Shown here: piece by piece, positions 1 through 61,239 of the stretch
Layout of the letters: each line of letters begins with the position of its first letter
How positions within the stretch are numbered: position 1 is the first letter of the stretch
Source of the DNA: Dehalococcoidia bacterium UBA1123
Lineage (GTDB): Bacteria; Chloroflexota; Dehalococcoidia; Lucifugimonadales; UBA1123
NCBI GenBank assembly: GCA_002313895.1
Contig: DCAW01000079.1
Coordinates: 1 to 61,239 of the forward strand
Direction of reading: 5' to 3'
Length of the DNA: 61,239 nucleotides
Program-made: the position numbers and the translations under genes
Notes under the pieces: model-generated
The model's database searches: none
Told to the model about the DNA's origin: nothing
Seen by the model: only the letters and a program-made list of their open reading frames with translations

Positions 1-260
1 TCGACTAGAAATCGGAAGAATTTAGGTAGGGCTAACTGCACCTCATAGACGGTCTTAGCCGATATCTTCTTCTTGAGAAGGGCTAGATATTGCCTGATAT
101 GGATAGAAGTGATTTCGGGTGGGGACACATCCGGATAATATTCTAAGAATTTCCTCCCATCAGTAGTGTAGTGCTTTATGGCGCTTGGCCTAAGACCAGA
201 CACCTCCAAAGCAAGCTTAAATCCATGAAACAGTTCTGAGTAGCTATCCGCTCTGAACAA
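1..260 (-). CDS. Tyrosine recombinase / phage-type integrase, N-terminal part only; the gene runs off the left edge
   Basis: Minus-strand TTG at 260 lies 8 nt after AGGAGG. The translation MFRADSYSELFHGFKLALEVSGLRPSAIKHYTTDGRKFLEYYPDVSPPEITSIHIRQYLALLKKKISAKTVYEVQLALPKFFRFLV fits the SAM-like N-terminal integrase domain pattern. It lies next to the 3' end of tRNA-Asn. It is absent from the ORF track because it is truncated by the window edge. Confidence 0.55.
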   Translation of the reverse strand, partial: MFRADSYSELFHGFKLALEVSGLRPSAIKHYTTDGRKFLEYYPDVSPPEITSIHIRQYLALLKKKISAKTVYEVQLALPKFFRFLV

Positions 261-323
261 GAAAACCCCTCCTTTTTTCTGAGGGGCAGAGGAAAACATC
301 CTGTAGCTAATCTAGCTAGGAAC

Positions 324-398
324 TGGCTCCGCGGGTAGGATTCGAACCTACGACCGATCGGTTAACAGCCGATTGCTCTACCACTGAGCTACCGCGGA
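324..398 (-). tRNA. tRNA-Asn (anticodon GUU), CCA encoded
   Basis: The reverse complement folds by hand into a 75-nt cloverleaf. Elements are acceptor UCCGCGG/CCGCGGA, D arm GCUC-AGUGGUA-GAGC, anticodon arm AUCGG-CUGUUAA-CCGAU, T arm GUAGG-UUCGAAU-CCUAC, discriminator G and CCA. Confidence 0.9.
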
Positions 399-546
399 GC
401 GTTGAAAAACCTGGGGAAGATTTTTCAAAAGGAGCACCGCTGTTCAGCGGCTACCAGATTATCATAGCGCTCAACTCCGCATACCTCAAGAAGTTATTGC
501 GCGGGAAGGTTATCGCCTGAAACAATGAACCGAATGCTGAGCGTTG

Positions 547-1866
547 CTAGGCGGATGCCGAGCCTTGTCGCTCAAGCCCGACTGCCGATGACCTCGGAAT
601 CTTCGGCGTTGCTGCAACCAGCGCGAGAACGCCTCCAATGATCCACAAGACGGCGAACATCGTAAACGGCGTGTCATAATTCGTGTCGGTCGACCACGCC
701 CAGCCTGCGTATATCGGACTGAACGCTCCTGCGATGCTGCCCACCGGCGTTACGACGCCTCGGATTGCCCCGATGTGACGGCGTCCGAAATAAACTGCCC
801 ATGCGACGTTCATTACCGTCGGCACGCCTCCCATAGTCAACCCGTGCAAGGCCGCGTATACGTACAGCATCCACAAGTTATCGGCCAAGACGATTATGAA
901 CAACGACAATCCCGAAGTTGTAAGGCAAACCGCCATAACCCACCGGACGTGGACTCTTTCAGACAAATACCCCCAAGGAAGCTTGGCGACGATGGCGAAG
1001 AAGGCTAATGTTGTTGCCAGCGTGGTTGCGATTCCAAGATCAAACCCTTTGTCCTGCACGTAGGCCACTTGATGGAACAAAACGGGGGACAACGACACCA
1101 ACATCACAGATTGGATGCCTACCATGAGCCATAAGGAGCGAGTCCTAAGAGCCTGTTTGAGCGTGAACGAATACTCTGATTTGGCCGCGGCGGCATGTTG
1201 AGAGTCAACCGGCGCCGGGTCTCCATCCGGTTGCATTCCCGCGTCTTCAGGACTGCGCCGCATGAGCAGTGCCGCCATCGGAGCAACGATCACGAGCAAT
1301 ATTAATCCAAGAACGACCCAGCCAGCGCGCCATCCGTATTGGCCTATGACCCAGCCCGCCAACGGAGCGATGACGAACCCGCCGGCTGAGATTCCCATTG
1401 TCCCAACTGCCATCGCCCTACCTCGCAGGCGAATGAACCACTTGGAGATTACTGCAGGCCCGACCAGCATGCCCCCCATAGAGTTCATTGCCATGCCGAA
1501 CACGACCCCATAGATAATGTAGAACTGCCAAATGTTGCTCACACGGGATGTCAAAAGAAGAGCCACTCCGGCGATAATACTGCCGATAGTGATCAGCAGC
1601 CGCGGGCCATGCTTCTTGTCGACCAGGAATCCCAACAGAGGCATGACGGGAAGCAATGCCAGGCGAAAGGCGGAGATTGCCGAGAACTCAATTCTGGAGA
1701 TGCCAAACTCCTCGGACATGGGAATGATGAAGAAGGACAGGCCGTAGCCCCCGATCCCAGCAGTTATCATGGCCGTGGCAAACGTGATTGACACGATGGC
1801 CCAACCGTAGAAAAACAACCGACTCACTAGGCGTTCTGTCAACCTGTCTAATGTGGAGAGAGTCAT
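547..1866 (-). CDS. MFS transporter
   Basis: 439-aa ORF that is hydrophobic throughout with about 12 predicted TM stretches, a central loop, and an MFS-like layout. Confidence 0.8.
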   Translation of the reverse strand: MTLSTLDRLTERLVSRLFFYGWAIVSITFATAMITAGIGGYGLSFFIIPMSEEFGISRIEFSAISAFRLALLPVMPLLGFLVDKKHGPRLLITIGSIIAGVALLLTSRVSNIWQFYIIYGVVFGMAMNSMGGMLVGPAVISKWFIRLRGRAMAVGTMGISAGGFVIAPLAGWVIGQYGWRAGWVVLGLILLVIVAPMAALLMRRSPEDAGMQPDGDPAPVDSQHAAAAKSEYSFTLKQALRTRSLWLMVGIQSVMLVSLSPVLFHQVAYVQDKGFDLGIATTLATTLAFFAIVAKLPWGYLSERVHVRWVMAVCLTTSGLSLFIIVLADNLWMLYVYAALHGLTMGGVPTVMNVAWAVYFGRRHIGAIRGVVTPVGSIAGAFSPIYAGWAWSTDTNYDTPFTMFAVLWIIGGVLALVAATPKIPRSSAVGLERQGSASA

Positions 1867-1958
1867 GCCGCGGAAGCCTGAGAGGCTGGCGTAGGACGGG
1901 TTGAAGAAGTGTTCATATTCGCACGCCAGTTTATGCGGTCAAAGACGCCGAGGCAACA

Positions 1959-1990
1959 ACAAAAAAGGCGGTCCCCATCAAGGCCGCCTT
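1959..1990 (-). terminator. Rho-independent terminator candidate after the CDGSH gene
   Basis: On the minus strand, AAGGCGG...CCGCCUU forms a stem followed by a UUUU(G)UUGUUG tract. Confidence 0.5.
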
Positions 1991-2015
1991 CATGTAAATC
2001 GACTTGGCTGCTGAG

Positions 2016-2222
2016 CTATCGAGCTTCGCTCTCAGCCTGGAAACCGGCCTCTCGGTGCGAGCCGTCGCAAAAGGGCTTGTTGGACGACTCCCCGCAGCGG
2101 CACAGCATGTAGATTTCGTTCTCCAGCGTGTATTCCTGGCCGTCGGCGTCCATGAGTTTTACTGGGCCTTGAACCATGTACGGTCCATTAGCTCGAAGTG
2201 TGATCGTTTGTTCGTCTGCCAT
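2016..2222 (-). CDS. CDGSH iron-sulfur domain protein
   Basis: 68 aa with the literal CRCGESSNKPFCDGSH signature. Confidence 0.85.
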   Translation of the reverse strand: MADEQTITLRANGPYMVQGPVKLMDADGQEYTLENEIYMLCRCGESSNKPFCDGSHREAGFQAESEAR

Positions 2223-2272
2223 GTTCGTATTCCTCCCGTGGTTAAAATTCAGATGATCTACTCGATATTATA

Positions 2273-4105
2273 TTACATCCGTTGTTTGATGGCTTTGGTA
2301 AGCGCTGGAACGACCTCGGCGTAATCGCCAATGATGCCAAAATCCGCGGCCCGGAAGATGGGGGACCGGGAGCTGTTGTTAATGGCAACGATCGTGCCAG
2401 AACGCTGGATTCCAACCGTGTGATTGAACGGGCCTCTTATCGCAACGGCGATATACAGTTCTGGAGCGATGGCCTTGCCTGAAAGCCCGATTTGGACCTG
2501 CCTCGGCAACCAACCCGCGTCCGTTACTTCACGTGTGGCTCCGATGGAAGCTTCAAGAGCGTCGGCCAATGACCTGACCATTGGCAAGTTCTCGGGCCCG
2601 CCGATGCCTTTGCCCACGCCAATCACCCGGCGCGAGTGTTCGAGTTCGACGCCCTCTAGCGATTCGTCTGAAACGGACTCCAGAATCGTGACTCTCGCTT
2701 CGCCCAAGTCATTGATGGGCAGGTCTTGGGTGAGGGGTTCGATTGACCGGTCCGGCTCGCAAGCCGTCAATATGCCAGGGCGCACTGTTGCCATCTGCGG
2801 CGATGTGTTGGACAAGATTGGAGCGACAATGCTACCTCCGAAGGCCGGTTTCAACTGGACAAGTCGGCCTTCGGGATCAGTGTCCAACCCGATGCAATCG
2901 CCCGTGAGGCCCAATCCCAATCGTGCGGCCACCCTCGCAGCCAGGTCTCGCCCGTTCACAGTGGACGGTATCAGCACGGCATATGGGTGATGGGCCTCGA
3001 TGGCCCGTGCCAAGATACCGGTGTATAGTTCTGTGTCGTAGTGTTCAAGTTTGGGGGCGTCAGCGAGGTGAACACAGTCCGCGCCATAGGCGGTGAGTTC
3101 ACCAACGTGGTCTCGGATGCCGTGTCCGATCAGCATGGCTTCGACACGGGAGCCAACACAGCTCGCGAATTTCTGCGCTTCGCCTAACAATTCCAGCGTG
3201 ACGGGCCTGACTCGGCCTCTGAGGGTCTCTGCGACGATCCAAGTTCCGCCGTTGGCGCCTTCGGGTTGGCGAACGTCGCGCGGATCGCTGGGAACTTCGT
3301 CAGCGCGGCGGTCTCCGAACACGCCTCTGGATTCTAGTCTGGCCATGAGTTGGGCGACGGCCTCATCCGCTGGAAGGTCTCGGATGATTACGCCGTCTCT
3401 GGTGGATTCGGTCGAGTACACTTCTCCGACCCACGTCGGAGAGCCTGACACCCCCAGTGGTTCGGTGTCCGATGATATGTCAACGGCGGACAGAGTCTCG
3501 ATTGGCTTGGCTTCTGCCGCTTCCATCTGCTCTCGGCTGGGGTAAATTTCTGGGCCGATCCCTTCAGCGGCAGTGAACACAGCGGGAAGTGGACACAGAA
3601 TTTCTTGATGCCCGTCGTCGTTCAGCCTGGTGACCGTGGCGCTGTCGCCAGCCTCAGAAATCTCAATTCTGGACACGCCCGTAACCTGCGGCAGGTTCAG
3701 CATTTCGGCTAACTCCGGACCAACCTGTCCTGTTTCGGCATCGACGCTGTTAATTCCGCAGAAGATAATATCGAAAGCTTCGCGAGCCAACGCCAAGGAC
3801 AGCGCACGCGCCGTGGCCAACGTGTCAGAGCCTGCGAACGCTCTATCGCTCAGGTGAATTCCGCGATCTGCGCCCAACGCCATGCACTGGACCAGCGCTT
3901 CTCGAGCCTGTGGTGGCCCCATCGTCACCACCACAATTTCGACGGGCATTGACTCTCTAATTATCACGCAAGCGGTCACCGCCTGGAGATCGAAAGGGTT
4001 AACCTCGCTGGGGACGCCCTCGCGCACAATCCTGCGGGTCTCGTTGTCAAATTTGAGCATTGAGACCACGGGGACTTGTTTGACGCAAACAGCGATTTTC
4101 AACAT
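2273..4105 (-). CDS. Electron transfer flavoprotein with beta (EtfB/FixA-like) and alpha (EtfA/FixB-like) subunits fused in one polypeptide
   Basis: 610 aa. The N-terminal part MLKIAVCVKQVPV...NPFDLQA is EtfB-like. The C-terminal half ...IAVAIRGPFNHTVGIQRSGTIVAINNS... is the EtfA FAD-binding region. Confidence 0.85.
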   Translation of the reverse strand: MLKIAVCVKQVPVVSMLKFDNETRRIVREGVPSEVNPFDLQAVTACVIIRESMPVEIVVVTMGPPQAREALVQCMALGADRGIHLSDRAFAGSDTLATARALSLALAREAFDIIFCGINSVDAETGQVGPELAEMLNLPQVTGVSRIEISEAGDSATVTRLNDDGHQEILCPLPAVFTAAEGIGPEIYPSREQMEAAEAKPIETLSAVDISSDTEPLGVSGSPTWVGEVYSTESTRDGVIIRDLPADEAVAQLMARLESRGVFGDRRADEVPSDPRDVRQPEGANGGTWIVAETLRGRVRPVTLELLGEAQKFASCVGSRVEAMLIGHGIRDHVGELTAYGADCVHLADAPKLEHYDTELYTGILARAIEAHHPYAVLIPSTVNGRDLAARVAARLGLGLTGDCIGLDTDPEGRLVQLKPAFGGSIVAPILSNTSPQMATVRPGILTACEPDRSIEPLTQDLPINDLGEARVTILESVSDESLEGVELEHSRRVIGVGKGIGGPENLPMVRSLADALEASIGATREVTDAGWLPRQVQIGLSGKAIAPELYIAVAIRGPFNHTVGIQRSGTIVAINNSSRSPIFRAADFGIIGDYAEVVPALTKAIKQRM

Positions 4106-4249
4106 AGAGAGAAATGGTGTGTGTTCAACGCATGATCGACGAGTTCCAAAACTTCGCCGTGTGGAGCGCGCGGTTTATTAATTGTGACAGGAAGTTCGTT
4201 CATAGGCGCGGGCGTAATAACGGCAGAGGTTCTAGGGAAAAGCGCCAGG

Positions 4250-4491
4250 TCAATTGCCCCGCTCTCGATTGACCTGTTCCCGGATTCGTTGCTTAAAATC
4301 AGGCGATGGCTTCTCTTTCGGTGTCGACCGCAAAAGACCCACAGTTGCGTGCAGGGTGTTGACAATGAGGCGCAAGGTCCACATTTCAAAATGTGTCTAC
4401 TGACCGTGGCAGCGCCACATTGGCCCAACTCGCCATCTAAATAATCAGAAGACATGCCGCGAACTTCGTCGCAGTCGTCATCTGAGCGCAT
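4250..4491 (-). pseudogene. zf-HC2-type anti-sigma factor, apparently frameshifted just after the CxxC
   Basis: MRSDDDCDEVRGMSSDYLDGEL...VSRHILKCGPCAS matches the anti-sigma N-terminal H-x3-C-x2-C pattern. The expected continuation (VNTLHATVGLLRSTPKEKPSPDFKQRIREQVNRERGN, stop at 4250-4252) is in another frame starting near 4360-4368. The tracked ORF 4099..4530 would be a frameshift artefact. Confidence 0.4.
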
Positions 4492-4753
4492 TCCATTGAA
4501 TATTCCAAATAGTTGTGAAACCACGATCAAGTAGCCACCTTAAGTTGAACGGGGTAGCCTCTGCTACTTTAGTTTATGAGGTTGCACCGGTCAACTAACC
4601 TTAGTTTTGCGTTATTGTTGATATACAATTGGATCCAATTTGAATCAGCTAGGCTCGGCTCGATATGATGAGTCCACCAACCGCGATAAGAATTCGTCTC
4701 GTAGAGGCTACGCACAGGGCAATATATTGGCATAGGCTGCCAGAGAAGACCCG

Positions 4754-5273
4754 ATGGAAATCAACAGTTTCGACGATATCGTCGAGAACTACTCTGGACT
4801 TCGTTTACAACGTCGCCGATCGCATGATGGGCAAACCTGAGGATGCGGAAGACGTGTCTCAGGACGCCTTCATATCTGCATACCGCGCATACGAGCGCTT
4901 CGGCGGCGAATCCAAAGTGACGACGTGGCTGTACCGTATTACAGTGAACGCCGCCCTCATGAAGCTTCGCAAGGAGAAAAAGGCCCGGACTCTGACCCGG
5001 ACCGGACTCGATGATGTTGTGATCGCCGACTGGAGCGATGCTCCCGAACGATTCCCCACCAATTCAGAGCTGGGCGCCAGGATCAAAGAGGGCATCGCGA
5101 TGCTCCCTGAAGACCTTCAAGCCACCGTTGTGCTTCGCGACGTTGAAGGCTAGTCGAACTCTGAGACGGCGGAAATTCTGGATGTGACGGTCTCGGCATT
5201 AAAATCGAGGTTGCATCGGGCGCAGGTTCCGCTACCCAAGCACATGGACGAGTTCTTGAAAGCGCAAAGTTAA
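4754..5273 (+). pseudogene. ECF (sigma-70 family) RNA polymerase sigma factor, disrupted by a frameshift and an in-frame TAG
   Basis: The plausible N-terminus MEINSFDDIVENYSG (ATG 4754) is in a different frame from the region-2 core FVYNVADRMMGKPEDAEDVSQDAFISAY...WLYRITVNAA, with the shift near 4790-4800. TAG at 5151-5153 interrupts RDVEG*SNSETAEILDVTVSALKSRLHRA (region 4), which continues in frame to TAA at 5271-5273. Confidence 0.7.
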
Positions 5274-5548
5274 CCTGGAGAAATCACCGCGACGCGAGAC
5301 CTGCCTATCATCTTCCCGATCTTATTGGCCGCGTTGCTCGCCATGATCTTCTTCTCAGGCGCATACGCGATCTCAAAGGGCGCCACGGCCCAAGAATCTC
5401 AAGCTTCCACAACGTCCGTGGCGCCTTCCGGAACTTTCAACCACCTGAATCCTCCCACAAAAGAGACTGAACGATTCGACTGGTGTCAGGACGCGGCCAT
5501 CTGAGTCTGACCGCTGCACTGATGCTGTGTCAACAACGATTCTAACGT

Positions 5549-5962
5549 TCAGGATGGGTCTTTTGCTCTGTCGAACGGCACGACCGCCACCGCGTCGATT
5601 TCGATCAGATACTCTGGCCTCACCAAGCGGCTAACTTCGACGAGTGTGCTGGCCGGGTAGGGACGTTCAAAGTATTCAGCCCGTGCTTCGTGAATTTCTG
5701 AGAGCATAGTCATATCGGTGATATAGACTGTCACCCTAGCGATGTCAGAAACGTTGGCGCCGACGCTTGCAAGCACGGTGTCGATGTTCTTCAACACTTG
5801 CCGAGTCTGAGCTTTGATATCGCCGACGCCCACGAGGTTGCCTTCGGCATCCTGAGAGACGTAGCCTGAGATGTGCAACACCTTGCCCTCAGGCTCCCAT
5901 GCCGCGCCTGAGAATATTCCGAATGGTTCTGGCAATCCTGGAGCATTGAAAGCCTGTGGCAT
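5549..5962 (-). CDS. RidA/YjgF/endoribonuclease L-PSP family protein
   Basis: The family-like core is ...HISGYVSQDAEGNLVGVGDIKAQTRQVLKNIDTVL...VTVYITDM...STLVEVSRLVRPEYLIEIDAVA. The start was moved to ATG 5962, preceded by GGAGGA. Confidence 0.8.
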   Translation of the reverse strand: MPQAFNAPGLPEPFGIFSGAAWEPEGKVLHISGYVSQDAEGNLVGVGDIKAQTRQVLKNIDTVLASVGANVSDIARVTVYITDMTMLSEIHEARAEYFERPYPASTLVEVSRLVRPEYLIEIDAVAVVPFDRAKDPS

Positions 5963-6112
5963 GATTATTGATCCTCCAATTCGTCTAATGAATGTTTCAT
6001 TGAAGAGTGTAACCTGAACCGCAAATTGTGTGGGACTGACAGCGGCCGTGATGCCTGTGATAACCTTCTCCACTGAGAAGTGATTCAAATTCAACGATGT
6101 TCGGAGGCCAGA

Positions 6113-6862
6113 ATGGCTAGGTTTGACGATCAGGTCGCGATTGTGACCGGCAGCGCAACGGGAATCGGATATGGCATCGCCAAACGATTAGGGTGCGAAG
6201 GGGCAAAGGTCGTGATGGTGGACTTCGACAGCGAGTTGGGAGAGCAAGCGGCCAGCGAGTTAGCCGCTCGCGGGACGCCCACCGAACTGACCCTGGGCGA
6301 CGTAGCGGAGCCAGACACCGCCGAACGTGCAGTCAAACAAGCGTTGGATACCTGGGGCCGGATAGATATCTTGGTTAACAACGCGGGCATCGGCGGCGTC
6401 AATGGCAACATCTGGGAGCTTGAAGTCGAGGAGATGGATCGTGTCTATCGCACAAACCTCCGAGGGGTGTTCTCGTTCTCACACACTGTCATACCGCACA
6501 TGCTTGAGCGCGATTACGGACGCATCGTCAACATAGCGTCAATCGCAGGCAAAGAAGGCAACCCGCGCATGGTTCCGTACTCGGCAACCAAAGCTGCGGT
6601 GATCGGACTTACAAAGTCTGTGGGCAAAGAGCTTTCCGGCACAGGCGTTCGGGTCAACTGCGTCACTCCCGCCGTGGTCCAAACGCGTATACTGGACGAG
6701 TTCACGCCCGAACAAGTCGCGTATATGGTGGAACGCATCCCATTGGGACGCACCGGAGAGATAAGCGAGATCGCCGCATTAGTCGCATGGCTGGCCTCTG
6801 AAGAGTGCTCGTTCAGCACCGGCGCGGTGTTCGATATCTCAGGCGGGCGCGCAACTTACTAA
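6113..6862 (+). CDS. SDR family oxidoreductase (3-oxoacyl-ACP reductase-like)
   Basis: TGSATGIGYG cofactor motif, NNAG motif, and YSATKAAV catalytic Y-x3-K. ATG 6113 follows GGAGG. Confidence 0.85.
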   Translation: MARFDDQVAIVTGSATGIGYGIAKRLGCEGAKVVMVDFDSELGEQAASELAARGTPTELTLGDVAEPDTAERAVKQALDTWGRIDILVNNAGIGGVNGNIWELEVEEMDRVYRTNLRGVFSFSHTVIPHMLERDYGRIVNIASIAGKEGNPRMVPYSATKAAVIGLTKSVGKELSGTGVRVNCVTPAVVQTRILDEFTPEQVAYMVERIPLGRTGEISEIAALVAWLASEECSFSTGAVFDISGGRATY

Positions 6863-6926
6863 TTCTTGATTTGACGCCGATTTCTGGCGAAAATTCCAGA
6901 AAAAAATGACAGGAGGAATCCCCAAT

Positions 6927-7904
6927 ATGCCCACGATGCTGGCTGCGCAGGCGACGACACTAGGAACTATCCGAGTTGATGAGATTCAAATTCCAAACCC
7001 AGAGCCGGGGAAAGTATTGGTCAAAACAGCGTTGGCGTCTATTTGCGGCAGCGATCTGCATATCGTCAACATGGGTTGGAACGCCTATGAGTTTCCTCTT
7101 CCTCACGGGTATCCAGGTCACGAGGGTGTTGGCGAGGTGCTCGACGGCGGTGGCACAGGTTTTGGGGCTGGAGACTTTGTGCTAACAGCGCCGAATATCT
7201 GGGGTTCCAAGACCTTCGCAGGCTACCAGTTGATCGACCCGCAGTTCTTGCTCAAACTGCCCACAGACGTTCCCCAGGCCCATCTCCTAATGGCCCAGCA
7301 ATTGGGCACTGTCGTATTTGGAACGCGAAAACTCCCGTCTTTGGTGGGGCAGACGGTTGTGATAATGGGACAGGGGTCTGTGGGTCTGTTTCACGACTTC
7401 ATGCTCCGACGCATCGGCGCTCATCGAATCATTGCAATTGAGCCAGTCAAAGAGCGTCTGGCCCACGGCGTTCGTATGGGGGTTGACGAGGCAGTCGACG
7501 TGACTGGCCAGGAGGCTACAGACGCAATCATGGACCTGACGAACGGCGAAGGGGCGGACCTGGTGGTCGAGGCCGTCGGCTCTACAGCGACATTCAACCA
7601 GTCGTTGCAGTTGGTGAGACCCCTTGGGAGGGTCGCGGTGTTCGGATTGCCAGACACAATGGAGCCAATCCCGTTCGACTGGGACACGTTCTTCCGCAAG
7701 AGGCTCGACCTGCATACGGTGTTCGGCGCTCAAGATGAACCTGGGCTTCCGGCTTTCCAGATTGCCACCGACTTCATCAGGAACGGCGAGATCGACATGG
7801 AGCCGTTCGTGACGCACCAATATCCCATCGAGAGAGTGCAGGACGCGTTCAACCTGGCATCGTCGCGCGAGGACGGGGCTCTCAAGGTGTCTCTGACGTT
7901 CTGA
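6927..7904 (+). CDS. Zinc-dependent alcohol dehydrogenase (MDR) family oxidoreductase
   Basis: CGSDLH and GHEGVGEV zinc-site motifs, and a GQGSVG Rossmann motif. ATG 6927 follows AGGAGGA. Confidence 0.8.
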   Translation: MPTMLAAQATTLGTIRVDEIQIPNPEPGKVLVKTALASICGSDLHIVNMGWNAYEFPLPHGYPGHEGVGEVLDGGGTGFGAGDFVLTAPNIWGSKTFAGYQLIDPQFLLKLPTDVPQAHLLMAQQLGTVVFGTRKLPSLVGQTVVIMGQGSVGLFHDFMLRRIGAHRIIAIEPVKERLAHGVRMGVDEAVDVTGQEATDAIMDLTNGEGADLVVEAVGSTATFNQSLQLVRPLGRVAVFGLPDTMEPIPFDWDTFFRKRLDLHTVFGAQDEPGLPAFQIATDFIRNGEIDMEPFVTHQYPIERVQDAFNLASSREDGALKVSLTF

Positions 7905-7910
7905 GTACGA

Positions 7911-8636
7911 TCACTCCAAGGGCAGTTGAAGCAGGTCTTGTAATGACTTGATGATCCGATCGGGTTTGATCTTCGTGCCCTGCGGCAGGCCTCGGCCTTT
8001 CCAATCGTGCCAAACTCCGGTGATGCCCATCCGTTGAGGGGCGGCGACTTCCCATTCGAGGTTGTCGCCGATCATCCAGGTGTTCGAAGGTTCGGAGTCC
8101 AACGTCGTCATTGCGTGCCGATAGACTTCAGGGTCGGGTTTGCCGGTTCCGAATTCGCCTTCAACCAGGATGTATTCGAAATACGGTTCCAGGTCCCACC
8201 GGCTGATTTTGGCCCGCTGGGTTTCTGAGCTGCCGTTGGTGACCATCGCCATGCGAATGCCCAGGTCTTTCAGCGCCACGAGGGCGTCAATCGCGCCAGG
8301 AAACGGGGTCACCGCCTGCTCGCGCTTCTCCGCGTACTCGTTTCCCATCTTCAACGCGAGTCCTGGCACCGTGATTCCAAGACGTTTAAATCCGCCTTCA
8401 ACAACGTCACCCCGCACGTTGCCCAGGTTCAGCCTTGCCGTCCGGTGCCGTGTGGGGTCTGACCAGTACCACTTTCGGTACTCATCAATGGCCTCGACTA
8501 CCTCTTCTGGAGTGACGCCTGGAAGCGTTTCTGCGTGATTCTGGCATACGCTCAACCAGGTCGGACGCGCCAATTTGTCGTAGGCGAGGATGGTGTCATC
8601 GAGGTCGATCAGCATAGCTTTCGGCAGATTATTCAT
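7911..8636 (-). CDS. HAD-superfamily hydrolase
   Basis: LIDLDDTIL motif I, VTNG motif, and GDNLEWEV-type motif IV. The start was set at ATG 8636; the longer tracked ORF overlaps the upstream gene. Confidence 0.75.
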   Translation of the reverse strand: MNNLPKAMLIDLDDTILAYDKLARPTWLSVCQNHAETLPGVTPEEVVEAIDEYRKWYWSDPTRHRTARLNLGNVRGDVVEGGFKRLGITVPGLALKMGNEYAEKREQAVTPFPGAIDALVALKDLGIRMAMVTNGSSETQRAKISRWDLEPYFEYILVEGEFGTGKPDPEVYRHAMTTLDSEPSNTWMIGDNLEWEVAAPQRMGITGVWHDWKGRGLPQGTKIKPDRIIKSLQDLLQLPLE

Positions 8637-8961
8637 CTTCGCGTTCAGCCTTGCACACATCGCAATTGCACAGGTCGCGGAGCACATCGAAGGGAAATAT
8701 GCCCGTGAAATGTCCGTCGCTCCATAAGAACTGCACGGCGTATCGGCCAACCATCAAGTAGTCCTCTGCCTTGAGGTCCAGAGGGACCGACGCCGGGTCC
8801 AGCAGTTGCCGCCTGCTCCACTCTTCGACGCATTGCGCGCATCCACAGCTAATCCGAAGCGACGTCGCTGTCCATTCGCTCTTGTGGCCGTCGTTCCATT
8901 CGATGTGGATGTTTTGACCGTCAATAGTTACGTTGTTGACTCCGATTCCCGTGGCCATCAT
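8629..8961 (-). CDS. DUF971 (gamma-butyrobetaine hydroxylase N-terminal-like) protein
   Basis: 110 aa with the pattern ...LRISCGCAQCVEE...YAVQFLWSDGHFTGIFPFDVLRDLC, typical of this small zinc-binding domain as I recall it. Confidence 0.7.
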   Translation of the reverse strand: MMATGIGVNNVTIDGQNIHIEWNDGHKSEWTATSLRISCGCAQCVEEWSRRQLLDPASVPLDLKAEDYLMVGRYAVQFLWSDGHFTGIFPFDVLRDLCNCDVCKAEREDE

Positions 8962-9112
8962 GACTCCATTATTCTGGGGATTGTTTGTTTCATTCTACGA
9001 CTTTTGTTCGCCTTGGGTTAGGGAATTTGATTGTTAAATTATCCCTTAGTGGCGTCGTTCATCAGATTTAGCGGCATGGACGTCCTCCCATCGTCGCCAA
9101 TGCTTCGCCTCA

Positions 9113-10416
9113 GTGACGTTCAGAATTAGAAAATATGTGCTAAAAGAGGTTTGCGACAATAATAACATCAGAGAGACTCCAATCCCAAACACCACGAGGA
9201 CATCGCGATATCCGGTGGACAGCGAGGCGAGGCTGGCCGAATTGTGGGGTCGCGCTCATCGCTTGTGCGAGTTTTTGGAGACGCCAGACGGATACAGATA
9301 CCGCGTTGTGCATCCAGGAGTGCAAAATACCTCTGCCGACCCTGACTTTCAGGGCGCAGTCCTTGAAAATTCCGACGGTCGACCCATCGTGGGCGACATT
9401 GAGCTTCACTTCGCGGCCCGTGACTGGTACTCGCACAACCACCATGCTGATGCGAATTACAACAGTGTTGTGCTGCATGTCGTGATCAACGGCGGCAAGG
9501 ATCGAGCCACTTTTCAACAGCCGGAGATGATCTCACCAGTGGCAAAATTTCCAGAAATTGCGCTTTTAGAATCCGGCGGCCAACCCCATCTGAGTTTCGA
9601 TTGCATTTCGGGACTAGGAATTGAAGATATTGGCAATATGTTGGACACAATGGGCGACAAGAGGTTCAGCGCCAGAAGTCACGGGTTTGAATTGGAACTG
9701 TCGGCTAGCGAAAATCCCGACCAGGTTCTCTACGCGCTTTGATGGAGGCTTTGGGTTTTCGGATAAATCAGACACCCTTCAGATTGCTGGCGAATTTGCC
9801 GCCTTACATGACTTTTCATCGACACCGTAATGAACCGTACGAAACCCGAGTTGCTGTGATCGAACCATCGCTGATGTCTGCCTCTGTGTTGTTGCCGGGG
9901 TTGATGAGCAGCCCCCGTAAATCGCAACAGGAACGACTTGCCCGAAAGTCGAGAAGATCGCGAAAGCTGAGATTTGAAGAATGGACGTTGTTCAGGGTGC
10001 GTCCGAACAATCATCCCGCCCAAAGGATTTTTGGATTCGCCCGGGTCCTGGCGAGATCGACCGTCGTTGGCCTCACAGCGGTATTCAAAAAAGCGATTCT
10101 TCAGCAGAATGTATCCGGCGTTATTGAAGCGCTGGAAGAGCGCCCCTCCATAGACAGGATAAGGGCGCAAGAAATGACCGTCAACGTCGCGCTGTCGTAT
10201 CTCCATAGCTTTGGAGTTATTAGCGAAGACCTGCAACTGGGCTTTGTATCTCAATGGGTATCGGTCGTTGAAGGCCTTGTCGCCATACGGGTCAGAAGTG
10301 AGGTTCGCAGAGAGTATTGGCGTGCCGACCGACCGGCAATTCATCAAAACGGCGAGGCGACAGCAAGGCTTGTTGCATCTTCAGAAACATTTCGCGGAAC
10401 ATACCGAGAGTTTTGA
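9113..10416 (+). pseudogene. DUF2851-family gene split by a 1-nt frameshift
   Basis: ORF 9113..9742 contains the family core PDFQGAVLENSDGRPIVGDIELHFAARDWYSHNHHADANYNSVVLHVV and ends at ...DQVLYAL*. ORF 9739..10416 continues with MEALGFRINQTPFRLLANLP in the next frame. The junction is at the T-run 9738-9740. Confidence 0.6.
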
Positions 10417-10448
10417 GTTACAACAATCTGCGATCTGACGTTATGGGA

Positions 10449-11132
10449 TTACAATTCGACCGAGGCAAGCAGTTTTTCGACTGCAGATATCAGGCCCGAG
10501 TGGCGGATCGGGTCAGCAAACTCGATTGCCATGTTCCAATCGACGACAGCGGATTCGGTATTCCCTTGTTGTTCGTGAAGGATTCCTCGATCGACATAAG
10601 CGCCAGGGAATTCAGGCTCCAGTGCTATCGCCTTGTCGTAGTCTTCCAAGGCCAACTCATACCGCTCGTCACCGAAGAACGCCCGACCCCGTCCGTGGAA
10701 AGCCCTGGAGAAGTCTGGAAGTTTACGAATCACCAGATCGAATTGAGCGATGGCGAGGTCGAATTCCTGCACCTCCAGTAGCCGCACGGCGCGGCTGTAC
10801 TCGAACAGGCCAGCAGATTGTGACGCCGGTGTGGGCGAAGGGGTTGGCTCTGGCGTGGCGGTCGGCGCAGGAGTTGGCGACGGGACAGGCGTTGCCGTAG
10901 GGAGCGGAGTGATGGTTGGCTCCGGCGTCGGGACTGCCGTGGCGGTCGCGGTTGGCGGAACGGCAGTTGGCGCAGGCGCAATAGTCGGCTGCGCCTCCGG
11001 TTCCGAACTCGAACAGGCCGCGATAAGGAGGGCGAAAGTGGGAAGAGCCACAAGAATTAATCGAGATTTTAGGGCAGATAGTTGCAACAATTTGGCATCT
11101 CTTGGTATTTGATATGTCGGTTCGAATAGCAT
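10449..11132 (-). CDS. TPR-repeat lipoprotein with a Pro/Thr-rich linker
   Basis: Signal peptide plus lipobox LLIAAC, a roughly 58-aa P/T/A linker, then TPR-like repeats (AIAQFDLVIRKLPDFSRAFHGRGRAFF..., ALEDYDKAIALEPEFPGAYVDRG). Start chosen at ATG 11132. Confidence 0.7.
   Translation of the reverse strand: MLFEPTYQIPRDAKLLQLSALKSRLILVALPTFALLIAACSSSEPEAQPTIAPAPTAVPPTATATAVPTPEPTITPLPTATPVPSPTPAPTATPEPTPSPTPASQSAGLFEYSRAVRLLEVQEFDLAIAQFDLVIRKLPDFSRAFHGRGRAFFGDERYELALEDYDKAIALEPEFPGAYVDRGILHEQQGNTESAVVDWNMAIEFADPIRHSGLISAVEKLLASVEL
10827..11000 (-). repeat. Low-complexity Pro/Thr/Ala coding tract (linker of the TPR lipoprotein)
   Basis: Translation is PEAQPTIAPAPTAVPPTATATAVPTPEPTITPLPTATPVPSPTPAPTATPEPTPSPTP. 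The DNA is a degenerate CCN/ACN repeat. Confidence 0.6.
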
Positions 11133-11457
11133 ATCGGCTGGCCCTGAATCTGCTATTTTTAAATTCAGGCAGTGTGACTTTAATGTTGTAAGTTTCGTCC
11201 AGGGGTGTGATTTTTTCGGACGCGTGTCTCGGCCGGTTTCACGCATATTCTGGTGATCCTGAAATCGATTGCCCCTATTGTAATACGTGAAAACGCATAT
11301 CAAAGGTTCTCATTTCAATCTCACACTAGCATTTTTGAAGGCTAACGGTAACGCCGGGTCAATTTGTTGACTGGTATTCCCAAATTCGTGTCGTTGCAAT
11401 AAAGTATGACCGCACGACGTGCAATGTCCGAAAACCTGGTTAAATGAGGAAATCGAC

Positions 11458-11982
11458 GTGATACGAAGTCTAGACGGCATGACGCCAAAAATCCACCCGA
11501 CAGCATTTATCAGCGAATTTGCCTATGTAATTGGCGATGTGGAAATCGGAGAAGGCTCCAGTGTGTGGCCCGGGTCTGTGGTTCGGGCGGACATGGGGAG
11601 CATCAAAATCGGCAAAAACACCTGCGTTCAGGACAACTCCGTCGTCCACGGTGACGACGATGTGGTGATCGGTGACGACGTCGTGATCGGACATCGAGTG
11701 CTGTGCCACGCCAAGTCCGTCGGGGACAGGACCATTCTGGGTAACGGGGCAACCGTGAATGATGGTGTGGAAATAGGCGCAGACTGCATTATAGCGTCGG
11801 CGAGCATGGTGCTGGAGAACATGGAAATTCCAGACGGCTCTATCCTCCACGGGACACCGGGCCGCGTGCGAGGGGAGGTGGAGGAGCGACACAAAGAGCT
11901 ATCCAAATACTATCGGGACATCTATGTCGAAAAGACCAAGCGCTACAAGCGGCAAGGCAACCTGGAATCTGAAAGGCCGTAA
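11458..11982 (+). CDS. Gamma-carbonic-anhydrase-like / hexapeptide-repeat (LbH) protein
   Basis: PKIHPTAFISEFAYVIGDVEIGEGSSVWPGSVVRAD...IGKNTCVQDNSVVHGD shows a left-handed beta-helix hexapeptide pattern. The GTG 11458 start follows GAGGA; ATG 11479 is an alternative. Confidence 0.75.
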   Translation: MIRSLDGMTPKIHPTAFISEFAYVIGDVEIGEGSSVWPGSVVRADMGSIKIGKNTCVQDNSVVHGDDDVVIGDDVVIGHRVLCHAKSVGDRTILGNGATVNDGVEIGADCIIASASMVLENMEIPDGSILHGTPGRVRGEVEERHKELSKYYRDIYVEKTKRYKRQGNLESERP

Positions 11983-11990
11983 CCTGCCAG

Positions 11991-13667
11991 CTACATATGC
12001 TCCGGCGCAGACATACTCATGAGGTCAAGGCAATTCGCAACGACGCTTTTTGCCGCCTGACACAATCTTAGACGCGCCTTGGTCAGTTCCTCGTCGCCCT
12101 CGACGTTGGAGACAACCCGACACTGCTGATAAAACCAGTGGAATGCGGTGGCAAGTTCCTGGGCGTAGTGGGGCAGATGGTGTGATTCCAGAGTTTTAGC
12201 CATCGTCTCGATCAGCTCTGGAAGCGCCAGCATCTTGCGGATTAGCGCAAGCTCCGCTTCATGGGTCAGTAGAGACAAATCTGCGTCCGAAAATTCGATC
12301 TCGCGCTCTTGAGCAAGCTTGAAAATCTGGGCCGTGCGAGCGTGGGCGTACTGTATGTAGAATACAGGATTCTCGTTGGATTGCTCTTTCGCCAACTCGA
12401 GGTCAAACTCCATCTGGGTCTCGGCGGCGCGGGATTGGAAGAAGTATCGGCAGGCGTCAACCCCCACTTCGTCCACAAGCTCGTCGATAGTGATGATGTT
12501 GCCGGCCCGCTTGGAAGCGCGGACCAACTCGTCCCCGCGCTTGAAGCTGACCATCTGATAAAGCATCATATCCAATCGGTCGGGGTCGAATCCCAGAGCC
12601 TTGACCGCCGTTTTCATTCTGTTCACGTGGCCCTGATGGTCGGCTCCCCAGATATTGATCACGCGGTCGAATTTGCGATTGTTGAATTTGTCGTAGTGGT
12701 ACGCAATGTCAGAGGCGAAGTAGGTGTGCTGTCCATTGCTTCGGATTATGACGTTGTCCTTGTCCTCGCCGAGCGCCGAGGAAGTGAACCACTTGGCCCC
12801 GTCGCGCTCTTCCCAGTATCCGGCGTCCTTAATGATCTTAATCGCCTCGTCGAAGGTTCCCGAATCGAATAGCGATTCTTCGCTGAACCACTCGTCGTAC
12901 TTCACTCCGATACGGCCCAACCTCTCACGAATGTCATCAACCATCCGGTTCAGGCCGCGTTGACCTAACCGATGTGTGGCATCTTCGGTTTCGAGGCTTA
13001 GATACTTATCGCCGTCCTCGGATTTGATGTCTGCGGCCAAGTCGATCATGTAGTCGCCCTGATATCCGTTCTCAGGAATCTCGGCGTCTTTGCCAAACTG
13101 CTGGAGGTAACGGGCATAGAGGGACTTGTAGAACAGTTCCATCTGGTTGCCCGCGTCGTTGACGTAGTATTCTCGCTGAACGTCGTAACCTGCTGCATCC
13201 ATGATATTCGCTAGCGCGCTGCCGATGACGGCGCCTCGCACGTGTCCAACATGCAACGGGCCGGTGGGATTCACGCTCACAAATTCAACCTGTACGCGTT
13301 GGTCTTGACCGAAGTCGCTCCGACCGAACGATTTGCCCGCGTCAATGATGACATCCACCTGTTGAGCAAGCCAGGGCGGGTTCAGGGCGAAGTTGATGAA
13401 ACCGGGTCGCGCTGTCCAGACGCGACTAAGAACCTCGTCTGTGGGGATGCCCTCTGCAATCTTGTCGGCGATGGTTAGAGGATTCATCTGCATTGACCTC
13501 GCCAGTTTCAGTGGAAGGCTGCAAGAGAAATCGCCGTTTTCGATGTTGTTCGGCCTCTCGATGGCCGGGTCCTCGACTTCTGTGTCAGGCAAGTCTCCCT
13601 TTGATTGAGACTCGCTGAGGGAGTTCAGGACGAGTTCGGAGATTTTGAGTCGTGTTGTCGGTTGCAT
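11991..13667 (-). CDS. argS: Arginine--tRNA ligase
   Basis: A class I HIGH-type motif (PTGPLHVGHVRG), ArgRS-like N- and C-terminal domains, and a terminal ...APEHM. The start is ambiguous: ATG 13667 or TTG 13742. Confidence 0.9.
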   Translation of the reverse strand: MQPTTRLKISELVLNSLSESQSKGDLPDTEVEDPAIERPNNIENGDFSCSLPLKLARSMQMNPLTIADKIAEGIPTDEVLSRVWTARPGFINFALNPPWLAQQVDVIIDAGKSFGRSDFGQDQRVQVEFVSVNPTGPLHVGHVRGAVIGSALANIMDAAGYDVQREYYVNDAGNQMELFYKSLYARYLQQFGKDAEIPENGYQGDYMIDLAADIKSEDGDKYLSLETEDATHRLGQRGLNRMVDDIRERLGRIGVKYDEWFSEESLFDSGTFDEAIKIIKDAGYWEERDGAKWFTSSALGEDKDNVIIRSNGQHTYFASDIAYHYDKFNNRKFDRVINIWGADHQGHVNRMKTAVKALGFDPDRLDMMLYQMVSFKRGDELVRASKRAGNIITIDELVDEVGVDACRYFFQSRAAETQMEFDLELAKEQSNENPVFYIQYAHARTAQIFKLAQEREIEFSDADLSLLTHEAELALIRKMLALPELIETMAKTLESHHLPHYAQELATAFHWFYQQCRVVSNVEGDEELTKARLRLCQAAKSVVANCLDLMSMSAPEHM

Positions 13668-13742
13668 GATATTATTGGGCGCAGTCCGAGGTTCCTTGAT
13701 TAAATTGTTCGGTTGATTCGGTTGTGCTGAGTTTGGAGGCAA

Positions 13743-14807
13743 CTATTTCCAAACGTCTATTAGCACGCCGCTGTCGAGATCAGACTGGTCGACTATTTCA
13801 CCGATCACGGCACGGGTCTGAACTCCAGACGACTCAAGCTCTGACAACAACTCCGCCGCTTTGTCCGACTGGACGGAGATCAAGAGACCGCCAGAGGTTT
13901 GGGCATCAGCCAGCAATATCGGAGCGTTGTCATACAGCCCGTCAGCAAACGCGGTGTATTTTTCGGCGCTGTTGAGATTTCGGTGGGTTCCGCCTGGCGC
14001 AATACCGGAGTCAACCAGATCGAACACGCCATCCATGAACGGAATGTCGCCGAACCTAAGTCTGGCGCCGACGCCGCTGGCGACGGTCATGCCGTGAAGG
14101 TGACCCAGGAGACCAAATCCGGTGACGTCAGTGCAGGCGTTCACTCCAACACGCATCATCGCCTCGGCGGCGGCTTTGTTGAGAGTTGCCATGATGTCGA
14201 TAGCGTCAGCCAGCAATTGTTCTGCGATCTTTTGCTGCTTGCCTGCCGTAGTTATTATGCCCATGCCCAGTGGTTTGGTCAGGACGAGAGTGTCTCCGGG
14301 CTTGGCGTCGGCGTTCGAGACTTGATTCCCGGGTTTCACGATACCGGTGACGGCCATTCCATATTTGGGTTCCGCGTCATCGACCGTGTGGCCCCCCACG
14401 ATCAGGACTCCAGCCTCAGCCGCTTTGTCTGCCCCGCCTTTCAGGATATTTCCCAAGATGTCTTTGGGCAGGCCGACAGGAAATCCGACGATGTTCAGGG
14501 CGAGAATCGGCTTTCCTCCCATCGCGTAGACATCGCTCAGGGCGTTGGCGGCCGCGATCCGCCCGAAATCGGTAGGGTCGTCTACGACCGGCGGGAAGAA
14601 ATCCACTGTCTGAATCAACGCCAAGTCGTCGTTCATCCGATAGACAGCGGCGTCATCTGCGGTGTTGATTCCGACCAACAGGTTAGGATCGGTGACTGGT
14701 GGTAGCTGACGCAGTACCTGCGCCAGGTCCTCTGGACTAAATTTGGCCGCTCAACCAGCGCAAGATGCAAGCTCTGTGAGGCGGATGTGCTCGTGAATCT
14801 GAGTCAA
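13743..14807 (-). CDS. selD: Selenide, water dikinase (selenophosphate synthetase) with in-frame UGA (Sec) at codon 19
   Basis: Tracked ORF 13743..14678 lacks the N-terminus. Reading upstream in the same frame gives MTQIHEHIRLTELASCAG-U(TGA 14751-14753)-AAKFSPEDLAQVLRQLPPVTDPNLLVGINTADDAAVY. This aligns with E. coli SelD ...IRLTQYSHGAGCGCKISP...DPNLLVG..DDAAVY, placing U on catalytic Cys17. TTG start at 14807. Confidence 0.85.
14706..14726 (-). promoter_or_regulatory. Candidate bacterial SECIS hairpin of selD
   Basis: CUGGCGCAG-GUA-CUGCGUCAG has a 9-bp stem with one G.U pair. It starts 25 nt after the UGA, and its apical loop contains GU about 34-36 nt downstream. Confidence 0.45.
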
Positions 14808-14866
14808 TGGTCCCTCGCTTTGGTTTAACTCATGCAGTGATCGATTGCCGACAATTATAGCAAAGC

Positions 14867-16315
14867 CTACATTACTGGGTGGCCTGACGGAGCATAGGCC
14901 GCAAGCTCGCGATTGCCGGGCAGGAATTTGGCGTTGCCCATTTCGCGCTTCATTTCGCCGTCCTCTATGATGATTTCTCCGCGCTGCATCGAGAACACCG
15001 GCTTGCCCAGAACCTCTTTGCCTTCGAACATCGTGAAATCGGCTATACAATGCTGTGCATCGGCGCTGAGGGTGTGGGCCACCGACGGATCGAACAGCAC
15101 GATGTCGGCGTCTGATCCAGGCTCTATCGCGCCTTTTTGCGGGTACAGGCCGAAAATCTTGGCCGGATTTTCGCTCATCACCTGAACCAGCCTAGGAAGC
15201 GTTATGCGTCCGTTGTTCACGCCTTCTTCGTAGGCGACGCACAGCATTTGCTCGGCCCAGTTCCCGCCGAAACTAGCGTCGAAGATACTTGCCTCGGTGC
15301 TCACTTCGGACTGGTCTTCGATGACCGCGCTCTGGCCGCCGGTGGATTTCTGTGACTTCTTGAATCCGCAAAAGTCGCTGGCAATCGTGTCGATAAGTCG
15401 GGAGTCCAGGCCGCGCCACATAGCTTCATTGTCTTCGCGTTCCCGCAAGGGAGGCCCGATTTTCGCCAGCGGGCCGTGGTCGAGCATAGCCTGGTTAGTC
15501 AGGTCGAGGTACTGAGGGCAGGTCTCGCCATACAATCTCAGTCCGTCGCCTTTGAATTTTTCGAGGCTGGCTAGAATCTCCCTTGCGCTCAGGTGGACAA
15601 CGTATAGCGGACAATCCGTGACCGTCGCGTACGTGGCGGCCCGATTGAACGCTTCGATTTCTAGAATACGTGGCTGAGTAGGCGCATAGTATTCTTTTGA
15701 TGTGTGACCTTCGGCAGTGAAGTTATCGACCAGATGGTCGATGCAGTAGCCGTTCTCGGCGTGGACCATCGCGATTCCGCCGTCACGCGACGCCAACTCC
15801 ATCGCTCTGAGCATCTTGTCGTCCGGCATCATCATGCCGCGTCGGGGGTAGGTCATGAACATCTTGAAGGATATGACACCCATCTCGATGAGTCTTGGCA
15901 CCTGGTACTCGACATCATCGTCGCCTACGAGTATCGCGTGGATACCAAAATCGAGATAAGAAGTCTCGTGGGCCTCGTCCAGGAAGCGGTTGACTGCGTC
16001 AAGCGTCGTGCCTTCGATGCCGATCGCGCGTTGGTGTTGGATAAATGGGACGACCGTAGTGATGCCTCCAAATGCGGCGCTGAGAGAGAATGTCTCGATT
16101 CGGTCGGCGTTGATGGGGTGGTTGTGTGCGTCGATTATCCCTGGAAAAACGTAAGCGCCGCTGGCGTCGATGGTCCGCTTCGCGCCGTCATTGGGCAGGT
16201 CTGTGCCCACTGCCTCAATCTTGCCGTCCTTGATAAGCACGTCTTCTCGCGTGACTCCGGTGCCGCGGACCAACAGGCCGCCGGAAATAATGTAATCGGC
16301 TTTCTGTGAATTCAT
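14867..16315 (-). CDS. Cyclic amidohydrolase (D-hydantoinase / dihydropyrimidinase-like)
   Basis: MNSQKADYIISGGLLV...KIEAVG...GAYVFPGIIDAHNHP shows the amidohydrolase metal-site pattern. ATG 16315 is preceded by AAGGAGA. The tracked 655-aa ORF adds a spurious N-terminal extension. Confidence 0.8.
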   Translation of the reverse strand: MNSQKADYIISGGLLVRGTGVTREDVLIKDGKIEAVGTDLPNDGAKRTIDASGAYVFPGIIDAHNHPINADRIETFSLSAAFGGITTVVPFIQHQRAIGIEGTTLDAVNRFLDEAHETSYLDFGIHAILVGDDDVEYQVPRLIEMGVISFKMFMTYPRRGMMMPDDKMLRAMELASRDGGIAMVHAENGYCIDHLVDNFTAEGHTSKEYYAPTQPRILEIEAFNRAATYATVTDCPLYVVHLSAREILASLEKFKGDGLRLYGETCPQYLDLTNQAMLDHGPLAKIGPPLREREDNEAMWRGLDSRLIDTIASDFCGFKKSQKSTGGQSAVIEDQSEVSTEASIFDASFGGNWAEQMLCVAYEEGVNNGRITLPRLVQVMSENPAKIFGLYPQKGAIEPGSDADIVLFDPSVAHTLSADAQHCIADFTMFEGKEVLGKPVFSMQRGEIIIEDGEMKREMGNAKFLPGNRELAAYAPSGHPVM

Positions 16316-16469
16316 TCGACTCTCCTTTGTGGGTAGTGTCGCCAGTATCTTAACGGGCAGCGTCTGGGTGTCAAGGGCGGCGTGATTGAACGCAGACTGC
16401 GGTGACGGTAGAATGTGGACGGCATCGAAAATCAAAACCGTACCATTCTTGGGATTAGGGGAGGACTTG

Positions 16470-17279
16470 ATGACTGAACACTCAATGACAATTGGAAAAG
16501 TTGAACTGGTATCGTTGACCGACGGTGGCATGGGGCCGGCTGCCACGGACTTTTTCCCGGACAGCACAATGGACACCTGGAGATCCGAGTTCCCCGAGCT
16601 CTTGGACACCGACGGCAACATCGGGCTCCGGTTGGGTTCGTTGGCGGTCCGTTCAGGTGGCAAGCTGGTCATTGTAGATACGGGCATGCAGTTTCCAGAT
16701 GGCAGTGGCACGCTCATGACTGACATGGCCGAAAAGGGTGTTGACCGTGTAGCCGTTGATCTGGTGGTGATGACCCACCTGCACGCGGACCACGTAGGGT
16801 GGAACCTGACCAACGGAGCCCCGACATTCCCCAACGCGCGGTACTTGGTTCCCCGGACCGACTGGGACTATTGGACCCAACCCGATGTGCTTGCCAGTGC
16901 CGAGCATGTGCAAAATCAAGTCTTGCCTCTGGAAAAACTGAACATCATGGACCTTATCGAGGACGATTACAGCATCACCGACGACCTGACTACGATCGCC
17001 ACGCCGGGCCACACGCCCGGTCACATCTCCATCGTCATCGTCTCCTCCGGTGAGCGGGGATTTATCCTTGGCGACGTGGTCCACAGCCCGGCCCAGGCCC
17101 ATCTAACAGACTGGAACCCGAGCTTCGACATTGACGGGGAAACATCCCGAAAGACCCGACATGCGATTCTGAGCCAGTTGGAGTCTGACCGATCGGTGGT
17201 GGCGTCAGGTCACTTTCCTGACCCAGGATTCGGCAAGTTCGTCCGAGAGTCCGGCCGCCGAATCTGGCAGGGGGTCTGA
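16470..17279 (+). CDS. MBL-fold metallo-hydrolase
   Basis: THLHADHVGW (HxHxDH motif) and later TPGHTPGH. ATG 16470 follows GGGAGGA. Confidence 0.8.
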   Translation: MTEHSMTIGKVELVSLTDGGMGPAATDFFPDSTMDTWRSEFPELLDTDGNIGLRLGSLAVRSGGKLVIVDTGMQFPDGSGTLMTDMAEKGVDRVAVDLVVMTHLHADHVGWNLTNGAPTFPNARYLVPRTDWDYWTQPDVLASAEHVQNQVLPLEKLNIMDLIEDDYSITDDLTTIATPGHTPGHISIVIVSSGERGFILGDVVHSPAQAHLTDWNPSFDIDGETSRKTRHAILSQLESDRSVVASGHFPDPGFGKFVRESGRRIWQGV

Positions 17280-17300
17280 CACTGATTCCTACACGCTTCC

Positions 17301-17762
17301 ATGGATGAGATCGAATCGAGATTCATTTCGAGCCAAAGGGTTGCACACCTGGCGTCTGCCGACGGGACCGGAGCGCCTCATGTCGTGACCATTTGCTTCG
17401 TGCTGGAGGCCGGGGTAATCTACACTGCCATCGACGCAAAACCAAAACGAGTTGACGCTATGAAGTTGCGGCGCGTCCGAAATATTATCGAAAATCCGAA
17501 CGTCGCATTGGTGTTTGATCGGTATAGTGAGGACTGGAATCGAATTGGATACGTGATGGTGACAGGGCAAGGAACCTTGATGGCCGAGGGGGAAGAGAGA
17601 CTAATGGCCGAAACAGCCCTCCGTGAAAAGTATCTTCAGTACCAGGAGATGCTGCCTGTTGGGTGTCCGGTAATCAAAATAGAACCAAAGCGAGTTGTTT
17701 CATGGGGCAACCTCGAACTCGATGAAGGCCCTCGGCCTGATCAAACGAACACATCGCGATGA
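17301..17762 (+). CDS. PPOX-class (pyridoxamine 5'-phosphate oxidase-like) probable F420/FMN-dependent protein
   Basis: 153 aa. ...VAHLASADGTGAPHVVTICFVLEAGVIYTAIDAKPK...LRRVRNIIENPNVALVFDRY resembles the split-barrel F420-dependent family as I recall it. Confidence 0.6.
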   Translation: MDEIESRFISSQRVAHLASADGTGAPHVVTICFVLEAGVIYTAIDAKPKRVDAMKLRRVRNIIENPNVALVFDRYSEDWNRIGYVMVTGQGTLMAEGEERLMAETALREKYLQYQEMLPVGCPVIKIEPKRVVSWGNLELDEGPRPDQTNTSR

Positions 17763-18406
17763 AGATATTCAAGGCCATCGTGATGCTTGGCGCTGTCGCG
17801 ATATTGACCGTCGCTTGTACAGGAACCGACGATGTGCCTGCAGAAATCCGAGCGTTGGCCGAGTTGGACAGAGGGCTGGAGATGCAAGAGGTAGGCAATC
17901 TACAAAAAGCGCAAGAGGCCTATGACGCCGCTACACGTCTGGATCCCCAACTGGCAGAGGGATACGCTCAAAAGGGTTACGTTCGCATCCAATACTCGGA
18001 CATGAACGGCGCTTTAGAGCAGATTAACCGCGCTTTAAATATCGATTCGGAATTGGCGATAGCCTACAATTATCGGGGCCTCATCATGGTATCGGCTAAC
18101 AACATAGACGGGGCGTTATTGGACTTCGCAGAGGCAATCAGGCTTGACCCCACGCTCGTTGAGGCGTACCTCAACCGCAGCAGGCTGTTCATAGAAGAAG
18201 AGGAACTGGAGTCGGCTCTCACCGATTTGGACTCTGCCGTCGAGTTGGAACCTATGTCGCCCAATCTGTTCCTCAATCGAGGCAGAATACACGTTCTCGT
18301 GGGGAATCTTGACCGGGCGACGGCCGACCTGGAGCAAGTGTTGGCGTTGACGCAGGAAGAAGTTTACGTGGTCACCGCTAAAGAGATGCTGGCTTTTATT
18401 CAGTAG
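17759..18406 (+). CDS. TPR-repeat lipoprotein
   Basis: Signal peptide plus lipobox LTVAC, followed by several 34-aa TPR-like repeats. ATGA overlap with the upstream gene. Confidence 0.7.
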   Translation: MKIFKAIVMLGAVAILTVACTGTDDVPAEIRALAELDRGLEMQEVGNLQKAQEAYDAATRLDPQLAEGYAQKGYVRIQYSDMNGALEQINRALNIDSELAIAYNYRGLIMVSANNIDGALLDFAEAIRLDPTLVEAYLNRSRLFIEEEELESALTDLDSAVELEPMSPNLFLNRGRIHVLVGNLDRATADLEQVLALTQEEVYVVTAKEMLAFIQ

Positions 18407-18454
18407 ACGGCTTAATCTCCACTGCAATCGAACACTGACGGTAGGTATCAGGAT

Positions 18455-19717
18455 TTGGCGAAGCGCCCGAATTTTTTGAGCAAATCCAGCGCAAGGCAGG
18501 GGCCTCTACGCGCAAGCGACTTGCTGTGGCTTATCTTGATGTCCGTCATGCTGACTCTGGCTCTGTTGACGTTTTCCAGCTATGTTGCCGCATTGCCACT
18601 GATCCAAGAAGAATGGGATCTCTCCAACACTCAAGCTGGGATGATCTTCTCAGCGTATCTGGCGGGTTACGCGGTTTCAGCCCTTTTTGTGATTCCGCTG
18701 ACAGACCGAATATCTCCTGCGACGGTGTTAACTACTTCGGCGGTTGTGACCGTGGGCGCGAACATCGCGTTTCCATTCGTAGCAAACGATCTGTACTCTG
18801 CATCGGCGCTTAGGGTGATCTCAGGGTTGGGGCTGGTAGGAATCTACATGCCGGGATTGCGGATCATCTCCCAGCGATTTGCTGATTCAGGAAGGGGTGC
18901 GGCGATGGGGTTTTATGTCACAGCGTTTTATGCCGCCAACGCAATCTCGCTCTCCCTGACCGGCGCATTGATGGCCCGTTTTGAATGGCGGGACGCCTTC
19001 ACAATTTTGGCGCTAGTTTCCGCCCTCTGCATCCCGCTAGCGTGTCTCGTGACGCGAAATGAAAAAATCGGCAAGATCTCGACTTCTACGGGCCTGTTAA
19101 ACCTTCGGGCGATCCGAAATCGGACTACCGGAGCGTTCGTCCTCGGCTATTCCCTTCACGCAATGGAGCTATACGCGGTCAGGGTTTGGCTGCCGGGGCT
19201 GTTGGCGGCGGTATTGATAGCAAATGGGGAAGGGACTTACGACGCGACGGTGAAGGCGGCCACCGTGGGCGGCATCGCGCTGGCGGCGGGTTCCGTGGGG
19301 CCGATCATCGGCGGCGTGATTTCGGATCGTTTTGGCAGGGCGCGGACCGCGGCGGCGATTTTCGCCCTCAGTGGACTTTGCTCCTGGGCCATCGGATGGG
19401 CCGGAGGTTTTCCCTGGCCGGTCGTGGTCGGAATCGCGGTTGTGTATGGTTGGGCGATTTCCGCCGACTCGTCGATTTATTCCACCGCTATCACTGAGTC
19501 AGCGAGCGCCGAAGATTTGGGATCAGCGATGGCCTTGCAGGCGTTTTTGGGATTTATGAGCGGGGTCGTTGGCCCGGTCCTGGTCGGAGCCGTGCTGGAT
19601 ATTTTTCCTGAACACATCGAGTGGAAAATGGCGTTTTCTGTAGTGGGGTTGATGGCAGTGGTGTCGATTCCAATTCTGCTGAGAGTGGGCGATCCGAGGC
19701 GGGCCGCCGATGTGTAA
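18455..19717 (+). CDS. MFS transporter
   Basis: 420 aa with about 12 hydrophobic segments and an MFS-like layout. Confidence 0.8.
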   Translation: MAKRPNFLSKSSARQGPLRASDLLWLILMSVMLTLALLTFSSYVAALPLIQEEWDLSNTQAGMIFSAYLAGYAVSALFVIPLTDRISPATVLTTSAVVTVGANIAFPFVANDLYSASALRVISGLGLVGIYMPGLRIISQRFADSGRGAAMGFYVTAFYAANAISLSLTGALMARFEWRDAFTILALVSALCIPLACLVTRNEKIGKISTSTGLLNLRAIRNRTTGAFVLGYSLHAMELYAVRVWLPGLLAAVLIANGEGTYDATVKAATVGGIALAAGSVGPIIGGVISDRFGRARTAAAIFALSGLCSWAIGWAGGFPWPVVVGIAVVYGWAISADSSIYSTAITESASAEDLGSAMALQAFLGFMSGVVGPVLVGAVLDIFPEHIEWKMAFSVVGLMAVVSIPILLRVGDPRRAADV

Positions 19718-19858
19718 ATCTTGAATGCCTGACTGTCCTGACCGATTAATCTGCATCACTTCACGAATCGAATACATCAAAATCAGGCGGCTTCTGATTG
19801 AGAATACCGGCCTTCTAGACTATAATCGAAATCAGACGATCTCTGAGGTACCAAACAT

Positions 19859-20212
19859 ATGGCAATCATTCGCCGCGACGACATAACCATCGACCATTCG
19901 GCCCCAAACACCCATAGACTTACTCTCATCAATGCCGAACTGGGCGCCGGGCATTTGACGGTGGGCGAGTTGGCTATTGACCCCGGCCAAAAGGTTCCCC
20001 TGCACGTCCACGCCACCCACGAAGAAGGCATGTACATCCTAGACGGGCCGATGAACTACACTCTCGGCGACGAGACGGGCGTATTGAACACTGGAGATGT
20101 AATGTTCGCTCCAGCAGGCATCAAACACGACCTAACCAACACCGGCGACGAACCTCGGCGCGTAATGTTCATTTTCCCCACGACTAACATCGTTCGGGAA
20201 GACTTGGACTAG
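19859..20212 (+). CDS. Cupin domain protein
   Basis: 117 aa with cupin motifs G-x5-H-x-H (PLHVHATHEEG) and ...GDVMFAPAGIKHDLTN. Confidence 0.75.
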   Translation: MAIIRRDDITIDHSAPNTHRLTLINAELGAGHLTVGELAIDPGQKVPLHVHATHEEGMYILDGPMNYTLGDETGVLNTGDVMFAPAGIKHDLTNTGDEPRRVMFIFPTTNIVREDLD

Positions 20213-20220
20213 CGGACTGA

Positions 20221-20577
20221 ATGAGAATCTTCTTTTGCCCCGAATGTGGCGGGTACTCCCTCGGCCCAGCTTCTCACTGCGACGAATGCCAGTTTCCGCT
20301 GCCCGAAGATAGTTGGGCTGAAGTCTCCGAAGAGGAACTTACGCAACTCGAATACATAGACGATTTCGAACTCCCTCCAGGCCTGCCATCCTTCGAGTAC
20401 GACGTGATCCGGTTAAAGTCCACCGATGATGACGACGCCGTTCGCTATTCAAACCAGGTTCTGAATCGTATGGGCGAGAGCGGATGGGAACTTGTGAGCA
20501 TCGTTCCATTGGCCGGGGAAGATCATCCCAATTTCGCTGTTTTCAAGAGGTCGTGGATCTCCGAATACGAGGAGTGA
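20221..20577 (+). CDS. Hypothetical protein with an N-terminal zinc ribbon and a DUF4177-like C-terminus
   Basis: CPECG...CDEC zinc-ribbon pattern. The C-terminal ...LNRMGESGWELVSIVP...FAVFKR resembles DUF4177 by recollection. Confidence 0.5.
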   Translation: MRIFFCPECGGYSLGPASHCDECQFPLPEDSWAEVSEEELTQLEYIDDFELPPGLPSFEYDVIRLKSTDDDDAVRYSNQVLNRMGESGWELVSIVPLAGEDHPNFAVFKRSWISEYEE

Positions 20578-20584
20578 GCGAACC

Positions 20585-21283
20585 GTGAACCTCAGCGTCT
20601 TGCCCTTTTCCGCCGTACTATTCGATCTGGACAACACACTTCTCGATCGTGAGGCGGGATTCGAACTGTTTTGCCGTGAGCTTTACCGCACTAACCCAGT
20701 GATGTCCCAGAGCCATTCTGAAGAAGATGCTATTGCGCTGTTGCATAGTTGGGATCAGGGGGGACTCGCATCCACGCCTCTGGTCTGGGAAACCGCTATC
20801 AATCAGTGGCCGGGCATTTTTAAGGACATTGATCAGGCGATGATCGTGTTCCTAGAGATGTTCCCGGCTTTGTTGGTTCTCGATCCTCGGACCCGGAACA
20901 TGCTTGAGGATTTTTCTGATCGAGGCGTTCGCACAGGCATAGTCACCAATGGCGGAACGCCGATGCAGACGGCCAAGATCGAAGAATCCGGACTGGTCGC
21001 CCTGGTTGACTCTTACATGATCTCTGGCTCTTTGGGCGTTCGCAAGCCTGACCCTGTGATATTTCAGGCAGCGCTGGAGAGCATCGGGGCCGTCGCTGGG
21101 CGAACGCTGTTCGTGGGAGACAACGCTGAGCACGATATCGTCGGCGCCTCAGATGTAGGGATGAAAGGCGCGTGGATGAGCCTGAGTAGGCCGTGGCCGC
21201 TTGAAGGAACTGAACCGGATTTCGTGCTGGAGAACGTTTGGGATGTCCGTCAGTTAGTATTTGGAGAAGGCGCCACAGAATGA
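20585..21283 (+). CDS. HAD-superfamily hydrolase
   Basis: VLFDLDNTLLD motif I, IVTNG, RKPDP, and VGDNAEHDI motifs. GTG start. Confidence 0.75.
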   Translation: MNLSVLPFSAVLFDLDNTLLDREAGFELFCRELYRTNPVMSQSHSEEDAIALLHSWDQGGLASTPLVWETAINQWPGIFKDIDQAMIVFLEMFPALLVLDPRTRNMLEDFSDRGVRTGIVTNGGTPMQTAKIEESGLVALVDSYMISGSLGVRKPDPVIFQAALESIGAVAGRTLFVGDNAEHDIVGASDVGMKGAWMSLSRPWPLEGTEPDFVLENVWDVRQLVFGEGATE

Positions 21284-22197
21284 AATTCGGAATGAACCTG
21301 ATAAACTTCGGCCCTGGCTCAAGCCCTGATTCGATGCTCCGGTGGACGACATTCGCCGAGTCGTTAGGGTATGACTTGGTAATGATCTCGGATCACATTG
21401 CCGTGACCCCCGATGTCGAAACCCGCTATCCGGCTCCGTTTTATGATCCGTACACGACGCTGGCATGGTTGGCCGGCCAAACTTCGACAATTGAACTGGG
21501 CACAACCGTCGTAGTCGTCCCATATCGGAGTCCGATTCTAATGGCGCGATTGGGGGCGAACATCGACCAGATGAGCGATGGGAGGTTCATTTTTGGGATC
21601 GGCGTCGGGTGGGCACAGCAGGAGTTTGCTGCTCTCAATGTTGAGTTCGACAAGCGGGGCGCGATGACCGATGAGTACCTCGGCGCCATCAAGACGCTTT
21701 GGACCAATGAACTTGCATCTTACTCAGGCAAATATGTGAGCTTCGAGGATGTCGCCGCCACGCCCATGCCAATTCAATCTCCGCATCCGCCAATATGGGT
21801 CGGCGGCGCCAGCCCTGCGGCGTTCAGACGGACGGTGGAACATGGCGACGGCTGGCACCCAATTCGGCCGAAAGCTGAATGGCTGCGAGACGTAGGAGTT
21901 CCGAAACTTCGCGAGACGGCTGACCGAATGGGAAAACCCATGCCGGCGATCTGCCCTCGCATCAAGTTGAGGCTGACCGACCGCCCGGTTCCTGACGAAG
22001 TTCGCGCGGCGGGCATCGGCACTGTGGATCAAGTGCGCGCCGACCTGGACATCCTCCAGAACTTGGGAGCAGATTACGTCTTGTTTGACACCTACGCCGA
22101 CGATCCTGCCGAGACGGCAACTTACGAATGGGCATGGTCGATGTACATGACCGTGGCCGAAGAGCTTGTTGATTTGTCTTCCGGGAACTTGCGTTAG
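21280..22197 (+). CDS. LLM-class (luciferase-like) probable F420-dependent oxidoreductase
   Basis: MKFGMNLINFGPG...ESLGYDLVMISDHI...IWVGGASPAAFRR shows a luciferase-like monooxygenase pattern. ATGA overlap with the upstream HAD gene. Confidence 0.75.
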   Translation: MKFGMNLINFGPGSSPDSMLRWTTFAESLGYDLVMISDHIAVTPDVETRYPAPFYDPYTTLAWLAGQTSTIELGTTVVVVPYRSPILMARLGANIDQMSDGRFIFGIGVGWAQQEFAALNVEFDKRGAMTDEYLGAIKTLWTNELASYSGKYVSFEDVAATPMPIQSPHPPIWVGGASPAAFRRTVEHGDGWHPIRPKAEWLRDVGVPKLRETADRMGKPMPAICPRIKLRLTDRPVPDEVRAAGIGTVDQVRADLDILQNLGADYVLFDTYADDPAETATYEWAWSMYMTVAEELVDLSSGNLR

Positions 22198-22224
22198 TCT
22201 ACTCCCGTTCGGGTAGTCGAGAAT

Positions 22225-23781
22225 CTATTCAGGTTTGCCACTCAGCCACTCCGCCGCCTTCTCTGCGATCATGATGGTCGTCGCGTTTGTGTTGGCTCGA
22301 ACGACGTCGGGCATCACCGATGCGTCGATCACCCGAAGCCCGTCGATGCCGTGGACTCGAAGGTACTGGTCAACGACAGCCGCAGGATCACACTCAGGCC
22401 CCATCTTGCATGTGCCCGACGAGTGGTGCTGCGTGCCCACATTTTCCAACATCCAGGCGTCCAGAGCGTCGTCGGACGCGAGGTCGGCGTCGGTTGGCGT
22501 CACGCGCCCTGCCAACAAATCCGAAAGCTCTGGCCCCTCGGTTAGTTGGATGCACAGACGTATGGCTCCACGCATTCTTTCGCGGTCCCACGGGTCTGTC
22601 AGGTATCGATAGTTAAGATTCGGGTGCTGGCGAGGGTCTGCGGACACCAGGGTGATCTGCCCAGCAGTTCTGGCCTTTTGGAGCGCCACCGAGAACCCAG
22701 TGTAAGTTTCGCCTTCTGGAATGTCGATGGTCGTGGGGCGATGCTCACTTGTCATGAGGATCGGACTCATCTGCATGTCGTTCTTGTGCGGCGAACCCGG
22801 AGTCGTGTAACGCATGCCAACCTGAATTGCCGGCGCGCCCTCCGGAGGCCCGTCAAGATTGGTTTCGAACAACATGAAACAGGCTGGATGGTCGCGGAGG
22901 TTTTGTCCCACGCCAGGCACGTCCTTCACGAGGGCGATACCGAATTGTTCGAGATGCTGTTTCGGGCCGATACCCGAAAGCATGAGCAATTGCGGCGAGT
23001 TTATCGCGCCGCCGCTCAAAATCACCTCGTCCCCGAAGACCTGAAATACCTCGCCGCCGCTCTCCGCCTCGATGCCGACGGCGCGGTTTTCTTCAAATAG
23101 AATCCTGTGGGCCAGCACGTCGGCTCTTACGGTCAGGTTCAGCCTGTGACGCGCCATCGATAGGTATGTGAGAGACGTGCTCATGCGGATGCCGTCAACA
23201 TTGTTCAATGGGCGAGGGCCGACGCCTGTCGCCTCTGGGTGGTTCTGATCAAGAGCCTCTGGAAAGCCTGCTGCGAGACACGCATCCCAGAATCCGGTCG
23301 GCACTTCCATCAAATCTTCTTTAGCGTATCGCCGCACCGGTATCGGGCCGTCTCCCCCGTGGAAATCGTCGGGGCCGAATGTCAGATCGTTCTCGGATTT
23401 GCGAAAATTTTGCAGAACATTCAGGAACGACCATTCGTCGTTTCCTTGTGCGGCCCATTCGTCGTAATCGTCAGGTATTCCCCGGAAGAAAACCTGGCCG
23501 TTAATCGAACTGGAGCCTCCGGTCAGCTTGCCCCTGGGGAGAGGAAACGGCGGCCTGTCGGGCGTAGCGGTTGCTTCGTAACCCCAGACGCTGGCGTTGG
23601 GGCCATAGGCGGCGTTCCAGACGTCGTTCCCGTACTTGACGTGATCAGGGAGGTCCTCGAAATCAGGGTAATCTGGCCCTGCTTCAAGAAGCAGAACCGA
23701 ACGGTTTGAATCCTCTGTCAATCGCGACGCCAACACGGAGCCTGCCGAGCCTGCGCCAACGATGATTGTGTCGTATTTCAT
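22225..23781 (-). CDS. GMC family oxidoreductase (choline dehydrogenase-like)
   Basis: YDTIIVGAGSAGSVLASRLTED FAD motif, GGSSSINGQVF, and C-terminal HHSSGTCKMG. The start was set at ATG 23781. Confidence 0.85.
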   Translation of the reverse strand: MKYDTIIVGAGSAGSVLASRLTEDSNRSVLLLEAGPDYPDFEDLPDHVKYGNDVWNAAYGPNASVWGYEATATPDRPPFPLPRGKLTGGSSSINGQVFFRGIPDDYDEWAAQGNDEWSFLNVLQNFRKSENDLTFGPDDFHGGDGPIPVRRYAKEDLMEVPTGFWDACLAAGFPEALDQNHPEATGVGPRPLNNVDGIRMSTSLTYLSMARHRLNLTVRADVLAHRILFEENRAVGIEAESGGEVFQVFGDEVILSGGAINSPQLLMLSGIGPKQHLEQFGIALVKDVPGVGQNLRDHPACFMLFETNLDGPPEGAPAIQVGMRYTTPGSPHKNDMQMSPILMTSEHRPTTIDIPEGETYTGFSVALQKARTAGQITLVSADPRQHPNLNYRYLTDPWDRERMRGAIRLCIQLTEGPELSDLLAGRVTPTDADLASDDALDAWMLENVGTQHHSSGTCKMGPECDPAAVVDQYLRVHGIDGLRVIDASVMPDVVRANTNATTIMIAEKAAEWLSGKPE

Positions 23782-23806
23782 GGTATGCCTCAGAAAATTG
23801 TGGGTT

Positions 23807-24316
23807 TCAGTTCTGTTGATTTTCCAAAAGTTTCTTTTCGCGCCAGTCATTGAGAATCTGGTCGTCGTGGGGAAATGGCAACTCGGGGAGAGTATCGACC
23901 GGAAAGAATCGAGCGTCCTGGGCCTCATCTCCAGCCCTCAATACTCCACCGGTCACACGAGCGGCGTATGCGACCAACGCAACCGGACTTCCATTGCTGG
24001 AATACACTCCGAGGAGTCCGGTTGTCTCAACATCGAGGTTCGTTTCCTCTCGCACCTCTCGCACGGCCGCATGCTCCACCGCCTCTCCACGATCTACGTA
24101 GCCGGACGGAAAACTCCAACGCCCAAGCATCGGTTCTATGGCGCGGCGGACGAACAACAAATTGTCGCCGTCCGAGACGAGCACGACAGCCGCAAGCTTC
24201 GGGTCAAAGTAGACCACCATTCCACAAGCAGGACAGGTCGGCCTGCGGGCGCCATTAATCTCCTCCAGCTGGAGAGATTGGCCGCATCTATGGCAATATT
24301 TATGATCTAGTTGCAC
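23807..24316 (-). CDS. NUDIX hydrolase with an N-terminal zinc ribbon
   Basis: CHRCG...CPACG ribbon, and a Nudix box GYVDRGEAVEHAAVREVREETNL. Confidence 0.8.
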   Translation of the reverse strand: MQLDHKYCHRCGQSLQLEEINGARRPTCPACGMVVYFDPKLAAVVLVSDGDNLLFVRRAIEPMLGRWSFPSGYVDRGEAVEHAAVREVREETNLDVETTGLLGVYSSNGSPVALVAYAARVTGGVLRAGDEAQDARFFPVDTLPELPFPHDDQILNDWREKKLLENQQN

Positions 24317-24510
24317 TTTCGCCCTTCGACTGTGTGCCGGCGACTCGAAACTTGGCCCGTATTATAGACTGCCAAACAGTTTTTCGCTGTTCGTGGTTAG
24401 AATCCTTGCCTCGATTGACGTCTGATGGGGGCAAATCTATAATTGCAATCGATTCGTTGTCGGATGCTATCCTTCAGTCAGCACACACAATATGGAACGG
24501 GAGTCGCACA

Positions 24511-25269
24511 TTGGCAGAAATTCGAGAGAACAGGGTCAAACAGAAACTGGGGCGGGGCGAGGTGGCGGTCGTCCTATCTGGAAACACCACGCCGGACATG
24601 GTTGAATTCATGGGCACGCTTGATTTCGACGGCGTATGGGTCGAAGGCGAACACGGCCCGATTGACTTCGCAGACATCCCTGACATCACCCGGGCGTGCG
24701 ATCTGTGGGGGTTGACGTCGGTCGTCCGAGTGAACGCCAACGAACCTGGAACCATCTACCGCACGCTAGACGTGGGCGCTCAGGGCATCGTTGTGCCTCA
24801 TGTGAACACTGCCGACGAAGCCAGAGCAGTAGTTGACGCCTCTAAATTCGCTCCGATTGGTCATCGCGGAATGTTCACGAGCCGGCAAGGGACGGGCGTT
24901 GCCGATTATGTGCACAAGGCCAATGACCACACACTCGTTGTAATTTTGATCGAAGATATTATTGCAGCGAATAATCTCTCTGAAATTCTTGAAGTCGATA
25001 ACATCGACGTGTTTTTCGTCGCTCCGGGAGACCTTGCCCAGAGTATGGGTTTCCTGGGTCAAGTGACTCATCCAGAAGTGCAGTCGGTCATCGACAACGC
25101 GTTCGCGCAGATCAAGGCGGCAGGCCGCACATCTGGGGCGCTGGCGAACGACGCAAACATAGAATCGTATATCGGCCAGGGCGTAACATTTTTCATGACA
25201 GGGTGGGCTCCGTGGGCTGCCGCTGGAGCCAGAAGTTTCTTGGACAAGGTCGCCGGCGCAAGCAGCTAG
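24511..25269 (+). CDS. HpcH/HpaI family aldolase
   Basis: ...RVKQKLGRGEVAVV...FDGVWVEGEHGPID...VVRVNANEP...LDVGAQGIVVPHVNTADEA shows the family pattern. The probable TTG start at 24511 follows GGGAG. The tracked ORF starts 177 nt upstream. Confidence 0.7.
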   Translation: MAEIRENRVKQKLGRGEVAVVLSGNTTPDMVEFMGTLDFDGVWVEGEHGPIDFADIPDITRACDLWGLTSVVRVNANEPGTIYRTLDVGAQGIVVPHVNTADEARAVVDASKFAPIGHRGMFTSRQGTGVADYVHKANDHTLVVILIEDIIAANNLSEILEVDNIDVFFVAPGDLAQSMGFLGQVTHPEVQSVIDNAFAQIKAAGRTSGALANDANIESYIGQGVTFFMTGWAPWAAAGARSFLDKVAGASS

Positions 25270-25284
25270 TTATGGCCTGTCACA

Positions 25285-26553
25285 ATGCGCAGGGTCGTTG
25301 ATATGCCAAGTATCGCTGACGCTTTGCGCTCGACGCTTGGCGCCGCCCAACTTGATGTCGCGCAACGGCTAGCGTCGGCGTGTGAGGAATTGGGGTGCCA
25401 GGCATACATAGTCGGCGGCACGGTCCGGGATGCTTTGCTAGGGTTGCCTGCCGCTGACCTTGACGTGACCGTTGTCTCACCGCCCGATGACTTCCCCAAT
25501 CGCGTCGCGGCATTTCTGGGCGCCAGACTCATCATGGCGTCACAATTTGGCACCGCGAAATTGGAGAAAGAAGGATCAACTCTTGATCTGGTTATGGCGA
25601 GGTCAGAGCGTTACCGATCTCCTGGCGCGCTGCCCGACGTGACAGCGGGTTCACTGGACGATGACCTGACCCGGCGTGACTTTGCGATCAACGCGATGGC
25701 CGCCAGTCTTGACGCTGCCAAATGGGGCGAACTCGTTGACCCTCACGGCGGGCGACGCGACCTCGAACTTGGTCTGGTTCGTGCTTTGCACGAGAGAAGT
25801 TTTCAAGACGACGCTACTCGTATTCTGCGAGCGGCAAGATATGCGTCCAGGTTTGGTTTTCGGTTGGACGCCGAAACAGCCAAGCAAATCGAGCGGTCTG
25901 GTGGGTATCTGGTTTCGATTTCGCCCGACCGTTTCAAGCACGAGCTTGAACGAGTCTTTGAAGAGTCTCGTGTTTCGAGCGCCATCGAATTACTTTCTGA
26001 ATGGGAAATGCTTGGCTTAACAGGCGGTGATTTCGTCTACGATGAAACTTCATGGAGCGGATTCGCTGAAGCATGTGCAGTCGGGTCGAGTGAACGGCGT
26101 CTGGTGGGCTGGGGTGTGTTTTCGCTTTGTTTTCAGACGGTTCGATCCAGCGGGATTGCACTGCGATGGAAACTGGACCACGACGCATCCATGGTGAGCA
26201 TGGACGCATTGAAACTGAGGGAACGCCTTCGAGTTTCGGATCTGAACAATCTGGCTCCCAGCGGTCAGGTAGCCCTGCTTGAAAACTACAGCCCTTATGC
26301 GGTGTTGGCTTTCCAACTGTCGACACGTGATGGCACGACGAACGACGCTCTGGACGAATATCGAACCAAGTTGACATCGATCCGTCCAGACCTTGACGGC
26401 CACGACGTCATCGCCCTGGGCGTGCCACGAGGCCCGCGCGTAGGCGAAGCGCTTCAAATGTTAAAGAATGCCCGACTCGACCGAACTGTGGAGTCCCGGA
26501 ACGACGAGACTCTGTTGGTCAGACAATTTGTCACCAAATTGGATCAGGAATGA
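25285..26553 (+). CDS. cca: CCA-adding enzyme / poly(A) polymerase family tRNA nucleotidyltransferase
   Basis: YIVGGTVRDALLGLPAADLDVTV head-domain motif, RDFAINAMA, and ...DDATRILRAARYASRFGF. Confidence 0.75.
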   Translation: MRRVVDMPSIADALRSTLGAAQLDVAQRLASACEELGCQAYIVGGTVRDALLGLPAADLDVTVVSPPDDFPNRVAAFLGARLIMASQFGTAKLEKEGSTLDLVMARSERYRSPGALPDVTAGSLDDDLTRRDFAINAMAASLDAAKWGELVDPHGGRRDLELGLVRALHERSFQDDATRILRAARYASRFGFRLDAETAKQIERSGGYLVSISPDRFKHELERVFEESRVSSAIELLSEWEMLGLTGGDFVYDETSWSGFAEACAVGSSERRLVGWGVFSLCFQTVRSSGIALRWKLDHDASMVSMDALKLRERLRVSDLNNLAPSGQVALLENYSPYAVLAFQLSTRDGTTNDALDEYRTKLTSIRPDLDGHDVIALGVPRGPRVGEALQMLKNARLDRTVESRNDETLLVRQFVTKLDQE

Positions 26554-26555
26554 CA

Positions 26556-27947
26556 TCAGCCTGTCATGCTTGAGGGGTCAAGAATCTCAACAAGTTGATC
26601 CTCGGTCAGGTCTGTGCGGATCCGGGAAATCTCTTTCACCGTCTTGCCGGTCTCCTGCGCTTCGTGAGCGATTGCGGCTGACGCATCGTATCCGATGTGC
26701 GGGACAAGCGCTGTCACGATTGCCAAACCTCGCTCCACCATGTCGGGCCCTGCAGTGGTGGCTTCCAGCCCGCTGATACACTGCTCGGCCAGATTCTTGG
26801 CCGACGCCGCCAGCAGGTCGATGGACTGGAGCAGGTTGTAGGCGGCAACGGGCATCATAACGTTTATCTCGAAGTTTCCAGACTGGCCGGCAATGGCAAT
26901 GGCGGCGTCGTTTCCGATCACCTGGGCCGCAACTTGGCACACGGATTCTGGAATGACCGGATTAACTTTTCCAGGCATGATCGAGCTTCCGGGTTGCACT
27001 TCAGGCAGCATTATCTCCCCAAATCCGCCCCTTGGCCCCGATCCAATCCAGCGTATGTCGTTCGATATTTTCATCAGGCTGACCGCGATGGTTTTCAGTC
27101 CGCCGCTGGCTGCAACGATGTTGTCCAGAGTGCTTTGCGCCTGGAAGTGGTTGGATGTTTCATGGACGTCCACGCCGAGAATTTCTGAGAGCTTGGCACA
27201 AACACGAGTCGCGAATTCAGGATGGGCGTTGACTCCAGTTCCCACTGCGGTGCCGCCCAGAGCTACTTCTGAAAGCTCGGACGCGGCCGTTTCTGTTCGC
27301 TGGATGCCGCGTTCGATCTGCCCTACGTACCCGAGAAATTCCTGCCCTAGTCTGATCGGCGTGGCGTCTTGCAGATGCGTTCTTCCGGTTTTGATAACGG
27401 ACATGAACTCGTCCGATTTTTTCTCCAGATCACCTTGAAGTTGGCGTAGGGCAGGGATGAGATCGGTGCGTATCGCGCCGAGGGCAGCAATATGAATACA
27501 GGTGGGAATCACGTCGTTGGACGATTGGCCCATGTTGACGTGGTCGTTGGGATGAACAGGCGTGCGGGAGCCTTTTTCGCCTCCAAGAATCTCGATTGCG
27601 CGATTGGATATGACCTCGTTGGCGTTCATATTTGTGGATGTGCCAGAGCCAGTCTGGAATACGTCCACAACGAATTGGTCATCGAACTTGCCGTCGGCGA
27701 CCTCCGTTGCCGCGCTAACTATAGCGTCGGCCAATTTGGAGTCCAACTCTCCTAACTCGACGTTAACCTGTGCTGCCGCCAACTTGGTAGACGCGATAGC
27801 GCGAATGAACGACCGTGGAAATCTCAATTCACTGATGGGGAAATTCAACACCGCGCGCATCGTGTTCGCGCCGTAATACGCGTCTATCGGGACGTCGAAC
27901 TTGCCCATCGAGTCCTGCTCGCGTCGGAATTTAGGCTCTTGTTGCAC
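26556..27947 (-). CDS. fumC: Class II fumarate hydratase
   Basis: 463 aa with the GSSIMPGKVNP signature and an aspartase/fumarase family layout. Confidence 0.92.
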   Translation of the reverse strand: MQQEPKFRREQDSMGKFDVPIDAYYGANTMRAVLNFPISELRFPRSFIRAIASTKLAAAQVNVELGELDSKLADAIVSAATEVADGKFDDQFVVDVFQTGSGTSTNMNANEVISNRAIEILGGEKGSRTPVHPNDHVNMGQSSNDVIPTCIHIAALGAIRTDLIPALRQLQGDLEKKSDEFMSVIKTGRTHLQDATPIRLGQEFLGYVGQIERGIQRTETAASELSEVALGGTAVGTGVNAHPEFATRVCAKLSEILGVDVHETSNHFQAQSTLDNIVAASGGLKTIAVSLMKISNDIRWIGSGPRGGFGEIMLPEVQPGSSIMPGKVNPVIPESVCQVAAQVIGNDAAIAIAGQSGNFEINVMMPVAAYNLLQSIDLLAASAKNLAEQCISGLEATTAGPDMVERGLAIVTALVPHIGYDASAAIAHEAQETGKTVKEISRIRTDLTEDQLVEILDPSSMTG

Positions 27948-27974
27948 TTTCTGGCCCTCCTGAGCTACGGGAAA

Positions 27975-28616
27975 TTAGTTTAGTGATTCAGAAATGAATT
28001 CGGCGACGATGCGGGCAATCTTGGTCTCATGCCCTCGCATGCTGTGGTCCGCGCCTGCAACTTCGGTGAATCTCACCGGCTGCCGCGCTTCGTCTAACTC
28101 TCGCTGGATTTCCACAGAGGAGGCAACCCGATCGTTGCCGCCTGCGATGATGAGCCGAGGCCGTTTGTCGTTCTTGAACTTTCGATTTTTGACAGACTTG
28201 ACGGTGGGCGCAACAAATGCCAGCGCGCGGGCGTGTTTGAATAATTTGAAAGAATCCAGAACCACGGCTGCCCCCAGCGAGTAACCGACGATCGCTAGAT
28301 GCTTTCCATCTACGCCCGGCCACCTCCGCAGCACATCCAGCGCGGTCTTGGCGTCGTGATGTTCTTTTTTGCCATTGGTGAATTCGCCCTGGCTATCACC
28401 CACACCTCGGAAGTTGAACCTCAGCGTCGCCAGGCCAAGGTCGCTTGCCGCCTGGCAGATCTCGACCACCACGGGGTCACTGAAATTTCCACCTAACATC
28501 GGATGCGAATGACACACCGCCACGGCTGGAACGTCGCCACTGATGTCATCGGGAAAGGAGATGATCCCTTCCAGTTCCAGGCGTTTGCTTTGGAATGAAA
28601 TCGCTGATTGTCGCAA
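27975..28616 (-). CDS. Alpha/beta hydrolase (COG2945-like), tandem paralog 2
   Basis: ...CHSHPMLGGNFSDPVV...LRFNFRGVGDSQGEF...VGYSLGA. The likely TTG start at 28616 is directly after the upstream stop. Confidence 0.7.
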   Translation of the reverse strand: MRQSAISFQSKRLELEGIISFPDDISGDVPAVAVCHSHPMLGGNFSDPVVVEICQAASDLGLATLRFNFRGVGDSQGEFTNGKKEHHDAKTALDVLRRWPGVDGKHLAIVGYSLGAAVVLDSFKLFKHARALAFVAPTVKSVKNRKFKNDKRPRLIIAGGNDRVASSVEIQRELDEARQPVRFTEVAGADHSMRGHETKIARIVAEFISESLN

Positions 28617-28617
28617 T

Positions 28618-29274
28618 TTATTTGCTGGCGGCGGTTCCGCCGAGGATTTTAGTGAAGAACTTCGCAGCCATACTGCCGACATCGTCCTCATGCCCGCGGA
28701 AGTAGTGGTCGGCGTCGGTGATGACGGACGATTCTTTTGGTTGTGAGAACCGTTTGGTAAGGAACTTGAACTCTTCGACAGGGAAGTCGTGGTCGTGGTC
28801 TCCGAGGATCAGCATCTTGGGCTGAAGAATCTCCCTGGAAGACAGCGCCCTCAACGCCCCGATCGGGCAGGCGACGGAGAATACTGCCAACGCTGGACTG
28901 GATTCTAACACCGCTTGCAAAGCCATTGATGCCCCGAATGAATAGCCCGCGATCCCTATCCGGCTCGGGTCCACGACATCCTCAAGTTCCAGCGCGGCCA
29001 GTGCGGCCAGCGCGTCGTCAACCTCGCCATCGCCTTTGTCGTGAGTCCCCTCGGATGCTCCGACTCCACGGAAGTTGAATCTCAGCGTCGCGATGCCTGC
29101 CGCGTTCAGCTTCTTGCTGACCCCCACGACCACGCTGCTTGCCATATCCCCCCCGAATCTTGGAGACGGATGACAAATCACAACACCCGGAACTTTGTCT
29201 TCGGATTCTGGATATTCCAATACGGCTTGCAACGACAGGCCCTTGCTGTCGAAACTCATGTGTTGTTGGGGCAT
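28618..29274 (-). CDS. Alpha/beta hydrolase (COG2945-like), tandem paralog 1
   Basis: ...CHPSPRFGGDMASSVV...LRFNFRGVGASEGTH...AGYSFGA. Confidence 0.75.
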   Translation of the reverse strand: MPQQHMSFDSKGLSLQAVLEYPESEDKVPGVVICHPSPRFGGDMASSVVVGVSKKLNAAGIATLRFNFRGVGASEGTHDKGDGEVDDALAALAALELEDVVDPSRIGIAGYSFGASMALQAVLESSPALAVFSVACPIGALRALSSREILQPKMLILGDHDHDFPVEEFKFLTKRFSQPKESSVITDADHYFRGHEDDVGSMAAKFFTKILGGTAASK

Positions 29275-29399
29275 GCGACTCCAGTCGAGAAGAGGTCAGG
29301 ACGGTTCAATTTTAGGTCAGCCTATGGTGTTTGACAAGCGGTGTTGATAGAATTGTCTCCGTTCTGCAATGAACGTTACTATTGCCAGGAGGCTTATAC

Positions 29400-30437
29400 A
29401 TGAGGCAGGTTGACTTACGCAGCGACACGGTTACGCACCCGACTCCAGAAATGCGACAGGCCATGTTCGAGGCCGACATAGGAGACGATGTTTACGGCGA
29501 AGACCCCTCCGTGAATAGGCTGGAGGCGATGGCCGCCGAACGTCTTGGGAAAGAGGCCGCGGTGTTTGTGGCCAGCGGCACCATGGGTAACCTGGTTTCT
29601 GTTTTAGCTCACGCCGGCCGCGGTGATGAAATTATTCTCGGCGACAAGGCTCACATTTTCCGTAGCGAAGCGGGCGGAGTCTCAGCATTGGGGGGTGTTG
29701 CGTTTCAAACGATTCCGAATGACGAGCGCGGGATGATGGACCCGGACGATGTGGCCGACGCTATCAAACCCGCTAACGTCCACTTCACCCGCACTGCCGT
29801 TGTGGCAGTCGAAAACACGCACAACGGCGCCGGCGGGACCGTTCTCAGCCCGGAGGATGTGAAGCTGATTGCCGATGTCGCTCACGCCGCCGATGTCCCT
29901 GTTCACATGGATGGAGCCAGGGTGTTCAACGCCGCTGTGGCCCTGGAAGCGCCGGTTTCTGAGCTGGTCAGAGACGTTGATTCCGTCACGTTCTGCCTTT
30001 CCAAAGGACTGGCATGCCCCGTCGGTTCCGTGATAAGCGGGAGTGAAGAGTATATCGCGCAGGCCAGGAAATGGAGAAAGATTGTTGGCGGAAGCATGAG
30101 GCAGGCCGGTATCATAGCGGCGGCTGGCGTTGTGGCCCTTGACACGATGGTTGATCGCATGGCCGACGATCACGCAAACGCCCGAAAACTGGCCAACGGT
30201 CTTGCGGAGATTGACGGCATCACGATAGACCCCGAGAGCCTGCACACCAATCTGGTGTTCTTTGAGATCGCCCACCCGGATCGCTCGGCATTTGCCCGGA
30301 AACTGAACGAACGTGGTGTCCTCGGTGGCGGCCCTCAAAAGCGTTGGAGGTATGTCACGCACTACGGTATCACCGAAGAGGACATTGACTATACGTTGGA
30401 CGTTTTCACGAGCACTTTCAAAGAGACGGTGTCGTGA
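29400..30437 (+). CDS. ltaE: Low-specificity L-threonine aldolase
   Basis: DLRSDTVTHPTPEMRQAM...GDDVYGEDPSVNRLE...GTMGNL shows the family pattern. ATG 29400 follows AGGAGG. Confidence 0.85.
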   Translation: MRQVDLRSDTVTHPTPEMRQAMFEADIGDDVYGEDPSVNRLEAMAAERLGKEAAVFVASGTMGNLVSVLAHAGRGDEIILGDKAHIFRSEAGGVSALGGVAFQTIPNDERGMMDPDDVADAIKPANVHFTRTAVVAVENTHNGAGGTVLSPEDVKLIADVAHAADVPVHMDGARVFNAAVALEAPVSELVRDVDSVTFCLSKGLACPVGSVISGSEEYIAQARKWRKIVGGSMRQAGIIAAAGVVALDTMVDRMADDHANARKLANGLAEIDGITIDPESLHTNLVFFEIAHPDRSAFARKLNERGVLGGGPQKRWRYVTHYGITEEDIDYTLDVFTSTFKETVS

Positions 30438-30472
30438 GATTAACCGCCTGAGTCGATAATCGGTTAGAGTGG

Positions 30473-30504
30473 GATGGGCCGTTTGATGCGGCCCATCTTT
30501 TTTT
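30473..30504 (+). terminator. Rho-independent terminator after ltaE
   Basis: GAUGGGCCG-UUUGAUG-CGGCCCAUC followed by U7. Confidence 0.75.
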
Positions 30505-30537
30505 GTCGTTGACTGAGTCGTTGTCTGAGGTTTTTCG

Positions 30538-31788
30538 TTGCGCCTGCTGTTGGAGAACAAACAGTTCAGGATATTCTGGATTGCCGGCGTGTTCAGTGAT
30601 TTGGCTCTGATCACTTATTTCACCGTCCACGGCTGGTTGGCCCTCCAGGTGAGCGATTCCGCATTCTGGGTTGGAGCGACTTCCGGGGCCGGTGGACTTT
30701 CGCTGACGATGTTTTCGGTCTTCGGCGGAGTGCTGGTTGACCGATTCGGGCGCCGTAGCCTGGTTCTAGTGGGCTTGTTGATCCGATTTGTCATCGCGTT
30801 GGCGCTTGTGGCCCTGATAATGACGGAAAATATCGCGCTTTGGCATGTTCTGTTGGCGGCATTTGGTGAGGGTCTGGCGGTTTCGTTTTTGATGCCCGCG
30901 ATGATGGCATTGACGTTGGACGTGGCGGGCAGAGGAAAACTGCTGTCAGCAACAGCGGCTCGTTTCGCTGGCATGACTGTCGCCGGGATCATTGCTCCAC
31001 TGGCAGCGGGTTCAATCGTGAATTCGGCAGGGATCGAATGGGCGTACGTGATGATCGCGTTGGGCTTCTCCGCGTCGGCCGGATTCATGCTGATTTTGCG
31101 CCCGCCAAATCCTGCCAAACGAACCAATTCATCGCCGCTTGAAGACCTCAGGCAGGGTGTCACGTACGTGATTCGGACGCCGCAGATTCGCATGTTGATC
31201 GCGATGATTTTCATAACAGAGGCGTTCGGATGGGCGCACGAGTCGATGCTTCCGGTGATGGCGAGAGACGTGCTGGATGTGGGCGCGACGGGGTTGGGAT
31301 ACCTATTGGCGGCAGGGTCCGCTGGAGCCACTGTCACCACCGTTATTATCGCGAGCATGGGCGACATTCGGAACAAGTCGAATATGCTGGTTGGAGGGTG
31401 CATAGGGTTTGGATTCTTCCTTGTCTTGTTTGCGTGGTCCCAATGGCTGCTGTTATCTCTGGCATTTCTGGCGGGGGCGTACGCCGCAGTTATCGTTTAT
31501 GAAACGACGATTAACACTCTCCTCCAGACCTCTGTGCCTGACGAGCTTAGAGGGAGAGTGCTGAGTTTTCAGGCCATGATGTGGGGCGTCACCGGATTAG
31601 CCGGGTTCCACACTGGAGCTATCGCGAGCGCGGTGGGCGCTCCGGTGGCAATCGCGATTGGCGGAGGTGTGGTGATTCTCAACTCATTGCGAATTGCCCG
31701 GCATCGAAGCCAACTTGACCCTGACCTTGCCCAAAGCTCATTGGATTCAGAATCAATAGATTCAAGAGGAGATCAGCCGGAGTCTTGA
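30538..31788 (+). CDS. MFS transporter
   Basis: 416 aa with about 12 hydrophobic segments. TTG start. The 3' end overlaps the convergent rarA by 16 nt. Confidence 0.8.
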   Translation: MRLLLENKQFRIFWIAGVFSDLALITYFTVHGWLALQVSDSAFWVGATSGAGGLSLTMFSVFGGVLVDRFGRRSLVLVGLLIRFVIALALVALIMTENIALWHVLLAAFGEGLAVSFLMPAMMALTLDVAGRGKLLSATAARFAGMTVAGIIAPLAAGSIVNSAGIEWAYVMIALGFSASAGFMLILRPPNPAKRTNSSPLEDLRQGVTYVIRTPQIRMLIAMIFITEAFGWAHESMLPVMARDVLDVGATGLGYLLAAGSAGATVTTVIIASMGDIRNKSNMLVGGCIGFGFFLVLFAWSQWLLLSLAFLAGAYAAVIVYETTINTLLQTSVPDELRGRVLSFQAMMWGVTGLAGFHTGAIASAVGAPVAIAIGGGVVILNSLRIARHRSQLDPDLAQSSLDSESIDSRGDQPES

Positions 31789-33119
31789 TCGTCCGAATCT
31801 TCGTCGCCCCACCAGTTTGCAAGCCGTTTTGAGACTTCGATTTCGTAGCCCTGATCTCCAGGTTTGTAGTACTGGCGTCCGTTTAGGTTATCCGGCAGAT
31901 TCTGCATCGGCGTGAAATTACCATCGTAGTCGTGGGCGTACTTGTAGTCTTCGCCATACCCCATGTCTTTCATCAGGCCCGTGACAGCGTTTCTCAGGTG
32001 CAAAGGAACCGGATCGTTCCGTGTGTTGCGCGCGTCCTCCAATGCAGCGCTGATAGCGGCGTAGGCGCTGTTACTCTTTGGAGCGGACGCGAGATACACT
32101 GTCGCCTCCGCGAGCACAATGCGACCTTCAGGCATCCCGACAAAGTGGGCCGCTTGTTGAGCGCTGACTGCGACAGTGAGCGCGTTCGGGTCTGCCATGC
32201 CGATGTCCTCAGACGCCAGAATCACGAGGCGACGGGCAATGAACATCGGATCCTCGCCGCCTTCGATCATGCGAGCCAGCCAGTAGATTGCCGCGTCCGG
32301 GTCGGAAGATCGAACCGACTTTATGAACGCCGAAATCGTGTCAAAGTGCAGATCGCCGTCCTTGTCGTATCTTGCGATTTTGCGCTGGGCGGCAGACTCC
32401 ACGATTTCAGCATCGACTAATCGTGTGCCAGATGCGTCCGGGCGCGCGGCGTGGGCTGATAATTCCAAAGTGTTCAGAGCGTTCCTGGCGTCGCCGTTGG
32501 AAAGTTTCACGATGCTTTCGATGCCAGAATCGTCCAGTTTCAGGTCGAGATTTCCCAAACCGGACGCGCTGTCTCGCAAGGCCATGCCAATTATTTGCCT
32601 GATTTCGCCCGGCGTCAAAGGCTTGAGGTCGTATACGGTCGCCCTCGACAGCAGGGGAGACACCACTTCGAAGGATGGATTCTCAGTCGTCGCGCCGATC
32701 AACACGATAGTGCCATCCTCAACATATGGGAGGATCACATCCTGCTGGGCCTTGTTGAACCGGTGAATTTCGTCGACGAACAGAATTGTGCGCTGACCGT
32801 TCATTCCGAGGCGGTCGCCTGCTTCCGACATCACGCGACGGAGGTCCGCGACTCCAGATGCCACGGCGCTGATCCTCTCGAAGTGACTGCTGGTCTCGGC
32901 GGCCAGAAGGATCGCCAGCGTCGTTTTGCCAGTGCCTGGAGGCCCCCAGATTATCATCGACGGAATATGACCGTCGCGAAGCGACCGTCGCAACGCGGAG
33001 TCTGGTCCCACAATATGGGATTGTCCGACGTAATCTGCGAACCGTTTGGGCCGCATTCTGGCCGCCAGCGGAGCCAGTTTTTGTTTCTGGTCTGCGGCGC
33101 TATGCTCGAACAGAGTCAT
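31773..33119 (-). CDS. rarA: Replication-associated recombination protein A (AAA+ ATPase)
   Basis: PLAARMRPKRFADYVGQSHIVG, Walker A GPPGTGKTT, and Walker B FVDEIHRFNK. The ATG 33119 start follows AAGGA; ATG 33137 is an alternative. Confidence 0.88.
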   Translation of the reverse strand: MTLFEHSAADQKQKLAPLAARMRPKRFADYVGQSHIVGPDSALRRSLRDGHIPSMIIWGPPGTGKTTLAILLAAETSSHFERISAVASGVADLRRVMSEAGDRLGMNGQRTILFVDEIHRFNKAQQDVILPYVEDGTIVLIGATTENPSFEVVSPLLSRATVYDLKPLTPGEIRQIIGMALRDSASGLGNLDLKLDDSGIESIVKLSNGDARNALNTLELSAHAARPDASGTRLVDAEIVESAAQRKIARYDKDGDLHFDTISAFIKSVRSSDPDAAIYWLARMIEGGEDPMFIARRLVILASEDIGMADPNALTVAVSAQQAAHFVGMPEGRIVLAEATVYLASAPKSNSAYAAISAALEDARNTRNDPVPLHLRNAVTGLMKDMGYGEDYKYAHDYDGNFTPMQNLPDNLNGRQYYKPGDQGYEIEVSKRLANWWGDEDSDDQDSG

Positions 33120-33260
33120 GTATTTTCCTTGGGCCATGCCAATAGGCTGTCAAACTGGGTTCCGTCGTGGCGCTTCCTGATCAGATTGGGTTGACACTTC
33201 ACTTATCCGATTTTACCATCCAGCCAAAGTGAGAGAGCAATTGAGAACAGGGGGCGGAAT

Positions 33261-33569
33261 TTGGATACTTCTACGGTTCTGACGTGCGAACGCTGTCGGC
33301 GCCCAGGGGTGAATGGCACTCTGTATCAGATGCAACTAGACGGCGTGGACCTGCTGTGCTGCATCAGATGCATCTTTAAGAATCGGGCTGTTATATTTCG
33401 CTCGGTTAAAATCGCGCTCGTTGTCGGGACAATACTGTTCGCGTTCAATCAGGGCGACATTGTCCTCAGGGGGGAGTTTCCCTCGGCGCTGATTTGGAAA
33501 ATTCCTCTGACCTACATCACGCCGTTTCTAGTTTCGATTTGGGGCGCCCTTTCCAGCGCGAAGCGATAG
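33261..33569 (+). CDS. Small membrane protein with an N-terminal Cys-rich ribbon and an NrtS-like C-terminal region
   Basis: CERC...CCIRC, then KIALVVGTILFAFNQGD...IPLTYITPFLVSIWGA. This resembles the NrtS nitrate/nitrite transporter family by recollection only. TTG start. Confidence 0.45.
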   Translation: MDTSTVLTCERCRRPGVNGTLYQMQLDGVDLLCCIRCIFKNRAVIFRSVKIALVVGTILFAFNQGDIVLRGEFPSALIWKIPLTYITPFLVSIWGALSSAKR

Positions 33570-33586
33570 AAAATGGAGAATCGTCG

Positions 33587-33883
33587 TTATCTCAAATCAG
33601 CGATAGTGACTCCACCGTTTCCTTCTGCTGGACTCGCCGCGTAGTGCCGAGTTACCAGCGGATGTTTCGACAGGTATTCAGCCACCGCGCCTTTCATGGT
33701 TCCTGTGCCTTTCCCGTGGATGACCCGCACCCGATGCAATCCGGCCATGGATGCGTCGTTCAGATATTTGTCCAACTTTGACAACGCAGGTCGAACCTTC
33801 ATCTGCCGCAGGTGGACCTCGGCTGACATCGACGCCGTCCTCATCAGCCTTGATGGTTGGTCGTCTCGCCTTCGTGAGGTCAC
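33587..33883 (-). CDS. Smr (small MutS-related) domain protein
   Basis: ...VHLRQMKVRPALSKLDKYLNDASMAGLHRVRVIHGKGTGTMKGAV...GNGGVTIADL. The GTG start overlaps the selA stop (GTGA). Confidence 0.75.
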   Translation of the reverse strand: MTSRRRDDQPSRLMRTASMSAEVHLRQMKVRPALSKLDKYLNDASMAGLHRVRVIHGKGTGTMKGAVAEYLSKHPLVTRHYAASPAEGNGGVTIADLR

Positions 33884-35277
33884 GATGCGGCGTTCGGTTG
33901 AGCAATGTTGTTCAGCGCTTCCCGCAAGTCGCTCTCGTCGCCCGGAAGCACGGTTCTAGGGTCTAGAATAACCGCGTCGTCCTCGATGCGGGCCACGATA
34001 GGCGGGTTGTTGTCCCTCAGACGTTGGGCCATCTTTTCGGCTTCCCCAGGCTGTAGGGATGGGATTCGGGTCACCCAGGTCGGGAGGGTCTCTCCAGGCA
34101 GGCTGCCTCCGCCGATCGCGGACCGGGAAGCGACCGAGACTCCGTTCTGAGCGAAACTGGCCCAGGATTCGGATTTTCGTCGCAGTTCTTCTTCTGTTGC
34201 CGATATCATCCGCCAAATAGGGATTTTTGATGTGGCCTCATCGCGGATGTAATGAAGGACTGTGGCGGCCAGCGCCGCCATGCTCATCTTGTCGATCCTG
34301 ACGGCCCGCGCCAGTGGGTGGCTCGACACTCTGGCAACCGCTTCTTTTTTGCCGATGATGATTCCCGCCTGCGGCCCCCCCAACAGTTTGTCGCCAGAGA
34401 AAAACCCAAGCTCAACGCCGGCGGAAACGCTCTGTTGAGGCATAGGCTCGGGAGCCAACCCATAAGGCACGGTGTCCAGTAGACAACCGCTTCCGAGATC
34501 GTGGAGGACAGGAACGCCTCGACGGTGTCCGACCTCGACCAACTCCTCAAGGGTCGGGGCGTTCGTGAAACCGATCACCTTGAAATTGGATGCGTGGACA
34601 GACAGGATCGCGCCAGTGTTCTCGGTGATCGCCGCATCGAAATCGCGCGCGTATGTGCGGTTGGTGGTCCCGACCTCGACCAGAGTTGCTCCGCTCTGTC
34701 GCAGGACGTCGGGGATTCGGAACCCGCCGCCGATTTCGACGGCCTCGCCCCTCGATACGACTACTTCTTTGCCAACAGCGAACGTCGCCAGAGCCAACAT
34801 GATGGCTGATGCGTTGTTGTTCACGACCATTGCGGCCTCGGCTCCAGTCACCTGACTCATCAATTGAGACATGTGAGATTGCCGAGAGCCGCGCTTGCCG
34901 GTTTCCAGGTCCATCTCCAGGTCGCTGTATCCTGAGGCGGCGCGGTGCATGGCTTGAATCGAATCGTCACTGAGCGGGGCGCGACCAAGATTGGTATGCA
35001 AGATAACGCCGGTGGCATTAATCACGCGCTCTGGCCAGGCGCGCCATCGTTTGCTGGCCTGGTGTTCGATTTCAAAGACCAGGGAAGGGAGATCCGGGGG
35101 ATCGGCCCCTTCTGACACCGCCGCCCTGATTTCTTCGAGATTTTGTCTAATGAGGTCGAGAACCGCATCTCTGGAGTGCGCTTCGATCAGCTGAACGATG
35201 GCGTCTTCCTCAAGAATACGGTTCACGGGAGGGATTGCTCTGAAACCTGATGTCATACTCACAGCGCTCTGATCCAA
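33880..35277 (-). CDS. selA: L-seryl-tRNA(Sec) selenium transferase
   Basis: VINATGVILHTNLGRAPLS and the PLP-lysine motif FFSGDKLLGGPQAGIIIGKK are SelA hallmarks. TTG 35277 and ATG 35256 are possible starts. Confidence 0.9.
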   Translation of the reverse strand: MDQSAVSMTSGFRAIPPVNRILEEDAIVQLIEAHSRDAVLDLIRQNLEEIRAAVSEGADPPDLPSLVFEIEHQASKRWRAWPERVINATGVILHTNLGRAPLSDDSIQAMHRAASGYSDLEMDLETGKRGSRQSHMSQLMSQVTGAEAAMVVNNNASAIMLALATFAVGKEVVVSRGEAVEIGGGFRIPDVLRQSGATLVEVGTTNRTYARDFDAAITENTGAILSVHASNFKVIGFTNAPTLEELVEVGHRRGVPVLHDLGSGCLLDTVPYGLAPEPMPQQSVSAGVELGFFSGDKLLGGPQAGIIIGKKEAVARVSSHPLARAVRIDKMSMAALAATVLHYIRDEATSKIPIWRMISATEEELRRKSESWASFAQNGVSVASRSAIGGGSLPGETLPTWVTRIPSLQPGEAEKMAQRLRDNNPPIVARIEDDAVILDPRTVLPGDESDLREALNNIAQPNAAS

Positions 35278-35429
35278 GGTTAGTAAATCTAATTATAACC
35301 CGACTGTTGCGGATATCACATTGGAATAAAACCCGCCGTCACTGGAACATTCACGAGGCGCCTGAATGTTGACCCGCTTTTGGCCCCTCTTGTAGAATAT
35401 GAACAATTTCCCGAATGGGCGGATTTTGT

Positions 35430-36026
35430 ATGTTTGTTATTGGACTCACTGGCGGCATTGGAACTGGCAAGACTCAAGTGTCTGGTATCCTTTCCCATCT
35501 GGGCGCAACGGTGATCAATGCCGATCTTGTTGGGCATGAAGCTTACCTCCCAAACACTGAAACCTGGCAGGTAGTGGTTGAGGCTTTCGGGGAAGGCATC
35601 CTCACAGAGAACGATGAGATAGATCGCAGAGCGCTGGGCGCCATCGTGTTCAGCGATCCTGAACAACTCAACCGCCTCAACGCCATCATGCACCCGCGCA
35701 TTTTTGATATGATTCAGGCACGCATCGATAAGTTGGAAAAAGAAGGGGTTGAAAAAGTCGTGGTGGAAGCGGCGCTGTTGATAGAGGCCAACTGGACACC
35801 GCTGGCGACTGAGGTTTGGGTTGTCACGTCCAACGGAAATGATGTGGTTCAGCGGCTTTTGTCGAGAATCAACATGACTGAGGAGACCATCAAAGCGAGA
35901 ATTGACTCGCAGATGCCACAGGAAGAGCGCGTCACCCACGCGGACGTCATAATCGAGAACGACGGCGATCTGGGCCATCTCAGAGAGCGTGTCGAAACTG
36001 CCTGGCGCGAAAGATCGCCGGCGTAA
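35430..36026 (+). CDS. coaE: Dephospho-CoA kinase
   Basis: MFVIGLTGGIGTGKTQVS P-loop and an overall CoaE layout. ATG 35415 is an alternative start. Confidence 0.85.
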   Translation: MFVIGLTGGIGTGKTQVSGILSHLGATVINADLVGHEAYLPNTETWQVVVEAFGEGILTENDEIDRRALGAIVFSDPEQLNRLNAIMHPRIFDMIQARIDKLEKEGVEKVVVEAALLIEANWTPLATEVWVVTSNGNDVVQRLLSRINMTEETIKARIDSQMPQEERVTHADVIIENDGDLGHLRERVETAWRERSPA

Positions 36027-36050
36027 TATCAAGGAGAACGGGCACAACAG

Positions 36051-36956
36051 ATGACATCACCAACGAGAACGCTTTATCGCAGTTACATTATTGAAGAGTA
36101 TCAACTGACCCAGGAACCTTATTACGTTCCAGTTGCTGACGAAGTTGAACTTTTCGAAGCTGCATACGCCCAAAAGATACCCGTCATTTTCAAAGGCCCA
36201 ACGGGTTGCGGCAAGACTCGATTTATCGAATATATGTCATATCGTCTCGGCCAACCGCTGACCAGGGTGAAACAGAACCCATCTCCAGGGGCTCCAGAGG
36301 CCGTTCGTACGGACGACGACATCATGCCCCTTGTCACCATCGCGTGCCATGAGGACCTGACCGCCAGCGACCTCGTTGGTCGATACCTCCTCCAAGGCAA
36401 CGAGACCGTTTGGATTGATGGCCCCCTCACAAGGGCAGTCAAAGCCGGTGGCATCTGCTACTTGGACGAGATCGTCGAGGCCCGCAAGGACACGACAGTC
36501 CTGATTCACCCACTGACCGACCACCGCAGGATACTGCCTGTGGAAAAGAAAGGTGAACTGCTCGAAGCTGGAGAAGGGTTCTTGCTGGTGCTTTCCTACA
36601 ACCCCGGCTACCAGAGCGCGTTGAAGGACCTGAAGCACAGCACTCGGCAGCGTTTCATATCCATCGAATTTGATTATCCTCCTATCGACATCGAGGCCGA
36701 AATCGTTCGACACGAATCCGGCGTCGATGCTGATGTTGCCAACCAACTTGCGAAACTGGGCGGTAAAGTCCGCAACCTGAAAGAGCATGGGCTGGGCGAA
36801 GGCGCCAGCACCCGTCTTTTGATTTACGCCGGTCAGCTAATCAACCAGGGAATCCCGCCGAGGCGAGCTTGCCAGGTGGCGATCAACTGGGCCGTCACAG
36901 ACGACCACACAGTCCAACGCAGTATCGAGGAGCTTACGACATCCATCTTCGAATAA
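36051..36956 (+). CDS. CbbQ/NirQ/NorQ/GpvN-family MoxR-type AAA+ ATPase
   Basis: [16 protein letters not shown]alker [63 protein letters not shown], and KHSTRQRF. Confidence 0.85.
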
Positions 36957-37014
36957 CTGCCTTCGCGGGTTCGGGTTTCGCAATTGGACAATTCGAAGTC
37001 CAGAAGGAAACGCG

Positions 37015-37590
37015 ATGCGAGCGCCAGAGATAGAAACGATTCGGCAGGCGCTCGCCGACAACCCCAAAAAGACCATAGATGATCCATCCCTGCGACCCGC
37101 AGGGGTGCTATTGGTCGTTTATCCAAAGGACGGCGAATATTGCGTGTTACTTAACAAGCGTTCTCAGCTTGTCGAGTATCACAAAGGCGAAATTTCCTTC
37201 CCTGGCGGCAGCGTCGACCCCGAAGACGGGACGTTGTTGGCGACCGCCATTCGCGAGACTCATGAGGAGATGGGCATTCTTCCTGACGACATCGAGTACC
37301 TTGGTGATCTGGACGATATGCCGACAATATCGCATTTCCTTATCAACGCTTTTGTGGCGACGATCCCCTATCCTTACGACTTCAAGCCCAGCGAGTTTGA
37401 AGTCGCAGAGGTTTTGGAAGTCCCCATAAGCCATCTGCGACGTGAGGCGAGCGTTCGGTGGGAGTCGCGACTTCGCGATGGCATAGTTCGCACCTCACCC
37501 ACCTACGTGTACGACGGCCATGTTATTTTCGGGGCCACAGCTATGGTGCTGGAAAATTTCCTCGACATTCTCGGGGACGCGCCTATTTAA
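37015..37590 (+). CDS. NUDIX hydrolase, CoA-pyrophosphatase type
   Basis: VLLNKRSQLVEYHKGEISFPGGSVDPEDGTLLATAIRETHEEMGI, which is a Nudix box preceded by the CoA-pyrophosphatase-like LL-x-R-S...G-x3-FPGG pattern. Confidence 0.75.
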   Translation: MRAPEIETIRQALADNPKKTIDDPSLRPAGVLLVVYPKDGEYCVLLNKRSQLVEYHKGEISFPGGSVDPEDGTLLATAIRETHEEMGILPDDIEYLGDLDDMPTISHFLINAFVATIPYPYDFKPSEFEVAEVLEVPISHLRREASVRWESRLRDGIVRTSPTYVYDGHVIFGATAMVLENFLDILGDAPI

Positions 37591-37599
37591 GGAGACCGC

Positions 37600-40500
37600 G
37601 TGGAAAATCAAGACAGATCTACGTTGGAACAGATCCAGGAGCAATTCCGCCGATTTCCGGCGCCCGTTGCCGATGAGTTCGAGAAAGCCCAGGCGAAGAT
37701 GCCCGACAACATGGAAGCGGATTCCATGGTCAAATGGGCCAATGCGGGCGTAGAGATTGCCGAGCAAACTGTACGATCATGGGAAGCGGCGGCCCAGTAT
37801 TACAAGGTCAGTCCGCAGGTCATCTCCTACATGCCGTTCAATTACTTCATGCGATGGACGCAATGCGGCAACGATCTTTGCAAAGAGTCTCCCACTCTGG
37901 CGACGGCGTATTTTGAAGCCAGCCCCGAAGCGATGAGCCAGCTTCGCTCTCGCCACATCGAGGCGTGGGCGGCCCTGGGGAACAGTCTGTACAAGGGAAC
38001 TTGGAAGTCCAGCACGCTAGCGTGCAAGTTCTTCGCCTACAGTCCCGCTTTAATGGAAAGCCTGACGTTTCCAGAACTTGAGCGGTTTGTCAGCTTCCTC
38101 GACGCATTATCCCATCGTTCCTACGACCTTGCTGCGGAATGTCTTGCCCTGGGCCAACAGATATTCCCGCTGATAGGCGACGACAAGACTGCGTTTATCG
38201 GCCTTGCCACAGCCCTGGTTGATTCCGGTTGGCGCGAGGTTAAGAGTTTCTTTGAATCCGGCGCCAAGGCCCTCCCGAAGATTGATGAGGATCAGAGATT
38301 CCGTTTTCTCAAGATCGCGGAACGCCTGGTGCAGGGCGGAGGAACCAATATTCCCAATGTCATGCTGGAAACCTCTCAAGCGCTTTCAGAAGTCGACCCA
38401 GAGGCCCATTCTCGCATTTTGACACTCTCAGAAGCCCTGCTGGAAGAGTCTCCAGCCGCAGTGCCGGAGTTCATCAAGGGTTGCGCCCAGATAATGGACA
38501 GGCTGTCCCTGGCGCAAGTCGAACGTTGGTACGAGGAGGGCGTTAACCTGCTTCGTCAGAACCCAGACGGCGGTCTTGCGTTCTTCAAGATCGAGTCAGC
38601 GCACTCGGAGTCTGTGTTGGAGGCGTTGTCCTCCGGCGTCGAATTTGACCGAATCAAACCGGTCATGGAGATGTACTGCCGAGGTCTCGCAGGATCGGAG
38701 ATCAAGCTGGCCGCTAGCGAAGACCTGGTCAGCAAAGGCATTGGTTGGGTGTCGTCAGAGTCGCCGTCAACCGAAGGCTCGACGGTGTTCGTGCCCACGC
38801 TCGTTGACCGATACCCTAGCAAGGACGAAAATTTCGGCTGGTTCAAAGTTGTGTCGACTCATCAAGTGGCTCACCTTGAGTTCGGCAGTTTCTCCTTTGA
38901 ATTTGATGAGCCTTCGACCATTTTCCAAGACCGACGCGCGGATCTTGAGAAAAATAAGGTCGAAAAAGAGCGGCCCGAGGGTGAGGAACAGGTCGAAGGA
39001 GAAGGCTTGGAGCGCGCCTGGATTACCGACATGCAACGCTTTTTTAACCTGTTCGAAGACCGCAAGCTGTCACTTGATATCTTCACGGTTGTTGAGGACG
39101 GACGATTGGACTTCCGAGTCAAGCACGAGTATCCAGGCATCCGTGCCGCATACTCTGTTGTCCAGGCTGACTCCCACAAGGGCAGGCCTGAGATAGAGAG
39201 TTTGCCTGTTCGAGAGGCGTTGGTGGAATTTCTTGTACGTCTTAGCCTGCAACAATATGACTCCATTCCTGCTCCTCTCGAATATGTAGAGCAGGCAAAA
39301 CAGATTACCGACATAGCCCGCCGAGTGTTGGACGCCACAAGCACTGTGCAAGACGCTGCCGAAGCCACCCTGCGAATATACGCGATAATCGCTGCCATCC
39401 CCAATGAGGAAGTGCCTCCCGAAGATTGGGAGGATGTCGACACCGACGAAGAACAGCAGGAAGAGTACACCGACCCTGACGAAATGGAGCAACTGCTCCA
39501 ACAGCTCGCTGAAGGCATGGAGATGGAACTCAGGCCAGATGGCGAGTCTGATTACGAATCGTCCGAGGAGGTTGAGTATCGTGGCGACTTCAAACCCGAG
39601 CTAGTCCAACTTCTCAGCCAACTTCGCATGCAAGACGGACAGTCGGCAGGAGAGGCCGACGGACAACCAATCACCCAGGAACAGTTAGAAGAATTGCTCC
39701 AGAACAGCGCTGAACTGGACTTTCAGGCTGTGGAGGGAGACATACAAAACTCCCAGGGCTTGTTCGCGGACAACCTGCTGAAAGAGGCAGGCATGAATTT
39801 GCCGGACAACCCGGAATTCGGCCAGGGGCCGTTCGTTCACGTCGATGACGATGGCGATGCGCTGGAGGCCAGCGAGCCTCAGACATTCGTCTACGACGAG
39901 TGGGACTTCCGAGCCGACGACTACAAGCCCCGGTGGTGCATCGTTCGCCAAAAAACAATGCAGGAGGGCGACCCGGCGTTCTACGCTTCAACGTTGCACA
40001 ACTACGGTGGACTCGTGAGCAGGATTCGCCGACAATTTGAAATGATGGTCCCCGAGACGTTCCGGCGACAGCGCAAATTGGAGGACGGCGAGGACATCGA
40101 CATAGATGACCTGGTCGAGGCCATCGTCGACATGAAAACCGGGGTCAGCCCCAGCGAGAAATTCTACTGGCGCAGGAACAAGATACAGCGTGAGGTTGCC
40201 GCCGCTTTCCTGGTAGACACCAGCGCGTCAACGGCAGAAGCCATCGACGAGGGCAAACGCACAGCCGACGATTGGGACGCTCCCGACGATCCGGTGGAGT
40301 ATATGGTTTGGCTTCGCACACGCCGAGGCGAGGCGGCCCGGCGCTCATACAAACGGATAATCGACGTTGAAAAAGAAGCCATCGTCCTGATCGTCAACGC
40401 CCTGGAAGCGATCGGCGACGTGTATGGGATATACGGGTTCTCAGGCTACGGGCGCGAGAATGTGGAATTCTACACGATCAAAGAACTGGACGAGGCGTTC

Positions 40501-40878
40501 TCAGACAGGGTGAAGCGCAGGATAGACCGCGTGGCTCCTTTGCACGCCACCAGAATGGGACCGGCTATCCGTCACGCGACGTCCAAGCTAGAGAAGGCCG
40601 ACGCTCGCACCAAGATACTATTTCTGGTCAGCGACGGACGTCCTCAGGACAGGGGTTACAGCAGAGAGGGCGTGGAGAAGGAATACGCAGTTCACGATAC
40701 GCGGATGGCCCTTGAGGAAGCGCGGCGCAAGGACATCAACGCGTTCTGTCTCACAGTGGACAAGAACGGCCACGACTATCTTGGGACCATGTGCGCTGAC
40801 ATGGGCTACGAGGTTTTGGATAGCATTTTCGACCTTCCAGAAAGGCTTCTATACCTCTATCGCCGGTTGACGATGTAG
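37600..40878 (+). CDS. Large VWA-domain protein, CbbO/NorD-like partner of the CbbQ-type ATPase
   Basis: 1092 aa. The C-terminal region has YDEWDFRADDYKPRWC, ...FLVDTSAST (MIDAS DxSxS) and ILFLVSDGRPQD. There is a long helical N-terminal region and an acidic linker. The GTG start follows AAGGAGA. Confidence 0.75.
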   Translation: MENQDRSTLEQIQEQFRRFPAPVADEFEKAQAKMPDNMEADSMVKWANAGVEIAEQTVRSWEAAAQYYKVSPQVISYMPFNYFMRWTQCGNDLCKESPTLATAYFEASPEAMSQLRSRHIEAWAALGNSLYKGTWKSSTLACKFFAYSPALMESLTFPELERFVSFLDALSHRSYDLAAECLALGQQIFPLIGDDKTAFIGLATALVDSGWREVKSFFESGAKALPKIDEDQRFRFLKIAERLVQGGGTNIPNVMLETSQALSEVDPEAHSRILTLSEALLEESPAAVPEFIKGCAQIMDRLSLAQVERWYEEGVNLLRQNPDGGLAFFKIESAHSESVLEALSSGVEFDRIKPVMEMYCRGLAGSEIKLAASEDLVSKGIGWVSSESPSTEGSTVFVPTLVDRYPSKDENFGWFKVVSTHQVAHLEFGSFSFEFDEPSTIFQDRRADLEKNKVEKERPEGEEQVEGEGLERAWITDMQRFFNLFEDRKLSLDIFTVVEDGRLDFRVKHEYPGIRAAYSVVQADSHKGRPEIESLPVREALVEFLVRLSLQQYDSIPAPLEYVEQAKQITDIARRVLDATSTVQDAAEATLRIYAIIAAIPNEEVPPEDWEDVDTDEEQQEEYTDPDEMEQLLQQLAEGMEMELRPDGESDYESSEEVEYRGDFKPELVQLLSQLRMQDGQSAGEADGQPITQEQLEELLQNSAELDFQAVEGDIQNSQGLFADNLLKEAGMNLPDNPEFGQGPFVHVDDDGDALEASEPQTFVYDEWDFRADDYKPRWCIVRQKTMQEGDPAFYASTLHNYGGLVSRIRRQFEMMVPETFRRQRKLEDGEDIDIDDLVEAIVDMKTGVSPSEKFYWRRNKIQREVAAAFLVDTSASTAEAIDEGKRTADDWDAPDDPVEYMVWLRTRRGEAARRSYKRIIDVEKEAIVLIVNALEAIGDVYGIYGFSGYGRENVEFYTIKELDEAFSDRVKRRIDRVAPLHATRMGPAIRHATSKLEKADARTKILFLVSDGRPQDRGYSREGVEKEYAVHDTRMALEEARRKDINAFCLTVDKNGHDYLGTMCADMGYEVLDSIFDLPERLLYLYRRLTM

Positions 40879-40899
40879 CGCCAGATTACGGTAATGACC

Positions 40900-40934
40900 A
40901 GAGGCCGCGAATGCGAATTCGCGGCCTCTTTTTG
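40900..40934 (+). terminator. Rho-independent terminator after the VWA gene
   Basis: GAGGCCGCGAAU-GCGA-AUUCGCGGCCUC (12-bp perfect stem) followed by U5. Confidence 0.8.
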
Positions 40935-40999
40935 TCTGGATATTTATTTGAGGTGGTTCAGCCCGCAACGGGCAACCCATCGAACGCCTTGACAACGCG

Positions 41000-41191
41000 T
41001 CAGCGGGGCTTATTGGCCCTCAGTGAACCCAACCTATCCAAAGGGGCGTCTGGGTCCACGTCAGCGACGCTCAGGGCCTTCTCGTGGCAGAATAGCGCTT
41101 CGCCGTTGAGGTTTCGGTTATTTTTCTCGGCGCTTTTCACGAGTTTGGTGTACAACTTGTACGGTATGTCCTCAAGATTCAGTGATGGCAT
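41000..41191 (-). CDS. Ribbon-helix-helix (Arc/FitA/VapB-like) antitoxin-like protein, orphan
   Basis: MPSLNLEDIPYKLYTKLVKSAEKNNRNLNGEALFCHEKAL fits the M-x-L-x-I/L-R/E-x-I/L-P-x2-L/Y...RS(M/L)N-x-E pattern of RHH antitoxins. No toxin ORF follows. Confidence 0.45.
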   Translation of the reverse strand: MPSLNLEDIPYKLYTKLVKSAEKNNRNLNGEALFCHEKALSVADVDPDAPLDRLGSLRANKPR

Positions 41192-41389
41192 TGATTTGTC
41201 CTGTGGGGAAGTGGTCGATTTATGGTCGCCAGAAATTCAGATTACGGCCTATGAATTGGAGCGTCAAGGCATTCCACATGCTTAAGCGGTCGAAGCCATC
41301 AGAGTGAACAGCGCGTATAATAGTAACTCAACATGGAGCCACGTTGCGGGACACGCGCGCGAACGCTTTGGAACAAATGTTCGTTAATC

Positions 41390-42236
41390 ATGGCGATGGA
41401 ACCACGCGCCAGCCTAATTGCCAAAGGAGGGCCAGAGGACGGAACCGTCACTTCTCTCGGCCTTGAGGTGTTATCGTTTGACCGCTCGATGATGTCCGAT
41501 ATCGTTGTAGACCAGCCTGGAATATCCAAACAACATGCCTCCATTCGGGCCGACGCCTCCGGTTTTTGGATTGCCGACGCCGGCAGCCGCAACGGCACCT
41601 ACCTGAAACGGCAAGAAACTCGGGACAGAATCCGTGATTTTGAAAGAGGGCGACAAGATCGAGTTGGGTGGCATGGCGGCGTTTTGGGTATTTGCACCCT
41701 CCTCAATGACGTTGGACATTCTAACTGTGGGCATGACTGTGACCATAATGTTCACCGACATTGTGGAATCGACTGCGCTCACGGATCGTCTGGGAGATTC
41801 TCTGGCCCGTTCAGTGTTGCGAACCCATGACGCCTTCGTGAGACGCCAGATGAATTCCCACAATAGCACAGAGGTCAAGGCGCTCGGAGACGGATTCATG
41901 ATTACTTCCCCCGTGCCAAGAGCGGCTCGGACTACACGCTGGCAGTTCAACGCGAGCTGGCGGATTTCAATGCGTCCAATCCGACTGTCCAGGTTGGAGT
42001 GAGGATCGGACTGTCCGTTGGCGAACCCATTGTGGAAGACGCCGACCTCTTCGGTCACGCGGTGAACCTGGCAGCGAGGGTCAATGAGTTGGCCGGAGCA
42101 GGCCATGATTTATGCGTCAGAAATCGTGCAGTCCTTGTTAGCCGCCACCGGCGAGGGCAGCATGCGCGAAGCGGGAACATGTAAGCTAAAGGGAATTTCC
42201 GAACCTCAGAAAATCTTCAAGATTATGCGGCTGTGA
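41390..42236 (+). pseudogene. FHA-domain / class III adenylate-guanylate cyclase gene with three 1-nt indels
   Basis: The FHA domain (...ISKQHASIRAD...DAGSRNGTYL | NGKKLGTESVILKEGDKIELGG) and the cyclase domain (VTIMFTDIVESTALTDRLGD...VKALGDGFMIT | ...VGVRIGLSVGEPIVEDADLFGHAVNLAARV...AGAG | IYASEIVQSLL...KLKGISEPQKIFKI) are spread over three frames. The shifts are at about 41606-41608 (A-run), 41901-41912 (C-run) and 42100-42105. Confidence 0.7.
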
Positions 42237-42247
42237 ACCGTTGCCAG

Positions 42248-42472
42248 TTAATTGGTGTCTCGCAATCGGGCAGATTCGGCTAAACTGCTCAACGCAACTG
42301 CAAGATCGCTCATACCTGGACCCAGTTCCGCATTGGCGCCCCGTGCCAGCGACGTGGCATGTTCGGAGAGCCGTTCGACATTGCTGATGAGGTCACGATA
42401 AGCGTAAACGATCTCGAACCGTCTTGACAGGGTTTCTTGGAACGCAGAGTTCATCTCCGTCATCTGGGACAT
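42248..42472 (-). CDS. Hypothetical helical protein
   Basis: 74-aa ORF downstream of the cNMP-binding gene on the same strand. No recognisable motif. A second overlapping ORF (42393..42584) in another frame leaves the true boundaries unclear. Confidence 0.3.
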   Translation of the reverse strand: MSQMTEMNSAFQETLSRRFEIVYAYRDLISNVERLSEHATSLARGANAELGPGMSDLAVALSSLAESARLRDTN

Positions 42473-42599
42473 CGCCTGTTGTATCTGTCCGTTCCCACTC
42501 CTGGACCCGCGAAACTTCGTTCTCGTGCACTTTCTCGTCGGTTCTGCGTAGTCGCTGGCTCAGCGTCGCTAGCAGATTCACCATGAGGGTTACGGCAAC

Positions 42600-42959
42600 C
42601 TAAGGCTCGTTCTGGACAAACAGGAGGAACTTGTCGCGGTGCAACGCCAGCAGTTTGCAGTCTTGCATTGCTGTCCCGTCTGCCAAGCGGGGTCCAGCGT
42701 CGAGGGCTGACAACTCGCCGAGGACTTCGCCGCGGAGAACCTCGGCCAACCGGATTTTGTGGGCTTCCGGTGTCGATCTTGTGATCGAGACGGCGCCCTC
42801 GATTACGACGTCCAGGCTTCGACCCGTCTCTTCCTGCTTGATTATTACTTCGTCTCGCCGGAAGGTTTCTACCCCTTGCAAAGCCTCAATCACGGTCAAT
42901 TCCCTGTCAGATAGGCTAGAGAACATAGGCAAGGTTTTTAGCAAGTCGAAAAATGACAT
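42600..42959 (-). CDS. Cyclic nucleotide-binding domain protein
   Basis: 119 aa. LPMFSSLSDRELTVI...FRRDEVIIKQEETGRSLDVVIEGAV...VLGELSAL shows the cNMP-binding beta-roll pattern. Confidence 0.75.
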   Translation of the reverse strand: MSFFDLLKTLPMFSSLSDRELTVIEALQGVETFRRDEVIIKQEETGRSLDVVIEGAVSITRSTPEAHKIRLAEVLRGEVLGELSALDAGPRLADGTAMQDCKLLALHRDKFLLFVQNEP

Positions 42960-42972
42960 CAGGCGTGAGCGC

Positions 42973-44205
42973 CTATCCTGTCGGATTCAAAACGGCAATC
43001 AGTTCCAGCAACGCGTGAGTGACTGCCCGGCTGCGAATCCTCAAACGTTGGGTAGGGTAGTTGCCAGATCGGCTGGCGACCAGATCGCCAACTGCGAAGG
43101 CCATGTGGGCTGTTCCGACCGGCCCACTGGCTTCGGTCGGCTCGACAACGAGTCCTGTGATTCCAACGCCAACATGGGATTCAAAAAAGTTCTGTGCGGC
43201 CATAGCTAACGCCCCAGCCGAAGCGGACGTTGGGCTGTTCCAAGTGTTGGAAACTTCCTGAGGCACGCCGTATCGTTGCAGCGCCACGGCGTTCGAGGCG
43301 ACGATGCTGCCAGCGACTACATCGGAATATCCCGGAGCTTCGTTCATGCTGCTGGTCAATAGACCTCCAGTGAAACCTTCGATAATCCCAACCGTCTTGC
43401 CTACGCGTTTCAGAGCCTCGATCACCTGGGTCACAGCCGTTTCGTCGTCAAGGCCCCAGATCGCGTGTCCGACGATTCGGCGTATCTCCTGTTCCATCGG
43501 CAGGATCAACGCGCGGGCCTCCGATTCGGTGGCGGCGGTGGCGATGGCTCGCAAGTGAATCCCGTCCTGCTTCGAGTAAATGCCCAGGTTTGGGTTCTCG
43601 CTCTTGAACAGGGGAGACAACATCTCATCCAGGCCGCCTTCGCTGATGCCGAACGTCTTCAGCGTGCGGGTGATTATCGCGACATCTGGATTCATGCTCC
43701 GCAGTTTTGGCGCCAATTCGTTGTCCCACATTCGAGACAACTCCCTCGGAGGGCCGGGCATCGCTATGATGACTCGGTCCCCACGGTTCACCCACCAGCC
43801 AGGGGCGGTTCCCATCGGATTGAGGACAACTTCGGCCGAAGCTATCAGCGTGGCTTGTTTGATGTTGGTCGCGGGCATCGGCACGCCACGGCCTTCAAAT
43901 TGGGCTTTGAGATTTGCCAGCAAATCGTCTTGAACGACCATCTCTTCGCCCATGACCCTGGCGATGGACTCACGGGTCAGATCATCCGAAGTTGGTCCCA
44001 GGCCTCCGGTTGTGATGGTGACGTCAGAGCGAATCCAACCGCGCTTAATCACCTCATGGAGTCTGTCGGGATCGTCCCCAACCTTTGTGACCCACCGGAC
44101 CTCAACTCCGATCTTGGCAAGCTCTGCCGCAAGGTAGCCGGAGTTAGTGTCCACGATCTCGCCCATCAGTATTTCGGTTCCGATTGAGATTATTTCAGCG
44201 TGCAT
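42973..44205 (-). CDS. cinA: CinA family protein (MoCF-like domain plus nicotinamide-nucleotide amidohydrolase PncC domain)
   Basis: MHAEIISIGTEILMGEIVDTNS...TTGGLGPTSDDLTRE N-terminal pattern and a CinA C-terminal domain. The start was set at ATG 44205. Confidence 0.85.
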   Translation of the reverse strand: MHAEIISIGTEILMGEIVDTNSGYLAAELAKIGVEVRWVTKVGDDPDRLHEVIKRGWIRSDVTITTGGLGPTSDDLTRESIARVMGEEMVVQDDLLANLKAQFEGRGVPMPATNIKQATLIASAEVVLNPMGTAPGWWVNRGDRVIIAMPGPPRELSRMWDNELAPKLRSMNPDVAIITRTLKTFGISEGGLDEMLSPLFKSENPNLGIYSKQDGIHLRAIATAATESEARALILPMEQEIRRIVGHAIWGLDDETAVTQVIEALKRVGKTVGIIEGFTGGLLTSSMNEAPGYSDVVAGSIVASNAVALQRYGVPQEVSNTWNSPTSASAGALAMAAQNFFESHVGVGITGLVVEPTEASGPVGTAHMAFAVGDLVASRSGNYPTQRLRIRSRAVTHALLELIAVLNPTG

Positions 44206-44375
44206 ATATGGATCCCATCGTGTGTGTTGAATCGTGCAGTCGAAGCTGGGGGCGTCCAGAGCGTGTCCTCTGGCGAAGTATATCCTGCTCAATTCCGAGA
44301 AACGACGAAGATCGATCGGGCAGGCATTTTGACTGCGGCTCAATCGGACGAGTCAATGGGTTCGAGGCGAGGGCG

Positions 44376-45431
44376 TTAGCCGGTTGGCTTAGTGTTTGTC
44401 CCGAGAACAGAGCCACTGATGTCGCCATAAGGAGTGTCCTCTAAGAGCGAGTACATCATTTCTGTCCATTTAGCATCCAGCTTGAGAACTGCGTTGATAA
44501 CTGCGTCGGACGCCGACGTCGCATAATAGTGTCGCCCATCATCGGTTTTGTCACCCATGCGGAACAGGACTCCGTCGATGAACGACGTCCCTCTTTCAGT
44601 GGTGCCTCTAAATCTGATCTCTATTGATGGTCCATTGTCTTCGATGCCCCAGCGAGTATAGTCGCGGTCTTCATTCCGTGGAATTTCCACCAGCACCTCG
44701 GGCGGCCCAACCATATATGGGTAAAATTCCGCGAATTTATCGGCATCTAGAGGTCTGTTTTCGTCATCGATAGCCAGATTTCGGGCGACCCATTCTCCGT
44801 CTTCCTTTTGAATTCTCAGGACAGCCCCTTCCTCGTCGCCATCATCGCCCAAAAATACGTTGACCTCATCAATCTCGGAGAACTCACGTTTGACGAACCA
44901 CTTCGGTATCGGAGGGTCATCAGCTAGACGACCGAGAACGTCGCCCCATGATTTGGCGATTAGAAATAGTTGAGGGAATCCGGTGACTTGGGCGTAGTTG
45001 AAACTTCCGTCTGCGGTGGCGTCGCCGAGCCTGAAGCTGATATTTCGGTTTGCGGTAAGCCCAACTTCAACTATCAGTTGCGGCGCGTCAAGGCCGTACT
45101 CTGCTGGGTCATCGATAACAGCCCGCACAGTGGAGAAGTCCCGTTTGGTCTGAGGTCCGCTCAGCAATAGCACGATGCCGCCCCATCGGTAGTGATCTGG
45201 CGGGATTCCGGCAGGATCATCGAAGACCCAAGTGTGGGGCTCCGGCCTGTGGAAGCTGACTTGATTGTCTAGGTGAGACACATCAATGGAGTTTACGTCA
45301 TCGTAAGATACCTGATAGAACCAGGGTGGGTCGTCCTCTTTCTCTTTGGTTTTCTCGAAGGGGTTGATATACACGACGACTGCCGCGCTTACTGCTATCA
45401 AGACCAAAAGGACCGTTGCTTTCCAGTTCAT
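44376..45431 (-). CDS. DUF4340-like membrane-anchored protein, fourth gene of the GldG-type ABC cluster
   Basis: An N-terminal TM anchor (MNWKATVLLVLIAVSAAVVVY). Its position directly after the GldG-like gene is the usual place for DUF4340, by recollection. Confidence 0.6.
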   Translation of the reverse strand: MNWKATVLLVLIAVSAAVVVYINPFEKTKEKEDDPPWFYQVSYDDVNSIDVSHLDNQVSFHRPEPHTWVFDDPAGIPPDHYRWGGIVLLLSGPQTKRDFSTVRAVIDDPAEYGLDAPQLIVEVGLTANRNISFRLGDATADGSFNYAQVTGFPQLFLIAKSWGDVLGRLADDPPIPKWFVKREFSEIDEVNVFLGDDGDEEGAVLRIQKEDGEWVARNLAIDDENRPLDADKFAEFYPYMVGPPEVLVEIPRNEDRDYTRWGIEDNGPSIEIRFRGTTERGTSFIDGVLFRMGDKTDDGRHYYATSASDAVINAVLKLDAKWTEMMYSLLEDTPYGDISGSVLGTNTKPTG

Positions 45432-45443
45432 TCCGCCGCCTCT

Positions 45444-47105
45444 TTACCTTCGCCTCCACCATACGATGGTGCTGAGTATCAACATGATGATAGGAGGCAC
45501 AAACCAGCTAGACCATTTGATAAAGTCTCGTTCACGCTGGTTAACTACCAACTCTCGGAAGGGGACGAGTTTGGGCCTGATCGAGATGAGTTCCGTGTCA
45601 TCAGCAAGCCAATTCACCGCATTTAGGAAGAAGTCGGCGTTGTCACTGCTGAAGAAGAAGCTATTTCTGACAAAGTCTGAATCCGTGAATACGATTAATT
45701 TGGCCAGTTTGTTCTCGGTTCTGACAGGTTGAAAGTCCATAGTGCCGGCAGCTTGAATCACGGCAACGACATCCAGCGGGCCTCCGGGGTCGAGTCCTGG
45801 GTTGAACTCGACGTTGTCAGGATTCGTCTCCAGCCAACTAGCCGGAGTTGTCAGCGCCAGCGGGGTGTATGTGATAAACGCTGGCAAATCCTCTGGCTCG
45901 ACAAGTAGGCTTAGAGCGGTGGCGTCTGGAAAGAAAACCACGTCCAAATCGTCAACGATAGGCACTCCGGTGAGGCTGTTGGGAACGAACTGACCGTTCG
46001 TGCGCTGGAACATTGGAGTCGATATTTCGCCGCCGACGTTGCTCACGACGTCGACTACGCTCTCATTGAAAATCTGGAGTCCCCACCGGTTGATGAACTG
46101 TCGATAGGTCGTAGGGACTGGCGGGTCCAGTAGCATGATAATGCTGCCGCCATCCAGCATGTATTCCGTCAACGCGTCAAGCTCTTCGGCGCTGCTGAGG
46201 TTTTGTTCCGGCCCCGCGATTACCACAACGGCGGCGTCGCTGGGCACGCCGTCGGGCTGTTCCAACAGATTCAGCGGACGAACGTCATAGTTATCTCTCT
46301 GCATGCCTTCGATGGCGAAGTCGAAGCCCTTCGAGTCAGTCTCGCCGGTCGTCGGACTGCGTGTGATTGATGCCTCTTTGTGACCAGTGAGGAAGTACAC
46401 CCGTTTTTGCTTAATTCCGGTGGCGATCAGAATCCCGGTCACGAAATCCTGCTCGTTTAGACCGAACGTGCCTTGCTGGCTACCCTGATCAATGTCCTCG
46501 AACACCACAGTTGGATAGTCTTGAACGTCGTACTGAGTGGCGATGGTTCGTTCCAACTCAGGATCAACGAAACGATAAGTGAAATTGGGGCTTTGACGGC
46601 TGAACTCATTCAAGAGGTCCTCCGCTTGCTGCTCGGCGAACGAGGTCGCGCTGTTGTCAGGAATGAAGAAGGCGTTAGCCCTAACTGGCCGGTCTAGGTT
46701 TTTGAGAATCTGCTCCGTCTGCGCAGATAGAGTGAAAACACGGGTCGCTGTGACGTCGAAGCGATTGGAGGTCAAATAGAACAGGTAGTTCAAAAGCACC
46801 ACAATGGCGAAAAACGCGACGGTCATCACCACTATGTTTGTCCCGTAGCGGCCTTGCCTGCCTCCCATAAATATCGCTACGGCGCGGGGTGACAGCACCA
46901 AAGCCACGAACATCATGACGAGACCGATTATCAGGACCGCAATTCCGAAGTTGCGAAGCTCGTCGATCGCCAGCACCAAGATAATGCCAGCCAAAGACGC
47001 GGTCACGCCGACTACGCCGGAGATCGCGCTCCAAAATCCCGATGATCGCGCCGATCCGAGGAATGTTTCTACAATTAGGGTTCGATTAGATTCTTGATTC
47101 GCCAA
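45444..47105 (-). CDS. GldG-like ABC-transporter auxiliary component
   Basis: 553 aa with N- and C-terminal TM segments flanking a large extracytoplasmic domain. It follows the ABC-2 permease directly. Confidence 0.7.
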   Translation of the reverse strand: MANQESNRTLIVETFLGSARSSGFWSAISGVVGVTASLAGIILVLAIDELRNFGIAVLIIGLVMMFVALVLSPRAVAIFMGGRQGRYGTNIVVMTVAFFAIVVLLNYLFYLTSNRFDVTATRVFTLSAQTEQILKNLDRPVRANAFFIPDNSATSFAEQQAEDLLNEFSRQSPNFTYRFVDPELERTIATQYDVQDYPTVVFEDIDQGSQQGTFGLNEQDFVTGILIATGIKQKRVYFLTGHKEASITRSPTTGETDSKGFDFAIEGMQRDNYDVRPLNLLEQPDGVPSDAAVVVIAGPEQNLSSAEELDALTEYMLDGGSIIMLLDPPVPTTYRQFINRWGLQIFNESVVDVVSNVGGEISTPMFQRTNGQFVPNSLTGVPIVDDLDVVFFPDATALSLLVEPEDLPAFITYTPLALTTPASWLETNPDNVEFNPGLDPGGPLDVVAVIQAAGTMDFQPVRTENKLAKLIVFTDSDFVRNSFFFSSDNADFFLNAVNWLADDTELISIRPKLVPFRELVVNQRERDFIKWSSWFVPPIIMLILSTIVWWRRR

Positions 47106-47816
47106 TTACCGCCACCTGCGCGTCTCCATAGATCTGATGGTAAGGAACAAAAATACCGCTGTGATCGAGAGGAAGTATACGACGTTCGCGGTGTCGATTA
47201 CCCCTCGTGTAAAGTCAGTTACGTGGGCGTTGAGTGATAGGCCGTTCAGCACGTCCGCCGCGACGCCGCTCACCAACGAGCCGACCCTGTCTACGAAGGA
47301 CAGCATCAACAACACGGCGATGCCGACCACCGCCGCTACGATCTGGTTGGCAGACAGAGACGATCCCAATAACCCGACTGCCAATGCCGCCGCCCCGTGC
47401 AACATGAGTCCGAGATAGCTACTTAGCACCGGACCGGTGTCTGGCTGCCCAAACACGTAAAGCAAAAGCACGTAGTAAAGCGTGAGAATTATCGTCGCGG
47501 AAAACATAATCAGGCTGGCAATGTATTTCCCCAGAACGACCTCCCAGTCGCGTACAGGGGCAGTCATCAGAAGTTCAAGCGTTCCCAGCTTTTGTTCCTC
47601 TGCCAATAGTCGCATGGTCAGAAGCGGGGCCAGGAACACTATGAAGAAGCTGGCCCAGTTCACGATGCCTCGGACGCTGGCCTCTGCGAAGGGCGACGTG
47701 ACGTCGAATACGAAGAAAATACCTGTCAGAGACAGGAACATCGCACCGACGATGTACGCAGCCGGCGTCGAAAAGTAGCCTTTTATCTCTTTCCATGCGA
47801 CGGTGAATGTGTTCAT
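47106..47816 (-). CDS. ABC-2 type transporter permease
   Basis: 236 aa with about 6 TM segments. A 4-nt overlap with the upstream ATPase gene. Confidence 0.75.
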   Translation of the reverse strand: MNTFTVAWKEIKGYFSTPAAYIVGAMFLSLTGIFFVFDVTSPFAEASVRGIVNWASFFIVFLAPLLTMRLLAEEQKLGTLELLMTAPVRDWEVVLGKYIASLIMFSATIILTLYYVLLLYVFGQPDTGPVLSSYLGLMLHGAAALAVGLLGSSLSANQIVAAVVGIAVLLMLSFVDRVGSLVSGVAADVLNGLSLNAHVTDFTRGVIDTANVVYFLSITAVFLFLTIRSMETRRWR

Positions 47817-48796
47817 TCGGCGCTTGCGTCCTCTTGTGTGGGGTCTACTTGTTGAATCAATTCGTCCTCGGTAGTGAGCCGGAGGAATATCTCCTCAAGC
47901 GACATTATCACCCCGTCGAGTCTCAGAAGACCCCACCCGGAGTTTATGACCGTAGAAGCCAGTTCCGCCCGAATTTCGATGCCGAGTTCAGACTGAACGC
48001 GGTAGCGGGGCACAGAGCCTGGTTGGCCTTCGAGCCTGACAGCCTCGCGCACTCCCTCGACTTGCTGCAATGCGACCAGCACATCCTGCTGAGGGCCTTT
48101 TACATCCAGGTCCACGCGCTCGCTGCCGACGAGTCGTTGAGCCAGATTCTCGGGAGTGTCCTCGGCGATGATCTGGCCCTCGTGAATGATAATAACCCGT
48201 TCACAGATCTGGCTGACCTCCGGGAGGATGTGGGTGCTGACAATCAGGGTATGCTCGCCGCCCAGATTCTTGATGAGCTGTCTGGTTTCGACGACCTGGA
48301 TTGGGTCGATTCCGATGGTCGGCTCATCCAGAACCAGCACATCGGGTTCATGCAAAATGGCCTGGGCAATGCCCACACGCTGTCGGAATCCTTTGGATAG
48401 CTTTGAGATTATTGTGCTGTAGTAATCGCCGAGGTTGCATATGTCGATTACTTCAGAGATTCGCTGGTTTATGTAATCACGAGACATGCCCCTGAGCCTG
48501 CCCATGTACTCGAGATAGTCTTTGATGGTCATGTCCGTGTAAAGGGGCACGGTCTCGGGAAGGTATCCGATGTGCTTACGGGCCTCCAGAGAATCAGTCA
48601 CTATATCGTAACCGGCGATTGTGACGTTGCCGTCGGTGGGTGGCATGAACCCGGTGATGATTTTCATTGTGGTAGATTTGCCGGCGCCGTTCGGCCCGAG
48701 GAACCCGAGTATCTCTCCAGGTTCGACTTTGAAGGAAATGTCGGAAATCGCCGGGAACGCCCCGAACATCTTGGAGACGCCGTTTACTTCAATCAT
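47813..48796 (-). CDS. ABC transporter ATP-binding protein
   Basis: Walker A GPNGAGKST, signature LSKGFRQR, and Walker B LVLDEPT. Confidence 0.9.
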   Translation of the reverse strand: MIEVNGVSKMFGAFPAISDISFKVEPGEILGFLGPNGAGKSTTMKIITGFMPPTDGNVTIAGYDIVTDSLEARKHIGYLPETVPLYTDMTIKDYLEYMGRLRGMSRDYINQRISEVIDICNLGDYYSTIISKLSKGFRQRVGIAQAILHEPDVLVLDEPTIGIDPIQVVETRQLIKNLGGEHTLIVSTHILPEVSQICERVIIIHEGQIIAEDTPENLAQRLVGSERVDLDVKGPQQDVLVALQQVEGVREAVRLEGQPGSVPRYRVQSELGIEIRAELASTVINSGWGLLRLDGVIMSLEEIFLRLTTEDELIQQVDPTQEDASAE

Positions 48797-49104
48797 CTAT
48801 TGGTCCAATTCATGGCTCACCGGAAACCTACCGGACAATTTTACTCAATCTGTTCTACGAACGTCGCATTCGCGAGGATTCGTAATCTGCGACGCGCTGA
48901 CAGTTAGATTCTTGTTGAAGGGGCGCGACCCCCCTGTGAATCCGCGCTTGCCAACCATAAAATCAGCGAACCGCAGTTTTCACCATACCCCGGCAAACTT
49001 AACGGATTCTAAACCATCGGCGCCTTGTGTATCAAGGTGTGTTGTGCGGCGTTGGAGACAATGTTACTCTTGATTGTCCGTGAGACGACAAATTCTATTC
49101 AGGA

Positions 49105-49548
49105 TTGACGCATTTGCATCTGGTAGTAGATGGGCACGGCGGCGACGCCAAAGCCCTGCAGGACAGTGACCTCATATACACTTTTTTGGACACGCTTCCA
49201 GACCAGATTGGCATGACCAAAATGATTCCTCCGCAAGTGTACACCTACCACGGTCAGAAGCCTCAGGACTGGGGTGTTTCAGGATTCGTATTGATCGCCG
49301 AAAGCCACATCAGCGTGCATACGTTCCCTGATCGTCAACATATCAACGTCGATATTTTCTCGTGCAAATCCTTCGATGCCGACGAATGCGTGAAGGCCGT
49401 GGAAACAGCGTTTGGTTTGACTCGCGTCAAGACCCAAATACTGGAGCGCGGCCTGGAGTACATGAACGACCATGAAGCGTATTCTGGGATGGTGAGAGAG
49501 CGAATTGGCATAGCCCCGCCTACGAACATTGGGCATGCACGAACTTAG
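49105..49548 (+). CDS. speH: S-adenosylmethionine decarboxylase proenzyme (class 1, pyruvoyl)
   Basis: ...GFVLIAESHISVHTFPDRQHINVDIFSCK contains the E-S cleavage site motif. TTG start. Confidence 0.8.
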   Translation: MTHLHLVVDGHGGDAKALQDSDLIYTFLDTLPDQIGMTKMIPPQVYTYHGQKPQDWGVSGFVLIAESHISVHTFPDRQHINVDIFSCKSFDADECVKAVETAFGLTRVKTQILERGLEYMNDHEAYSGMVRERIGIAPPTNIGHART

Positions 49549-50455
49549 AGGCGGGCAGTCTGGACTTGGCCCATTCCAATGGGACACATTTCTTGACACG
49601 CCTCCTGATGAAGCCCGCTACGAGGATGCCGGATTCGTGGTGCTTTCAATCCCTTTCGACGGCACCACGTCATTCAGGTCTGGCACCCGCGACGGGCCTT
49701 CGGCAATTATTGCGGCGTCGGGGCAACTCGAAGATTACGACATCGAACTGGGCGTCGATATATCCCTAGCCGGGATACACACGGTGCCAGAGTTGGTCCC
49801 GAATCTCAGTTCGATGGATGCCCTGTTTGGTCAGGTGGATCGGTTGACGACCCAGGTCATATCAGACGGAAAAATCCCGGCTCTGCTTGGCGGGGAGCAC
49901 ACTGTCTCCATCGGAGCGGTCACCGCGTTGGCGCGTCGGTATCCTGACATTGCGGTGCTGTATCTGGATGCTCACGGAGACTTACGGGACGAATACATGG
50001 GCACGCGTTGGGGACATGCCTCAGTGGCTCGAAGATTGATGGAGATTTGTCCAGTCACCCACGCAGGTGTTCGCAGCCTCAGCGCTGAGGAGCATCGATT
50101 CATCGCAGATGAAAGCCTGAACGTGAATCTCTGGCCGCCAAATTCTTCGATGGATGAGTACGCCCGCGCGATAATCGACGATCTGCCTTCTACGATCTAT
50201 GTGAGCATAGACCTCGATGTTTTGGACCCTTCGATCATGGCTGCAGTCGGAACGCCCGAACCAGACGGAATGTTGTGGCAAGACCTGGCTCACGTCCTGC
50301 GCCTGGTTTGCGAGGCGAAGCGAGTAGTCGGGTTCGATCTCGTAGAGCTTGCGCCCGCCGAGGGGCCAGAGGCGTGCGCTTACACTGCGGCCAAGCTGAC
50401 ATACAAGTTGATGGGTTATATTTCAACTTTGATGCCCCGGCTAGGCGCGTGCTAG
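49535..50455 (+). CDS. speB: Agmatinase (arginase/ureohydrolase family)
   Basis: LGGEHTVS, LDAHGDL, and SIDLDVLDP manganese-site motifs. Adjacent to speH. Start is ATG 49535 or TTG 49529. Confidence 0.8.
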   Translation: MHELRGGQSGLGPFQWDTFLDTPPDEARYEDAGFVVLSIPFDGTTSFRSGTRDGPSAIIAASGQLEDYDIELGVDISLAGIHTVPELVPNLSSMDALFGQVDRLTTQVISDGKIPALLGGEHTVSIGAVTALARRYPDIAVLYLDAHGDLRDEYMGTRWGHASVARRLMEICPVTHAGVRSLSAEEHRFIADESLNVNLWPPNSSMDEYARAIIDDLPSTIYVSIDLDVLDPSIMAAVGTPEPDGMLWQDLAHVLRLVCEAKRVVGFDLVELAPAEGPEACAYTAAKLTYKLMGYISTLMPRLGAC

Positions 50456-50529
50456 AATACTTTTGATTACGATGATGAGCCAATGCGCAGTTCATATCCA
50501 CGAGCCACAAAACACGAAAGGTAACGGCC

Positions 50530-51723
50530 ATGGGCCTATCTGAGCGCCTGATTTACATGGATCATGCTGCCACAACTGCAGTTAGGCCAGAGGCGTTGGA
50601 GGCCATGCTGCCATACTTCGGCGTCAGCTTCGGCAATCCTTCAAGCATTTACACGCTCGCTCAAGAAGCCCGTAACGCTGTCGATGATGCCAGGCAAACA
50701 ATCGCCGGATTGATTGGGTGCCGCATCAGTGAGTTGATTTTCACCAGCGGAGGCACTGAGTCGGACAATACAGCGCTGAAGGGCGTCGCATTCGCGTTGA
50801 GAAACGTTGGCAACCATATCATCACAACCGCCATCGAACATCACGCGATACTGCACACCTGCCACCAGTTGGAACAGTTTGGGTTCGACGTGACCTACCT
50901 GCCGGTGGACAGGCACGGATTGGTGGATCCGGACGATGTCGCGAAGGCTATCACGGATCGCACGATACTCGTCAGCGTGATGCTGGCAAACAACGAGATT
51001 GGGACCATCGAGCCAGTGGCGGCAATCGCCCGGACCGTGAAGCAAGAAGCCCGCCGTCTCGACAGGAACATACTAATGCACACGGACGCTGTTCAAGGGG
51101 CTGGATTCCTGGACCTAAATGTCCGAGAATTGGGCGTTGATCTCATGAGCCTGTCGGCCCACAAGTTTCACGGACCAAAAGGCGTTGGCGTGCTTTATGT
51201 CAAGCGGGGAACTCCCTTTGAGCCTCAGATGATGGGCGGCGGCCAGGAACGCGAGCGGCGGTCTGGCACGGAGAATGTTCCGGGAATCGTCGGCATGGCG
51301 GAAGCGTTTCGGCTGGCTTGTCAGGAACGTGAGACGACGGCGGCTCGATGCGTTGCGATGCGAGACAGGATCATAGAGGGCCTCCAGGATCGCGTGGAAC
51401 ATGCTCACCTCAATGGGCATCCCGTCGAGAGGCTCCCGAACAATGTAAATATCTCTTTCGAGGCCGTAGAGGGTGAGCCTATACTACTGGGCCTCGACTT
51501 TGCTGGGATCAGCGCTTCCAGCGGAAGCGCGTGTTCGTCGGCCTCGCTCGAACCTTCTCATGTGTTGCTGGCTATCGGTCTTGCCGCAGAACTGGCGCAG
51601 GGGAGTGTTCGTATTACTCTCGGTAAAGACAATACCGACGAAGAGGTTGATTATATGCTGTCGGTGATACCAGACCTTGTTAATCGACTGAGGGCCATGC
51701 CCTCGCTATCAGGTGTTCAGTAA
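50530..51723 (+). CDS. Cysteine desulfurase (NifS/IscS family)
   Basis: The PLP-lysine motif [12 protein letters not shown] and the active-site loop SSGSACSS. Confidence 0.88.
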
Positions 51724-51725
51724 AT

Positions 51726-52343
51726 ATGATTCGATTGTTGTCGACGAAACTTCGCGATTCGGCCCATTATGTAAATCGCGAACGCTCAACAAACCAGCAT
51801 ACCCTCAAGGCTTCCAAGGCGTCCGTTTTGACATTAGTCCTCGTGTTGATGGCGATGATGGTCGTGGCCTGCAACAGCGCGCCAGATGTGCATCTTGCGC
51901 GGGGACGAAGCATAGAAATTCAGGTGAGCAGGCCTGTGGTCAAGACCAAAATGTCATTTCTCGATGATGAAGGAAAGCATCGTGTCGTGCGTCCCAGAGC
52001 GTCAAATCGCCAGCTTGCGATGGTCGAAATCGCTGTTGTGAACCGCACAAGCACGGTCATGCCTTTATTGATTGACGAAGAAGCTGCAGAACTTGGTGAC
52101 AGGCGCGGCGAACGCATCGAGGCGCTCGATCCGTTCGTTAATTCCCGTGTAGTTGAGGCGGCTGGTCCTAAAGAGGATGAGTTTGCTCCGTTGCTCTGGG
52201 GCGAAGTTCAATTGGACAGAGATTTCCAGGTGAAGGGGTGGATGATTTTCGACGTTCCAAAAGGTCTCACACTGGGCTCGGTATTCTGGAACGAGATTGA
52301 AGAGATCATCGCTGACTATGTTAACTATTTCGATCGCGGTTAA
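51726..52343 (+). CDS. Putative lipoprotein, DUF4352-like
   Basis: Signal peptide plus lipobox VVAC. The beta-rich C-terminus with ...GWMIFDVPKG is reminiscent of DUF4352, by recollection. Confidence 0.5.
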   Translation: MIRLLSTKLRDSAHYVNRERSTNQHTLKASKASVLTLVLVLMAMMVVACNSAPDVHLARGRSIEIQVSRPVVKTKMSFLDDEGKHRVVRPRASNRQLAMVEIAVVNRTSTVMPLLIDEEAAELGDRRGERIEALDPFVNSRVVEAAGPKEDEFAPLLWGEVQLDRDFQVKGWMIFDVPKGLTLGSVFWNEIEEIIADYVNYFDRG

Positions 52344-52426
52344 AAAACCTACACGATTGATGCCGCAACGAATATAATGAGTGACAGAATCGTCTCTCTT
52401 GTATTTGAACCCCATTGGAGGAACTA

Positions 52427-52756
52427 ATGGCTCACCCTATTGATATCACCGACGACAGCTTCAACGCAGAAGTAATCCAATCTGACACCCCGGTGTTGGT
52501 GGACTTTTGGGCTGAATGGTGTGGCCCGTGCAAAATGATTGCGCCAATCGTCGAGGAACTGGCCGAAGAATTTGGCGACAAGATCAAATTCACGAAACTT
52601 GATGTGGACACCAACCCGCAGTCGGCCACGAACTTTGGGATTCGTGGCATCCCCACCCTGCTCATTTTCAATGGCGGCAAGCCTGTTGAGACGGTGGTGG
52701 GCGCAGTGCCCAAGTCCGTCCTCAAAAAGAAGCTCGACGCGGCTCTGGCTAAGTAA
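52427..52756 (+). CDS. trxA: Thioredoxin
   Basis: VLVDFWAEWCGPCKMIAP active site. About 109 aa. ATG 52427 follows GGAGGA. Confidence 0.9.
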   Translation: MAHPIDITDDSFNAEVIQSDTPVLVDFWAEWCGPCKMIAPIVEELAEEFGDKIKFTKLDVDTNPQSATNFGIRGIPTLLIFNGGKPVETVVGAVPKSVLKKKLDAALAK

Positions 52757-52768
52757 CCTGAGTAATTA

Positions 52769-52802
52769 GATACGGGAGGCTCGCTGATGGGCCTCCCGTA
52801 TC
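52769..52802 (+). terminator. Hairpin immediately after trxA, with a weak U-tract
   Basis: GAUACGGGAGGC-(10 nt)-GCCUCCCGUAUC is a 12-bp perfect stem, followed by UGUUAU. Confidence 0.45.
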
Positions 52803-52841
52803 TGTTATACTGACTCACGCACTCCCAATTTGAGTGACAGG

Positions 52842-52872
52842 CATGATGCGGTAATCCGTGTCATGTTTTTTT
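52842..52872 (+). terminator. Rho-independent terminator upstream of selC
   Basis: CAUGAUGCGG-UAAU-CCGUGUCAUG (10 bp, two G.U pairs) followed by U7. Confidence 0.65.
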
Positions 52873-52951
52873 AGCGCCAATAATTTGTCGATAGACCTTA
52901 GCGACTAACTTTGAATGTCTCGTCTGAGGCGTTCTGTCATGACATGCACAC

Positions 52952-53049
52952 GGGAGCGGATGGGGCCTGGTGGCTCCTGCGGTCTTCAACACCGTTGGCG
53001 GCAACCCTGCGGTTGGCGCGGTGGGTTCGACTCCCTCTCGCTCCCGCCA
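52952..53049 (+). tRNA. selC: tRNA-Sec (anticodon UCA), CCA encoded
   Basis: Hand-folded 98-nt tRNA. It has an 8-bp acceptor GGGAGCGG/UCGCUCCC (the last pair is G.U) and a 6-bp D stem GGGGCC/GGCUCC with the 4-nt loop UGGU. The anticodon arm is GCGGU-CUUCAAC-ACCGU (UCA). A long variable arm (CGGCAACC-CUGC-GGUUGGCG), T loop UUCGACU, discriminator G and CCA complete it. The layout parallels E. coli selC. The tracked ORFs 52911..53141 and 52970..53182 are spurious. Confidence 0.85.
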
Positions 53050-53412
53050 GACGTTTGTTCCTCATAGCGTCCGTTTGTATGCGCCTTCGTTCGCGCCGCC
53101 CCCGGCTTGCGTCGAAACGCGTCTGGCGGTCGCGGATCTGAGCAAGAAGGTTCTATTGCCACACAAGCCTTGTCTTATTTAGGCCGACAAGTCTGCCCAC
53201 ATATCACTGAAATCAGGCCGTCCGAACTCCATAAAACCTGATACCCTCTGCATGGGAACACGGAGTAAGGGGCCAAACAGATTTGGTGGTTTCCTGCGTC
53301 GAGTTATTGGGGCTAACTCGTGTTATTTATGAGCCCATGTTGTCCATATTCTGAATACGGAGCCTGAAATCATCATATGTTTGAAGAAGATGAACCGATG
53401 GAGGAGTGAGCC

Positions 53413-53697
53413 ATGGCGAATCTGATATCCAACGATCCTAGAGAGATAGTGGCAGAACATCTCGAAACGCTCAGAGCATATGCCACTAAAGTCCTGGTCA
53501 ACGACGAGCAGCTAACCGAGGAAGAATTGGCTGATAAGGCTGACCGATTTGAGGAGCTTCAGACGCTGTGCGCTTCCTTCGACGTTACTGAGAAAGAGAT
53601 TGTCACCCTTGTCCTGAAACAGATGATGCGTGAACCGAAGAGATGCGGTTGTCCAACCTGCCTCGCGCGAAAGGGGTTTAGTGACGGAAAAGCTTAA
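53413..53697 (+). CDS. Hypothetical acidic helical protein with a C-terminal Cys cluster
   Basis: 94 aa. ATG is preceded by GGAGGAG. The C-terminal KRCGCPTCLARKG has C-x-C-x2-C. No family recognised. Confidence 0.5.
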   Translation: MANLISNDPREIVAEHLETLRAYATKVLVNDEQLTEEELADKADRFEELQTLCASFDVTEKEIVTLVLKQMMREPKRCGCPTCLARKGFSDGKA

Positions 53698-53857
53698 ATC
53701 GGATTACCCTGGTTCTCGCGGTCACGATATTGCTGTGGAACAGTAGCGACGTAGGACGGATCGGCCTTGCAGCCGAATGAATATATCGTTCGTATGAGTC
53801 ACGCGTTGCGTGAGTGGCAAAATGTCTGGGCGGAAACGATCAGGCGGGCCACAGAAT

Positions 53858-53897
53858 AACTGAATAGAGGCGGCAATTCTGCCGCCTCTATTCAGTT
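53858..53897. terminator. Perfect 18-bp inverted repeat between convergent genes (bidirectional terminator candidate)
   Basis: AACTGAATAGAGGCGGCA-ATTC-TGCCGCCTCTATTCAGTT lies between the 53413..53697 (+) gene and the UGSC gene (-). Confidence 0.55.
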
Positions 53898-53917
53898 CCG
53901 AGAGCGTTCGTCGAGGA

Positions 53918-54463
53918 TTAGCTCTTCGCCAACAAAATCCTCAGCACATCAGGAGCAGCCTGTGCAGCTTTTTCGCGGATTCCGGCTTCGTCGAGGCTTC
54001 CCAAAGGGTGGGGAAGGACAACGTACGGGTAGTCAGGGATTCCGCCGAGTTTCGCCATCGCGTCTGCGCTCGTTACGAACGGCTCTGTGCAGATTACTGC
54101 GGTGGGAACGTCGCTGCGCTCGAAGGTGATTCCGTCGTGCACACTGCACGACGAGCAGGACCCTCAATCGCCGGAGGAGGTGATGATTACGTCGCACTCC
54201 GCCGCCATCTCCTCAGCCAGGGGAGGTGGGCACGGCCTGGAGGCATTGCCTTTGTTTCGCGCCATAATCGCTTTGAACTCGTATCGATCTGCCAGCACAT
54301 CGCTGATGGCTTCGAGCAACTCCACCGAGTTGCGCTTGCCGTTAGCCAGCAGTCCGATAACCTTGCCATCCAGCGTGTCGGGCCTTTGAGCCACAACTGC
54401 GTGCGCTGGGATGGGTTCTACGGTTGGGTCCAGCACGGCCAACCTGGTTGCGGTCGTCATCAT
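53918..54463 (-). CDS. UGSC-motif selenoprotein (181 aa, Sec at codon 100 encoded by TGA 54164-54166)
   Basis: Tracked ORFs 54164..54463 and 53918..54142 are in the same frame, separated by one TGA plus 7 sense codons. The read-through is ...AECDVIITSSGD-U-GSCSSCSVHDGITFERSDVPTAVICTEPF.... ATG 54463 follows GGGAGG. A SECIS-like hairpin starts 10 nt after the UGA. selC, selA and selD are all in the window. Confidence 0.75.
54133..54153 (-). promoter_or_regulatory. Candidate bacterial SECIS hairpin of the UGSC gene
   Basis: CGUCGUGCA-GUG-UGCACGACG is a perfect 9-bp stem. It starts at +11 after the UGA, with a GU-containing apical loop at about +20 to +24. Confidence 0.6.
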
Positions 54464-54501
54464 CGAACCTCCCTAGAATGATTCAGAAGTCTTCGTGGTT
54501 G

Positions 54502-55524
54502 TTAAAACTGAATCCGTTTCGTGACCGAGCGAGTCCCATTACCCGCGGTCCACAACGGTATTATACTAGAAAACGCTCCGGCTGCGCCGCCTGCAACCAG
54601 CACATTGATATTTTCAGGTTTGGATGCCGTTGAGATCATCTGAGAACTGTCGTCGCTCTCTGGAAGAACCTGACCCTCCGCTCTCCATTCGGCCTCTGTG
54701 CGTTGGGCAAGCTCGAACAACGTCTGTTTCACCTGGTTTTTGGTCCACCCGGCGGCTCTGAAATGTCCGATATGCTCAGGGCAAAGCACGATGTTCAACT
54801 CTCCGTGTCTGGCGCCGATGGCGAACATCCCGTCTCGGAAGCTGTTCAGGATATCCCGCGGCGACTCGCTCTCGTGGTTCGCAACCTGAATCCCCGACAG
54901 CGCAGCGAATATTGTCACCGCGCTTTCGTTTTCGGATAGACCACGCTCGACGTGCAGCGGTTCCCACGGACTCACATTGGTATCCTCGGCCATGCACCAG
55001 GTGTACTTGCCGGGATGGCCCAGAGTTGCCTTGTCGATCTCCCCAGAAGAAGAGCCGGTGGCGTTGATAATTACGAGCCTGATGGCGCGCCCGATGGTAG
55101 CGTTTGCGCGATGGCCCGGGCCGAACACGCTCACGCCGGAGTTGATGCCGATTTCGGAGACCACCGGCCCACCCACTACCATTAGAACCGCCGCGCCCAT
55201 TGTGCTGGCCGTGATCGCGTGGAGATTAAATTCCGGTTCGCACATCGCTTCAACAGCCGTGGCGACGACAGGGAAGTATTCTGGACGACACCCGGCCATC
55301 ACTGCGTTGACCGCGACCTTTTCGGCGGTTATCACGCGTCCTTTCGTTGGCTCGGCGCCGATAACATCGGAGGGCGAACGATGGGCCGCGTCAAGAAACT
55401 CACGCACTAGGTCTTGAGTAGGCGGGACGATTGGAAGACCGTCGGTCCAACCTCGGCCAAAGTAGTCTTCTATAACTTGTGAGGCGTCGTCAAATTCCAG
55501 TATTCGAGATGTCAAGTTGGTCAT
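54502..55524 (-). CDS. Conserved-looking protein of unknown function, upstream operon partner of the UGSC selenoprotein
   Basis: 340-aa ORF with no competing ORF and globular composition. Segments include GRGWTDGLPIVPPT, KVAVNAVMAGCRPEYFP, GPGHRANATIGRAIRL and LGHPGKYTWCMAED. A 38-nt gap separates it from the UGSC start. I cannot assign a family. Confidence 0.7.
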   Translation of the reverse strand: MTNLTSRILEFDDASQVIEDYFGRGWTDGLPIVPPTQDLVREFLDAAHRSPSDVIGAEPTKGRVITAEKVAVNAVMAGCRPEYFPVVATAVEAMCEPEFNLHAITASTMGAAVLMVVGGPVVSEIGINSGVSVFGPGHRANATIGRAIRLVIINATGSSSGEIDKATLGHPGKYTWCMAEDTNVSPWEPLHVERGLSENESAVTIFAALSGIQVANHESESPRDILNSFRDGMFAIGARHGELNIVLCPEHIGHFRAAGWTKNQVKQTLFELAQRTEAEWRAEGQVLPESDDSSQMISTASKPENINVLVAGGAAGAFSSIIPLWTAGNGTRSVTKRIQF

Positions 55525-55749
55525 TTCTGGCCTTTGCCTCCGATGGTGTTGGCTTCGTCAAGCGATGTTGAGATTGGCCCGTAACTTAATGGAACGATTC
55601 TGAATTTGCAACCGAACGCTGATATGGCCCGCGTTTGGTGCCGTTGATTGGACAGGCCTTGATAGCGTATCGAGGCTCAGAGTTCGCTTGTGCTTAAATT
55701 GGCGGTCAGAGCCTAGGGACGCCTAACGCTAACACCGGACACGAATTGG

Positions 55750-56345
55750 ATGACAGAAAAGCTATCGAGAGTTCAGCCTGTCGACGTTGCCTGAAAGGAC
55801 GGAAAGCCTAAATTAGTTCATCCCAGCGAACAAGAATTTGCCCAGATTCTTGACTTCTATGGTCTGCACTTTGAGTATGAGCCTCGGTCCTTCCCACTTC
55901 GTTGGGATGACGAAAACGACAAGATACTCGAGATGTTCACTCCTGATTTCTACTTGCCAGACGTTGACCTGTACCTCGAACTCACCACGATGAATCAGAG
56001 CCTCGTCACCCACAAAAACCGAAAGATCAGGTTGATGCATGAGCTTTACCCTGAGGTTTCGGTAAGGCTGCTTTACCGCAAGGATTTCCACAGGCTGCTG
56101 GCGAAGTTTGGTTTCGGGCCGTTGATCGAGTCGGGCGTTGAGGGCATCGATCGCGTGCTTCTGACTGAGCGACAGATTAACCAGAAGGTCTAAGAGCTTG
56201 GCAAACGCATATCGCGGGATTACGCCCTGAAACAGCCGGCGCTGGTAGGGGTGCAGCGCGGCATGGTGTGCTTCATGGCAGATCCGATGCGAAAAATGCC
56301 ATTGCAGTTGATGATGGATTTCATGTCGATTTCGGATTACGGTGG
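55750..56345 (+). pseudogene. Remnant of a fusion gene (unknown N-terminal domain plus hypoxanthine phosphoribosyltransferase), with an in-frame TAA and a truncated HPRT domain
   Basis: The frame reads ...LVHPSEQEFAQILDFYGLHFEYEPRSFPL...FTPDFYLPDVDLYLELTT...GIDRVLLTERQINQKV*(TAA 56191-56193)ELGKRISRDY..ALVGVQRGMVCFMADPMRKMPLQLMMDFMSISDYGG. This aligns with the E. coli Hpt N-terminal half (AELGRQITERY...LVGLLRGSFMFMADL...VDFMTASSYG). The PRPP-binding VLIVEDIIDSG region is missing. No canonical start lies between TGA 55792-55794 and LVHPSE. Confidence 0.6.
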
Positions 56346-56744
56346 AATCGGTCTTCCGCACTTGGATGGCCGACATCGACACCGAAGAGGGCAGGCGAAT
56401 GCTGATCGAGCGTTCCCCGTTGACCCATGTTCAAAAAACCGCTTCTGATCGGTCACGGCGCCAACGATCCCAGAGTCAAGCAGGCTTAGTCTGATAAAAT
56501 CGTGGCGACGATGAACGAGAATGGAATCCCAGTCACGTATGCGCTCTACCCGGATGAGGGTCATGGGTTCGCGCGCCCAGAGAATAATCTGTCATTTATG
56601 GCAATTACGGAAGCGTTTCTATCTCGGACTCTGGGAAGACGACTAGAGCCAATTGGCGAAGCGTTTAACGGATCGTCCGTGAGAATCCTCAACGGTGGAG
56701 ACGAAATCCCCGGACTGGATGGCGTTGTGGTTGACTCAGAGTGA
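56346..56744 (+). pseudogene. C-terminal fragment of an S9 (prolyl oligopeptidase family) serine peptidase, frameshifted and with an in-frame TAG
   Basis: ...ESVFRTWMADIDTEEGRRMLIERSPLTHVQK | KKPLLIGHGANDPRVKQA*(TAG 56487-56489)SDKIVATMNENGIPVTYALYPDEGHGFARPENN... covers only the Asp/His end of the catalytic triad. The frameshift is at the A6 run 56433-56438. There is no propeller or Ser region. Confidence 0.6.
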
Positions 56745-56804
56745 CCCTGGACGTACCTTAGAATCCGAAATCGAACCCACTCAGACCAACTTGGAGAAAC
56801 AGAT

Positions 56805-58520
56805 TTGACTACAAATGCCCCCACGATTACGAACATCATCAAAACTGAAGCCCGGTCCTCCCGAGGCATGGTAGCCACGAAGGACGTTCACGCAACCCAG
56901 GCAGGATTGGAGATGCTGGAGCAAGGCGGCAATGCTGTCGACGCCGCGGTCGCTGCCTGTCTGGCTGTTGGCGTTGTGGAGCCAGCGTCCAGCGGAATCG
57001 GCGGCGGCGGATACATGGTCTTCCAAGTGGGCGATCAGGGAGGCGTCATAGGCTTCCCGATGCGCGGATCGCTGGACGCCAGGCCAGATATGTACGAATT
57101 GACGGGCGAACCGACGGTTGGGAATTTCGGATGGGCCGGCGTTGTCAACTCCGATAATCTGGAAGGTTACCGGTCAATCGCAACCCCTGGAGCGGTGGCA
57201 GGGCTGTGCGAAGCCCATCGACGGCTGGGAAAACTTCCGCTAGAGGTTGTGGTCGCTCCCGCGGTGCGTTTGGCGCGCGATGGTTTTGCTCCGGGATGGC
57301 ACAACATTTACTCGATGGGAACGCAGATCGACAAGCTATTTAGGTATGAAGAGCTCCGGCGGGTTTTCATGCCAGACGGAAGATTGCCCGTTGGCGATGT
57401 CGCAACCCCTCCCAATCTGAAGCAGCCGGAGCTGGCCGACGTCCTTGGCGCCATCGGGAAGGGCGGCCCAGACGCTTTCTACAAAGGTGACGTGGCGAAG
57501 GCCATTGTAGCCGATGTTCAAGCCAACGGCGGAACGCTGTCCGAACGAGACATGGCCGAATATAAACCCTTCGTTTGGGACGGAGGCTTGGAGTTTGGCT
57601 ATCGTGGCCACACCGTGCGGGTTCCGCCCTTTGCCAGCGCAGGATTGACCAGCGCGATGACACTGAAACTGCTTAACGGTTTCGATATTGCGTCGATGGG
57701 CCACAATTCTGTCGAGATGCTTCATGCGTTCATCTACGCGGCGAGGCTAGCGTACGCAGACAGGTTCGAGTACATGGCCGACCCCGAATTTGCAGATGTC
57801 CCGTGGAAAGGTATGGTCTCCGATGCATACACGGATATTCGACGGGCCGGGATAGACGCTTCGACTTTGGGCGGCATCGCCCCAGGCGACCCCTGGGCGC
57901 TAGAAGGACGGAGGCCAACGGAGATACTGGAATCGAGCGCGCCGGCTTTGGATCGGGGCACAACCCATCTGTGCGTTATAGACGGAGAAGGCAACGGCGT
58001 ATCATTGACAAACACCGTTATGTCAGGGTTTGGTTCTGGCATCATCCCCAAGGGAAGCGGGGTGGTTATGAATAATGGCATGATGTGGTACGATCCCGTG
58101 CCTGGCCGAGTCAACTCCATAATGCCCGGCAAGTTCCCGTTGAACAACATGACGCCCGCTCTCGTGCTGGATGATCGCGGCGTGAAAATCGCCGTAGGCG
58201 CGTCTGGTGGCCGAAGAATAACCAACTGCGTGACTCAACTGATCGTTAAGATGGTTGACTTCGGCATGGGGCCGCAGGAATCTATAGACTCGCCTAGGGC
58301 GGATTGCAGTCTGCCTGCCACGAGCATCGACCCCCGTGTCGGGAGTGACGTCATGGCCGCTCTCGAAGCGAAAGGGCATCGGTTGCAGGCCATCGGAAAC
58401 GAGTACGTTCAGACCGGATTCGCCAGTTTTGCCAGTCCGGTCGCGATAATCCGAGATTCGGAGGAGTCATTCGTCGCCGGCGTCGACACATTCCATTCGG
58501 CGCACGCCCAGGGGCTTTAA
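56805..58520 (+). CDS. ggt: Gamma-glutamyltransferase
   Basis: GGNAVDAAVA..., the autoprocessing site region GTTHLCVIDGEGNGVSLTNTV, and GASGGRRI. The TTG start follows GGAGA. Confidence 0.88.
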   Translation: MTTNAPTITNIIKTEARSSRGMVATKDVHATQAGLEMLEQGGNAVDAAVAACLAVGVVEPASSGIGGGGYMVFQVGDQGGVIGFPMRGSLDARPDMYELTGEPTVGNFGWAGVVNSDNLEGYRSIATPGAVAGLCEAHRRLGKLPLEVVVAPAVRLARDGFAPGWHNIYSMGTQIDKLFRYEELRRVFMPDGRLPVGDVATPPNLKQPELADVLGAIGKGGPDAFYKGDVAKAIVADVQANGGTLSERDMAEYKPFVWDGGLEFGYRGHTVRVPPFASAGLTSAMTLKLLNGFDIASMGHNSVEMLHAFIYAARLAYADRFEYMADPEFADVPWKGMVSDAYTDIRRAGIDASTLGGIAPGDPWALEGRRPTEILESSAPALDRGTTHLCVIDGEGNGVSLTNTVMSGFGSGIIPKGSGVVMNNGMMWYDPVPGRVNSIMPGKFPLNNMTPALVLDDRGVKIAVGASGGRRITNCVTQLIVKMVDFGMGPQESIDSPRADCSLPATSIDPRVGSDVMAALEAKGHRLQAIGNEYVQTGFASFASPVAIIRDSEESFVAGVDTFHSAHAQGL

Positions 58521-58541
58521 GGCCGACCTGACCAACGCAAA

Positions 58542-59387
58542 CTAGATATCGGTGCGCCAGTGTACGATTCCCTGTCGCGCCGGTTTCGAGCCTCGGATGA
58601 CGTAGCCGTCCGACGTTGGCTCGAGGTAGTCTGGCAGGGCTGCGCGGAGCCGCTCCTCGCGCACCGGATTGCCGCCGATAAACAATCTTCTTGCAATCTG
58701 ATCGAGGGCTGCTTCCGGTGACTCAAATGGCGACCTGCGGCGATGAGGCATCATGTCCACATCGGGGTAGATGTCCATCTCCCACAAGACGTTGACCAGT
58801 TCGGGCAGGGCGGGAAGGTTGATTCGGGTGTCGCCGTGGACCGGCTCCCACAATGCCGCCAGGTGGGCCTGCGGGGACTCCATGTAAGAAACAATTGCGA
58901 CTCGACTGCGGGCGTTGTCGTGGAGTTTTTGCATAAAGTTGGTTATGTCTTCGACTCCGTACACTACGTGAGAGCAAATCGCCAGATCATGCGGCTCCAC
59001 TGATGCCTCTTCCCACCCGGATTCAACAATGTCGACATTTTCAACTTCAGCGTCGCCTATCGCCAGCCTCAGTTCATTCACCATGCTGTCTGATGGTTCG
59101 ACAACCGTTGTCGATCGCGTCCTCATCGCCAACGGTATAGCCAACCTGCCGGCGCCTCCGCCAATATCCAAAACAGTGTCGTTCTCATCCACGAATTCTG
59201 ACAATCGATTTAACACGGCGTCGTCGGTTCGGCGAGGATCATCCCTGAAACTGGTCGCGAAACCGGCCCAGAAATCGCCTGTGCGCCGGGTCACGTCCAT
59301 GACGCTGATTGATTGTGCGTGGTGCGCGGCCACCCTGCTCATCCATGTTTCGATGGAAGATAGGCTGGCTCCGTTTGCGGATGTCAT
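58542..59387 (-). CDS. Class I SAM-dependent methyltransferase
   Basis: VLDIGGGAGRLAIPLA motif I. ATG 59387 follows GGAGA. Confidence 0.75.
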   Translation of the reverse strand: MTSANGASLSSIETWMSRVAAHHAQSISVMDVTRRTGDFWAGFATSFRDDPRRTDDAVLNRLSEFVDENDTVLDIGGGAGRLAIPLAMRTRSTTVVEPSDSMVNELRLAIGDAEVENVDIVESGWEEASVEPHDLAICSHVVYGVEDITNFMQKLHDNARSRVAIVSYMESPQAHLAALWEPVHGDTRINLPALPELVNVLWEMDIYPDVDMMPHRRRSPFESPEAALDQIARRLFIGGNPVREERLRAALPDYLEPTSDGYVIRGSKPARQGIVHWRTDI

Positions 59388-59556
59388 ATAGTCTCCGAGG
59401 GCTGTGAGCTGAAATCGTTCAAGGTCAAAGACAATTATCGCAGTCACTGGAAACGATTCCAAGTGGAACCTGAAATGTTGCGCCCCAACCTCGAATCTAG
59501 TAGATTGAGTGTATCTTGAACATTCGAGGCACTACTCATTCCCAGGAGATACGCGA

Positions 59557-60696
59557 ATGGCATCCGGCAACGGAAATGGGAAAAAGAATCTAGTCGTCAT
59601 CCAGCTCACCGGCGGCAACGATACTCTTAACACAGTCATACCGTACAACGACGGTCTCTATTACGACAACCGGCGGACTGTGGCTTACAAGCCGGAGTCC
59701 GTTTTGCCAATCAGCGACGAATTGGCGTTCAATCCCAAAATGGGCTCAATGAAGCGATTATGGGATGACGGCAAGATGGCCCTGATCAACGGCATCGGCT
59801 ACCCTTCGCCCAACAGGTCGCATTTCAGGTCGATGGACATCTGGCACACGGCAGAACCCGACGATATTGGCAAAGAAGGCTGGTTGGGACGGACCGCTCG
59901 AGTGCTGGACCCTAATGCCGAGAACGTGTTGACCGCCGTGAATTTTGGCAGGGGACTACCCAGGGCGTTGGGCGTAAAAGGCGTGCCGGTGGCGTCTGTG
60001 GGAAATCTGGAGACGTATGGACTGTTCCCTGATCTTCAGGACGATATGATGCGAAAAATCGCGTTGGATGCCTTTGCCAAAATGTACGGAGGAGCGCGCG
60101 GACAGGATGCTGTGATGGATTTCTTGGGGCAGACTGGGAGCGACGCTCTCAAAGGAGCTGACATCCTCAGGACCGCTCCCGGCCTGTATTCGTCAAATGT
60201 TGAATACGCCGCCAATCCAATTGCCGACAGCCTCAAAAGCGTTGCTCAAGTGATGTTCGCAAACCTCGGAACGCGCATTTACTACACGATCCAGGGAGGC
60301 TACGATACCCACTCCGGCGAAATGGCAACTCACGCACAGCTGTGGGATCATCTCTCAGGGGCAGTCGGCGACTTCTGGGACGATCTGGTGGAACACGACC
60401 GCCAAGACGACACGTTGATATTCATCTTTTCGGAATTTGGCAGGCGAATCAAAGACAACGGGTCAGGGACTGACCACGGATCCGGCGGTTCGGCCTTCCT
60501 GGTGGGCGGACAGGTTATTGGCGGCATGTACGGTGAGTACCCATCACTTGAGCCTGAAAAGCAACTGGAGGGCGACCTTCAATTCAACAATGATTTCCGG
60601 CGCACTTATGCGACAATATTGGATCGCTGGCTTCATGTCGGATCCGAAGACATAATCAACGGTTCATTCGAGCCTCACGAAATTATTGCTCGATAG
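59557..60696 (+). CDS. DUF1501 domain protein (sulfatase-like fold)
   Basis: LVVIQLTGGNDTLNTVIPY, GGYDTHS, FSEFGRRIKDNGSGTDHG, and GSAFLVGG. The chosen ATG 59557 follows AGGAGA. Confidence 0.8.
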   Translation: MASGNGNGKKNLVVIQLTGGNDTLNTVIPYNDGLYYDNRRTVAYKPESVLPISDELAFNPKMGSMKRLWDDGKMALINGIGYPSPNRSHFRSMDIWHTAEPDDIGKEGWLGRTARVLDPNAENVLTAVNFGRGLPRALGVKGVPVASVGNLETYGLFPDLQDDMMRKIALDAFAKMYGGARGQDAVMDFLGQTGSDALKGADILRTAPGLYSSNVEYAANPIADSLKSVAQVMFANLGTRIYYTIQGGYDTHSGEMATHAQLWDHLSGAVGDFWDDLVEHDRQDDTLIFIFSEFGRRIKDNGSGTDHGSGGSAFLVGGQVIGGMYGEYPSLEPEKQLEGDLQFNNDFRRTYATILDRWLHVGSEDIINGSFEPHEIIAR

Positions 60697-60720
60697 CCCA
60701 TCCATTCAGGAGCATATTAA

Positions 60721-61239
60721 ATGAGCGACAAAGACATTGCCTTGATGGCGCATCTGATGCGTCGAGCCGGGTTCGGCGCGACCAGAGACGAGCTTGAAGC
60801 AAAAGTCGAGCAGGGGTACGAAGCCGTTGTGGAAGAACTGCTCAATCCACAGAATCCCAACAATCTTCCCGACGACATCATCCGACGGTATCACGTCGAA
60901 CAATCAGAACTGCGTCAATTGGACGGCGCCGCCGCGTACTGGATGTATCGGATGATAACGACCGAGTGCCCGCTCGAAGAGAAGCTGGCGCTGTTCTGGC
61001 ACGGCCTGTTTGCCACCGGATATTCCAAGTTGAATCAGGCGCGGGTGCTGTTGAATCAGGTTGATATGTTTCGTAGGCACGGTTTGGGAAAGTTCAACAA
61101 TATACTTTTGGAATTGTCCAGGGATCCTGCAATGATCATTTGGCTTGACAACCAGGACAATCACAATGGAGCCATCAACGAAAATTTCGGGCGGGAACTC
61201 CTCGAATTGTTCTCAATGGGGATCGGCAATTACACTGAA
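60721..61239 (+). CDS. DUF1800 domain protein; partial, runs off the right edge
   Basis: ATG 60721 follows AGGAG. Translation is MSDKDIALMAHLMRRAGFGATRDELE...LALFWHGLFATGYSKL...MIIWLDNQDN...NENFGRELLELFSMG. It is not in the ORF track because no stop codon falls inside the window. Confidence 0.75.
   Translation, partial: MSDKDIALMAHLMRRAGFGATRDELEAKVEQGYEAVVEELLNPQNPNNLPDDIIRRYHVEQSELRQLDGAAAYWMYRMITTECPLEEKLALFWHGLFATGYSKLNQARVLLNQVDMFRRHGLGKFNNILLELSRDPAMIIWLDNQDNHNGAINENFGRELLELFSMGIGNYTE

Follow-up and report, generated by a model that had tools for sequence, protein, structure and literature searches.

The selD gene of this marine-type, SAR202-like Dehalococcoidia (Chloroflexota) genome almost certainly encodes a selenocysteine-containing selenophosphate synthetase, its catalytic loop interrupted by an in-frame UGA that is followed by a hairpin within the coding sequence. 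The gene lies on the reverse strand of the window, the whole 61,239-nucleotide stretch of DNA that was analysed.

A selD frame with a single in-frame TGA

The mechanical list of open reading frames contains a 311-aa frame (13743..14678, reverse strand, TTG start) whose start lies inside selD. Upstream of 14678 the frame remains open as far as a TTG at 14807-14805, interrupted only by a single TGA at 14753-14751, and it ends at a TAG stop at 13743, so that the read-through product has 354 residues. With the TTG taken as methionine this product reads LTQIHEHIRLTELASCAG-U-AAKFSPEDL...DPNLLVGINTADDAAVY, and the N-terminus with the TGA written as U is (M)TQIHEHIRLTELASCAG-U-AAKFSPEDLAQVLRQLPPVTDPNLLVGINTADDAAVY.... 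The same extension had been put forward in a sequence-only reading, and both the sequence and its translation agree with it. Direct inspection from this TTG up to the TAG (14869-14867) that ends the upstream gene revealed no other in-frame ATG, GTG or TTG. In relatives, selD has its start codon (ATG, GTG or TTG) at the corresponding place, preceded by GGAG/GGAGG-like boxes. A complete SelD beginning 3' of the UGA, which would speak against the proposal, was not found: the next start, at 14678, would remove the first 43 residues, the Sec/Lys loop among them. The gene and its surroundings comprise the following features.

13743..14807, reverse strand: selD coding sequence, 354 codons plus stop, putative selenide, water dikinase with Sec at residue 19 (TIGR00476, NF002098 and the 3u0o alignment)
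14805..14807, reverse strand: TTG start codon of selD, with a Shine-Dalgarno-like GAGG at 14816-14813, 5 nt 5' of the TTG
14751..14753, reverse strand: in-frame UGA predicted to be read as selenocysteine (U19) in the loop SCAG-U-AAK, from the Cys17 alignment and conservation
14867-16834, reverse strand: amidohydrolase-family gene upstream of selD
about 11991-13666, reverse strand: argS, on the other side of selD
14854..14862, reverse strand: possible promoter box of the extended -10 type, TGCTATAAT, in the 59 nt that separate the amidohydrolase gene from selD, found by eye only

Profile scores above the curated cut-offs place the read-through protein in the SelD family, with 393 bits against TIGR00476 (selD; cut-off 125) and 378.9 bits against NF002098 (cut-off 299); its enzyme activity is putative. 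It is collinear with Escherichia coli SelD (3u0o) over residues 7-340 (E = 1.5e-78) and also with SelD of Aquifex aeolicus (2yye; E = 1.1e-67), whose site carries Sec naturally and Cys in the crystallised protein. The printed alignments set 'ascagCaakfsp' of the window over 'shgagCgckisp' of E. coli and 'rssgCaakvgp' of A. aeolicus, and U19 is therefore the equivalent of the catalytic Cys17 of E. coli, where the sequence-only reading had placed it, and of the Sec that occurs naturally in the Aquifex enzyme. Lys22 aligns with the essential Lys20 of E. coli SelD, and the glycine-rich loop SCAG-U19-AA-K22 as a whole matches GAG-C17-GC-K20 (3u0o) and SSG-C-AA-K (2yye).

The TGA is conserved among relatives. 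A six-frame search of 40 relatives, spanning the genus, family and order of the window, found exactly one selD TGA in 38, which are all the genomes with the gene, and it occupies the identical column in each. Its context is invariant in these relatives ([ST]-[CS]-A-G-*-A-[AS]-K-F-S-P), the motif in the order being SCAG-U-A[AS]KFSP. Among 107 selD loci collected across phyla, the codon is TGA in 89 and TGC or TGT in 18. When 29 relatives are compared with the window over the 13 codons that precede the UGA, the tally is 188 synonymous and 77 nonsynonymous codon differences, which argues that the region upstream of the apparent stop is translated and under protein-coding selection. A reassigned genetic code was considered and ruled out, since TGA is an ordinary stop in the window, where it ends 11 of the 35 ORFs of at least 250 aa. 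An in-frame UGA that aligns with the Cys of homologues, is conserved among orthologues and has coding conservation on both sides marks selD as a predicted selenoprotein gene.

The only two of the 40 relatives with no selD match are G002 (same family, genus g2) and G039 (same order), whose best SelD-like matches (E of 7e-8 and 5e-6) are paralogues only. As G002 is 93% complete in 4 contigs, it may represent a lineage that has lost selenium utilisation.

The gene stands alone between the amidohydrolase gene and argS, outside any sel operon. The TGCTATAAT box may be the selD promoter; a promoter and terminator scan around selD returned nothing above shuffle expectation, and the consensus scan does not call the box because it has no good -35. 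The other strand has a 268-aa ORF (13899-14705) that shadows selD. The mechanical argS ORF (583 aa, 11991..13742) has its start directly at the stop of selD. The initial 25 codons do not look like coding sequence (LPPNSAQPNQPNN...), and argS likely starts at ATG 13666 (MQPTTRLKISELV...), with a 76-nt spacer to selD (13666-13742).

The hairpin 3' of the UGA and its registers

Two overlapping hairpins can be drawn in the coding sequence just 3' of the UGA.

14706..14726, reverse strand: putative SECIS hairpin in register A, a 9-bp stem pairing 14726-14718 with 14714-14706 around the loop GUA (14717-14715, the Val31 codon), from folding and covariation
14713..14731, reverse strand: alternative overlapping hairpin in register B, AGGACCUG-GCG-CAGGUACU, with 7 of 8 pairs in the window and one G.A mismatch

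Register A has the sequence CUGGCGCAG-GUA-CUGCGUCAG. Its first base is the 25th nucleotide after the UGA, leaving 24 nt between them, and the distance from the UGA to the apical loop is 33 nt. Position, pairing and loop confirm the 9-bp hairpin with GU in its loop that had been noticed in the sequence-only reading. The minimum free energy (MFE) is -12.8 kcal/mol, compared with -4.4 +/- 1.9 kcal/mol in 200 dinucleotide shuffles, none of which equals it (z = -4.5), and the hairpin is also part of the MFE fold of larger contexts. The 71-nt context around it is unexceptional alone (z = -1.55); the signal is the register A hairpin itself and its conservation, not the wider 71-nt context. The general bSECIS model prescribes an apical loop of 3-9 nt, a stem of 4-16 bp, a UGA-to-loop distance of 16-37 nt, a G within the first two loop positions (usually G[G/U]) and an MFE of at most -7.5 kcal/mol (PMC13188914). 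Register A agrees with it throughout (3-nt loop GUA, 9-bp stem, 33 nt, -12.8 kcal/mol), so that the SECIS prediction proposed earlier is supported by this model (PMC13188914) as well as by the covariation described below. Scans with the Rfam SECIS families gave no match across the whole window at gathering scores or in 14600-14900 at E <= 10, where the sole match was a chance lncRNA, and for this reason the hairpin is classed under the general bSECIS model only. Directly 5' of the stem, the MFE fold contains a 4-bp hairpin, GUCC-AGA-GGAC (14727-14737). This small hairpin is confined to sequences with AGU as the Ser codon, and hence is not conserved in genus g4.

Comparison of 81 nt around the codon in the 107 loci, aligned free of gaps, supports the hairpin. 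In register A 73.9% of cells are paired. Sliding the 3' arm by 1-3 columns lowers this to 28-43%, and none of 500 shuffles attains the covariation score of register A. The cleanest signal comes from synonymous sites. The codons for Gln+11 and Leu+13 occur as CAG/CUN in 54 loci, CAA/UUG in 7, CAA/CUG in 3 and CAG/UUG in none (Fisher p = 2e-7; this and the other covariation counts carry no phylogenetic correction), and the synonymous double changes from CAG/CUG to CAA/UUG back the hairpin. Codon +10 is the reverse complement, allowing wobble, of codon +14 in 40/89 Sec-type but 3/18 Cys-type selD genes. The residue pairs found at these positions are Ala GCG/Arg CGY, Ser UCG/Arg CGA, Ala GCA/Cys UGY, Ala GCU/Ser AGY and Ser UCC/Gly GGG; residues +10 and +14 of Sec-type SelD thus co-vary because their codons are reverse complements. 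Contiguous stems of at least 7 bp within 60 nt 3' of the codon are present in 78 of the 89 Sec-type genes compared with 5 of the 18 Cys-type genes. In the Sec-type genes the usual loop start is at +30 or +36, counted from the U of the UGA, with G as the first loop base in 61/78. Sec-type and Cys-type genes are not significantly different in the overall MFE of the 60 nt that follow the codon (p = 0.21). This measure was replaced by local-stem and fixed-register counts, and only the local-stem measures separate the two types.

Could register B be the functional element instead? The region is quasi-palindromic, and register B, with the general form AGGACCUG-GNN-CAGGUYCU and its loop at +30, is perfect (8/8) in 31/89 Sec-type selD genes. 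It shows covariation of its own, with 81.5% of cells paired, a score reached by 0 of 500 shuffles and a C-G to U-A exchange at columns 36/46. The genus of the window (g1) has register A, as do other families of the order and several other phyla, Bacillota and Gemmatimonadota-type among them; genus g3 has register A together with a register B that is perfect or nearly so. In the 21 genomes of the sister genus g4, replacements of Ala by Gly and Arg by Ser weaken register A to 3-7 of 9 pairs, while register B holds 7-8 of 8 pairs in all 21, is perfect in most and constitutes the MFE hairpin in most, with a GGN loop. That register B (14731-14713, loop GCG, 27 nt from the UGA) acts as the SECIS of the window, or that both registers alternate there, would be in keeping with its dominance in g4, its covariation and the double fit in g3. 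In the window, however, it carries the G.A mismatch, reaches only -4.9 kcal/mol and retains 5 pairs in the MFE fold, against 9/9 pairs, -12.8 kcal/mol and a bSECIS-typical G-U loop start for the phylogenetically widespread register A. Register B is accordingly an improbable choice for this gene, and register A is taken as its functional element.

These comparisons also allow a tentative model, somewhat less likely than not, whereby the selD SECIS is mobile: in a single Dehalococcoidia family the hairpin bound by SelB would have moved by 6 nt, from register A (loop GUN at +36) to register B (loop GGN at +30), via an intermediate perfect in both as in g3, the move being fixed by the coupled replacements Ala29 to Gly and Arg33 to Ser. 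A third register, with its loop at +23, is the fold of a few genomes of g4 (L015, L017, L022 and L024). Where both registers form, they could be alternative conformers that tune the efficiency of Sec insertion. No published description of a 6-nt register shift between sister genera with coupled amino-acid changes was found; it adds a detail, not a novel type of system, and is the only mildly new material here.

Selenocysteine machinery and the reading of the UGA

The genome is a metagenome-assembled genome (MAG) in 196 contigs, 89% complete, and it contains selA, selB, selC and selD, the set expected of a Sec-decoding organism, with selB present as two contig-end fragments. One contig, C184, ends in the N-terminal piece of selB (286 bits, above the curated cut-off), and another, C51, starts with the C-terminal piece, which fits a single gene split by the assembly and presumably intact in the organism. 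Two further components lie in the window.

52952..53049, forward strand: selC, tRNA-Sec with anticodon UCA (Rfam RF01852, 67.6 bits against a gathering score of 47; ARAGORN tRNA-SeC)
33880..35277, reverse strand: selA, L-seryl-tRNA(Sec) selenium transferase, the predicted consumer of the selenophosphate made by SelD (TIGR00474, 542.8 bits, cut-off 267.9)

Directly upstream of the tRNA-Sec gene lie a NifS-type cysteine desulfurase and a 205-aa protein without a family match (50530-52343). The desulfurase scores 532 bits against TIGR03402, just above the cut-off, with weak similarity to the Sec lyase SclA, and could be a partner of SelD in selenium delivery or as a Sec lyase. Downstream of selC, a 340-aa ORF on the reverse strand (54502-55524) has no Pfam match.

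With these components, translation of selD would begin at TTG 14807, and on arrival of the UGA (14753-14751) in the ribosomal A site, SelB-GTP carrying Sec-tRNA(Sec) would be bound to the hairpin at 14726-14706 and would deliver Sec in competition with RF2. The product would display Sec19 and Lys22 in the flexible, glycine-rich loop at its N-terminus, which binds selenide and attacks ATP. The selenophosphate so made would supply SelA, encoded 19 kb away, and lead to more Sec-tRNA(Sec).

Is selenocysteine the residue actually inserted? When thiophosphate replaces selenophosphate, the Sec machinery of some systems can put Cys at UGA. The codon might thus be read as Cys (via Cys-tRNA(Sec)), or as Trp by near-cognate decoding, at least under low selenium, and leakage of this kind would offer a means of bootstrapping a SelD that itself depends on Sec. 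Against such readings, tRNA-Sec, selA and selB are all present, the hairpin fits the SelB-type model and TGA is elsewhere an ordinary stop; moreover, Cys-type selD genes use TGC or TGT and lack the hairpin, which indicates that the combination of UGA and hairpin is selected as such. Cys or Trp at this position is very improbable compared with Sec. Still harder to credit is a TGA that acts as a real stop (through a nonsense mutation, a pseudogene or an assembly error), leaving no functional SelD or one truncated from TTG 14678: standard gene callers do give only the 311-aa ORF, and the assembly is fragmented, but the identical TGA recurs in the 38 relatives and the 89 loci across phyla, the 18 codons 5' of it are conserved as protein with mostly synonymous changes, the 14678 start deletes the catalytic loop, and the genome holds the full Sec machinery.

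Known Sec-dependent synthetases and selenium supply

Descriptions of selenocysteine-containing SelD, and of the autoregulation it implies, go back to the 1990s. Among prokaryotic selenoprotein families, SelD is described as ranking second in distribution (PMC1794560, PMC13188914), and bSECIS elements in prokaryotic selenophosphate synthetase (SPS) genes are discussed in PMC4561486. The window SelD belongs to the same enzyme family as the Sec-SelD/SPS2 proteins of Haemophilus influenzae, Aquifex aeolicus, Clostridia, Deltaproteobacteria and Methanococcus, and mammalian SEPHS2. It shares with them a Sec placed three residues ahead of the essential Lys in a glycine-rich loop near the N-terminus, an in-frame UGA followed by a coding-region stem-loop and the same implied autoregulation; with the A. 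aeolicus enzyme it has the core ...G-U-A-A-K... in common. It differs from them only in lineage (Dehalococcoidia, SAR202-like) and in local details, such as its position outside a sel operon in a genome without selU. The arrangement is already known and ordinary, and opens no new question. E. coli SelD, although collinear and similar in its Lys20 and PurM/AIR-synthase-like core, has Cys (UGC) and no SECIS, where the window has Sec (UGA) and a hairpin.

The hairpin likewise resembles the bSECISearch model and the SECIS of E. coli fdhF in being a coding-sequence stem-loop just 3' of the UGA with a small loop that starts with G-U. In the minimal fdhF element an 11-nt spacer follows the UGA. The window hairpin starts farther away, at 24 nt, yet within the general model of 16-37 nt. 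Relative to the bacterial SECIS consensus, its 33-nt spacing and its MFE (below -7.5 kcal/mol) fall inside the expected range, whereas the loop has only 3 nt, there is no bulged U and no Rfam SECIS family matches.

Does SelD depend on its own product? No second selD was found in the 89%-complete MAG, and the two weaker SelD-like matches, both rejected, are ThiL (245 bits) and an AIR-synthase/HypE-like protein that falls below all cut-offs and lacks the Sec/Cys-x-x-Lys loop. Since this is the only selD found, full-length SelD would need the product of its own pathway, which would place a positive feedback on selenium supply. The sequence-only reading had described selenophosphate synthesis as dependent on Sec insertion, and this as an autocatalytic dependence on selenium supply; this is a sound, long-known idea, and it holds here to the extent that a single selD was found. 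The genome also has no selU (TIGR03167), so selenouridine is not an evident second use of selenophosphate.

A search on SAR202 and selenoproteins in the literature collection used found no paper. The SAR202-like Dehalococcoidia lineage, essentially the whole order, appears to keep the Sec-decoding trait together with a Sec-dependent SelD, which would tie all of its selenoprotein synthesis to the supply of selenium. For marine communities it has been suggested that the protein sustaining Sec use may be SelD and not FdhA (PMC13188914), and the presence of Sec-SelD across the order fits those remarks. The practical outcome is a correction of the annotation: standard ORF calling truncates selD to 311 aa, and the gene should be entered as a selenoprotein of 354 residues, its translation exception placed at 14753-14751.

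A further local detail concerns the catalytic loop itself. The window SelD has a Cys three residues before Sec (C-A-G-U, Cys16-Ala-Gly-Sec19, 14754-14765), where E. coli SelD has C-G-C (C17-G-C19). This CxxU arrangement is near-invariant in the order (27/29 relatives), and this Cys could form a resting selenenylsulfide with Sec.

Follow-up and report, generated by a model that had tools for sequence, protein, structure and literature searches.

The window, by which we mean the whole 61,239-nt stretch of DNA analysed here, is contig C14 of a 3.4-Mb, 196-contig assembly (89% complete) from a bacterium of the SAR202 cluster (Dehalococcoidia, Chloroflexota). A predicted gene for the selenocysteine tRNA, selC, occupies positions 52952–53049 of its forward strand, within a neighbourhood that extends from 49529 to 55524. 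Four co-oriented genes lie upstream of the tRNA, encoding an agmatinase, a NifS-type cysteine desulfurase, a 205-aa protein (p205) and a thioredoxin (trxA, 52415–52756, + strand; TIGR01068, 129 bits). About 0.9 kb downstream begins a convergent gene for a putative selenoprotein of the UGSC family (53918–54463, − strand; NF041046, 144.5 bits against a cut-off of 125), which has an in-frame UGA at 54164–54166 and behind which sits the gene for a 340-aa protein. Profile searches matched neither the 205-aa nor the 340-aa neighbour to any family.

Identification of the tRNA

The tRNA sequence, GGGAGCGGAUGGGGCCUGGUGGCUCCUGCGGUCUUCAACACCGUUGGCGGCAACCCUGCGGUUGGCGCGGUGGGUUCGACUCCCUCUCGCUCCCGCCA, is 98 nt long and includes an encoded CCA. 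The original prediction had named this interval as selC and pointed to ARAGORN and the Rfam covariance model as ways of checking it, and the two methods agree. ARAGORN reports a tRNA-SeC with anticodon tca whose ends fall exactly at 52952 and 53049 on the + strand, and the Rfam tRNA-Sec family RF01852 matches the same interval with 67.6 bits (E = 1.2e-11), for a gathering score of 47. No other isotype is preferred; the tRNA-Sec model outscores the general tRNA model RF00005 and is the sole member of the tRNA clan kept at 52952–53049 after clan competition. A search of the genome with RF01852 recovers a single selC, the runner-up match being a tRNA-Ser(GCU) at 44.4 bits. The whole-tRNA free-energy z-score is only −1.82, a weak value of the kind usual for G+C-rich tRNAs.

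The gene is overlapped by two open reading frames, 52911–53141 (76 aa) and 52970–53182 (70 aa), for which a Pfam search found no matching family; we regard both as spurious, as had been proposed. The accompanying description of the tRNA as unannotated and hidden beneath these frames holds in part: the frames are there, but the description applies to a track of open reading frames and not to the genome.

Cloverleaf architecture

Each structural element that the original prediction had listed, from the acceptor stem to the encoded CCA, is present at the expected place in the ARAGORN cloverleaf. The 5′ strand of the acceptor stem (52952–52959) forms 8 base pairs with 53038–53045, the last of which is G·U; the 3′ strand continues to 53049 through the discriminator G (53046) and CCA (53047–53049). 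The D arm (52962–52977) has a 6-bp stem, GGGGCC/GGCUCC, closed by the 4-nt loop UGGU, and the anticodon arm (52979–52995) a 5-bp stem and the 7-nt loop CUUCAAC, with UCA at 52986–52988. ARAGORN and folding together delineate a long variable arm of about 25 nt (52996–53020), in which 3 and 5 base pairs flank a G·G opposition and enclose the 4-nt loop CUGC. The T arm (53021–53037), placed by the cloverleaf and by alignment, combines a 5-bp stem, GUGGG/CCCUC, in which the second pair is U·U, with the loop UUCGACU.

The rules of identity described for bacterial tRNA-Sec call for a 13-bp branch in the 8/5 arrangement and a D arm suited to SelA (PMC6267555). The present tRNA fits this arrangement, with 8 acceptor pairs (one G·U) and 5 T-stem pairs (one U·U) making up a 13-bp branch. 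We also considered the 9/4 register that the Rfam alignment forces on the sequence and set it aside, as it creates several non-standard pairs and the 8/5 register of ARAGORN fits better. The D arm of 6 bp and 4 nt that serves as the SelA recognition element of bacterial tRNA-Sec is present, as are the long variable arm and the discriminator G73 that provide identity for SerRS. At tRNA position 39 (52990), which ends the anticodon loop and corresponds to canonical position 38, the window has C, as do two genomes of the same family (G003 and G007) and the closest relative (L041); the remaining orthologues examined, and E. coli, have A.

Conservation and covariation

To follow the structure through evolution, 14 distinct orthologues from the same order were aligned and their pairs counted on the 8/5 structure. 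Standard pairs fill 95.7% of the cells, as compared with 50–57% when the 3′ partners are slid by 1–3 columns, and covariation scores 0.434, where the slid registers reach no more than 0.092; none of 500 shuffles reached the observed pairing or covariation values. Compensatory changes on both sides occur in 16 of the 32 pairs. They are most abundant in the variable arm, where all 8 pairs have them, followed by the D stem and the anticodon stem (3 pairs each, with 100% of cells paired in both) and the acceptor stem (2 pairs, 98.2% of cells paired). In a second alignment, of the tRNA with 195 nt upstream and 150 nt downstream in five close relatives, the conserved block runs from G1 to A98 exactly and the flanks are essentially unalignable. 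Conservation that stops at the ends of the tRNA, together with compensatory changes within it, indicates selection on the RNA and not on either overlapping reading frame.

The selC sequence is identical in G003 and G007 and nearly identical in further genera; of 41 genomes of the order, 39 have an RF01852 match that exceeds the gathering score. Across the phylum, 104 of the 151 genomes sampled have a tRNA-Sec, and none was detected in the remaining 47. The discriminator is G in 40 of 43 distinct sequences, the other 3 reflecting poor trimming of the ends by our script. One genome, G007, also holds a second, different tRNA-SeC(tca) of 61.6 bits (locus L154, G007:C64:2941-3032); its contig is 4.8 kb long in a metagenome-assembled genome with 6% contamination, and it could be either a second copy or a mis-binned contig.

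The U·U pair of the T stem

A U·U mismatch in the T stem had been flagged in the original prediction as a possible weakness of the fold. The mismatch is real, and it leaves the fold standing. It joins U71 and U85 counted along the tRNA (U50·U64), at the second pair of the T stem, and recurs in 13 of the 14 distinct orthologues, the other having A–U. Within the SAR202 order the stem thus reads GUGGG/CCCUC, with G–C followed by U·U, in 13 of 14 distinct sequences, whereas most other Chloroflexota sampled have GUGGG/CCCAU, with G·U followed by U–A. Since the U·U columns hold A–U in one orthologue and U–A in other Chloroflexota, the two bases lie opposite one another in a helix, and the SAR202 order has the mismatch as a fixed trait. 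The last acceptor pair varies as well, with non-standard combinations (GG, GA and UC) in 10 of 43 distinct sequences.

In E. coli tRNA-Sec, the antideterminants against EF-Tu have been assigned to the last acceptor pair and the first two T-stem pairs (Rudinger et al. 1996, as cited in PMC6267555). The G·U at the last acceptor pair of the present tRNA and the U·U at its second T-stem pair both fall within this three-pair region. By analogy with E. coli, G·U and U·U probably help to keep the tRNA off EF-Tu.

Selenocysteine machinery and predicted target genes

The window and the rest of the assembly supply the proteins that would act with this tRNA. A gene for L-seryl-tRNA(Sec) selenium transferase, selA, which would use the selC product as its substrate, lies at 33880–35277 (− strand; TIGR00474, 542.8 bits against a cut-off of 267.9). 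The selenophosphate synthetase gene selD is at 13743–14840 (− strand, start approximate) and matches TIGR00476 with 392.9 bits when its UGA is read as U. It contains a single in-frame TGA, at 14751–14753, in the motif SCAGUAAKF, where U falls at what we take to be the catalytic Cys/Sec position (compare GAGCGCK, Cys17, in E. coli SelD). Owing to this in-frame UGA, a track of open reading frames would show selD as split or truncated.

The selB gene is found in two pieces. Its N-terminal 273 aa lie at C184:1-819 (−; locus L008; 286.7 bits) and run off the start of that contig, and its C-terminal 355 aa lie at C51:1-1068 (+; locus L013), running in from the contig start. As both pieces end at contig ends and sum to 628 aa, the split is most likely a break of the assembly inside the gene, rather than a broken gene, and on this evidence we take selB to be intact. 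On its predicted gene content, the genome has a complete selenocysteine system, with selA, selB and selD in addition to selC.

Minimum-free-energy folding predicts hairpins downstream of the UGA in both UGA-containing genes, in each of which the codon is at a known selenocysteine position: a 9-bp hairpin about 27 nt downstream in selD, and a strong hairpin 11 nt after the codon in the UGSC gene. Both sit where a bacterial SECIS element would be expected. Earlier publications (PMC2398784, PMC9312934) have dealt with the UGSC family and with marine selenoproteomes. A literature search combining SAR202 with selenocysteine returned nothing relevant, and the main text of PMC5029168 mentions neither Chloroflexi nor selC.

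A recurrent genomic neighbourhood

The relatives' loci were fetched through the upstream NifS-like protein, giving 80 loci from different species; the relatives found in this way are SAR202-cluster, Dehalococcoidia or Chloroflexota metagenome-assembled genomes. A tRNA-Sec gene lies 0.4–3.3 kb downstream of the nifS homologue on the same strand in 39 of the 80. Among these 39, trxA is found between nifS and selC in 33, directly upstream of selC in most, and a convergent UGSC gene follows selC in 13, with the 340-aa partner in 11 of those 13. Between selC and the UGSC gene of the window there is also a 94-aa open reading frame (53413–53697, +) that has no family match and is conserved in three related loci, at 86%, 38% and 45% identity.

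The selC gene of E. coli is a well-known site of insertion of genomic islands, and we looked for an island here. A search of the window for the 26-nt 3′ end of the tRNA, allowing up to 3 mismatches, gave no second copy, profile searches yielded no integrase-family match, and the downstream genes recur in relatives; a selC-associated island was rejected on these grounds.

Transcription of selC

The spacer between trxA and selC is 195 nt long in the window and contains two hairpins. The first, a 13-bp hairpin directly after trxA (52770–52801, +; −24.1 kcal/mol, z = −4.85), has a poor U tract and is shared with the closest relative, L041. The second, at about 52839–52872 (+), resembles an intrinsic terminator (−16.7 kcal/mol, z = −3.39) and, with its tract of seven U, lies 80 nt before selC. 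It had been proposed that a strong terminator precedes the tRNA gene, and this hairpin bears the proposal out, though as a feature particular to this genome; none of the five close relatives in the alignment has it, and a simple consensus scan for terminators did not list it.

No sigma-70-like promoter was found in 52500–53500 by a scan built on the E. coli consensus, from which Chloroflexota promoters may differ, and alignment of the upstream regions of five relatives gave no conserved upstream motif. By eye, a weak TTGAAT-N17-TGTCAT is discernible at 52912–52940. On the other side of the gene, the 3′ end of the tRNA with its CCA forms a perfect 10-bp inverted repeat with the trailer 66 nt downstream, CCGCCAGACG (53044–53053) and CGTCTGGCGG (53120–53129). 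This repeat was set aside, as the trailer folds no better than shuffled sequences (z = −1.39) and is not conserved.

Proposed pathway and alternative readings

With ARAGORN and the Rfam covariance model in agreement, and with covariation, the genome's machinery and its selenoprotein genes adding support, we put the probability that 52952–53049 is the single functional selC of this SAR202-cluster bacterium at about 0.96, judged from sequence. On the established bacterial pathway, the selC transcript would be trimmed to the 98-nt tRNA with its CCA already encoded, and SerRS would charge it with serine by way of the long variable arm and the discriminator G. SelA, recognizing the 8-bp acceptor stem and the D arm of 6 bp and 4 nt, would then turn Ser-tRNA(Sec) into Sec-tRNA(Sec) using selenophosphate made by SelD. 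SelB, rather than EF-Tu, would bring the product to an in-frame UGA that precedes a SECIS hairpin, and two such target codons are predicted within the window, in selD and the UGSC gene.

Alternative readings bear either on the identity of the tRNA or on its transcription. RF01852 does cross-match tRNA-Ser at 44–47 bits, and a related genome, G010, holds a tRNA-Sec-like gene with anticodon UAA, so that a class II tRNA (Ser or Leu) or a relative resembling an allo-tRNA might have been mis-scored as tRNA-Sec. This is next to impossible given the anticodon UCA, the branch of 13 bp (8/5) and not 12 bp, the 6-bp D stem with its 4-nt loop, a score 20 bits over the gathering score, the lead of the tRNA-Sec model over RF00005, and a genome that needs a decoder of UGA for selD and UGSC. 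We consider it very improbable, too, that this is a relic selC in decay, left in a lineage whose use of selenocysteine is being lost. The T-stem mismatch, a selB that is not found as one intact gene and the 47 of 151 genomes of the phylum without tRNA-Sec would all accord with decay, but the sequence is unchanged in G003 and G007 and almost so in further genera while its flanks are randomized, and the mismatch itself is fixed across the order. Further, selA is intact, selD and UGSC retain in-frame UGA codons at the expected active-site positions, and the pieces of selB stop at contig ends and together reach 628 aa, which fits a break in the assembly.

The remaining alternative opposes only the inference of the original prediction that selC probably has its own promoter, and not the call of tRNA-Sec. 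It holds that selC is no independent unit, that it is reached by read-through from a nifS–p205–trxA operon and cut from the 3′ end of the transcript, and that the hairpins of the spacer are partial terminators or elements of processing or stability. The order of genes speaks for it, with selC co-oriented downstream of a nifS homologue in 39 of 80 loci and trxA upstream in 33 of the 39, as do the short spacers: in a survey of 40 loci, that of the window among them, selC begins less than 600 nt after the stop of trxA or p205 in 36 and less than 80 nt after it in 18 (median distance 84.5 nt), and 27 of the 36 short spacers lack a hairpin with a U tract. The scan of 52500–53500, with 0 sigma-70-like promoters, points the same way. 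Against it, a 195-nt spacer with a canonical hairpin and U7 lying 80 nt before selC should block most read-through in the window, and the promoters of Chloroflexota may deviate from the E. coli consensus that was scanned; there is also the weak TTGAAT-N17-TGTCAT. We consider read-through possible but less likely than not for this genome, for which an own promoter of selC is plausible; in many relatives, an own promoter seems no more likely than co-transcription with trxA. A broader proposal, which we think unlikely as a whole, is that the SAR202 selC belongs to a conserved selenium-handling locus extending from agmatinase to UGSC and its 340-aa partner, in which release of the tRNA from the 3′ end of a nifS–trxA transcript would couple selenocysteine decoding to selenium delivery and redox state, with U50·U64 acting as a lineage-specific antideterminant against EF-Tu.

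Significance

The identification of selC removes two spurious open reading frames from the annotation and licenses the in-frame UGA codons of selD and UGSC to be read as selenocysteine, rather than as the stops of pseudogenes. It is a correct but ordinary annotation, one that any tRNA finder makes, and its value is limited to correct annotation. Because the use of selenocysteine is widespread in the phylum (104 of 151 genomes sampled), the tRNA itself touches no open question. Of minor interest are the order-wide U·U in the antideterminant region and the conserved nifS–trxA–selC–UGSC neighbourhood, neither of which changes the classification.

Comparison with known systems

The closest point of reference is selC of E. 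coli K-12 (b3658; NC_000913.3, 3836222–3836316), which has the same 8-bp acceptor stem, 5-bp T stem and 6-bp D stem with a 4-nt loop. The two genes are also alike in a UCA anticodon within a CUUCAAN loop, a long variable arm, an identical T loop (UUCGACU), the discriminator G and an encoded CCA. They differ in length (98 nt in the window and 95 nt in E. coli) and are identical at 52 of 98 aligned columns. The first two pairs of the T stem are G–C and U·U in the window (GUGGG/CCCUC), as compared with G·U and C–G in E. coli (GCAGG/CCUGU); the last acceptor pair is G·U in place of C–G, and position 38 is C in place of A. Unlike E. coli selC, the gene of the window is not adjoined by an island or integrase. 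A blastn search of the window tRNA against 5,426 E. coli genomes gave no selC match, because the primary sequences have diverged too far.

A second comparison is with the allo-tRNAs, class II tRNAs resembling tRNA-Sec that are described as having 12-bp acceptor branches (Mukai et al. 2017, as cited in PMC6267555). They share with the window tRNA a long variable arm and a SelA-type D arm; given its 13-bp 8/5 branch and its UCA anticodon, the window tRNA is not an allo-tRNA. A possible allo-tRNA was seen only in the relative G010, as an 84-nt tRNA-Sec-like gene (locus L153, G010:C1:2197293-2197466; RF01852, 64.8 bits) with a short variable arm and the loop CUUAAAA, anticodon UAA. On the same strand, 16 nt past this gene, lies a tRNA with an 8-nt anticodon loop (ARAGORN 'tRNA-??? 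(ggca)'; RF00005, 58.9 bits).

Finally, RF01852 members in other Chloroflexota have both family and architecture in common with the selC of the window. The distinction is confined to detail in the T stem, in which those members mostly have G·U then U–A at pairs 1 and 2, whereas the SAR202 order has G–C then U·U.

Follow-up and report, generated by a model that had tools for sequence, protein, structure and literature searches.

The closest described counterparts of the locus analysed here are the selenoenzymes of the proline and glycine reductase type, namely PrdA/PrdB and the protein B pairs GrdE/GrdB, GrdG/GrdF and GrdI/GrdH. In these systems a small selenocysteine (Sec) subunit with a U-x-x-C(-x-x-C) motif, UxxCxxC in the case of GrdB (PMC13188914), is encoded next to a larger, substrate-holding subunit that lacks Sec, and a thiol or thioredoxin acts as reductant. 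The pair that we describe, consisting of a 340-aa protein, hereafter X, and the UGSC selenoprotein, would share this arrangement by analogy, down to the nature of the reductant, but is distinct in that it is carried mostly by aerobic bacteria of marine and soil habitats, whereas the classical Prd and Grd hosts are Stickland fermenters, and in that it often occurs as a single fused chain. A second likeness is to the methionine sulfoxide reductase-thioredoxin (Trx) fusions and to the clients of ferredoxin-thioredoxin reductase (FTR), since the disulfide-reductase modules that accompany X, as separate neighbours or in fusions, are likewise exchangeable. Unlike those thioredoxin-dependent reductases, X falls into none of their families and lacks any close match among solved structures.

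UGSC, a very common small Sec protein of ocean bacteria, has been named as a family since 2007-2008 and is listed without known function both in the 2008 paper and in a review of May 2026 (PMC2398784; PMC13188914). The GOS data contain 255 Sec and 21 Cys UGSC sequences, the Sec set spanning 37 samples, and the family is abundant in oxic waters (PMC2398784). Hyphomonas neptunium is a cultured bacterium in which UGSC has been reported (PMC1976440). The earlier note on this DNA called the two-gene module undescribed, which seems to hold for the module, with the qualification that the UGSC family already has a name and that a UGSC/Unknown_1 fusion was reported in 2008, with the partner domain left unnamed in the available part of that paper (PMC2398784). 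The accessible portions of the two UGSC descriptions (PMC2398784; PMC13188914) contain neither the pairing with X nor alternative partners of X nor a link to GrdB, and the X motifs that were searched for are absent from those supplementary sequences of PMC2398784 that were available. Likewise, X is not described as a partner in the literature that mentions UGSC, and a search for SAR202 together with selenocysteine returned nothing relevant.

The X-UGSC locus in the window

The window, a stretch of 61,239 nucleotides from Dehalococcoidia bacterium UBA1123 (contig DCAW01000079.1), encodes X on the minus strand at 54502..55524, in a 340-aa open reading frame that carries the motifs quoted in the earlier note. 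The UGSC gene follows in the same direction at 53918..54463 (181 codons including Sec100, stop codon at 53918-53920), separated from X by a spacer of 38 nt (54464..54501). Each gene has its own Shine-Dalgarno sequence, GGAGG ahead of the ATG of X and, within the spacer, GGGAGG ahead of the ATG of UGSC. On the downstream side the pair is closed, as had been proposed, by a perfect 18-nt inverted repeat (arms 53858-53875 and 53880-53897, 100% complementary, 4-nt loop), which lies between the UGSC gene and a convergent 94-aa open reading frame and is probably a bidirectional terminator; a simple promoter/terminator scan of the window did not flag it.

The UGSC protein of the window is a full member of its family, scoring above both curated thresholds, with 189.9 bits against Pfam PF24696 (cut-off 25, E=5e-56) and 144.5 bits against NCBIfam NF041046 (cut-off 125). 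Its in-frame TGA (54164..54166, minus strand) is codon 100 and lies within the motif GD-U-GSC-SSC-SVH. The U-x2-C-x2-C motif named previously is thus present in the window protein, but many UGSC members have Gly, Arg, Ser or Trp in place of its third Cys, and the core motif of the family is therefore U-G-S-C. The TGA is decoded as Sec, as shown computationally by the covariation of a SECIS-type hairpin together with the presence of selC in the window. The hairpin (54133..54153, minus strand), which was identified by folding and covariation, has a 9-bp stem and a GUG loop and starts 10 nt past the UGA, that is, at the 11th base downstream. Across 73 sequences, five of its pairs exhibit compensatory changes (33 cells), a covariation score reached by 0 of 500 shuffles. 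The TGA is kept at the Sec position in all 72 complete genome loci and in all 59 metagenome loci that were checked.

Upstream, about 228 nt separate the start of X from a divergent gene, in agreement with the approximately 225 bp of non-coding DNA described before. This gene is a pseudogene homologous to an hpt fusion (55753-56352, divergent from X), which contains two in-frame stops and breaks off near residue 201 of 302, and beyond it lies the C-terminal remnant of an S9 peptidase; the decayed region suspected on this side is therefore real. The accompanying idea of an accessory locus was not borne out, as the surroundings represent conserved housekeeping synteny in SAR202.

On the UGSC side, the tRNA-Sec gene (selC) is located at 52952..53049 on the plus strand, convergent with the pair and 869 nt from the UGSC stop, which matches the distance of 0.9 kb given earlier. 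Between them lies the plus-strand 94-aa open reading frame (53413-53697), whose C-terminal end reads CGCPTC. The placement of selC and of this C-x-C-x2-C protein beside the pair is correct for the window, but the linkage is shared only by close relatives. Neither can be counted as a member of the module: the 94-aa frame is present in only 3 of 76 related genome loci, and selC was detected in 38 of the 60 related loci scanned, with X-UGSC retained where it is absent. Where present, tRNA-Sec is on the UGSC side; its distance from the UGSC stop is about 0.1-0.8 kb in most loci and 2.2-4 kb in six.

A gene for a NifS-type cysteine desulfurase follows just past tRNA-Sec in the window, as it does at 36 of the 76 related genome loci. 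Together with the position of tRNA-Sec and with weak Foldseek matches of the X model to SelD/PurM-type proteins (E about 0.1), this arrangement would be compatible with a role of the pair in selenium trafficking, either in supplying selenide or selenopersulfide to SelD or in recycling Sec. We regard such a role as highly improbable: the linkage to selC and nifS is lost in distant relatives while the pair persists, an operon with a Cys form of UGSC exists in Nonomuraea, and the NifS of the window scores as an ordinary NifS (532 bits, cut-off 530.75), far below the cut-off of the Sec-lyase model (106 bits, cut-off 525).

X and UGSC are linked across phyla

Homologs of the two genes remain together well outside the lineage of the window. 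Both genes share a strand in 138 of 156 related loci. Among the genome loci that could be evaluated, all 74 have UGSC next to X in the same orientation; among the metagenome loci, at 39-57% identity, this is true of 64 of the 75 evaluable ones. The genes usually overlap or stand within 100 nt of each other, with spacings of -3 to 177 nt among related loci and a single outlier of about 2.1 kb; their order is reversed in one locus at 36% identity. In nine of the 75 evaluable metagenome loci X has no redox partner within about 0.6-5 kb. The pairing extends to other phyla, including a betaproteobacterial MAG and the actinomycete Nonomuraea sediminis (Actinomycetota), which carries a trx-X-UGSC(Cys) operon with overlapping stop and start codons. 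Judged from these comparisons, the synteny of X and UGSC goes well beyond what shared ancestry would give. The prediction that the two families keep conserved synteny, and that Cys-containing versions of UGSC pair with the same partner, was thereby supported, the latter by the Nonomuraea operon and by Cys-form chains in which UGSC is fused to X.

No third gene is conserved to a similar degree. In a Pfam census of 148 flanking open reading frames no family was found in more than four, thioredoxin is not a regular neighbour of the pair, and the GrdE/PrdA-type proprotein (PF09338), grdA/C/D and prdC/H are absent. Clustering of the genome loci revealed synteny that is lineage-specific only, involving the hpt fusion, DUF1501/DUF1800-like genes, nifS, agmatinase and a speD-like gene.

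In many lineages UGSC and X are fused into one chain, and such single-chain proteins exist in both Cys and Sec forms. Six are of the Cys form. Among proteins of 414-453 aa, all 12 tested representatives start with the post-Sec half of UGSC, and in one locus (L167) the reading frame runs through GIGD-TGA-GSC into X. Because UGSC is almost always found beside X or fused with it, the two behave as one unit and are probably the parts of a single two-part redox enzyme.

X genes that lack UGSC frequently encode a fusion instead, either with a thioredoxin-fold domain or with the FTR catalytic domain. AhpC/TSA-Redoxin or Trx-like domains are present on X in P0161, P0165, P0177, P0205, P0239 and P0248, with weaker Trx-like matches in P0251, P0195, L147 and L158, and the linker between the Trx-fold domain and X carries a conserved PGCG(S/A) cysteine. 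In P0230 the FTR catalytic beta subunit is fused to X (PF02943, E=2e-21), and a Sec-UGSC gene lies directly upstream. A possible Nfu-like CxxC extension was also seen, which may represent a second Fe-S module. As X without UGSC bears Trx-fold or FTR domains, X appears to be the constant element and the chalcogen partner the replaceable one.

The exchange of partners bears on the possibility that UGSC is itself the working protein, an antioxidant or repair enzyme such as a selenol peroxidase or an S-/Se-oxide reductase, with X serving in recycling, docking or regulation. A self-contained pair in variable genomic contexts is typical of stress-protection genes, and UGSC is both plentiful in oxic waters and nearly always in the Sec form, as seen in the GOS sequences (255 to 21; PMC2398784) and at every position checked here. 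Set against these points are the occurrence of X without UGSC, joined to Trx-fold or FTR domains, and the many invariant polar residues of X, such as an active site would have. We consider it very unlikely that UGSC acts in this way.

Protein X and its best structural matches

X matched nothing in Pfam, NCBIfam or the PDB, whether by sequence or by profile, and none of 75 members of the X family consistently matches any Pfam or NCBIfam model. By these comparisons X belongs to no described family, in line with the earlier failure to place it in a named one, and no match to a well-characterised, self-sufficient enzyme family emerged. The family itself is large, comprising at least 5199 clusters at 50% identity (E<=1e-3). 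Its near-invariant residues include D28-G-L-P31, P34-P35, N73, G78-C79, R139-A-N141, R146, C177, E180 and W187. Within this set, G78 is invariant and C79 near-invariant, which makes this pair a candidate site for a self-cleavage of the kind that yields the N-terminal pyruvoyl group of pyruvoyl-dependent enzymes.

The AF2 model of X (pLDDT 96.5, pTM 0.94) has no close solved relative in a Foldseek search of the PDB. Its best matches are class I fumarate hydratases from two distant organisms, aligned over the whole chain with E=2e-4 and a probability of 0.85-0.94, but with a TM-score of only 0.27-0.31 and an rmsd of 16 Å. Taken at face value, the match would make X an Fe-S or metal enzyme distantly similar to the alpha subunit of class I Fe-S fumarate/tartrate hydro-lyases (PF05681), which likewise occur as an alpha plus a small beta, either as two subunits or fused. 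UGSC, or the Cys of PGCGS, could then provide the ligand that a cluster or metal lacks, or keep the cluster intact, and the chemistry could be non-redox, for example hydration/dehydration or desulfuration. The two near-invariant Cys residues of X are one short of a three-Cys cluster site, every partner of X contributes a Cys or Sec, FTR-beta is itself an Fe-S module and the Nfu-like extension may be another, all of which are consistent with such an enzyme. However, hhalign gives a probability of 0.1-0.2% for the X profile against a profile of TtdA and the M. jannaschii and L. major fumarate hydratases, and the cluster motifs CQDTG, ACPP and CWA (C(W/S)A), which TtdA and both fumarate hydratases possess, are absent from X. 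Moreover, most of the partner domains are classical disulfide reductases, which fit electron delivery better than ligand donation. We therefore retain the fumarate hydratase lead only as a weak fold resemblance and hold a hydro-lyase-like function of X to be quite unlikely.

A putative selenol-dependent reductase

The analogy with the glycine and proline reductases drawn in the earlier note gained a basis in sequence from UGSC. Of 22 UGSC members, 17 match the GrdB model TIGR01917 over the Sec region, with a best E of 4e-6, and further matches over the same region are to GrdF, GrdH and PrdB. At the level of profile comparison UGSC is thus remotely homologous to the part of GrdB/PrdB that contains Sec, and the U-G-S-C-S-S-C of the window protein conforms to the UxxC(xxC) motif of the selenoprotein B family. 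Unlike GrdB/PrdB family members, UGSC is only about 180 aa long and scores far under the family cut-offs, the window protein reaching 21.3 bits against TIGR01917 (cut-off 602) and 15.6 bits against TIGR01918 (cut-off 65.45), with no match to PF07355 at E<=0.1. The pyruvoyl subunits GrdE and PrdA, which are the partners of GrdB and PrdB, show no similarity to X, and the analogy on this side would therefore be one of function and not of homology.

We suggest that X and UGSC are the two subunits of one selenol/thiol-dependent reductase that follows the logic of PrdA/PrdB and protein B, a reading to which we assign a probability of roughly 0.6, and we propose X as a new kind of catalytic subunit in this analogous enzyme. 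We infer a physical complex of X and UGSC, the direction of electron flow, the roles of the Cys and Sec residues and the reductive chemistry. X would form the constant substrate-binding or catalytic part, with a pocket lined by C79, C177, R139 and R146 together with conserved Asp, Asn and Glu residues; given the conserved Arg residues, our guess is that the substrate is a small anionic metabolite. UGSC would provide a flavodoxin-like alpha/beta domain that positions Sec100, the attacking nucleophile, where a helix begins, whereupon Cys103 of U-G-S-C would resolve the intermediate to form a selenenylsulfide. This could be re-reduced by thioredoxin-type proteins, or by ferredoxin via an FTR-like domain. 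In lineages without UGSC, the Trx-fold domain fused to X, with its PGCG(S/A) linker Cys, may do the same job.

A more specific version of this reductase, in which X is a catalytic subunit of new fold and Sec attacks a small metabolite in a Stickland-like reductive cleavage (of C-N, C-S or similar bonds) driven by thioredoxin or ferredoxin, is tentative, and we rate it as doubtful; X-UGSC would on this account be a selenoenzyme that is very widespread in aerobic bacteria of sea and soil and has not been characterised before. We note, against the reductase reading, that the hosts are largely aerobes, unlike the classical carriers of Stickland reductases, that thioredoxin does not regularly accompany the pair, and that X stands without a nearby redox partner in the nine metagenome loci mentioned above.

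Because UGSC is nearly always found with one partner, the question of its function becomes a defined biochemical target, which can be approached with two genes, or with one natural fusion, and with thioredoxin as the obvious reductant. The natural all-Cys operon of the cultured actinomycete would sidestep the problem of Sec expression. If the reductase reading is correct, selenium chemistry of the PrdB/GrdB type would reach beyond anaerobic fermenters into the aerobic SAR202, Actinomycetota and Proteobacteria, and the very large family of 'hypothetical proteins' represented by X would gain a name and a context. The Stickland-like version, if true, would in addition explain what one of the ocean's most abundant selenoprotein families does biochemically and define a new enzyme class.

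With respect to structure, no solved Prd or Grd structure was found for a comparison of folds. A thioredoxin fold has been proposed for UGSC (PMC2398784), but the modelled domain has five beta-alpha units rather than a Trx-type sheet with CxxC at helix 1, and does not support this assignment. The best PDB matches of the UGSC domain, as modelled within a fusion protein on an alignment of moderate depth, are flavodoxin-like, at an E of only about 1e-2. The model of the fusion, with a pTM of 0.82 over 528 residues, suggests that the UGSC and X domains pack against each other in a defined way.

Architecture and linkage of the pair

The gene for the 340-aa protein X is located on the reverse strand at 54502-55524 and is followed, after a 38-nt spacer containing GGGAGG, by the UGSC selenoprotein gene (53918-54463, reverse strand), whose codon 100 of 181 is TGA within the motif SSGD-U-GSC-SSC-SVHD. 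The sequence bears out the co-directional arrangement described in the earlier note, as well as the limits of the pair, namely an 18-bp perfect inverted repeat 3' of the UGSC stop (18-nt arms at 53858-53875 and 53880-53897, 4-nt loop) and ~228 nt of non-coding DNA (estimated at ~225 bp) between the X start and a divergent hpt-fusion homolog (55753-56352, forward strand). The decay suspected beyond X is evident in this homolog, a pseudogene with two in-frame stops whose similarity ends at ~residue 201 of 302, and in the 80-aa C-terminal remnant of an S9 prolyl-oligopeptidase beyond it (56502-56744, forward strand). The intact hpt-fusion gene, 302 aa in the related locus L001, is conserved in SAR202 and joins an unknown N-terminal domain to a hypoxanthine phosphoribosyltransferase. 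The small Cys-motif ORF and selC reported near the pair are likewise present, as a 94-aa ORF with a C-terminal CGCPTC (53413-53697, forward strand) lying between the inverted repeat and tRNA-Sec (52952-53049, forward strand). Directly 3' of nifS, a 205-aa ORF (51726-52343, forward strand) with a lipoprotein-like N-terminus (MVVAC) has no match in Pfam or NCBIfam; its conservation extends to 37 of 76 related loci.

These 76 loci, found by scanning species-representative genomes, carry X homologs of 41–91% identity, the nearest being SAR202/Dehalococcoidia MAGs (up to 91%, L023). UGSC lies directly beside X on the same strand in 74 of them, and on the remaining two contigs the sequence stops at X. 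X precedes UGSC in 71 loci, and UGSC comes first in three (L062, L065 and the betaproteobacterial L076); UGSC is also upstream of X in L077 (X 36% identical). An X-profile scan of metagenomes yielded 80 further loci (39–57% identity) from soils, sediments, fresh water and sea water, of which 64 have a same-strand UGSC, mostly overlapping or <100 nt away and in one case 2.1 kb off; the other 16 comprise two Trx-fold::X fusions, five contigs too short to judge and nine solitary X genes. Synteny of the two families is thus conserved in both sets, and Cys-containing UGSC does pair with the same partner: in the actinomycetote Nonomuraea sediminis, thioredoxin, X (42% identical to that of the window) and a Cys-form UGSC follow one another with overlapping stop and start codons.

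Among 148 flanking ORFs screened against Pfam, no third family recurs beside the pair more than four times, and tRNA-Sec accompanies it in 38 of 60 loci scanned. The pair is a self-contained unit that travels from one genomic context to another. A function in selenium trafficking is disfavoured, since the linkage to selC and nifS is lineage-specific and Cys forms exist. The 94-aa ORF, which matches no family, is present in 3 of the 76 loci, L023 (86% identity), L002 (30%) and L003 (split over two frames) being the only ones with a homolog ending in CGCPTCRAR between UGSC and selC, and is a real small gene of narrow distribution. In one lineage, seen in L079 and L080 (1304-5537), IS elements with rve and HTH_Tnp_1 transposases occupy ~2.6 kb between an X homolog (53% identical) and a Cys-form UGSC (GDCGSCSSY); this could represent a disrupted module. 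Tandem copies are arranged as U-X-X-U in L133 (73-2964) and U-X-X in L132 (1711-4447).

Selenocysteine decoding and ancestry of UGSC

TGA occupies the Sec position in all 72 genome and all 59 metagenome UGSC genes that could be checked. Beginning at the 11th base downstream of the UGA (10 nt after it), the window mRNA is predicted to form a 9-bp SECIS hairpin with a GUG loop (54133-54153, reverse strand). Aligning the equivalent 66 nt across 73 different loci shows the seven inner pairs nearly always intact and changes on both sides of five pairs (33 cells); the covariation score is reached by none of 500 column shuffles and exceeds that of all slid registers. One stem pair (alignment columns 25-35) joins base 1 of codon 106 to base 2 of codon 109, such that the 'third Cys' and the next His vary together, as Cys/His in 57 sequences, Gly/Leu in 14, and Arg/Arg and Ser/Leu in one each. 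These codons provide a clear example of a recoding signal constraining protein sequence. The U-x2-C-x2-C motif described in the earlier note is therefore present in the window UGSC, but its third Cys, being replaced in concert with the His, is not essential, leaving U-G-S-C as the core.

UGSC is an already known family, with its function given as unknown in its descriptions, and the window protein is a clear member (PF24696, E=5e-56; NF041046, 144.5 bits, cut-off 125). In addition, 17 of 22 family members match glycine reductase selenoprotein B (TIGR01917, best E=4e-6), and fewer match the general selenoprotein-B (14), GrdF (12), GrdH (10) and PrdB (7) models. Residues 84–165 of the window UGSC align with positions 331–406 of GrdB, which has been described with a UxxCxxC motif (PMC13188914). 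Since scores lie far under the family thresholds, we regard UGSC as a remote relative of GrdB/PrdB-type selenoprotein B rather than a member.

The fold was taken from an AF2 model of P0231, a natural Cys-form fusion of UGSC and X (528 residues, pLDDT 83.5, pTM 0.82). The UGSC domain is modelled as five beta-alpha units with C-G-S-C opening the third helix; in the PDB it is matched best by flavodoxin-like domains, only at E ~1e-2. Neither supports the thioredoxin-like fold proposed for UGSC in 2008 (PMC2398784). The pTM of the model may reflect a fixed arrangement of the two domains.

X as the constant element with varying partners

As the earlier note surmised, X stands outside named families: neither the single sequence, nor its profile, nor any of 75 members has a match in Pfam-A, NCBIfam or PDB sequences. 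Its conserved segments are WTDGLPVVPPT, NAVMAG-C79, FGPGxRANATIGRA and KYTx-C177-xAE. AF2 predicts X with very high confidence (pLDDT 96.5, pTM 0.94), and the best solved matches of this model, class I Fe-S fumarate hydratases, are weak (E=2e-4, TM-score 0.27–0.31, rmsd 16 Å), followed by Toblerone-fold cyclic amide hydrolases and PrpD/IRG1. This resemblance, together with the two-Cys count of X, is what speaks for an Fe-S or metal enzyme to which the partner supplies a ligand, a weak alternative given that the X profile does not resemble one built from TtdA plus two fumarate hydratases (probability 0.1%) and that X lacks the cluster-ligand motifs of these enzymes.

When 1.84 billion representative proteins were searched exhaustively, 5199 clusters matched X at E<=1e-3 (1254 at E<=1e-30). 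Among the best 150 of the 5199 are six full-length UGSC::X chains with Cys replacing Sec, as well as proteins in which an AhpC/TSA-Redoxin or other thioredoxin-fold domain (CxxC/CxxS) precedes X. All 12 tested proteins of 414–453 aa in this set start with the post-Sec half of UGSC and are gene calls begun 3' of an in-frame TGA, as confirmed by L167, which reads MNAS...GIGD-TGA-GSCVSWSVHD straight through into X. In P0230, the catalytic beta domain of ferredoxin:thioredoxin reductase (FTR; PF02943, E=2e-21) is N-terminal to X and a Sec-UGSC gene lies directly upstream. X, joined to UGSC, Trx-fold or FTR domains, is therefore the constant element, and what changes is its chalcogen or redox partner. 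Since X is also found where UGSC is missing, we disfavour UGSC as the effector with X as its helper.

Three features suggest an enzyme driven by thiol/selenol chemistry, with X binding the substrate and its partner providing a reactive chalcogen and electrons: the constancy of X while its disulfide-reductase partners interchange, the relation of UGSC to GrdB/PrdB, and the operons trx-X-UGSC and UGSC-FTR::X. In the reductive mechanism that we infer, X and UGSC would form a complex in which Sec100, by analogy with PrdA/PrdB, would attack the substrate bound to X, resolution of the adduct by Cys103 would yield a selenenylsulfide, and thioredoxin, or ferredoxin via an FTR-like domain, would regenerate it. 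Computation establishes the linkage, the fusions, Sec decoding and the remote homology of UGSC, whereas the complex, the direction in which electrons flow, the parts played by individual residues and the reductive chemistry are proposed. The analogy with glycine and proline reductases drawn in the earlier note has a basis in sequence for the Sec subunit, remotely homologous to GrdB/PrdB; for X it would be one of function, X being non-homologous to the catalytic subunit of these two-subunit reductases.

A 'UGSC/Unknown_1' fusion was mentioned in 2008 (PMC2398784), where Unknown_1 is not necessarily X. The near-obligate module, the X family with its large size and lack of a name, the Trx-fold and FTR alternatives, the Sec-containing single-chain UGSC::X and the UGSC-GrdB link are absent from passages of the literature that mention UGSC, and from Pfam and NCBIfam.

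Variant arrangements

In a three-module arrangement (L082-L084; L082: 970-2935), a putative Sec-UGSC gene, called as 91-aa and 83-aa pieces around an in-frame stop at the Sec position, is directly followed by an FTR catalytic domain::X fusion, which suggests a ferredoxin-driven version of the system. Trx-fold::X fusions (P0161, P0165, P0177, P0205, P0239, P0248, P0251, P0195; L147, L158) share a linker PGC(G/A)(S/A)(K/R) ~30–40 residues before X that by eye resembles the D-U-G-S-C of UGSC, and whose Cys may stand in for Sec100; the 35–240 nt downstream of X on the short contigs L085, L147 and L158 contain no UGSC gene. Solitary X genes include a high-GC subfamily (L123, L137, L142, L145, L146, L151, L153; FExWFEKGVTDGLPVVPPT…GRYTYCI), often near a cold-shock protein or DEAD-box helicase gene, with no UGSC or Trx-fold partner in the flanks on hand (~0.6–5 kb); any redox partner must act in trans. 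X also occurs in tandem within single chains of ~710–740 aa (P0124, P0132), besides U-X-X-U arrangements. Finally, a ~70–100-aa extension with a conserved A-C-A-x-C-(V/L)-x-P, Nfu/NifU-C-like by eye although a Pfam search of P0146 gave no match, is located at the C-terminus of P0285 (L078 5001-5774) and the N-terminus of P0146; it thus extends UGSC in Nonomuraea and X in a second lineage.

Follow-up and report, generated by a model that had tools for sequence, protein, structure and literature searches.

In Hyphomonas neptunium (ABI76733.1) and in metagenomic data, Zhang & Gladyshev reported a selenoprotein without known function, the 'UGSC-containing protein' (PMC1976440, 2007). Its family ranks with the most abundant selenoproteins of the GOS data, where 255 Sec forms stand against 21 Cys forms, and it has been described as having a 'likely Trx-like fold' and as being fused in some sequences to an 'Unknown_1' domain (PMC2398784, 2008). 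The family is known from the GOS and Sargasso metagenomes (PMC1976440, PMC2398784, PMC9312934, PMC13188914), and current reviews list it with the model NF041046 (PMC9312934; PMC13188914).

The gene analysed here lies in a 61,239-nucleotide stretch of DNA from Dehalococcoidia bacterium UBA1123, the whole of which we refer to as the window. It has the properties of the published UGSC proteins: a GD-U-GSC motif, alternation of Sec and Cys in a single column, a length of ~180 aa and a SECIS hairpin after the UGA. Nothing essential differs from the published family, and the window gene belongs to a SAR202/Dehalococcoidia ortholog group. The locus is a correct rediscovery of a described family, and the recoding is of a known kind. 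Three points go beyond the recoding itself: the third Cys of the motif is not shared throughout the family, a flavodoxin-like fold is predicted for a homolog, and the UGSC protein is almost always paired with, and in some cases fused to, a 340-aa partner.

The initial annotation proposed that two open reading frames are one gene recoded at UGA, and the layout was recovered when the sequence was read again. The ORFs 54164..54463 (99 aa, ATG start) and 53918..54142 (74 aa, GTG start) share the same minus-strand frame, and between them stand a TGA (54166..54164) and seven sense codons (GGG TCC TGC TCG TCG TGC AGT) and nothing else. Reading through gives ...VIITSSGD*GSCSSCSVHDGITFERSD..., a product of 181 codons in which the UGA sits within the peptide SSGD-U-GSCSSCSVHDG; the UGA-spanning, Sec-containing tryptic peptide predicted for the protein is (S)SGD-U-GSCSSCSVHDGITFER. 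It was also noted at the outset that the downstream GTG lacks a Shine-Dalgarno sequence and that ATG 54463 follows GGGAGG. Both observations stand, and the GTG proves to be the loop of the hairpin itself. The GGGAGG (54473..54468) lies 4 nt from ATG 54463 and 7 nt from a second ATG at 54460, and on this spacing the second ATG may be the true start. Beyond the stop codon, a second perfect hairpin (Table 1) is likely to be the transcription terminator of the partner–UGSC operon; a consensus terminator scan made no call at this position because of the poor T tail.

Table 1. Coordinates of the UGSC locus and of the selenocysteine genes in the window
Feature	Position	Strand	Remarks
Conserved 340-aa partner protein	54502..55524	minus	stop codon 38 nt upstream of the UGSC start
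Shine-Dalgarno-like GGGAGG	54468..54473	minus	5' of the ATG ATG start; direct sequence reading
UGSC-family selenoprotein gene (predicted)	53918..54463	minus	181 codons from ATG 54463, 180 from ATG 54460; ends at TAA 53920..53918
In-frame UGA	54164..54166	minus	codon 100, predicted to be read as Sec in the GD-U-GSC motif
SECIS-type hairpin CGUCGUGCA-GUG-UGCACGACG	54133..54153	minus	perfect 9-bp stem, 10 nt 3' of the UGA
Conserved 17-nt core UCGUGCA-GUG-UGCACGA	54151..54135	minus	begins 12 nt 3' of the UGA
G-U-G triloop of the SECIS-type hairpin	54144..54142	minus	
Perfect 15-bp GC-rich hairpin CUGAAUAGAGGCGGC-AGAAUU-GCCGCCUCUAUUCAG	53860..53895	minus	23 nt 3' of the UGSC stop codon
tRNA-Sec, anticodon UCA	52952..53049	plus	ARAGORN; Rfam RF01852 67.6 bits
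selA, L-seryl-tRNA(Sec) selenium transferase	33880..35277	minus	TIGR00474 542.8 bits, cut-off 267.9
selD, selenophosphate synthetase	13743..~14800 (start approximate)	minus	TIGR00476 351.7 bits for the post-UGA part

With U replaced by C, the read-through product scores 144.5 bits against the NCBIfam equivalog model NF041046 'UGSC family (seleno)protein' (profile positions 1-146 of 147, curated cut-off 125 bits) and 189.9 bits against the Pfam model PF24696 'UGSC' (positions 2-171 of 172, cut-off 25 bits). Both alignments run end to end and span the UGA. The initial annotation had suggested this family name, and with both cut-offs passed we assign the window protein, on its profile matches, to the UGSC family as known from the literature. 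Most hits in a search of 5.8 billion proteins were 98-100-aa fragments with ...SGD as their end, the result of gene calls that stopped at the TGA; full-length homologs that carry Cys, or 'W', in the UGA column were also returned. Of 60 full-length homologs, 58 have Cys at this residue; the other two (P0001 and P0009) show 'W', a mistranslation of an underlying TGA. Homologs thus span the UGA column as the initial annotation anticipated, and Sec (TGA) and Cys versions of the protein are orthologs that align collinearly along their whole length. Across the same 60 sequences the motif columns read G in 60, D in 60, C in 58 (W in 2), G in 59, S in 58 and C in 59. The third Cys of the motif originally written as U-x2-C-x2-C is present in just 25 of the 60, and it is replaced by Gly or Ser in the UGA-bearing relatives L086 and L090. 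Only the UxxC part of that motif therefore holds throughout; the alignment defines the family motif as GD-[U/C]-G-S-C, and UxxCxxC is not family-wide.

A scan of one genome per species yielded 229 relatives, and the best 80 of these all come from Dehalococcoidia, SAR202 or Chloroflexota MAGs; the best public match, from a SAR202 MAG (L005), is 92% identical to the window protein, and on this basis the window is assigned to SAR202. The TGA occupies the same codon in 85 of 85 sequences (the window and 84 loci), where the frame continues for at least 72 sense codons beyond it, and also in six more divergent loci (90/90 of the split-layout relatives examined). These TGA-bearing relatives share 58-92% protein identity and contain no other stop and no frame change. 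In the 85 sequences, the residues 3' of the UGA are conserved while their codons vary synonymously, a sign that translation continues in this frame past the UGA. An independent gene corresponding to the 74-aa downstream part, which would have spoken against the proposal, was never seen in the window or the 84 loci; the segment is always an in-frame continuation.

These data bear directly on whether the TGA is a genuine stop, so that the locus would be either a pair of small genes or a pseudogene inactivated by a nonsense mutation. Public gene callers do report the 98-100-aa fragments (...SGD) together with a separate ORF of 73-75 aa. However, a genuine stop does not explain a TGA held at an identical codon across such divergence, purifying selection on downstream residues in the same frame, Cys homologs that are single collinear proteins, or two halves that match one Pfam model, and the only start available to the second ORF is the GTG in the hairpin loop, which has no Shine-Dalgarno sequence. 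Together these points effectively refute this reading, to which we assign almost no probability.

The remaining question is which amino acid is inserted. As stated in the initial annotation, tRNA-Sec, selA and selD are all encoded in the window, and each was found with ARAGORN and Rfam or with the corresponding TIGRFAM model (Table 1). The tRNA-Sec gene is convergent with the UGSC gene, 869 nt past its stop codon, and adjoins the UGSC gene in 13 of 39 related loci. The selD gene has its own in-frame active-site UGA (14753..14751, CAG-U-AAK), and a 9-bp hairpin with a G-U-A triloop lies 24 nt downstream of it. A motif search found no selB in the 61-kb window, and selB is presumed to be encoded elsewhere in the genome. 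In a crude scan of the window for UGA-recoded genes, only selD and the UGSC gene were credible.

Alternatively, a near-cognate or suppressor tRNA might insert Trp, Cys or Arg at the UGA, or the codon might be reassigned, so that no Sec would be incorporated. The two database entries that show W at this position (P0001 and P0009) might be taken to favor such a reading, but they derive from TGA-containing DNA and reflect the code chosen by the annotation pipeline. The code is not reassigned, because TGA is the ordinary stop of 8 of the 27 family-supported genes in the window. The presence of the tRNA-Sec, selA and selD genes, the linkage of tRNA-Sec to the gene, the occurrence of Cys in homologs, which is the signature of Sec/Cys pairs, and the conservation of a UGA-linked hairpin also argue against insertion of another amino acid, and we consider this possibility very improbable. 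Selenocysteine is accordingly the reading we retain.

The initial annotation described a perfect hairpin 10 nt after the UGA, with a GU-containing loop about 20 nt away. This hairpin is present in the MFE fold, and its loop G is at position 23 when the U of the UGA is counted as 1. Folded alone it has a z score of -3.46, and none of 200 shuffled sequences folds as well; the surrounding context of 60-76 nt is unexceptional (z about -1.4 to -1.5). Perfect hairpins of at least 9 bp with a loop of 3-8 nt occur at four loci in the 61-kb window, where an order-1 Markov model predicts ~1.5; the hairpin at 53895..53860 is another of the four.

At codons +5 to +9 (TCG TGC AGT GTG CAC) the synonymous entropy is 0-0.1 bit per codon, whereas the flanking Ser, Gly, Thr, Val and Pro codons have 1-1.8 bits. 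All 85 sequences encode Ser +5 by TCG and Ser +7 by AGT, while Ser +2 and Ser +4 each use four codons. This collapse of synonymous variation indicates that the 17-nt element is constrained at the RNA level. Conservation does not extend to the full stem of the window hairpin: at positions 18-36 of alignment A5, just 19 of 70 sequences have a standard pair, and of the 9 bp originally described the alignment supports the inner 7 (17 nt), leaving the outer two pairs unsupported. A lower helix that would pair the UGA itself was also considered, but with 84% of cells paired and zero covariation it is not claimed.

No covariation was detected among 70 distinct close relatives, because the hairpin is invariant there. 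The evidence for compensation, which the initial annotation had suggested looking for, comes from just five divergent UGA-bearing sequences. Two synonymous changes convert a C-G pair to U-A in L075, and two others convert G-C to A-U in L087/L088. In L090 a U-A pair becomes A-U and in L086 a U-A pair becomes G-U; the peptides change to SSSSLLD and SSGSLLD, respectively, and pairing is kept in both. In a 15-sequence sample picked to take in these variants, 99% of cells are paired and double changes occur at 3 of 7 pairs, a level of pairing reached by none of 500 shuffles and by no slid register. The first two loop positions (G and U) are invariant, and the third may be G, A, U or C. The hairpin is thus conserved in UGA-bearing orthologs, and it is absent from the three Cys-form genes examined (L091-L093).

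We also considered whether the hairpin serves a purpose other than SelB recruitment, such as a ribosome pause, a stability element or a simple coding constraint, with its position near the UGA being incidental. The element does lie within codons for a conserved peptide (S-C-S-V-H-D), and a gathering-threshold Rfam scan of the window returned only tRNA and tRNA-Sec, with no family over the hairpin. We know of no general bacterial SECIS model in Rfam. Constraint on the protein, however, cannot freeze six-fold and four-fold degenerate sites, and it does not account for pairing that is restored by compensation when the peptide changes. The Cys form L092 has a similar peptide (CGSCSSCTVVD) and yet lacks the hairpin. 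In addition, the selD UGA in the same window is followed by a hairpin with a G-U-A triloop, and the size, spacing and loop of the UGSC hairpin fit the minimal SECIS of E. coli fdhF. An unrelated function therefore seems to us highly unlikely, and the comparative data identify the hairpin as a SECIS-type element, the predicted target of SelB.

In E. coli fdhF the minimal SECIS element is an upper stem-loop of 17 nt, separated from the UGA by 11 nt; its loop holds G23 and U24, and its stem has a bulged U. Like this element, the window hairpin lies inside the open reading frame directly 3' of the UGA and consists of a conserved 17-nt upper portion with G23 and U24 in the loop, the spacer being 12 nt rather than 11. 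It differs from fdhF in that the loop is a triloop on a perfect helix of 7-9 bp with no bulged U. The fdhF-like geometry proposed in the initial annotation is therefore upheld. The apical loop is reportedly expected by bSECISearch at some 16-37 nt from the UGA, and the loop G at +23 falls inside this range.

The best interpretation of these results is that UGA-100 is decoded as Sec in the way usual for bacteria. Comparative evidence shows both the recoding and the RNA element. SelA, together with a SelD that itself contains Sec, would convert Ser-tRNA(Sec) into Sec-tRNA(Sec). SelB would then bind the 17-nt mRNA hairpin, with its G-U-R triloop, and deliver the charged tRNA. Taken as a whole, the account of one ~181-aa UGSC selenoprotein gene, decoded in this standard manner and probably serving as a redox relay, is one in which we have high confidence.

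Structure was predicted for the Cys homolog P0002, which is 51% identical to the window protein, using an alignment of 60 sequences. The AF2 model (pLDDT 94.5) has a beta-alpha x5 topology in which the [U/C]GSC motif sits at the N-terminus of the helix that follows strand 3. Foldseek searches with this model gave generic flavodoxin-like, Rossmann-like and P-loop matches with TM scores of at most 0.52, and there was no thioredoxin-fold protein among the top 50. No match of the window protein to a thioredoxin-family HMM was found in NCBIfam or Pfam. In contrast to the 'likely Trx-like' fold of the literature, the UGSC fold is therefore predicted to be flavodoxin-like and not thioredoxin-like. 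The protein resembles thioredoxin, AhpC/TSA and Prx-like selenoproteins in placing UxxC/CxxC at the N-terminus of a helix, but the thioredoxin fold carries this motif after strand 1 and the P0002 model carries it after strand 3. A sequence search of the PDB with UGSC profiles gave ARSA1 (E = 0.045) and PB1 (E = 0.21), neither of which is meaningful.

Comparison with the selenoprotein B models for GrdB, GrdF and PrdB (TIGR01917, TIGR01918 and TIGR04483) revealed a faint but recurrent similarity. Residues 84-165 of the window protein align to positions 331-406 of the GrdB profile with E = 1e-4, and weak local matches to GrdB in 23 of 60 UGSC members and to PrdB in 19 of 60 lie far below cut-off. 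The window protein itself scores 21.3 bits against TIGR01917 (cut-off 602.2) and 15.6 bits against TIGR01918 (cut-off 65.45), and reaches neither. UGSC proteins share with GrdB and PrdB a UxxC motif and this weak HMM similarity over the Sec region. As in the glycine, sarcosine, betaine and D-proline reductases, a second, separately encoded subunit probably works with the selenoprotein, and some operons contain a thioredoxin-reductase gene. There are also clear differences: UGSC proteins are ~180 aa long, compared with ~430 aa for GrdB, the 340-aa partner has no detectable similarity to the pyruvoyl proenzyme subunits GrdE or PrdA, there is no grdA, grdC or grdD nearby, and the hosts are aerobic marine and soil bacteria rather than Stickland fermenters.

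The gene for the 340-aa partner ends 38 nt from the UGSC start, which suggests that the two are probably co-transcribed. The partner has no relative in Pfam, NCBIfam or the PDB. Its AF2 model (pLDDT 83.5) gave only marginal Foldseek matches (class I fumarate hydratase, with E = 1.6e-3 and TM 0.25; Toblerone-fold amidohydrolases; MmgE/PrpD), which we rejected as assignments. The partner family is large, with 6,653 representatives at 50% clustering (E <= 1e-3), and is marked by the invariant motifs GWTDGLPxxPPT, MAGC and GHPGK-x3-C. The partner is present in 81 of 84 SAR202-type loci. Among the Cys-form loci from soil and other metagenomes, 70 are informative, and in 63 of these it directly adjoins the UGSC gene on the same strand. 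In the Cys-form loci the partner usually lies downstream of UGSC, the opposite of the order in the window, so the pairing outlasts reversal of the gene order.

The two proteins are also found fused. P0344 and P0366 are UGSC–partner fusions, and P0310 and P0317, which join the post-UGA half of UGSC to the partner, are Sec-form fusions truncated at the UGA. In P0330, P0340 and P0380 an AhpC/TSA redoxin domain takes the place of UGSC. P0356 combines a UGSC half, the partner and the catalytic chain of ferredoxin-thioredoxin reductase (FeThRed_B). That an AhpC/TSA redoxin and UGSC are alternatively fused to the same 340-aa partner suggests that they have an equivalent redox role. An Amycolatopsis operon has the arrangement trxB-partner-UGSC(-NifU); TrxR adjacency is seen in 4 loci only, and among 80 Cys-form loci tested it is linked in 2 of the 39 with enough flank, so this linkage is a weak functional clue. 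Other neighbours, encoding thioredoxin, NifS, GGT, a methyltransferase and DUF1501, were considered as parts of the system and set aside, as they are syntenic in just 8-30 of 90 loci.

The near-constant pairing of UGSC with the partner and the fusion of the partner to redox domains point to a selenol/thiol redox relay. In such a relay, the U-G-S-C motif, located where the helix after strand 3 begins, would cycle between the selenol/thiol and selenenylsulfide states. UGSC would most likely act as the redox-relay subunit for the co-transcribed partner, and it would be recharged by a donor of the thioredoxin-reductase or ferredoxin:thioredoxin-reductase type. A more specific proposal is that UGSC is the relay subunit of a widespread two-component oxidoreductase in which the partner is catalytic, that it is a miniature relative of the Sec domain of GrdB/PrdB, and that the pair carries out a GrdB/PrdB-like reductive cleavage in aerobic marine SAR202, fed by TrxR/FTR-type reductases, and is not a stand-alone antioxidant. 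We regard this fuller version as speculative and rather unlikely to hold in all its parts.

For annotation, these results mean that the locus should be treated as one selenoprotein gene; nearly all of its relatives are represented in public databases by split or truncated gene calls. The pairing of UGSC with a partner that is itself very widespread provides a concrete handle on the function of the family, and the fusions of that partner to UGSC, to AhpC/TSA redoxin and to the ferredoxin-thioredoxin reductase beta chain assign the pair to thiol/selenol redox chemistry. SAR202 bacteria play a major part in breaking down recalcitrant organic matter in the deep ocean. In view of this role, a Sec-dependent enzyme that is conserved across SAR202, often beside the tRNA-Sec gene, may merit biochemical follow-up.

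The 340-aa partner protein encoded directly upstream of the UGSC selenoprotein gene belongs to a family of 6,653 representatives (50% clustering), for which no relative was found in Pfam, NCBIfam or the PDB. UGSC genes are nearly always adjoined by a partner gene, with both gene orders occurring, and the partner is also seen fused with UGSC, an AhpC/TSA redoxin, FeThRed_B or a second partner copy. The invariant motifs of the family include GWTDGLPxxPPT, MAGC and GHPGK-x3-C. In one related locus, L001, the partner gene (1529..2504) is split between two called ORFs, 124 and 179 aa long, and query residues 135–139 fall in more than one tblastn piece. The likely cause of this split is a frameshift or an error in assembly, not a second recoding site.

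The pairing extends to the Cys form of UGSC in Amycolatopsis sp. (locus L092), where the gene order is trxB, partner, UGSC and the trxB product matches TIGR01292 with 359 bits, exceeding the cut-off. The UGSC protein of this operon carries a C-terminal NifU-like CxxC extension; a NifU domain (PF01106) is present in 7 of 60 full-length UGSC homologs.

Among the related Dehalococcoidia loci sampled, 13 of 39 have tRNA-Sec convergent to the UGSC gene and 0.1–2.3 kb past it. Besides the window, loci with tRNA-Sec near the UGSC gene are L005, L007–L009, L063–L078 and others. From tRNA-Sec, the window continues with a thioredoxin gene, a 205-aa ORF without assignment and a NifS-type cysteine desulfurase gene; 17 of 90 loci show this block in synteny.

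Features of the window and related loci
Feature	Location	Strand	Remark
EtfB/EtfA-like ORF	window 2273..4105	-	610 aa, single ORF
selD	window 13743..14800	-	in-frame UGA at 14753..14751
dihydropyrimidinase/hydantoinase-like ORF	window 14867..16834	-	655 aa, listed from TTG
hairpin GATGGGCCG-TTTGATG-CGGCCCATC	window 30473..30497		close to aldolase gene end
hairpin AGGCCGCGAAT-GCGA-ATTCGCGGCCT	window 40902..40927		after 1092-aa ORF ending at 40878
NifS-type cysteine desulfurase	window 50530..51723		
thioredoxin	window 52415..52756		
tRNA-Sec	window 52952..53049	+	convergent to UGSC gene
partner	window 54502..55524	-	
partner	L002 4902..5963		
partner	L092 3968..4984		
trxB-partner-UGSC operon	L092 3030..5825		Amycolatopsis sp., QJPO01000003.1; Cys form

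Elsewhere in the window, one ORF matches electron-transfer flavoprotein beta models over residues 1–260 and alpha models over approximately 290–608, and from these matches seems to represent an EtfB-EtfA fusion gene. The remaining two of the window's perfect hairpins with stems of 9 bp or more, those with GCGA and TTTGATG loops, are probably terminators.

The selD gene also encodes a selenoprotein; the active site of its product reads ...ELASCAG-U-AAKF. Directly upstream lies the dihydropyrimidinase/hydantoinase-like ORF, whose model matches begin only at residue ~178; the true start may lie downstream of the listed one, or the protein may carry an unassigned N-terminal extension of ~175 aa. 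On the 3' side of the selD UGA, a 24-nt spacer is followed by a 9-bp hairpin, CUGGCGCAG-GUA-CUGCGUCAG. Its triloop, G-U-A, is similar to that of the UGSC SECIS, G-U-G, a likeness that hints at a common SelB recognition motif placed at two different spacings in the selD and UGSC hairpins.
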